The notes under the pieces: generated by a model
Seen by the model: the letters and a program-made list of their open reading frames with translations, nothing else
Told to the model about the DNA's origin: nothing
Databases searched by the model: none
Assembly: GCF_000400465.1 (NCBI RefSeq)
Contig: NW_008806280.1
Span: 420,001 to 452,000 of the forward strand
Source of the DNA: Wallemia ichthyophaga EXF-994
Taxonomy: Eukaryota; Fungi; Basidiomycota
Reading direction: 5' to 3'
DNA: 32,000 bases
Translations under genes and position numbers: made by a program
Shown: one piece after another, positions 1 through 32,000 of the stretch
How positions within the stretch are numbered: position 1 is the stretch's first letter
Layout of the letters: each line of letters opens with the position of its first letter

Positions 1-1080
1 AGTTTGAGAAGAACGGGAATAATTTCCGGTAAAGCGCCCTTTGCGAAATTTTTCGATTCTCTTTCGACAGGTTCATCAAATTCGGCAGCCTCGTTGGCTT
101 CCAAAGCCAATTCGATCTCCTCATCGCAGACAGTAGACCAGAATTCGATAGCCTGGAGAGCGACGCCTTCTTCTGGGTTTTGCATTCCGAGGACTGTCAA
201 GCCAAAGAGAGCTCTCTCCATGTAGAAGCCCATTTTGGAGTAGTAAATGTTCATAATCTTAACGAGACACTTGAAGGCGCCGATCTGAACGTCTGTGGAA
301 GAGGACTGAGTAGCCTCGCAGACGACCTGCATAATGTAATTCCTCTCGCCCTCGCGCTCGAAGTTGTCTCTAACAAAGTCGAGTGAGTTGTTGAGGGCGT
401 TGATAGCAGCATTTTGAACGTCAGTGGAGGGTTCCTCTTTGCGAGCGCCCTGGACAACAGCTGTAAGGATTTCATTTGAGCGAGCAGCGAGAGTGTCAGC
501 AGGCTGAAGTGGAAGCGTAGTTAGCACATGTCATCACGTTCCAAAGACAAAACTCACAACCGACTCGCAGACAAAACCAATAGCAACGAGCGTAGTCATA
601 CGCTTAGCTTCATCGGAGGCGTCAGTGACATTGTTGAGCAGCGTCGGCACGAGCTCTGGCCACTGGTCGTGAGGCAGTTCAATCGCGGCGACAGCGCTGA
701 TGACTTGGGCAGCGGCAGCACCGATAGCTTTGGTGGAGAGAGCAGCGAGTACAATCTGCTTGATCTGGGCGCGGTGGGTGGAGTCGAGTGCGAGCCACCT
801 CTGCGACTGATGCAGGGCTCTCGACTGATCCCGCGCGACAAGCGAATTCTTAATAGCCAAACCAGAGGCCTGGCGGATAAACGGCTGCTGGGACTCGTTG
901 GCCAATTCATTCGAGAGCGTGTAGATGTACGAAGGGTAATCCTGGCTGGCTGCTTGTTCGAGCTGTTCCGAGGCTGTAGCCCGGGCTTGTTGCTCTAAAT
1001 AATATTTATTAGTCTGTTGCCCAGCCTATTTTCAACCCACCTGGCGAGAGAGATGCAGATAACAAAGATGCTACGTCCAT
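1..1080 (-). CDS. KAP95: Importin beta-1 / karyopherin beta (5' part only; gene runs off the left edge). Exons 1080-1041, 994-558, 503-<1
   Basis: Spliced translation MDVASLLSASLSPEQQARATASEQLEQAA...ELANESQQPFIRQASGLAIKN...IAAIELPHDQWPEL...GFVCESV|PADTLAARSNEILTAVVQGARKEEP...NFEREGERNYIMQVVCEATQ matches the importin-beta N-terminal domain and HEAT repeats. Introns 995-1040 (GTGGGT..TAG) and 504-557 (GTGAGT..CTAAC..CAG) keep the frame. Confidence 0.95.
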
Positions 1081-1376
1081 GCTTCGTTTCGTGGTCGTCG
1101 CTGTGAGAAGATCAAATTCGCGCGTTTTTTGGTGTGTGGCTGGGTAAAATTATCTTTGGATATAAATCACAGCGTGTGCTAATCGTAATATATTTGTGCT
1201 CCCTCCCATCCCGCTCACCGCTCAAATGTCAAAACTTGTGCTGAGTTTATATCTCTTTCGTGGAGACCGTCCGTAGAAAGAGATGAATGTGATATTCGTA
1301 TTCCCCGTTGTACGTTTCCCCTGGATCTCTAGTCTCTGCTTCTTCACCGCCGACTGCCATCTCCACCGCCATCTCT

Positions 1377-3101
1377 ATGTCGAAAGCCGTGCCCATACGC
1401 CCGCCAGACGCTGCGCCGTCACCAAGCACACCCACAACCCCCAAATCCCAAACCGCTGTCCCCATAAAAGCATCGACGCCAGCGTTTGTACCCTCAGCCG
1501 CGGCACTCGCAGCGACGCACACGACGCACACGACGCAATCCCCCACCAAGACAGCCAGTCCGTCGGGGTTTGCGGCTACAGCGCCAGTATTTATTCCCAA
1601 GACGAGTTCGCCGTACGACGAGCAAGGCGATGAGGAAGCGACAGCGCCAACAGGAGCGCAATGGGAATGGAGTGGCATGGACAGCGAGCTGAGCGGGATA
1701 TACGACAATTCTACCAGCTACCCACGCCACCCACTCCAGTACCATCTCTACGTCCCTCCACCGCCATACAAGCTAATCCACAATGTAAATCTCTCCCAAT
1801 TCTTCCTCCATCAGGACACACACAAGGCTATAACTGAAGCGCACGAGTCACAGCTACGTGCACCTCCACCTGGGCTGCGTCTGCCCGAGCGACTGCACGT
1901 CTACCGCGACCTCTATCCGCTAGACGAGGGTATCGGGCCAGGTGTAGGATTGGCGAGTTATCCGACGTACGTCTACCGCGCAACATCGGAGAGAGACGGT
2001 GCTCGTTACGCGCTGCGTCGCGTCGAAGGCTTTCGCCTCACATCGCAAGAGCCTTTGAGTGTAGTGGACAGATGGCGTCGATTGCGTCATCCCCATGTCG
2101 TTCCTCTCATAGAGGCATTTTCGACGCGCTCTTTCCACGACTCCTCCCTCATTCTCGTCCACGCTTACTACGCTAATGCCAAGACACTTGGCAGCATACA
2201 CCAGGCCAACGCACTCAACCCGCACCCGCCACCACTCGTGGAACACACGCTGTGGGTGTATCTCGTACAGATCGTGCAGGCAGTCATGCACATACATACA
2301 CAAGGACTAGCTGTGCGCTGTATCAACCCCTCACGCGTTCTCGTCACGGGTAAGAATCGTCTGCGGTTGAATTGTGTTGGTGCGATGGACGTCCTGCTGT
2401 ACGATGATTTCGCAAATGTTCATACTCACCAGCAGGAGGATCTTTCCGCCGTTGGTACCCTCCTCCTCACTCTCGCTCTGGGCAATTCGAGCACCGTCAC
2501 CGCTAACCCTACCAAGGCCATGGAGTTCTTTAGCAGACAGTACGGGCCTGATTTGCAGCGAATCGTGCTGTGGCTGCTGGGTAATAGATCACCACTCAAA
2601 ACTGCCCAGGAACTTTGGGGAATGGTGCTCAAAATTAAACCCGCTGTTGTCGCTGAGTTGCTCGATGCTAGCGTTAGCGCGGGCGATACCCTCACAGATG
2701 AACTCGCCAAGGAGGTGGAGAATGGCAGATTAGTTAGATTGTTGTGCAAATTCGGTTTTATCAACGAGAGAGCAGAGTGAGCTGAGAGTCTCGTATCAGG
2801 TTCTTTTCTAAACTAATCACTCTTAAGATTCGATCTCGACTCTCGATGGTCAGAGACTGGCGACAGGTATATCATCAAACTCTTTCGAGATTACGTCTTT
2901 CACCAGGTCGACGAACATGGGAAACCAGTCCTCGACATGTCGCATGTCCTCGTCTGTCTCAATAAATTAGATGCTGGCGTTGATGAAAGTCTGATGCTCA
3001 TCTCGCGCGACGAGCAGAGTTGTCTCGTTGTGTCTTACAAAGAGGTTAAACAGTGTATAGAATCTGCATTTGGGGATCTTAAGAGGGAAACCGGTGTGTA
3101 G
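1377..3101 (+). CDS. PAN3: PAN2-PAN3 deadenylase subunit Pan3 (pseudokinase plus C-terminal knob), ~557 aa. Exons 1377-2776, 2828-3101; true start could lie further upstream
   Basis: Contains YKAT-like [50 protein letters not shown]-like [20 protein letters not shown] and, after intron 2777-2827 (GTGAGC..CTAAT..AAG), [25 protein letters not shown]...LNKLDAG, all Pan3 hallmarks. Confidence 0.95.
1513..1537 (+). repeat. 9-bp coding tandem repeat (CGACGCACA x ~2.7) encoding THTTHTTQ in the Pan3 low-complexity N-terminus
   Basis: Read directly: cgacgcaca cgacgcaca cgacgca. Confidence 0.8.
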
Positions 3102-3142
3102 CCATAGCAAAAAAGTATAATTCATATTACAAATCAAAATAT

Positions 3143-3845
3143 TTAAGCAGCCTCGTCGAAACGCTTGCCAGCTTCTTGCATATCCATCACATTCCAGATA
3201 GCGTTGAGGTAGTCTGGCTTAACGTTCTTGTATTGGAGGTAGAAGGCATGTTCCCAGATATCAATTCCGACAATTGGGGTGAGGTGAGTGAGTGGGTCCT
3301 GGTTAGCGGTAGTAGCGACTTCAAGACGCTTGGCCTCCTTGTTGTAGCCGAGCCATCCCCAGCCGGAGCCCTGGATAGCAGCGGTAGCCGCGTTTACTTT
3401 GCCTTTAAGGGCGTCGAAGCTGCCGAAGTCCTTGTTGATCTGCTCAGCTAAGCCACCTGATGGAGCAGTTCTGCCGCTGTCTGGAGTGAGGTTCTTCCAG
3501 AAGAGTGAGTGGTTGATATGTCCACCGCCGTTGAATTTGAGTGCTGGTTGGAGTGCAATCAACGTCTTGATGTCGTTTGCGTTTTGTGCCTTGACGTATG
3601 ACTCTTCAGCTGCGTTAAGTCCGTTTACGTAAGTAGCGTGGTGCTTTGAGTGGTGGGTAGTCATCTGATATGTGTTAGAAAACTCCTTGTGGCAAGCGAC
3701 CTGGACTCACTATGTCAGAGCTGATGTGTGGCTCCAATGCGTCGTAAGCATATGGGAGTGGAGGGAGTGTGTGCTTCAAACGCAAAGCAGTGGTTGCGAA
3801 AGAGCGCGATTGTTGTGGGAGTTGCTTGAATGCGTTGGCGAACAT
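3143..3845 (-). CDS. SOD2: Mitochondrial Mn superoxide dismutase, 218 aa. Exons 3845-3711, 3664-3143
   Basis: Presequence-like [22 protein letters not shown] followed by [19 protein letters not shown], metal ligands in HHSKHH, GHINH and [11 protein letters not shown], and the QGSGWGWL motif. Intron 3665-3710 (GTGAGT..CTAAC..CAG). Confidence 0.97.
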
Positions 3846-3880
3846 GATGGTATAAAAAAGGAAGTTCATGTGGATTACAC

Positions 3881-3888
3881 TGACGTAA
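3881..3888. promoter_or_regulatory. CRE/ATF-type bZIP site TGACGTAA 36-43 bp upstream of the SOD2 ATG
   Basis: Exact TGACGTMA consensus match in the 74-bp gap between the HAD stop and SOD2 start. Function is inferred. Confidence 0.5.
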
Positions 3889-3919
3889 GCCAACCTGAAA
3901 ATTCGACCAATCTGGTGAA

Positions 3920-4684
3920 TCAAATTAATGAATTTACAAAGTGAGCAAAAGAATCATGTAGAGAGTGCAAGTTATTCACTTTTCTTTCGTCACCCTCCCT
4001 GTATTTGCCTGTCTTTACTAAAATTTTCGCTAGAGGTAAATCTGTGCCCAGATCAGACAAAGCGTCATCGCCAACTATAGCAACATCTTTGTAGTCTTGC
4101 TGATTTATACCAAGCTGATCTAAAGCGGTTATGAAGAAAGACGAGCTGGGTTTCCCGCAGATGAGGGGAGATTTTCCGGATGCAGACTGTAAAGCATGTA
4201 TGAAGGGGCCAGGACCTAGGCTAAGTTGGTCATCTTTGTCTTGGAAGTATAAAGAGGAGTGTGTTGCAATGAGCTGTGATTGAGGAATGTCTTTGAGAAT
4301 TCTGAAGGCGACGTTCAATGAGTGGTAGTCGAACTTATCAGGAGCCAAACCGACGACTACAGAGTCTAACGGCTTTGTAGAGTCAACAAGGCCTTCAAAG
4401 TCTTTAGAAGCAGATTGAGTGAGTAGGAGAAGTGGGTTGAGATTGTTATCGCGGATATGCTGGCTACAGGATGATAAAGGAGTTATGAGGTCGGATAGAG
4501 AGATATCCAAGCCTAGCTTTGTTGTCAAATCAAAGTGTGCATCACTGTGGCTCTGTTTTGAGGCATTTGAGAGCAGCTTGTGTGGTATACTCAGTCTAGA
4601 TAGAGCAGCTACTACTGAGCGTTGAGTTTGATTATCGTTTACTATAAGGGTACCAGAAATATCAATTAGAACTGCTTTGAACAT
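3920..4684 (-). CDS. HAD-superfamily subfamily IIA hydrolase, HDHD2/LHPP-like, 254 aa, intronless
   Basis: Motif I VLIDISGTL, SNAS motif II, cap region DSVVVGLAPDKFDYHSLNVAF, LSLGPGPFIHAL, motif III/IV GKPS...VAIVGDDALSDLG and C-terminal LVKTGKYR. Confidence 0.9.
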   Translation of the reverse strand: MFKAVLIDISGTLIVNDNQTQRSVVAALSRLSIPHKLLSNASKQSHSDAHFDLTTKLGLDISLSDLITPLSSCSQHIRDNNLNPLLLLTQSASKDFEGLVDSTKPLDSVVVGLAPDKFDYHSLNVAFRILKDIPQSQLIATHSSLYFQDKDDQLSLGPGPFIHALQSASGKSPLICGKPSSSFFITALDQLGINQQDYKDVAIVGDDALSDLGTDLPLAKILVKTGKYREGDERKVNNLHSLHDSFAHFVNSLI

Positions 4685-4769
4685 AGTTTACTATTAATTT
4701 ATCTAGTGACTAGTAATTTACTAAATGAATGTTGAAATACAATAGGGTTGCACTTAAACCACCATACAA

Positions 4770-6361
4770 ATGTCAAAACCCTATACAGATTACAAGCTAA
4801 TATCGAATAATTCAAATGGATTCAAATACAACGTTATGAAATTGAATAGCAATAAGCAAGTGGATCTGTCAACCCTCCCACAGCCACTCAAGCTTAACAG
4901 AAAAGATCCAAATCATTTACTCACTCCAGTTCCAAAGAGGGACGAATCTGGTAAAATAGAGTTGGATGACAATCATAATCCCATTCTAATCGATCCAATA
5001 ACAAAGCAAGATATTCCACCTATACAGCAACCTTCCAAGCACTTTAAGAAGAAGACAAAGCAGGTTTTCATGGCAGATGAATCCACCATTGAGTTGAGAA
5101 AGTCGGAGAGATTGCCTTGGATTATGGAATCTGGCGACTCTATCTGGCAAGGTCAGTTGGATGGAAAACCACAGGATCAGTCTTACGTGATGCTCATTTT
5201 CAATAAAAATCATGATTTCAAGGTTGAGCCGACTAATAAAATCTACAAATTCAATCCACAACCAAATTATAACACGCTATCAATTGATGAGGCTGATCAG
5301 ATATATAGTAAAGGTGTTGATAATCCTTGGTTTATGAGAAATAAAGCTAGTAATGACGGTGGTAGTGTTAATGACGGTGCTGTTGATAATAACAATCCAT
5401 CTACCTCCCATCAACGTCTACAATCTATTCTTAATCACGCCCCAGACTCCTCAAAACCCTCCACTCAAAAACGCATGCAAGTCGATAGAGGTGAAGTTAA
5501 AGATGAGACCGTAGACGCCCTATTCGATGAAATGGAGTTTGACGAAGAATTCCAAGATGACGACGAACACGTCATTCAAGATAACCAAGATGACGACCAG
5601 CTTAAAGAACTCGAAGATAAGATTAAGAAGGAGATGCACCAGGCTAACATTGGTCACGTCGAACAAACTAGCAATCTCGATGATGTTGAAGAAGATATTA
5701 AGCCGTTCCAGAAATCCCACACGGAGAAGGAAATGAAGAGGTTTTTGCGTCGACATGACAAGTCTAACGCAGAGGCTTACGATTCTGACAATAGTGATGT
5801 GAGTTGGGTGTATAAAATGTACTGAGGAGATTCCCAACTAACCACACAACGCAGGACGACCAAGAAGAAGAAGAGCAACGCAAGAAGGAGCAAGAAGAGC
5901 AGGAGAAACGTCAGCTCGACGCACAAGAAAACGACAAGGCAACATCGCTGACAAAATCAATAAAGAAAGAACACACACCTGCATCACTTGCAGCCCAACA
6001 AGTTGCACGCAGGGCCACATCACCATACAACAAACAACGCTCTTCTTCACCTTCCTCCAAACGTAGTAGAACGGATATCGACGATCGGCACGACAGTAAG
6101 AAGATTAAAGTCAAGAGGGAGAGTATGTCACCATCAGCCTCCCCTTCCACACCACCCAGCTCGGCAGATCTGCAGCTATTGCAAGAGGATGAAATTATCG
6201 CGTTCCTTAGAGGAAAGTCTCTCACTACTAGCGACCTTATCCAGCATTTCAAAAAGAGATTTAAAGCTCAGCCTAGGAATAGAGAAGTTATTGGTAGTGT
6301 ACTTAAAAAGGTCGCTAGCAGAACTAACGATGGCAAGCTCCAGCTCAAGGAGGGTCTTTAG
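4770..6361 (+). CDS. TFG1: Transcription factor TFIIF large subunit (Tfg1/RAP74), ~511 aa. Exons 4770-5798, 5855-6361
   Basis: N-terminal YNVMKL..PLKLNRKDP..KKKTKQVF..ERLPWIMES..WQGQLDG..FKFNP..TLSIDEA dimerisation region, acidic middle, C-terminal winged helix (EDEIIAFLRGKSLTTSDLIQHFKKR...ILKKVA-like VLKKVA). Intron 5799-5854 (GTGAGT..CTAAC..CAG). Confidence 0.85.
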
Positions 6362-6875
6362 TGAGGTGTTGTACAACATTTATGACTTGTATTTATCAAT
6401 CAATGCTGCTATTATGATAAATTGTCCATGCTGCTGATTGGGCACTCGCGAGCTAGAGAATCTCCAGTGTTCGCGGCTAGTCCACCATCTGTCATTTGCT
6501 GCCGAAGGGAGAAGATGACGACATTCGCTATCTATTCGAATATGTTTAACAGAAGTAAAAAGGGTATTGAGAATAAAGGCATCGACAAAAAATAATTGAA
6601 CAGCCCTCCTACTGCGACAGAAGATTTGCAACAGCCCAAGAATCATAAAACCCACACGCTAACCAAGAGAAGCATACGTACGAATGCAGCGATAAATTTG
6701 GATCGATTCAAGCAAAAAAGCCCCCGTTGAACACTATCGAAGGTCATCGTAGGCAGATCTAACCCCAACGCAGATTTGATACTAACGTCATCGGTGGGTC
6801 GCTCCAAGACTCGCTTAAGAGGAGTACCTTGACACCACTTCTTCTTCTCTTACACACAAAACACTTAATTCAAAT

Positions 6876-7073
6876 ATGAGCGGTCCACAACAAGCAACTT
6901 TCGGCGGTAAAGACCCAAAGGCCCAAAACGAGGTTGAGAAGCAGGCTCAAGACATCCAGCGCCAACAAGAGACCAACAAGGGTGGTGCTGCTGGCCGTGA
7001 AGGTGTTGCTTCTACCAACCCAGCCGACTACGACTCTAGAGGTGGCGCCGGCGGTGGTTCAATGAACGGTTAG
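6876..7073 (+). CDS. Uncharacterised 65-aa hydrophilic Gly/Gln-rich microprotein (hydrophilin/stress-protein-like)
   Basis: Intronless ORF with good ATG context (AAATATG), pyrimidine/CA-rich leader and codons typical of highly expressed fungal genes (GGT, GCT, AAG, AAC). Almost no hydrophobic residues; no family recognised. Confidence 0.7.
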   Translation: MSGPQQATFGGKDPKAQNEVEKQAQDIQRQQETNKGGAAGREGVASTNPADYDSRGGAGGGSMNG

Positions 7074-7546
7074 TTGTGTGTTGTAGTCTATTGTCCCTCC
7101 TAACGCCACGAAAGACCCAAAGATGTAAATTGCTAGGATTTAAACACTGTACTGTTGTCACGATATAAACGTTACGTCGCATTAATAATTCGAATTTCCT
7201 CGATGATCTTGTGTTTTCCCTTGTATTGTGCTTTCTTGTGCTTGACTAAAGTAATTGATAGTGCAGTTCGCACTCAGATTATACCAGCAAACGCGCCCTT
7301 TTTCGAACCATTTACCTTCTCTGCCCCGACACCCCCACCCACTCCGTCTTCTCTCTTCAGATTTGAAGATCTGCTGATCAGTACAAGTGCAAATGTGAGG
7401 CTAATATTGCGCTATCGCTACTACCACGCAAATACCTCCATCTTATTTTATTTTCTTATTTGTCTGCTTAGAAATCATCTGCATACGTCAATATAAGCCT
7501 ATTCGTGCTATCCGGTCTGGCTTCAAACAATCATCATTTACACATA

Positions 7547-8472
7547 ATGAGCCTGCCAAACGTATTCTTTATTACTGGAACTTCAACTGGCTTCGGTAGA
7601 GAGCTCGTTCTTCAGCTTAATGCTAGAAAAGAGAAGGTAATTGCCACAGCCAGAAATACCGATAAGATCAAGGACTTTGAGCAACTTGAGCATGTCTCAA
7701 TCATGAAGCTCGATTTGAACAGCAACGAGGAGGAAATCATCAGCGTCGTACGTGACGCCCTTAAGATCCATGGCCACGTAACCCACCTCGTCAACAACGC
7801 TGCATACTCTGTAGCTGGATGTGTAGAGGAAGTACCTCTCGCGCAATCCAAGAAGCAATTTGACGCTAACTACTGGGGTACAATTGCCCTTACGAATGCA
7901 TTCCTCCCTCACTTCCGCGGCCGCACAAGTGGCGAGAAGTTCATCGCCACCATTTCCTCACTTGTCGGTATTACAACCATGCCTTTCGTCAGCTACTACT
8001 GCGCTTCCAAGTTTGCTATCGAGGCTTCATTCGAGGCACTCAAGCTTGAGACTGCTCACTTGGGCATTAAAGTGTTGTTGATCGAACCAGGGTAAGAATA
8101 CTGTTAATGATGGTGTTTTCCCACTAACCCTCTACTTGTAGTTACTTCCGTACTAGCTTCCTTCAAGAGGGTAGCAACATCCAGCCTCCTCAAAACCCGA
8201 TCTCCGACTACGCGCCAATTAGTGGTGCAATGGAACGCGTGTTCAAGCAGCAGAATGGTGCTCAGCTCGGTGATCCTGCCGTTGGTAGCGAGAGAATCAT
8301 AGAGCTCTTGACCAACACGGGTCTCGTCAAGCAGATCAGCAACGGCGAGATCCCTACCAGAGTCGCATTGGGCTCTGACAGCTACGAAGGCATCGTCAAG
8401 AAGGGCCAAGATCTTATCGACAACGCCAACAAGTGGAAGGAGTTTTCACTTTCGACCGACTTCAAAAACTAA
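7547..8472 (+). CDS. Classical short-chain dehydrogenase/reductase, copy 1, 291 aa. Exons 7547-8091, 8142-8472
   Basis: TGTSTGFG (TGxxxGxG), VNNAAY, catalytic SS and YCASK (YxxxK), IEPGYFRT. Intron 8092-8141 (GTAAGA..CTAAC..TAG). Confidence 0.93.
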
Positions 8473-8625
8473 TGCATTGTTGTAACGACAGATTATTTAC
8501 GTTTGAAATTGCGCATTCAATTGGTTTACCTTTCCTTGTGAAGACGTCGCTCATCTCGCGCTTTGGAAGCTGTGTCTCAAGATATTCAATACGTTCGATG
8601 CGTATAAACCGTTATACGTTGGCTG
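8433..8625 (+). repeat. High-identity direct repeat with ~11185-11377, covering the SDR stop codon and ~150 bp of 3' non-coding DNA
   Basis: Shared gtggaaggagttttcactttcgaccgacttcaaaaactaatgcattgttgtaacgaca...ccgttatacgttg at offset 2752 with scattered substitutions. Confidence 0.9.
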
Positions 8626-8733
8626 CCGGGATATGTTGATGCTGTTTCTATTATAAACTTTATTGAAGTTACGTCATCTTGTGAGAACGCCATTCATCCA
8701 TTTCATTTAATCAATGTCTTTCTTCAAACCATA

Positions 8734-8986
8734 ATGAGCCTACCAAACGTATTCTTCATTACGGGAACAGCAACTGGCTTCGGTCGAGAGCTTGTCCTCC
8801 AACTCAATGCGCTGAAACAGAAGGTTATAGCAACGGATCGAACGATTGATGGAATAAAAGACTATGAGCAACTCGAGCATGTCTCAATAATGAAACTCGA
8901 TTTGAACAGCGACGAAGAAGAAATAGCTGGTATAGTGCGCGATGCTATCAAGATACACGGCCACGTTACGCATCTCATCAACAACG
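8734..8986 (+). repeat. Near-identical direct repeat (253 bp, 2 mismatches by eye) with 10251-10503
   Basis: Base-by-base comparison at offset 1517; identity ends abruptly after ATCAACAACG. Confidence 0.9.
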
Positions 8987-9712
8987 CCGCTTACTCAGTA
9001 ACTGGATGCGTCGAGGAAGTCCCACTATCTATAGCACAACGTGAATTCAACGTCAATTACTGGGGTACAATTAAAGTAACCAACTCATTCCTTCCTCACT
9101 TCCGCGGACGCACGAGTGGAGAAAAATTCATATTGACGGTCTCCTCGATAGTCGGCATCAACGTATGGCCATATTTCAGCTACTACGCTGCTTCCAAGTA
9201 CGCGATTGAGGCATCGTTTGAAGCACTCAAGATGGAGACTCAGCACCTTGGCATCAAGGTGTTGATGGTCGAACCAGGGTGAGCTACTGCGAAGATAGTA
9301 ATGACCACTGAAAATTTACAATATTCAGCTACTTCCGTACCAGCTTTCTCAAAGAGGTGAGTTTCCTTTTATCGCATCTCGTTACGTCATTTGCTGATGA
9401 AAACATCAGGGAAGCAACGTACAGCCACCTGGGAACCCAATTGCGGACTACGAGCCCATCAGAGGATCTATGGGTAAGGAGTTAAAAGAGCAGAATGGTG
9501 CTCAAATCGGCGATCCTAAAGCTGGATGCGAAAGGATCATCGAGCTGTTGATGCACACCGGCCTTGCAAAGCAGATAAGTAACGGTGAAATACCCACTAG
9601 AGTCGCATTGGGATCTGACAGCTACGAGGGCATTATAAAGAAAGGTCAAGATCTTATTGATAACGCCAACAAGTGGAAACAGTTTTCAGTGTCTACTGAC
9701 TATAAGAATTGA
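8734..9712 (+). CDS. Classical SDR, copy 2, 291 aa. Exons 8734-9278, 9329-9356, 9410-9712
   Basis: TGTATGFG, INNAAY, YAASK, VEPGYFRT. Introns 9279-9328 and 9357-9409 give the same 876-nt CDS length as copy 1. Confidence 0.93.
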
Positions 9713-10250
9713 TGATAGCAACAACAGCTCAATGAAGTTTTTGTGAATTCCGTTTGCTTGTCCTGGTGTGTGTCTCGATGACGATGCTCTGTGACTTTCG
9801 AAGAACAAATCCCAGTAAGTATTCTAGGGTCGCATCTCAGCTTAACAGCCAAATAGACTGCTCAAGCCCATCCCATTCAGTGATATTTTACATGCGATAC
9901 TCAGATACCCATTCGAGATCGGTAGCAATTGATTTCCTCTTTTGGTAACTTGAGCAACGCAGAACGAATTATGAGACCAAGTGCATAAAAAAACTGTTCG
10001 CCGATGGACGGGACATCGTGCCTTAATACATAATTGACTCCGCTGCTTGAAGCCAAGCGAATATACCCAGCATGTCAGTCGAAGATTTCTTGAATGAATC
10101 ACAAGCAAGATCAAGACATTACGTAATTGCATATAAACTTCGATCATTAAAATTCATTTGTGCCTCCACCTCAATGTGACTTTATGAGACACATGTAGCC
10201 TATCCAGTTTAGCATCAGACGATCATCACGTACCACACTAAATATCAAAT

Positions 10251-11224
10251 ATGAGCTTACCAAACGTATTCTTCATCACGGGAACAGCAACTGGCTTCGG
10301 TCGAGAGCTTGTCCTCCAACTCAATGCGCTGAAACAGAAGGTTATAGCAACGGATCGAACGATTGATGGAATAAAAGACTATGAGCAACTCGAGCATGTC
10401 TCAATAATGAAACTCGATTTGAACAGCGACGAAGAAGAAATAGCTGGTATAGTGCGCGATGCTATCAAGATACACGGCCACGTTACGCATCTCATCAACA
10501 ACGGAGCATACTCGGTGAATGGATGTATGGAAGAAGTTTCGCTCACAGACGCCAAAAATGAGTTTAATGTGAACTATTGGGGCACAATTAAGGTGACGAA
10601 CGCATTCCTGCCGCACTTTCGCGGTCGCACTAGCGGAGAAAAGTTCATTACGACCTTTTCCTCTATTGCCGGTATTCAATCGTGGCCATACTACGGATAC
10701 TACTGCGCCTCCAAGCATGCTATCGAGGCGTCATTTGAAGCACTCAAGCTTGAAACCAAGCATCTCGGTATCAAAGTATTGCTCATTGAACCGGGGTGAG
10801 TTGAACCTCTTATACAGAATCACCATCGTTGATTGTATGAACTTGCAGATACTTTCGAACAAAGTTCCTTCAAGAAGTAAAGTTTCCATATTTCTTCCGC
10901 CAATGCTGACAACACGCCCAGGGAGTCCACGCAAGACCACCTAAAAACCCAGTCTCAGATTACGCTCCGATCTGCGAGTTCATGACCAAGAGCGTGACAG
11001 ACATGGGTGCATCTAAACTCGGGGACCCTAAAGTTGGATGCGAAAGGATAATTGAGCTCTTAACGAACACTGGCCTTGCCAAGCAGATCAGCAACGGCGA
11101 AATACCTACCAGAGTCGCATTGGGCTCTGACAGCTGCGAAAACATAACGAAGAAGGGTCAAGAACTCATCGATAACGCAAACAGGTGGAAGGAGTTTTCA
11201 CTTTCGACCGACTTCAAAAACTAA
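10251..11224 (+). CDS. Classical SDR, copy 3, 291 aa (mosaic of copy 2-like 5' and copy 1-like 3' sequence). Exons 10251-10795, 10849-10876, 10922-11224
   Basis: TGTATGFG, INNGAY, YCASK, IEPGYFRT. Introns 10796-10848 and 10877-10921; 876-nt CDS. Confidence 0.92.
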
Positions 11225-11679
11225 TGCATTGTTGTAACGACAAATTTCTTACGTTTGAAGTTGCGCATTCAATTGTTTTACCTTTCCTTGTGAAGACGTC
11301 GCTCATCTCACGCTTTGGAAGCTCTGTCTCAAAATATTCAATACCTTCGATGCGTATACACCGTTATACGTTGCCTGATGCGGAAGATACAATAATATCG
11401 TCAAAACCAATCAAAATCTCATTGACAATTCCAGCAGGTGAAAAGAGTTCTCAATTTCGACCAAATTCAACAACTAACACTATTAATGATAGCATAAAAC
11501 TTATGTTTCCGGTTTTCAATTATTGCCTCGCTTTGTATTGTAACTTCTCTATCCCATAATACATGAATCGCTATCGCTTGTGTATATCGCTTGCAAACCT
11601 TGGACTAACTTAAACGTCATCAGGTACAGATCATTAAGTCTGCCTTCGAAACGTCCATAAACACCACGAAAAACTTATC

Positions 11680-12653
11680 ATGAGCACACCAAACGTGTTT
11701 TTCATCACCGGAACCTCGTCTGGCTTTAGGAGAGAGCTTGTTCTCTAGCTTAATGCCTTGGGAGAGAAGGTGATTGCTACAGCCACAAATACTGATAAAA
11801 TTAAGGACTTTGAGTACCTTGAGCATGTCTCAATTATGGAACTCGATTTGAACAGTGACGAGGAGGAAATAGCTAGCGTAGTGCGCGATGCTATCAAGAT
11901 CCATGGCCACGTTACGCGCCTTATCAACAATGCAGGATATGTAATGATCGCATGCATGGAGGAAATGTCAATATCACAAGCGAAGCATCTAATGGATACC
12001 AATTATTGGGGCGCAATTAGCTTAACAAATGCCTTTTTGCCTCATTTCCAAGGACGTAAGAGCGGATAGAAGTTCATCGCCATCATTTCCTCCATTGGCG
12101 GTATTCAAAGACTGCTATCCTTGAGTTACTATTGTGATTTCAAGTATGCTCTCGAAGCATCTTTTGAGGCACTTAAGATGGAGACTGAACATTTCGGACT
12201 TAACGTGATGCTGATAGAGCCAGGGTGAGCCCACCTGTGAAGAAACAATCTATCCTCTAACAATAAACAGCGGATTCCGTACAAGTATCCTCGAGGAGGT
12301 ATGCTAATTTCACCTCACACCATCGTCATTACTGACACAAATACCAAAGAAAGCAGGTGTCCAGCCGCCAGAGAAACCCAATATCCGATTACGATTCCAT
12401 TAGCGGAGCTCTTTATAGAATGTTGAAGACCCAGATTGAAATTTTTTTCGGCGATCCTAAAGTTGGATGTATGAGGATCATCGCGCTCTTGACAAACACT
12501 GGTCTTGCCAAACAGATTGGCAATGGTGAAGTACCCACCAGAGTCGCATTGGGATCCCGTAGCTACGAAAATACAATTAAGAAAGGCGAAGAGCTCATTG
12601 ATAACGCTACTAAGTGGAAAGAATTTTCATTTTCGACGGATTATAAGAATTAG
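11680..12653 (+). pseudogene. SDR copy 4, pseudogene
   Basis: Collinear with copies 1-3 but has in-frame TAG at 11746-11748 (Gln in paralogues) and 12067-12069 (Glu in paralogues), TGxxxGxG changed to TGTSSGFR, and a +1 insertion near 12374 when the homologous acceptor (12349) is used. Introns at 12225-12270 and 12299-12349 retained. Confidence 0.9.
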
Positions 12654-12811
12654 TGGAGTGACATCATTTAGATCCATTGAGCCTGTCTTGTGAAATAGAG
12701 AAGGTGTAGTAGCATTGTAAATTCAATTCATGTGTACAGTCCACTAAATTTGGCTTTCTTTGTTTTATTATTCCAGTACTTCTTTCGCCGACGCTTTCAC
12801 TACTTAGACGA

Positions 12812-15800
12812 ATGAAGGAAAGCTACGTGCCTGCGACAGACGCGATACCAAACAAGCCAATTTCGAAGCCTAGGCCAAAGAAGAAGAAGAAGGAAAAGAC
12901 GCTTCCGGGTAACGTCGGCACGGATGGTTGGCCACAGCACTTTATCAATCTTGATAAGACTTTTAAGGTGGGATTGATGCTGATGAGAGAGTGTTCGCGC
13001 TGATTTGCATCATAAAGGCAGTTAACACTGTCCTCGCTTTCTGCTCCGCTCAGACAGCTTTAGCGGCGACATTTGACCAAATCCTGAAATCGATAGAGGG
13101 CTTGTTGAAGCGGTATGTGTTGTATCAGTATGGGTAGCTAGAAGCTTATTAACGCAAAAGAGAGCTCGATTTATTCGACATTGCTCAGATAAAGTAGGCT
13201 ACGACTGCTGGGCTCAAACGCACGCTAAGAGGGATACAGAGCTATTATACCAGACAATCTGCGATTCGCATACGTAAATAAATCCTCAATTAACATCCAT
13301 ACTGAGCACAAATACTTCAGCGGTTACGGCAGAGATAGGAATGTTGATGACGTATTCATACCGCCATCAACTTCGAGCGACGTTGATGATAACGATGTAT
13401 CGAAGCAAGTCTTAGTGCTCGAGTTCACTGACGTCCGTTCATTACACTCCCGCCAAAAGCAGCAGCGGGATGTCGAGCTGAACAAGGCCCCAACATTGAC
13501 ACGCGGCGACACGCTCAAATTGATCGAAAAGCGTAATGACAGATTCAAAGTGGCTGTGAATGAGCTTCTCGGAGCGGCTTTAGAGACAGGAGACGATCCA
13601 ATCCAGCTCGTCACTTCAGCTGCTCATCAGCATGTGCCTGCGAAACCATTCATGCATCCTGCATTGAAGAATGCTCTGGCTAACAAGTCATTACCCATTC
13701 AACGTCCCTCGATCGAACAGGTGCTGGATGAGTTTAAGCAGCAGGAATGGTTTAGAGAGCAGCCCATATTCCTCAAAACTATCCCCGCTAGACAGGCAGT
13801 CTATTCAGATTGGAGTTTCGATATCCCCGATAACATCCGACTTGGTCTGAGGTCTTCCCTCCATGTGGAGACTCTATTTGCACATCAAGCTCAAGCCATC
13901 CAGATTCTCAACGAGGGGAGAAATGTCATTGTGTCGACATCCACTGCGTCTGGTAAATCACTCATTTATACCCTCCCTTTTCTACTGTCGCTCGACAAAG
14001 ACAGAGATTCCACCGCTTTCTTCGTTTTTCCTACGAAAGCTCTAGCACAAGACCAGAATGCGAAATTACGAGAACTGGTGGGCAGTATTGAAGGGATGGA
14101 AGATGTGGTGGTTGACACATTCGACGGCGACACACCGCATGAAAGACGTGACGAACTGCGTGAGACTGCTAGTCTGCTCTTTACCAACTTCGATACACTG
14201 CACCACACCATGCTTCCGCGGGAAGACACATGGCGGCATTTCTTCCAAAACTTGAAGTATGTGGTAATAGACGAGCTGCATTACTACAGCGGGGTCCAGG
14301 GTGTGCACATAGCATTCGTGATGAGGCGACTGCGCAGGCTGTGCGCAGCGCTCAATAACACATCTGTGCAATTCATTTCAACTTCCGCTACAATCGGCAA
14401 CCCCATTCAACATTTCCGCACGCTTTTCGGAGTAGACGACGTAACGCTGGTAGACATAGATGGTGCGCCGACAGGACAGAAAGAGTTCCTGATATGGCGC
14501 CCTGGTCTGATAGACGAGATGGTGCCAAATGGACCGCGCCATAACCCTATGCATGAGGCGTCGCAGCTGCTTCGCTATCTCGTGAGCCGGGGTATACGCA
14601 CAATCGTGTTCTGCAAGCACAGAAAGAGCTGCGAGATGTTGATGAAGAATGTTAGACACGAGCTGGTAGTGAGTGGACGTATGGATCTCGTCAATCGCGT
14701 AGTCAGCTATCGTGGTGGATACAACCAGGAAGAGAGGAGGAGGATTGAGAAGGAGCTGTTTAGCGGCCAGCTTCTTGGCGCTGTAGCTACCAATGCTCTT
14801 GAATTGGGTATTGATGTGGGGGCACTTGATGCTGTCATTTGTCTCGGATTCCCTTTCTCGCTCTCGTCGCTGAGACAGCAGATTGGTAGAGCGGGCAGAG
14901 CGCGAAGGGATTCACTTGCTGTGCTGATTGCTGAATCACTACCACTCGATAGCTATTACAGCACTTATCCCGAAGAAATCTTCTCTCGCTCGCCCACGGA
15001 TGTACAAGTCGATCTCGATAACGACGTCATATTCGAGCCGCATCTGCAGTGCGCAGCTGACGAGCTGCCCGTGTCGATCGATAGCGATAAGGTGTTTTTC
15101 GAGGAGGAGCAGCTGCGCAGGGTAACGCTCAAGGCACTCGATAGGGATAGAGAAGGATGGTATCATTGTGATCCGAGACTCCGGCCGTATCCATCCCGCT
15201 TCGTTAAACTCAGAGGCAATGAGGAGTCAGCGTACAAAGTGTTCAATATGCACAAAAATTCTGAGTCTCTTATTGAGCAGGTGCAGGAATCCAGAGCTAT
15301 TTTTGAGCTATACGAGGGAGGAATATTCTTTAATGCGGGTTTGGCCTACCAGATGTATGAGGTGTCGCATGACACAAAGACAGTCAGAGCCAAGCAGGTT
15401 GATGTCAACTTCAACACCAAACCGAGGTGCGTAGAAAGAAGCAAAAATGAGTAATTTGTCTCACACCGCGACACACAGGTACTTCACAGACGTAGATCCA
15501 ATGGAAACCTTTAGAATGCGCGCTATAGAGGGATCAACTCGACGTGCCTTCTACGGCAAAATAAAAATATCGTCGCATGTCTTTGGATATCTGAAACTAA
15601 GAGATTTCAAGGTTTTAGATGTTGTCGATCTTGAGACATCGCCTTATGTGCGATCTACTAATGGGTTCTGGCTAGATGTACCCTCTAATGCCATGCAGAT
15701 CATGACGGTGAAGTCCATCAACCCAGCAGAGGTAAGGAGAATGTCTCAGCCCTTTTTTCAGCTAATTCGTTTTCCAAGGCTATCCAGGCATCGCAGCATG

Positions 15801-16354
15801 CACTTTTGAGTCTCACGCCGCTCTATGCCATGTCTGCTGAAGGTGACATACTCACTGACGAGAAAAAGGCTCAGAAGGAATACAAGACGAATGAAAGCAA
15901 ACGTAAAAGACCAGGAAGGTAGGTGCAATTCCTTACGCTTCTTATACACCCACTCAAACTCTAAAGACTTATCATATTTGATGCGGTTGGAAAAGCTTCC
16001 GGGGTGTCAATGAAGGCGTTTGAAAAAATTTCCGAACTTTTACATCACGCTTTGGATGTTATCCTGAGATGCGAATGTGAGCTCGGGTGCGTAGGCTGCG
16101 TTGAAGGTGAAGTTAAAGATGGCCAGGCATCGACAAGTAAAATTGGTGCCATTGTCGTGTTGTCTTTCTTGGTGGGTAGGCAGTTGTCGATGGATGATGT
16201 ACCTGATCAGGTGGGTGAGAGTGGATATGTGTAATTAGATTATTAACCTATATCACAGGCTCCATTCGTGCAATCTCAGCAGTTTATCTACCCAGACACA
16301 ATAGTACAAGCTGAAACAATCACAAATGCCGATGTAGAATTAGAAAAACAGTAA
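12812..16354 (+). CDS. HRQ1: Hrq1/RecQ4-like DEAH-box helicase with C-terminal DUF1998 Zn domain, ~1067 aa. Exons 12812-12967, 13018-13112, 13161-13193, 13240-15426, 15479-15731, 15779-15918, 15967-16210, 16259-16354
   Basis: Q motif LFAHQAQA, Walker A STSTASGKS, FPTKALAQDQ, DELH, TSATIGNP, YRGGY..RRRIE..ATNALELGID, QQIGRAGR and terminal CECELGCVGC (CxCxxxCxxC). Seven introns of 46-52 nt keep the frame. The start codon is less certain. Confidence 0.93.
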
Positions 16355-16599
16355 TTAATCCTGCTAAAAAAAAGTTTATTATTAGAATTCTGTACTTACA
16401 TCTAATTTATTCGTCATACCTGTCATGAATGCAAATTCTCAACTAAACGCAAGCAATAACTTGATATATATTTACCAATAAGTATAGTAGTGTAATTTTA
16501 ATTCGTGATAAAAGTTCGTTATAGACGTGAGTAGGAATTTTGATTGAGCTAAGCTTGAAATTTTAATGTTTAATAGGGGCTAGTGTGGGACGAGAAAAC

Positions 16600-17100
16600 T
16601 TAGTATCTGTCAAACAAACCAGAGTTGACAATAGCAGCCCAAAGATTATGAGCGCTTCTTTGAGAGATGATTTCTAATTCGTTGGCGATTGTAATTCTGT
16701 CGCTAACCGTGTTGAAGAGGATCTTCAGGCCAAGAAAGTTACGTCTGTCCCACTCTCTTTGAGCAGCGTGAAGAGCATCGTTTGAGTCAACTTGATTCTT
16801 GTCGAGGATGATGTTGCTTGGGTGGGTCAATTCGGTAGAATCTAAACCCTGAAGTTTGAGAGCATCGGATCTTTTCAAGCCATTGAGAACGATATCATCG
16901 AGACAGAGGAGGGCGAAAGCGCCAGAGACTCTCCTGTACCAGAAACCTTGCTAGGATTACGTCAGAATTGAGTAGCTCCGCGGTGTGACAGTCGGACTTA
17001 CACGAGGAGGGAACCAGATGCTAATACCGGAGTTACCTGATGGCTGGAGAACGGGGAGCTGTAAGCCTTCAACGTTTACGTGTACGATTGACCTGTCATG
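16600..17100 (-). mobile_element. Spliced gene or remnant encoding a Ty1/copia-type Gag N-terminal (UBN2/Retrotran_gag_2-like) fragment; 3' exon 16950-16600, intron 16951-17001, upstream exon from ~17100 with unresolved start
   Basis: Translation ...LQLPVLQPSGNSGISIWFPPR|QGFWYRRVSGAFALLCLDDIVLNG...QREWDRRNFLGLKILFNTVSDRITIANELEIISQRSAHNLWAAI resembles the copia Gag pattern W.R.N..AL..I...VSD.I.....SA..LW..L. The intron has GTAAGT, CTGAC and TAG and contains in-frame stops. Family assignment is by pattern recall only. Confidence 0.55.
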
Positions 17101-17704
17101 CGAGTTAGACGGGAGAAACAGATGTGGCAGGAGCGAGTAGCAGGCGGATTAGTCCTCGGAATTTACCACCAAACCAATCAAACACTGAAAAATAAGTCAA
17201 ACTAACATTTTTATTAATTTCGTCTTGGTGGTTGAATACTAAAAGGTATCGCATCTTGGCGTAGACTAAATACAAATCGGGAGACCACGTGATCGGAGAG
17301 AATGGGAAACGGAAATTAAAATTAAATTCAAATCGCTCACAGTGTATCACGCCGATTTGATTTTAGGTCTTTTTATCTAATCGGATTTTCATCAAGATCA
17401 CTTTGAACACGTCGTGGAATGCATCGGCGAGTTGAGTGACATCAATATAAGAATTCATTTGACAGCTGTTTCGATCTCTTGGATACTTGATATATATTCC
17501 TGTGCAATAAAAGCAATACTTTAATTGACAGATTATCTACACTATCTAGATAACGTCACCTGATTTGAAATTGCCGCAGCACTGCACTCCCCACGATCAC
17601 CAGTGAATAGCTTACAGCCGCTATCTCGAATCTGAGAACCTAATGTCTCCTCAATGAAATCCTAGTGTCACCATAATCACTTCTACTTTCCTTACAATCA
17701 TTGC

Positions 17705-18737
17705 ATGTGCGGTCGATTCAGTTTACACGTACCCCCGACAGAGTATAGTCGTAGGATCGCCATTGATTATGGCTTAAACATTCAACAGAATAGCTCTAGT
17801 ACTTGGAATCAAAGTTACAACGTTTCTCCTACTTCAAATGTTCCTGTCATCAACCAGAGCTTAGTCGTGAGAGTTTGTAGATGGGGAGTTATTCCTCACT
17901 TTTCTAAAGAGTCACAACTACATGGATCAAATTACACGGCTTCGTTGAAAACAATCAACGCGAGGTCAGAGGTGAGAGGTGTAACTTATATCCACATCCA
18001 GCACTCACTCAATGTAGTCCCTCGAAGATGGCAGCTCTCCACTCTGGAACTCACTTAAGAGCTCAAAGAGATGCATTATCCCCGTTGACGGCTTCTTCGA
18101 ATGGCTCCAATCAGGGAGAGAGAAGATACCTCATTTTACCAAACGTAAAGATGGAAAAATGATGATGTTCGCTGGTTTGTACGATACCAAGAATTCAAAA
18201 AACGGTAACGAGCAGAATATTCAGTCCTTCACAATCATCACCACTAGGGCTTCATCCCAGTTCTCATCTGTTCACAGCAGAATGCCCGTAATACTTACCC
18301 AGCAAGGTGCTGTAAAGTGGCTTGACAAGTCTAAAAAGTGGGACACTGAACTTGCCCGTCTTCTCGAACCATTCAATGATGACTTGGATATCTACGCTGT
18401 GACAAAGGAGATGTCTAAGCCGGGTTCAAGCAAACCAAGCTATGTTCAACCCATCAACCAACGTAAAGATGGTATTAAATCTTTCTTCGCTAAGCAATCT
18501 CAATCGCCCCAAAAAGACGGTGTTACTAAGGAGGATTTGAAGAAAGAGGAAAGCGGTGATGTGAGAAAGGAGGAAACTGAAAGCAATCTCAAAAGAGAAG
18601 ATAAAGAATTAAACACAGCTATTAAGCGCAGCTTGGAAGATGCGGGCGGTGATTCTCGGAAAAACTACAAACCACTCAAGATTGCTAAGAAGGAACAAGA
18701 CAACAAGACACTGGATGGATTTGTAAAGCAAGGGTAA
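17705..18737 (+). CDS. SRAP-domain abasic-site protecting protein (HMCES/YedK family), 328 aa. Exons 17705-17971, 18018-18737
   Basis: N-terminal MCGRF (catalytic Cys2), SYNVSPT, RWGVIPHF, TINARSE, RCIIPVDGFFEW (catalytic Glu), FAGLYD, FTIITT, VHSRMPVIL (His). Intron 17972-18017. Confidence 0.95.
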
Positions 18738-18845
18738 CAAGGCATTACCCATTTCATATCGCACACAATCTGTATTTTTGCGTAATTTATTCACCATGTT
18801 GTACATTTGACTAAATAATTGAGAATGGTATCAATCAAACACAAA

Positions 18846-21800
18846 TCAACTTCCGAACGAGGTTGCAAGAGCCTGCTGCACCTGCAAGATCTGTTCCGAT
18901 ACAGCTGACAAGGTACCTTCATCAAGACGGTTGAATCTGTAAAAGAATAAGTCAGCATGAGCGCACTCTTTAAACTTCCACACCCACTCATCGAAACATC
19001 CCCACGCGCCAACCTGGCATAACCCAATGAAGATACGTCCCATGGCCTGGAAATCAAACGTTTCATCACAGCAGAAAACCAAGACAAATCTACCTAATTG
19101 TACACCAAGAGCCTTCACTGACTCTGTTTTACCTGTACCCGCAGGTCCGAATGGTGCACCACCAAGTTGTGAGTTAAGTGCTTGTGTCAAAGTCAGGTAG
19201 CACCTGTCGGTTAAAGGCGTCTGAACCAATCTGTCTGGTACACCTAGGTATTCGTAACCGTAATCGAAAGTAGCATCAGCCATGTGAACACTTAACCGGT
19301 CCATTGATATTGCCACATTGGTGTCCAAGTAGAATCTCATTTGATATAACCAATTGAAATCTCTGTGGCTGCTAACTTCATCTCTGATAAGCGATCTCAG
19401 AACGTCTCTTTGGTGTACTAGTTCAGTAATTAAGTGTTCACATTTACGTCTCTGTATAGTTGGTAGGTTCGTAAGGACGGTATCGGCCAAGACGTCAAGT
19501 GTGCGCAGAATAATAGACTGCTCAGCTCTCAGATCTAATCCAGCCTGCAGAGCTTTGTCGACTATGGTAGAAAACTCAATTTGTGTTGCAAGGACTACCA
19601 ACTGAGCTGGATATTTGTTCATCCATTCCAAGAACATGTCGATATCGAGTTTTTCTTCGTTTGAGTAGAACTCCCTCAACGAAACGACAGAGTCAGTAAG
19701 CAAGTCTGCCAAAGACACCCTCATCTCACTCTCTATCCTAGCCAACCAGTCGTTAATCTTCGGATAGTCTTTCAATTGAATGATATTTGAAAAATTTACG
19801 ATTTCGCCCTCTTTTGACACCATAGCTTGTATTTCGGTGATATCATCATTCAACACGACGTTGGAAATACCAGCGAACATTTTTTTCAAATGTTTCATAA
19901 TCCTGATGATGTCCTTGCTGTTACCAATGATCTCAAGTAAATCTTCATCACCGACAAAGTAGAATCTAGGGAATGATGAACGCTCGCGCTCCAAATATTC
20001 ACCCAATGCTTTCTGTACCTTATTGAGCGTTTCTGCGAGCTTTTCCATGCGCTTCTGTACATCAGTGATGCTCAAAACCTCCAAAACGAATGGTGCTTTC
20101 TTGACACCTTTAAGAATATTGTAGAACTCTGTATTGATGGTCTGGAATTTTTGACTCTCCATTGGAAGCAAATGTTTTATATCCGCAGATCCTGAGAATA
20201 TTCCTTCCAAATAAACCCACTGTCTCTGTACATCTATCCACAAGTTGAACAGATTGTGTACACGAACCAGTTTGTCTTCCCACGACCGAGCATCATCTTC
20301 AAAGACCTTAAAGTAGGGCGAGTTAGACATTGCATTAAGTGAGTTTGTATGCTCAGTGCATTGCGAGAATAACTCATCCCAGCCCTTGATCAAGAAGCAC
20401 TTGTTTTGATAATTGACTAGTTCAAGTTGATAGTTTGACCACGTTTCGCGAACTTGTTTCAAAAACTCCTCCAACGCCATTTCACCAGCTGCTTGGGTAA
20501 TCACATCTCTTATCAAGGACTCATTCCGCTTCAAATCAACGTCATAGATATTACCTAGTGTCATGTTGTTTGGCGAGTAAACGCGGTTTATCTTTAAACT
20601 CTTAAACAGCTGATTCCAATGGCGGTCATGTAGAGCCTCGGAGCGGAGGTCTGAGATAGTTGAGTTGAGCTTTAGGTAGGACTTCAGAGTTTCTTGAACA
20701 TATTCAAATGCACTGTACTGGCGCATCCTGCTCGGCATTTCGTTGGTCGAATTGAGCAGATTCTCCAACGATACACGCAATTTGCGTGGTTGCAGCGAAG
20801 CCCAAGTCGTCTCCTTTAGCTCTGCTATCTGGTCCCAAACACCTGAAAGCGCTGTCCACACAGCACGCAGATCCTTCAACTCTTCAAGCACAGGCTCGAG
20901 GCGATCATCATTCATATGTTCAAGGTCAAGAGCCTGACTGAGTGTTAGATATGGATTGATTTGTATGTGACACTCACCTCCTTAGCCCTGAAAACCAGAT
21001 CATACTGACTCTTCAGCTGTTCTACGCGCAATCCGTAGATGTTGATTGTATTCATGGCCTGATCAGCGCGTATATTACCTTGAATCGGTTTGTTATCCTC
21101 CCATTCCTTGATGATCTCTTCTATCTTATTACGAACAATCTTATCCTCAGCATCGATCTTGAGCTGCAGACCAGACAACTGCTCCAGAATGAGGTCATTC
21201 TTACGCTTGAGGATTTCATTGAAAGCACTCCATTCACCTTGTACCTGATCAACCCAAAGCCAGTCAGATGGGAATTGGTAGCGCTGCTTTTCAAGCGTCT
21301 TTTCACTCTCAATAAACAAAGCAATTTCAGGCTCCCACTTTCTGGCTCTCTTTTTGATATCCTGAACGAAAGTGATGAAAGACACAGCCTGGACTGTAGA
21401 GCTACCTTCTATAGACTGCGTTTCTAATTCGTAGCGAGCTTTTTGTATAGCAGAATGAGCCTCTTTCATTGCATCTTTCAACTTCTGCCCAAATCGAGTG
21501 ACAATATCACGTTGCCAGAAATCATACTTTGCATTTACCTTCACTTGCACCTGAGCAAAATCCACAACAGCCGCACCGAATGAGTGTTGAGTGTCAGAAG
21601 TATCAAATGTACTTCTTGTCTTTTTTATCTCACTTAACAGCTGCTGCCACAACGCTAATGAGTCACCAAGACGACTGTAAACCTGTTCGCCTTCCAGATC
21701 CCATAAGGATTGGAACTGTAGCCATTTACCGACATATGAACTTACTTCCTTCACCTTTTCTTCGATTAAAGCGAATGGTTTGGCTAGCGTCTCGAATGGT

Positions 21801-24800
21801 AGCTTGGTGAGGAGTGTGGTGTAAGTGTTGTCGTATTCAAACTCTGGTACGCGGCTGAACTGCAGACCGATTTCGTACCGCGAAGACTGTATGCGCGGGA
21901 GGTTACATATTACACCCAGCCAAATGTGCAATTGCTTATACCAATCTGTGCGGGAATGCTCAACCGGTGGATCGACGTAGATCACTTGGTCTCTGATACG
22001 AATTTCATGATATAATTGCTCCAACTCTATAAAAACTTCGTTATCGTGCTTGGCTTTCTTCATAATTGCCTCTTTTGATCGACTGACTGGTGCCTCTTCT
22101 CTACTTCTATTGAAAGCGACGCACCATTCGTCAATAATCTGCTTTACACGCTCAAGTAAAACATTTTCAATCTTAGAGTCCAACTTCTCAACCCAATTAT
22201 TCAGATTAGTGTATCCTTCCAAGTTGAGCTTGTCGATGGTCTTTTGAATAGATGTCAGGTGAGAAGCGAAGATCTCTGCTTTGAATGGACAAGTGACTAG
22301 CTCGTCAATTGTTCTCATCACTTCATTATACGTGTCAATAAGATCATCGGTTTTGTCCTTAATAATATTAATATAGTTAAAACATCAGTCACCGAACTCA
22401 CCTGCAATACTCCAACCGCACTAGCAAACTCTCTTATAAAGTACATATGTCTCCCTTCGCGTCCTTCTATACTTGAAAGAGCCCCAAAGCGAGTGTCATA
22501 GGTATTAACAAAGAATTCCCATCTTAATGGCATACCCTTAGTGATTATGTTTTGCGCTTCAATTCTATACTCGGCAATCAAGGGCTCAATGCCTGGGTTA
22601 GCAGTGATTCTTTCGACTGTCAAGGAATACGTTCGGACAGTTTCCATCAAACTGACTGCATGTGGGTAGACACGCTTGGCGTCTTTAGCTATGTTGATGA
22701 TAGCATGCGGAACTTGGAATTGTCTCCAGAGAAGATTTCTGACCTCTTTAAAGAGCGTTATAACTTGTGGATCAAAATTAACACTGAGCTGATAAACATT
22801 TAGTTCGCCAGTAACTGAATTACGAGTGCGGCTAATTTCAAACAACCGACCTTCAATACGCATGTCACGACGATTGATTTCATGTAGCCAGGCCTCGAAG
22901 ATTGGACGCGTGTCAAGCTTTTTTCTGAAGGAGGTACTCTCACTTTGCAGCTTAGCTCCCTCAGCATACAAATCCCAACCCTCACCAAGGACATCCTCAA
23001 CACGCTTCATGTACATGTTCAACTGCCTCTCGATCTGTTTGGCCCATATAATTGCGCCAGCGATTGGCGGTATATCTCTGAGCTGCGACATGTGGAATGC
23101 CTCAGTGTTTCTGTACTGTGTTGTAAATTTGCCATGTAGTCGCTTAATATCTTCTTTGACAGAATCGATGAGCTGCGTTTGGTATTCTGAGATGGCGCCA
23201 CGAATCTAGATACATGTCAGGCAAGTCATTGGTTCTAGGAGAGCACCCACCTTGGGTCTAACGAAGAGTGCATTGTAGTAACCGAAGACTCTAAACATCT
23301 CAGATGCATTACGAGCAGTACCTAGGAGGTCCCTGAGACGAGCAATGATCTGATTTTCGACGCGTGCAACACGCTCGTTGTAGGCAGTTTCAGCGGCGAT
23401 CCAAATTTCAGTACCCTCTGTGAGTGTTTTAGATAAGACATTTTAGTAATGAAGACGACCGACCAACTGAAATATCCAAGACATTGACGTTTTTCAGAGT
23501 GTCATAAGCTGCCTTTACTTCGTCCTCCATATCGAGATCGGTGAGATTGTCGGCACCAACCCCTGTACCGGCTTTGGTGTTTCTTGTAGCAGTCATGTTG
23601 CGCAATTGCTCATGCTGCTTGCGAAAGTTACGAAGATACGCACACCTCTCAGCCAACTTCCAATGTGCTGCGTTGATTTTGATAGGAAGAAATTTTTCCG
23701 AGCGCTTTCTGGTTACTTCACGTGCGACGTTGGTAAACTCCTTCAAAACGTCGTCCCAGACTTTGAATGCGGAGTCAGCAGCGTTGATGGAGCGCTCAAA
23801 ACTCTCGTACTCCATGTACATTAGTCTGTGCGTTTGGAGTACTTTAAGCATTTGGTCGTTGAAATCTTTTGAGATAGCTTCGACTAATGGTAACGCGCGT
23901 CTGATTGGGTATGGTGATAATTTGAGCTTCTTGTTGATGTGACCGAATATAAGATATAGACTGTCTTGTATCTTTTGAAAGTCTGTAGCTGAAAGCAGTT
24001 CGTCTAATGGGAAATCCTTCATTAGTTGGTTATACTTGTGAACAATATCGGTTGCCTCCTTCAAACCGGTATCAGCGATAAATGAGACCGTAGCATGAAA
24101 ACGTTTGGCATATTTGAGAATTTCCAATGTGAGCATGATTGGTTCGGACTTGAGTTGTTCTTCAATACCTTCTAAAGCTCTTTCCATACTAAGCCAGAAG
24201 TTGATTTCTTGAGAGGCAGTTCCACTGGCGACATCTCTATTCAGCTTGGTAACATTTCTGATCTCTTTGATCCAGCTATTAACATCGTTCTGAAGACGAT
24301 TGAGAAATGTGCTGTCATTGAGAAGTGATTGTGGCTGTACATCTGACGGTGCAGGTCGAGTTCCAGCGGCATGTGCAATGGTTACAGCGTCCCTGACAGC
24401 GGAATGAATAGCAAGATGAGTCTCTGGAATCTCAACATTTTGCTGTAAATGAAGCAGTGATAGTTCTAACTCTGCAAACTTCTTTTTTGTCATTGGAATA
24501 CCCATCTTGGAATCTGCGTCTTTCGATTTACTGACGTCGTTTCCTTTTCCTTTGGCATTGACGAATGCATCAAAGTAGGGAGCAGCGGCAAGGTGCACAA
24601 GAGCATGCAAGACCTCATAACCGCCGTCAGCGAGGTTGAGAATGACGAGTTGGGAAGAAAGTGGATCAACCGGAGAAAGGGTTGGATACCTCTTTAGCAT
24701 GAAAACGGTTGAAACGAGATTAGGAGGATGAGTCAGAGTATGTGTCAGATTGTAAGTCAATCTTGGAGGATCGTCCTGCGTGCGTAGCTGCTGGATGTAC

Positions 24801-25015
24801 AAACCCATCAAAGACTGGTCATTGGCGAATCTGAGGATATCTTCGTCTGTACTTGCGTTCCAAAGACTAATTAATTCGCTGCTGTCCGCGTTGATTAGCT
24901 TAGGGAGTAGATCCTCGAGATATGCTTTGAAGGAATTCGCGTCAAGACTCTCTTGAATTGGCTCAGTGGCTGGCGGAGGTTCTGGATTAATTGGAGTCGC
25001 GTCTACGGCTGACAT
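18846..25015 (-). CDS. Cytoplasmic dynein heavy chain, N-terminal polypeptide only (tail, linker and first half of AAA1), 1979 aa. Exons 25015-23464, 23417-23251, 23205-22402, 22357-20978, 20933-18988, 18936-18846
   Basis: DHC_N1 ([18 protein letters not shown]), DHC_N2 ([18 protein letters not shown]), AAA1 entry [17 protein letters not shown], Walker A GPAGTGKT (19148-19125), Walker B CFDE|FNRL, then stop at 18848-18846. Five canonical introns of 44-51 nt give a 5940-nt open frame. Confidence 0.95.
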
Positions 25016-25083
25016 TTATTTATTTTAATTCCCAATGTTGATCGTTGTAGCTAATCAAGAGATTTCCCTTCAATTGTACGACG

Positions 25084-25702
25084 ATGAGCGGCCCAGCAGA
25101 GACTAAAGTATTAGCAGTGTGTTTGGGTAATATCTGCAGATCCCGTCAGTCTGCCCTTGCAGCCCCACGCACACAAATCTAAATTCATCTCATAGCAATG
25201 GCGGAGGGAGTTCTCAAACAAATCAAAGACGAGAATAACTTGCCTGTGTTTGTGGAATCTGCCGGTACTGCTGCTTACCACGAGGGCGAATACGCAGACG
25301 AAAGAACGATATCCACACTCTTAAATCACGGAATTACGATGGATTCACTCGCTAGGAAGGTCAGGCAGAGTGATTTCAATGAGTTCGACCACATACTCGC
25401 CATGGATGGCAGTAACCTTTCAAACCTCCTCAAAATAGCTCCAAAGAACTGTAAAGCCGATGTTAAACTCTTTGGTTCATATGGCGATGGCAAGGCTATA
25501 CAAGAGTGAGTTGATGAGTCTTGTGTCCTCTTCCCGCTAACACACGCTTAAGCCCATACTACGGTGGACAAAGTAAATAAACACACTATAACATCACAAA
25601 CACTAACATACGATAGTGGGATTCTCAAAAACTTATGAGCAATGTTTGAAATACGGGAAGGCATTCTACGAATCTCTCGGCTACACTTTAAACGCAATAT
25701 AG
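25084..25702 (+). CDS. LTP1: Low-molecular-weight protein tyrosine phosphatase, 158 aa. Exons 25084-25144, 25196-25505, 25553-25572, 25617-25702
   Basis: P-loop VCLGNICRSPMAE across intron 25145-25195, ESAGTAAYH, FDHILAMD, and DPYYGG reconstituted across intron 25506-25552. Confidence 0.95.
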
Positions 25703-25779
25703 ATATAGATGAATCGTAACGTTAATTGAAAAAGTAGTATACAACGAAACAAATGCAAAACAAAGCCCCACTCTCCAAT

Positions 25780-28700
25780 TTAAGCGAAGTAACACTCACC
25801 CAAGAACAGTGAGCTGAGTTCAGATAGCTGCTCTTCACTAAACTTGTGGATATTCTCAGACCAGCTGTCTTGGTGCGTGCGTCTCCAGTCCTGAGCTGTT
25901 TTTCTTATTGTTGAGCTGATGACAGTATCTGAGCTTGACACATGCTCAGCTAATACCCCAGTAAGCAATTCAGGCATCCAAGAAGGAACGTCGTATGGAA
26001 ATGCGTTTATGAGTGCGCAAATTCCAAGTATCCCTGAGTGTAGCTTGAGTACTGCTGGTGCATAACTACTGTTAACTTCTCCACTCTCCATTCTGCGTCT
26101 TGGGAGAAGTGAGTGTGCTGAAACAGTGTCAGTAAACCTCTTCTTGAGGTCAAGTGTGTATGATCTCTGAGAACATCTAACTATTCCTGACAGTGTCTCA
26201 GCTGCTCTTTCTCTCACTTCTATGTTTTGATCTCTGAGCAACTTGTACAGCTCTTCCATAACTCCCAAAGTAGTCGATTGCGATATGTGAGGAAGTTGGA
26301 AAAAGTAGAAGACAGCTATTTTTAGGTTAGAGGAAAAACTGAATTGAGAATATGACTAACCTGTTATAGGGAGAGCATGCAAACGAACGCGATATCTCTG
26401 CAAGATTGTTATCAAATTGAAATTCGCAGTATCGTCAGCACCCACAGTAGATGATCCAACGACGTCCAACAGCGTGCGCACAACAGGTTCAGAGTACTCT
26501 CTTGGTGGTGGAATGACAGCAAAGAGACTGAGCACTGACTGTGCAGTAGCTTGCAGATCAGGTGAATCAGACAGCTCCCGCATATTGAAAAAGTCAGGCA
26601 ACAGCTCGATTGAGATAGGGTAGAACGAGCATCTAGTAGAATCGTGAAGTGCATCCCAGATGAATCTCAAAACTACTTAGTGTTAGTGTGAACGTCAATG
26701 ACGAGACTGCAACACGCACTTGTCAAACCAATCTTATCGTACGTCGATAGTGAAGACTTGGGTGGCGGAAGTCTGTTATTATACTCAAACGCCAGGTACT
26801 TTTTAATGTTGCGAACATGCCCCAACGTCTTTTGCTCAACGTTGTGCTTAATAATAATCTTGTCGCTTGGTACGGTCTCTGAAACTCTTTGGAGGTCGTC
26901 GACATTCGCAAAGCTAGGATGGAGCTAGATTCGGGATATTAGCGGTTTGCTTAAATAGACTGCTAATTCGCAAACACACCTGTGATCTATTCAATTTCTG
27001 TAGAGTCTTGGCGATGTTAGCCCTAACTTCCGCATAATCATGATTGAGCGCATCGAATGACCAATACATGTCACCAATTTCAGCTGACCATGCTGAAAAT
27101 CTCCAGCTGACTGTCTTGACGACGAGTCTGAGCAGATTAATGGAGTACGCCTGAGACCAAGCTGACGATGATGCGTTTCTGTTCAAGTCACCCCGATTAA
27201 CAATCCAGCTGACAAGAGGTAACAACCTTCTTGGATCACGGTGATAGAGTGCGTTTATGACAAATACTTCCCACGTAGCAGCGCTATCTGGTCTAACATT
27301 GCTCAAGAAGTCCAGTTTCGGGGTGAGCCAGCTCCAGAGATCATCAGATGCATATTTCGGCCAATGCTTCACACCCCTCAACAAGCCGGACAACAACTCA
27401 GAAGCAGCCCTCTGCTTATGCCTATCCCCAACATCTTCCAATAAAGGCTCAATCACAGTCTTCAGCAACGTAAGCGGTTTTTCAGACATTGCGAAAATAC
27501 TCTTGATGAAATTGACGTGGTCGTATGAAGGTGTAGTCGACGAAGATTCGATAGAAAGTTGAGAAATAAACTTATTCCACCAATCGATCGACATAACTGT
27601 TTCAGTGATGGCCTGTACTGACGCTGAGCTTTCGTTTTCCCACTCAAATGGGAAACGATTTACGGGGGGCAGTTCATATACTTCGAGAGAAGGTCCCCAA
27701 CACAACCATCCTGATTGCGCTTTATCCTGAAGAAGCACGTCGCTGCTCCAGTCTGAGATAGGCTGCTTAAATTGATTGAGGTACTTATCAGTAGTGAATG
27801 AAGCATCATCTTCAATCTTGACTGTCTTTTTTAGCGGATTTTTCGTGTTTTTCAATAAGAGCTTTTCGTTGAGATTAGTACCTTGACCAAATGTACGCAG
27901 CTTGACAAAGTGCAAAATTTTAGTAATACTCCCATAAGCGTGCTCACGGATTTTGGGACTATAAGAAGTTAGAAGGTTCAACACTAATTTTAAAACCTAC
28001 TGATCTGATATGGTATTTGCAAGGAAGTAGCGAGTGAGACGCTCAGACATTGGTTTATCTCTGCGTATAAGATTCTTCAGTACACGTTGCGCAATGAGCT
28101 GGTATCTCCAATGAGTATTGCTACTCTCGGCGAATTCCAATACTTGAGGCATCTAGAAGAAATGTGAGCGAGGTCTAGACAAAGTAGGTTCACCTACCAG
28201 CTCCTCGTAGAGCTCTTCGCGATGTTCTACGCGTCCAGCCGCAGCGTTGGCAACCTCTGCAATAAGCTCTTGTGAATCAACAGACTCTCCACCCAGCTCC
28301 TTCTCCAGTTTCTCAATGACGTTCTCAGTTTGCTTGCACTTTAAGCGTGATGTGAGGGCATTGATCTCTGGCATTCTTACAACAACCTCTCTCGATAGAT
28401 TCTGAATGAGGTTCTGGATCGAAGGCTTTTCCTCAGTCTGTGCGCTCAGCAAAGCCAATATAGTTCTCTTGAACTGGTCGAAATGGAGAAGATAGTAGCT
28501 GACCCACGACTTGTTCATCAGAACGAACAGGGCTCCCTTTTTGCGATCAACGTCTACACCTGGCTTGAGCGCATCCAAGATCTTGTCCATTGATAAGGCT
28601 TTAGTGCCATCATAGAATACTGCCAGTTGGTGAAGGGTGTTCTGTGCTGTCTTACGCACTGCTGTGTAGGACGACAGTGACAATTCTAGCACATCGTCTA

Positions 28701-31700
28701 GGAGCATGTCGTCCAATTGGGAGCGCTGGCGATTAAACGTGTTGAGATGAAGTCTTGTGGCATGAAGATATGACGCTCTTCTAACAAACGTCATGCGTGG
28801 CCATTCTTTTTGTCTCGGGATGATTTTATTGACAGATTTGTGGAACGTGTAACGTCTACGTGTGTTTTCGTAGTGTGTGGAGTCCATGCCGTTCTCACTC
28901 ATAAACACCCTCAACGAACGTAAGAACGCCTTAACGCAATCTATAGAATCAGACGACTCATTCTGCTCGTTGGGGTTCGTAAATGTACGCGCCACTTTGT
29001 GCAAAAGTTCGCCGAATCTGAAGCGGAATTGATTAAAGTACTGTATGCGTGGGTCATCCTCCGATAAGACGCCTTGAGATTTGAAAGGTGGTTGTTTTTC
29101 GACGAAATTCTGCGGGAACTCTCCCCAATCTGACACCTCACGACCTTTGTCTGGTGCCTCAGTCTGTAAAAGTGATGCAATAGCAGTGAGTGAATGTCTT
29201 AGGTGCAGAGTCTTTCTGCAGAAGTCATTTGACCAATCCTTACTCTTGGTAGACGTACTCGAAAGATTATCGAGATCTTTCATCTCAGGTTCGAGTATTT
29301 GCTCGAATAGCTCGACAGCCATATCGAACTCTTCGAGCGATGGAATGTGCCATTCTACATCCACATCACCACCTTCATATAACCTTCCCCAATGCTGGAA
29401 ATGATTGCGAGCGAACGAAGGAGAGTTCCACTCCTCGTCATTCACGAACCGCGTTGATGTCGTGTAGTATTGGACAAGCGTCTGCAGAACTCTTTGCAGA
29501 ACACTCGATGACCACATATAACCTCTTTCAGATTTACATGCGGTGGCAGTCAATTTGAGTATATCGACAATATCACTCTTGTAAGCCAGTAAAGCTTTGC
29601 CACAATGACTCAAACAGCCTGTTAGGACTGCCAGTGCCCAGTGAAGAGATGTGTCACCGGCGAAGGGCGTAGATGTCGATGTAGTCCTCTCGCCTGAAGC
29701 ACCATGATGCAACTCAATCTTGACAGTTGAGATAGACCATCCCAAAAACTGCTTCAAAGTTTTCTCAGCATCCGCCTTGGCAAAGCATGAAACTAGTTGT
29801 CCAATAACCCTCACACTATTGGCACGTGTGGTTGTTGAAACATACTGAAAAACCTGCTTGAGTGCCAGTTGGAAGATAGGTGGTGAGAGAGCCCCACAAA
29901 CAACTTCACAAGCCGACATGAGAGTGTGTATTACACTCTCTTCAATACGCCCACCAACTCTATTATGTTTACCGCCCTCTTCTGGTAGGTTTTCACATAA
30001 AATAAAGACTCTCCTAAAAAATTCAATAACCCAATCTCCAAATGAAGAGGTGGAAGTGCGTATCAGATTGTCAGCTTCTTCAGGCGTCAATGGTGGATCG
30101 TTTGCTTCACGTCCTTCAGGGAACGATGTCTCGACAGGGCTGCTTACTTCGATTGGTGCACACCCATCCAAATCCATAGGATTGACTGACTTGCGACGGT
30201 GAGCATCTACCTCATCCGAGCCTTCAGATGTAGCATCACCAATCCTGACAGAATGAAGGGACGTGATAATAAACATGCACGTAGCGATTGTTTTGGTGGG
30301 ATCATTCATATCTATGCCTGGTAACGAGAACTCCAGCAGTGGAAGAAGATCTTTGGCACCTGCATAATATTTGGAGCGTGAGACGAGGTGTGGTGCGACA
30401 GTTGAGAGTGCAGTTATTACAGCTGATGTACGGTGTGTTTCTGTGAGTGCTTCTAGTGACGGATAAGCGCGTTCCATGAGAGCAGGGTAGATGAGATCAG
30501 GTTCAAGCAGTGCTAAGTTGCGCAGGCAGCTCTGTGTGTTAGTGATTGAGATCGGGTCCTGATACTTGCGTTAGAGTACATACGATGTAGCGAACAATCC
30601 TACCTTAGAAAACATAGAGAGTAAGGCAACTGTACGTAATGAGTGCACAAACTCCTTCTTCATTTGCTTCGTCAAGCGCCATTGAAGGGGAGTTTTGCAG
30701 TCAGGCTTCTGCTCATCATTCCACCTTTCCAGAAAGAGCGAGGAGGTATCGGAAATGAAATATGTTAGTGCGAAAGTGTGGGCTCCCCAATTCGAAGGAT
30801 GGAAGTATGTCTCAGTGTTGAGGATGAGCTTGTTTAGAGCATCGAGTGCCTTTGAGCCACCGAGGTGTTTGTTGAATGCACTTGATCCACCGACTGTTGG
30901 AGCACTGAGCTGATTCTTAGACTTGTTGACGGGAGTTTCGGAAATTGGTGTGCCAGCGGCCGATGAAGCAGCCACGCCAGCATCCTGCGACATGGAGTAG
31001 ACCAGAATAATAGCCAGTGAAAAGGTTCTATTTGTTGGCTTCTTCAAATTAAGTACATTCTGGCTGATCTTTCCATCTGGACCTAGTGTGTCACCTCCTC
31101 TCAGCTTTCCAACAGCAATGTTGAAAGACGACAAAGCCTTTTGCATGACAGTATCAAATTGAGCTTCAGTGAGAATACCAATGTCTTTCCTAATGCCCTT
31201 CCAGCTGCTGTCGGCAGATTTGTCTTTGGGTGGACGGCCGACACTTGGTATATCTGAAGGGGCTGGAGCAAGAGAATCGATAAAACGTGGGTCACTGATG
31301 GAAGGGTCGAGGTGCTTCTCGGTCAAGCGAGCGACGAGGTCGAGATGCTGATCATCAATATGAGAGGAATTAAAAGTCTCCCAGATTCTGAAAGTGATAG
31401 GCAGCCAATACTGTGGGTGAGACAAGGGCAAAAACTGGACCAAGAAGGCCTGTGTGGAGATGATGGAATCAACCGAGGAACCATCCATCTGTGGCAATAT
31501 CGTATCGAGCATGTTTTGGTACTCGGAAGGGTGGAAGAAGCGTTGAGCGTATTCAGTGAGGGTGAGAAGGTTATTTGTGATGTTTTTGCGGCTAGTTTCA
31601 CGCTGCTTAGGGAAAAGCTCTGTGGATAGAATATCATAAAGTGGTTTCCAGGGCAAGACAATGTCCTTGATAGAAATTCTCTTCTTGGAGCTTATAAGGG

Positions 31701-32000
31701 ACATTAAGCGATTAGCGAATAAGTTAATGAAACGGCCATCCATCCCAGGGGTGACGAGTAGCTGGTAATAGAGACGCGTAAGCTGCACTCTTCGTTCCCT
31801 GGTCATAGGATACTTGAGGGATAGCCAGGCCTGGAGTCTATGATCCCAAATGCTGAAGCTGATGTCCCAGTCATTGGCTTTGGCAGCATTGATGAGCTTG
31901 TGAATGATATGGTCCAATCTCGAGTCCATTTCTTCAAGGGATTCAACTTGATAAGGAATGTGCTTAAATTGGTGCGTGGCTTTGACCCTCGAGTCCTCAT
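25780..32000 (-). CDS. BLM10: Proteasome activator Blm10/PA200 (PSME4); 5' end lies beyond the right edge. Introns 30559-30603, 28153-28197, 27959-28000, 26925-26979, 26673-26719, 26398-26445, 26316-26360
   Basis: N-terminal IPYQVESLEEM..WLSLKY..R..L..LYY, ETYFHPSNWG, LPGIDMNDPTKT, C-terminal DUF3437-like EVRERAAETLSGIVRCS..LHSGILG..AFPYDVPSWMP..DWRRTHQDSW and terminal YFA. The frame stays open from 31929 to the window edge. Confidence 0.95.

Follow-up and report, generated by a model that had tools for sequence, protein, structure and literature searches.

Dynein is unusual among AAA+ machines in carrying its six modules on one chain, and the locus described here raises the question of where the rest of the motor is encoded when a heavy chain gene stops inside AAA1, and how one ATP site could be formed from the products. 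The window, the whole stretch of 32,000 nucleotides that was analysed, is 100% identical to scaffold KE007230.1 of the halophilic fungus Wallemia ichthyophaga EXF-994. Wallemia (Wallemiomycetes, Basidiomycota) has a naturally split cytoplasmic dynein-1 heavy chain (DHC1), and the dynein gene in the window is the 5' one of the pair. Publications of 2015-2016 already contain the split, the partner gene and the place of the cut (1979 aa, inside AAA1), the Wallemiomycetes dynein being described as split "after 1979 aa" (Brunsch et al. 2015, PLoS One, PMC4540427) and the Wallemia dynein as "split within AAA1" (Kollmar 2016, Mol Biol Evol, PMC5100056); the original prediction, made from the letters alone, had left it to a comparison with published basidiomycete breakpoints whether this one was among them, and it is. 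Added here are the placing of the break in the one loop of variable length, where helix H3 meets the pre-sensor-I hairpin; the strong purifying selection on both halves; and their linkage on one scaffold at 127-194 kb, with an orientation that differs between species.

The gene for the N-terminal half (N-half) occupies the minus strand (25015..18846) in six exons, separated by five introns that are all GT..AG and 44-51 nt long; the spliced model encodes 1979 aa and shows 0 differences from the deposited EXF-994 protein EOR01533.1 (P0346). Pfam recognises DHC_N1, DHC_N2 and AAA_6 in the product; the best named matches are cytoplasmic dynein heavy chains (50-60% identity, 99% query coverage). 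The N-terminal features expected of DHC1/DYNC1H1 are all present, namely a DHC_N1 tail, a DHC_N2 linker and the beginning of AAA1, which carries both Walker A (GPAGTGKT) and Walker B. The order of tail, linker and both Walker motifs followed by the end of the gene, as predicted, is borne out by the gene model, Pfam and the motif positions, and so is the interruption of the Walker B glutamate codon by the last intron. Since this intron is in frame and free of stop codons, some strain annotations retain it and report 1996 aa (e.g. P0347); its position is shared with W. mellicola, where it is 45 nt long and contains an in-frame stop. The distance of 108 bp to the stop of the convergent SRAP gene was exact; such a gap is ordinary for the compact genome of W. 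ichthyophaga, the start of the dynein gene being only 68 bp from its divergent neighbour. Coordinates are collected in Table 1.

Table 1. Features of the dynein N-half gene and its flanks (positions in the window)
Feature	Position	Strand	Remarks
SRAP-domain gene, 328 aa	17705..18737	+	Convergent, 3' neighbour of dynein N-half; stop 108 bp from dynein stop
AATAAA hexamer, possible polyadenylation signal	18786..18791	-	55 nt 3' of stop; weak, consensus match alone
Stop codon TGA	18848..18846	-	
Last exon: helix H3 of AAA1, 4-residue tail, stop codon	18846..18936	-	Breakpoint, from AAA_6 profile
Last intron, 51 nt, GTGGGT...ACAG, phase 2	18937..18987	-	In frame, stop-free
Walker B, CFDE, residues 1947-1950	18988..18998 (+ 18936)	-	Glu codon split by last intron; third base 18936 is first base of last exon
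Walker A / P-loop of AAA1, GPAGTGKT, residues 1897-1904	19148..19125	-	Aligns with human DYNC1H1 1906-1913
Exons of dynein N-half gene	25015-23464, 23417-23251, 23205-22402, 22357-20978, 20933-18988, 18936-18846	-	
ATG	25015	-	
Low-molecular-weight phosphotyrosine phosphatase gene (LMWPc, 158 aa)	25084..25702	+	Divergent, upstream; 68 bp from dynein ATG

The remaining motor is absent from both strands of the window: in tblastn searches a longer dynein (P0002) matched it with residues 1-2051 only, and the partner protein (P0364) produced nothing beyond a weak match between its second P-loop and that of AAA1 (E = 0.02), which agrees with the prediction that no sensor-I exon follows downstream. 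The remainder is encoded elsewhere by a second gene with its own start codon, EOR01434.1 (P0364; 2640 aa; KE007230.1 236,483-244,816, plus strand); the window gene lies at 438,846-445,015 (minus strand) of the same scaffold. EOR01434.1 belongs to the cluster of the C-terminal half (C-half), which also includes JGI protein 67017, the sequence taken by Brunsch et al. 2015. The Pfam content of P0364 is the second part of AAA_6, AAA_5, AAA_7, AAA_8, MT, AAA_9, AAA_lid_11, Dynein_heavy and Dynein_C, so that sensor I (Asn N37, on strand S4), the sensor II region, AAA2-6 and the stalk come from a second gene, as had been foreseen. A whole motor, with its six AAA modules, its stalk bearing the microtubule-binding domain and its C-terminal domain, is not provided by the window gene alone but is obtained with P0364, and the two halves sum to 1979 + 2640 = 4619 aa. 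Two details of the prediction did not hold: the partner is not unlinked, since the two genes share a scaffold, are convergent and lie 194 kb apart, and the Wallemia sensor-I sequence differs from the expected FITMNPGYAGR.

Within AAA1 the chain breaks off past Walker B and ahead of sensor I, between helix H3 and the pre-sensor-I hairpin, close to the loop named in the prediction. Positions 1-117 of the 327 in the Pfam AAA_6 profile are found in the N-half (position 117 being reached at residue 1975) and positions 117-327 in the C-half, with none missing or duplicated. The end of the N-half joined to the start of the C-half gives a single alignment to human DYNC1H1 1829-2266 (E = 1e-178), in which the sole gap is an excess of 6 residues in Wallemia at the junction, which corresponds to human E1984/H1985. 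The joined ends preserve Walker A, Walker B, the pre-sensor-I hairpin motif and sensor I, and the hairpin motif opens in the C-half, past the junction. Between Walker B and sensor I only one stretch varies in length, and it holds the junction; the spacing of the two motifs is 45-67 aa in 143 unsplit dyneins and comes to 62 aa when the two ends from Wallemia are added up. On the yeast protein the break maps just ahead of the H3-S4 insert (residues 1874-1892), which crystal structures show as weakly ordered (Gleave et al. 2014, PMC4047620). The extensions at the break are short, about 4 aa past H3 in the N-half and a leader of about 16 aa before the hairpin in the C-half; no helper or docking sequence is visible in this tail or in the leader, which is unconserved.

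The same arrangement has been described for the split DHC1 of W. sebi / W. mellicola (PMC4540427, PMC5100056), of which the window gene is the orthologue; there, too, an N-half of 1979 aa breaks off in AAA1 and two separate genes are present, the species being other than W. ichthyophaga. The N-halves of W. ichthyophaga and W. mellicola are 92% identical and the C-halves 88%; the W. mellicola partner protein is 2655 aa, or 2640 aa as modelled in CBS 633.66. Within the cluster, every named N-half entry from Wallemia terminates in ALATSFGS or ALATSFGK. Synteny with the LMWPc neighbour is kept in W. mellicola, and interspecies DNA similarity ends at the N-half stop codon; the gene 3' of it encodes an MFS protein in W. 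mellicola versus SRAP in W. ichthyophaga, so that the stop is conserved independently of its flank. On the partner side, both species have a divergent Ipi1 gene 62-71 bp from the start codon, and the first coding exon keeps its ATG and its length of 23 nt.

Purifying selection on both halves is strong. In the comparison of W. ichthyophaga with W. mellicola synonymous sites are saturated (pS ~0.8), and the values are pN 0.056 and pS 0.83 for the whole N-half, pN 0.054 for its last 150 codons, pN 0.077 and pS 0.77 for the whole C-half, and pN 0.40 for the 16-codon leader of the C-half. No frame disruptions were found in the 1979 + 2640 codons, and the catalytic motifs are all intact. Some fungi live without dynein (Kollmar 2016, PMC5100056), and the window gene or its partner might be imagined as a decaying pseudogene, a truncated relic in a Wallemia without working dynein; the contrast of saturated pS with low pN in both halves and the undisrupted frames and motifs contradict this, and it is hardly credible. 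The other escape considered in the prediction, an assembly or annotation artefact in which the true gene is continuous and the stop or the downstream junction erroneous, is equally far-fetched: the end of the gene and the SRAP flank are the same in four independent W. ichthyophaga assemblies, the same end recurs in many W. mellicola strains with a different downstream gene, and the partner has its own start codon beside Ipi1 in both species. No support for an artefact was found, the sole oddity being the models of 1996 aa, which the retained in-frame intron explains.

Joining of the halves was weighed at the level of both RNA and protein. Some pieces of the split axonemal dyneins of Giardia and Spironucleus are joined by mRNA trans-splicing, in the passages of Kollmar (2016, PMC5100056) that treat them, and spliceosomal trans-splicing could likewise join both Wallemia pre-mRNAs into a message for one full-length heavy chain. 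A GT does stand just ahead of the stop in W. ichthyophaga (...ACC TC/GTTCGGAAGTTGA) in phase 2, the partner's exon 2 likewise begins in that phase, and a join there would give a loop of normal length. This GT is absent from W. mellicola, which has ...ACT TCC TTT GGA AAA TAA at the site, so that the upstream gene does not end in a 5' splice donor shared by the two Wallemia species. What is conserved instead is the stop codon with its SFG(S/K) tail and, in the partner, the ATG with the 23-nt first coding exon; moreover, the termini have EST/cDNA coverage, with no bridging reads reported (one sentence in Kollmar 2016, PMC5100056). Trans-splicing of the two messages is accordingly regarded as quite improbable. 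Ligation after translation by a split intein at the two ends has a precedent in so far as dynein inteins exist elsewhere (P0069 of Anaeramoeba is named "intein-containing dynein heavy chain precursor"), but the ends of ~4 and ~16 residues are far too short for intein halves, the joined ends exceed the human loop by just those 6 residues, and the Pfam scan of both ends returned AAA_6 and AAA_5 only, with no intein or Hint domain. As predicted, there is no intein, and this is the least plausible of the readings, with a negligible chance of being right.

Very probably, then, the locus is one gene of a natural two-gene DHC1 whose separate products rebuild an ordinary AAA1 site and motor by fold complementation. 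We infer that the window gene is transcribed and translated alone from Kollmar's EST data and the conserved stop and start codons. It would yield a polypeptide of 1979 aa (~225 kDa) with the dimerising tail, the linker, and strands S1-S3 and the helices to H3 of AAA1; the partner gene would yield a polypeptide of 2640 aa that opens with the short, unconstrained leader of ~16 aa and contributes the pre-sensor-I beta-hairpin, S4 with sensor-I Asn N37, S5 and the small subdomain of AAA1, together with AAA2-AAA6, the stalk and microtubule-binding domain, and the C-terminal domain. Sensor II sits in the AAA1 small subdomain, and in the canonical order of the AAA+ sheet S4 lies between S1 and S3. 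The two chains would be joined non-covalently, S4 of the second slotting between S1 and S3 of the first and the linker of the first lying across the ring of the second; the outcome would be a motor of the ordinary kind with a single ordinary ATP site in AAA1. That the two Wallemia halves assemble physically is suggested by analogy with Ustilago Dyn1/Dyn2, for which separate translation and one complex are reported (Straube et al. 2001, as cited in PMC4540427 and PMC5100056).

A fold whose central beta-strand is supplied by another chain is demanding to assemble, which counts against such complementation. Because the AAA1 central sheet is split across chains and no docking sequence is present, a dedicated assembly route (co-translational pairing, a chaperone) may be needed, or the supply of one half may switch the motor; we think this unlikely, and trans-splicing of a fraction of the transcripts still less likely.

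Other split dyneins differ in where they break. In Ustilago maydis Dyn1/Dyn2 the break likewise falls inside an AAA module, as far as Straube et al. (2001) are cited in the two surveys; in the Ustilaginomycotina, however, it is in AAA4 before the stalk, the AAA1 site comes from one chain, and the event is independent. Dyn1-type proteins of ~3150-3200 aa are among the database matches, and the Ustilaginomycotina Dyn1 proteins read through the Wallemia break position, the Wallemia break being in AAA1 at residue 1979 and not in AAA4. The Dhc1/Dhc2 of Agaricomycetes and Dacrymycetes (Schizophyllum commune; Brunsch et al. 2015, PMC4540427) resemble Wallemia in having two non-adjacent genes on one scaffold and no added interaction domain at the break; there the chain breaks near residue 1180, past the dimerisation region and ahead of the motor, with the whole ring on one chain, again an independent event. 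Dhc1-type proteins of ~1160-1190 aa are also among the matches, whereas the window product is uninterrupted to residue 1979, where it ends inside AAA1 in the Wallemiomycete manner. Unsplit human DYNC1H1 (PDB 5NUG/7Z8F) and yeast Dyn1 (PDB 4AKG) are single polypeptides, in contrast to the interrupted chain of Wallemia.

Basidiomycetes have split dynein three separate times, and the Wallemia split is the most extreme, because its main force-generating ATP site would be built from two polypeptides. It is a natural experiment on the tolerance of the AAA1 fold to interruption; the break marks a ready-made site for split, conditionally assembled motors and could serve as a natural template for engineering. 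The linkage distances of 194 and 127 kb, the difference in orientation and the Ipi1 neighbour are not mentioned in the accessible portions of Brunsch et al. (2015) and Kollmar (2016). In W. mellicola the halves are 127 kb apart in the same orientation; the relative orientation of the two halves therefore differs between the species, with linkage on one scaffold retained.

The dynein gene of the window (N-half: tail, linker, and first part of AAA1) was assembled from four long ORFs on the minus strand (18846–25015) into one spliced reading frame of 5940 nt, encoding 1979 aa and interrupted by five GT..AG introns of 44–51 nt. By Pfam, its product carries DHC_N1 (tail), DHC_N2 (linker), and then the start of AAA1; EOR01533.1 (P0346) from strain EXF-994 matches the model at all 1979 positions. 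The top database match is a 1979-aa protein of W. mellicola (92% identity), whose 90% cluster also contains W. ichthyophaga proteins. Every detail of the original prediction for this gene, that is, tail, linker, Walker A, Walker B, and an early end, was borne out by the 1979-aa model, and both the last intron deduced within the Walker B Glu codon and the distance to the convergent SRAP stop were recovered as described (see table). The sensor-I exon said to be missing is indeed missing, as is the rest of the motor, from both strands of the window: the longer dynein P0002, used as query, aligned only via its residues 1–2051, and the partner protein described below gave a weak P-loop cross-match and nothing further.

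Coordinates of the dynein halves and neighboring genes (window positions unless stated otherwise; window coordinate = scaffold coordinate − 420,000)
Feature	Position	Strand	Remark
N-half exons	25015-23464, 23417-23251, 23205-22402, 22357-20978, 20933-18988, 18936-18846	-	spliced model
Walker A GPAGTGKT	residues 1897-1904 of N-half
Walker B CFDE	residues 1947-1950 of N-half
N-half last intron	18987-18937	-	interrupts Walker B Glu codon
N-half stop codon	18848-18846	-
AATAAA hexamer			55 nt past dynein N-half stop
SRAP gene	17705-18737	+	convergent; stop 108 bp from dynein N-half stop
Importin-beta-like fragment	534-905	-	by eye from translation
PAN3-like protein	1308-2780	+	by eye from translation
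Manganese/iron superoxide dismutase	3143-3664	-	by eye from translation
HAD-type hydrolase	3920-4684	-	by eye from translation
Acidic protein	4770-5825	+	by eye from translation
N-half, W. ichthyophaga KE007230.1	438,846-445,015 (scaffold)	-	convergent with C-half
C-half, W. ichthyophaga KE007230.1	236,483-244,816 (scaffold)	+	convergent with N-half
N-half, W. mellicola	102,001-108,206 (contig)	-	same direction as C-half
C-half, W. mellicola	235,571-243,908 (contig)	-	same direction as N-half

In W. ichthyophaga, the last intron (51 nt) is in frame and stop-free, and the 1996-aa versions in several strain annotations (e.g., P0347) represent the same gene with this intron retained, which adds 17 residues between CFDE and FNRL. 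Because the 45-nt W. mellicola intron at this site runs immediately into an in-frame stop, the 1996-aa form is considered an annotation artefact and not a conserved isoform.

The end of the N-half and the SRAP gene after it are the same in four independent W. ichthyophaga assemblies; the W. mellicola orthologue is also 1979 aa long (C-terminus ...ALATSFGK), and all named Wallemia N-half entries fetched terminate at the same point. Sequencing error and misassembly, the latter envisaged near 18840 in the original prediction, are thereby excluded. DNA similarity between the two species (76.6% over the gene) ceases at the stop codon, since the downstream gene differs in W. mellicola (MFS transporter); the upstream neighbors LMWPc and PSME4 are retained. 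A short element right after the N-half stop, TGATACCATT, is common to both species (window ~18822-18831, minus strand; ~16210-16219 in L001, the W. mellicola N-half locus), although the 3' flank otherwise differs, as does the downstream gene.

A partner gene encoding the rest of the motor (C-half) was found by protein search with a 1807-aa composite post-break query. Its product measures 2640 aa in W. ichthyophaga (cluster P0246; EXF-994 member P0364, EOR01434.1/XP_009267696.1) and 2655 aa in W. mellicola (cluster P0247; CBS 633.66 model WALSEDRAFT_67017, 2640 aa). Domains of the W. ichthyophaga C-half are, in order, the second part of AAA_6, AAA_5, AAA_7, AAA_8, the MT stalk domain, AAA_9, and the C-terminal dynein domains. 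A separate gene for the remaining motor had been anticipated; that it would be unlinked proved wrong, as the halves lie 194 kb apart on the same scaffold in W. ichthyophaga and 127 kb apart on one contig in W. mellicola. With this exception, the earlier interpretation is supported.

In both species, the C-half starts 62–71 bp from a divergent Ipi1 gene (5939-6000 in L002 and 5930-6000 in L007, the W. ichthyophaga and W. mellicola C-half loci, respectively). The Ipi1/C-half intergenic region contains a conserved ACGCGTATACCCAA element, including an MluI-box-like ACGCGT. The 5' end of the C-half has three small introns and coding exons of 23, 77, and 15 nt (L002 6001-6252), with the same layout in L007, so that the sensor-I motif itself is divided between exons. 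With respect to the genes on either side (ubiquitin-like, succinyl-CoA ligase, UCH), Ipi1 and the C-half are inverted as a block between the two species, and the relative orientation of the dynein halves differs as a result; later inversions have therefore occurred, and the original rearrangement is unreadable from the present layout. A single inversion, one of whose breakpoints lay in the gene, was considered as the origin of the split and fits the convergent layout of W. ichthyophaga; it was dropped given the same orientation of the halves in W. mellicola and the inversion of the Ipi1 and C-half block versus its flanks.

AAA1 is cut clean, with nothing lost or repeated. Of the 327 positions of Pfam AAA_6 (hydrolytic AAA1 site), the N-half covers 1–117, ending at residue 1975, and the C-half 117–327 (residues 12–234). 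When joined head to tail, both ends gave a single alignment to human DYNC1H1 1829–2266 (E = 1e-178), with a 6-residue gap at the junction only. The cut is equivalent to human E1984/H1985, past Walker B (human E1959) and ahead of the sensor-I Asn (human N2019; N37 of the Wallemia C-half). Between helix H3 and strand S4, AAA1 has a beta-hairpin pre-sensor-I insert with the motif phi-x-phi-x-G-x-x-phi-x-phi, which crystal structures show as weakly ordered (Gleave et al. 2014, PMC4047620); in the Wallemia C-half this motif begins at residue 17. Walker B and sensor I lie 45 to 67 residues apart among 143 unsplit dyneins, the Wallemia ends summing to 62, and in examples from this set the variation sits in the H3-hairpin loop. 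The chain is thus interrupted at the sole length-free site of a nearly invariant segment. A few unnamed gene calls (P0129, P0225, P0056), drawn from metagenome or transcript data, also begin or end near this loop; they stem from short contigs or transcript sets and are probably truncated, rather than independent splits.

A comparison of W. ichthyophaga with W. mellicola shows saturation at synonymous sites and little non-synonymous divergence in both halves: pN is 0.056 over the N-half (pS 0.83) and 0.054 over its last 150 codons, 0.077 over the C-half (pS 0.77) and 0.064 over the 150 codons past its leader. The C-half leader alone is unconstrained (first 16 codons, pN 0.40). The reading frame is undisturbed in both halves, and every catalytic motif is intact; together with the low pN, this excludes a pseudogene, and the C-terminal partner whose absence the original prediction allowed for has been found. 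An artefact or pseudogene is accordingly excluded as explanation of the split.

Two ways of restoring one chain were weighed against separate products. Trans-splicing would join both transcripts, and in W. ichthyophaga a GT ahead of the N-half stop is phase-compatible with exon 2 of the partner; this candidate donor is absent in W. mellicola. Both species keep the N-half stop, the C-half ATG, and a first coding exon of 23 nt, and bridging cDNA was reported absent (Kollmar 2016, PMC5100056). Trans-splicing is therefore rejected. A split intein, for which the original prediction saw no N-terminal motif, is contradicted by the ends at the break, which are far too short (N-half tail ~4 aa, C-half leader ~16 aa), and by Pfam, which finds no intein.

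The best explanation of how the split dynein most likely works is separate translation followed by non-covalent assembly of the halves. The canonical AAA+ sheet order places S4 between S1 and S3; on this order, S4 of the C-half would slot into the N-half sheet between those two strands, and the N-half linker would span the ring formed by the C-half. Such an arrangement would create a very large interface, making a docking peptide unnecessary, in keeping with the short N-half tail and C-half leader. Separate translation and assembly are reported for Ustilago Dyn1/Dyn2 (as cited in PMC4540427 and PMC5100056), a parallel to the assembly proposed here.

The Wallemia dynein split is already published, and dynein heavy chain is the name under which its proteins are deposited. 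Three independent basidiomycete dynein splits are listed by Brunsch et al. (2015, PMC4540427), whose data table includes W. sebi JGI proteins 59093 and 67017, the latter being the C-half identified here. The present data agree with and refine the break placement by Kollmar. A literature search for Wallemia and dynein found nothing later than Brunsch 2015 and Kollmar 2016; the split dynein remains attractive for biochemical and structural work, for which it is apparently still an unstudied system.

Window positions 8846-32000 are 100% identical to the fetched part of KE007230.1 (assembly GCA_000400465.1). The 108-bp gap to the SRAP gene is not suspicious, since the opposite end of the N-half gene lies 68 bp from its neighbor and the partner gene 62 bp from its own. 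Four adh_short (short-chain dehydrogenase) paralogues lie in tandem at 7505-12653 (plus strand), with 76–89% DNA identity between copies. The flanking genes in 1-6500 look ordinary; their names were read by eye from translations, without family search. G+C rises to 52–54% in 1-3000, coinciding with coding sequence.
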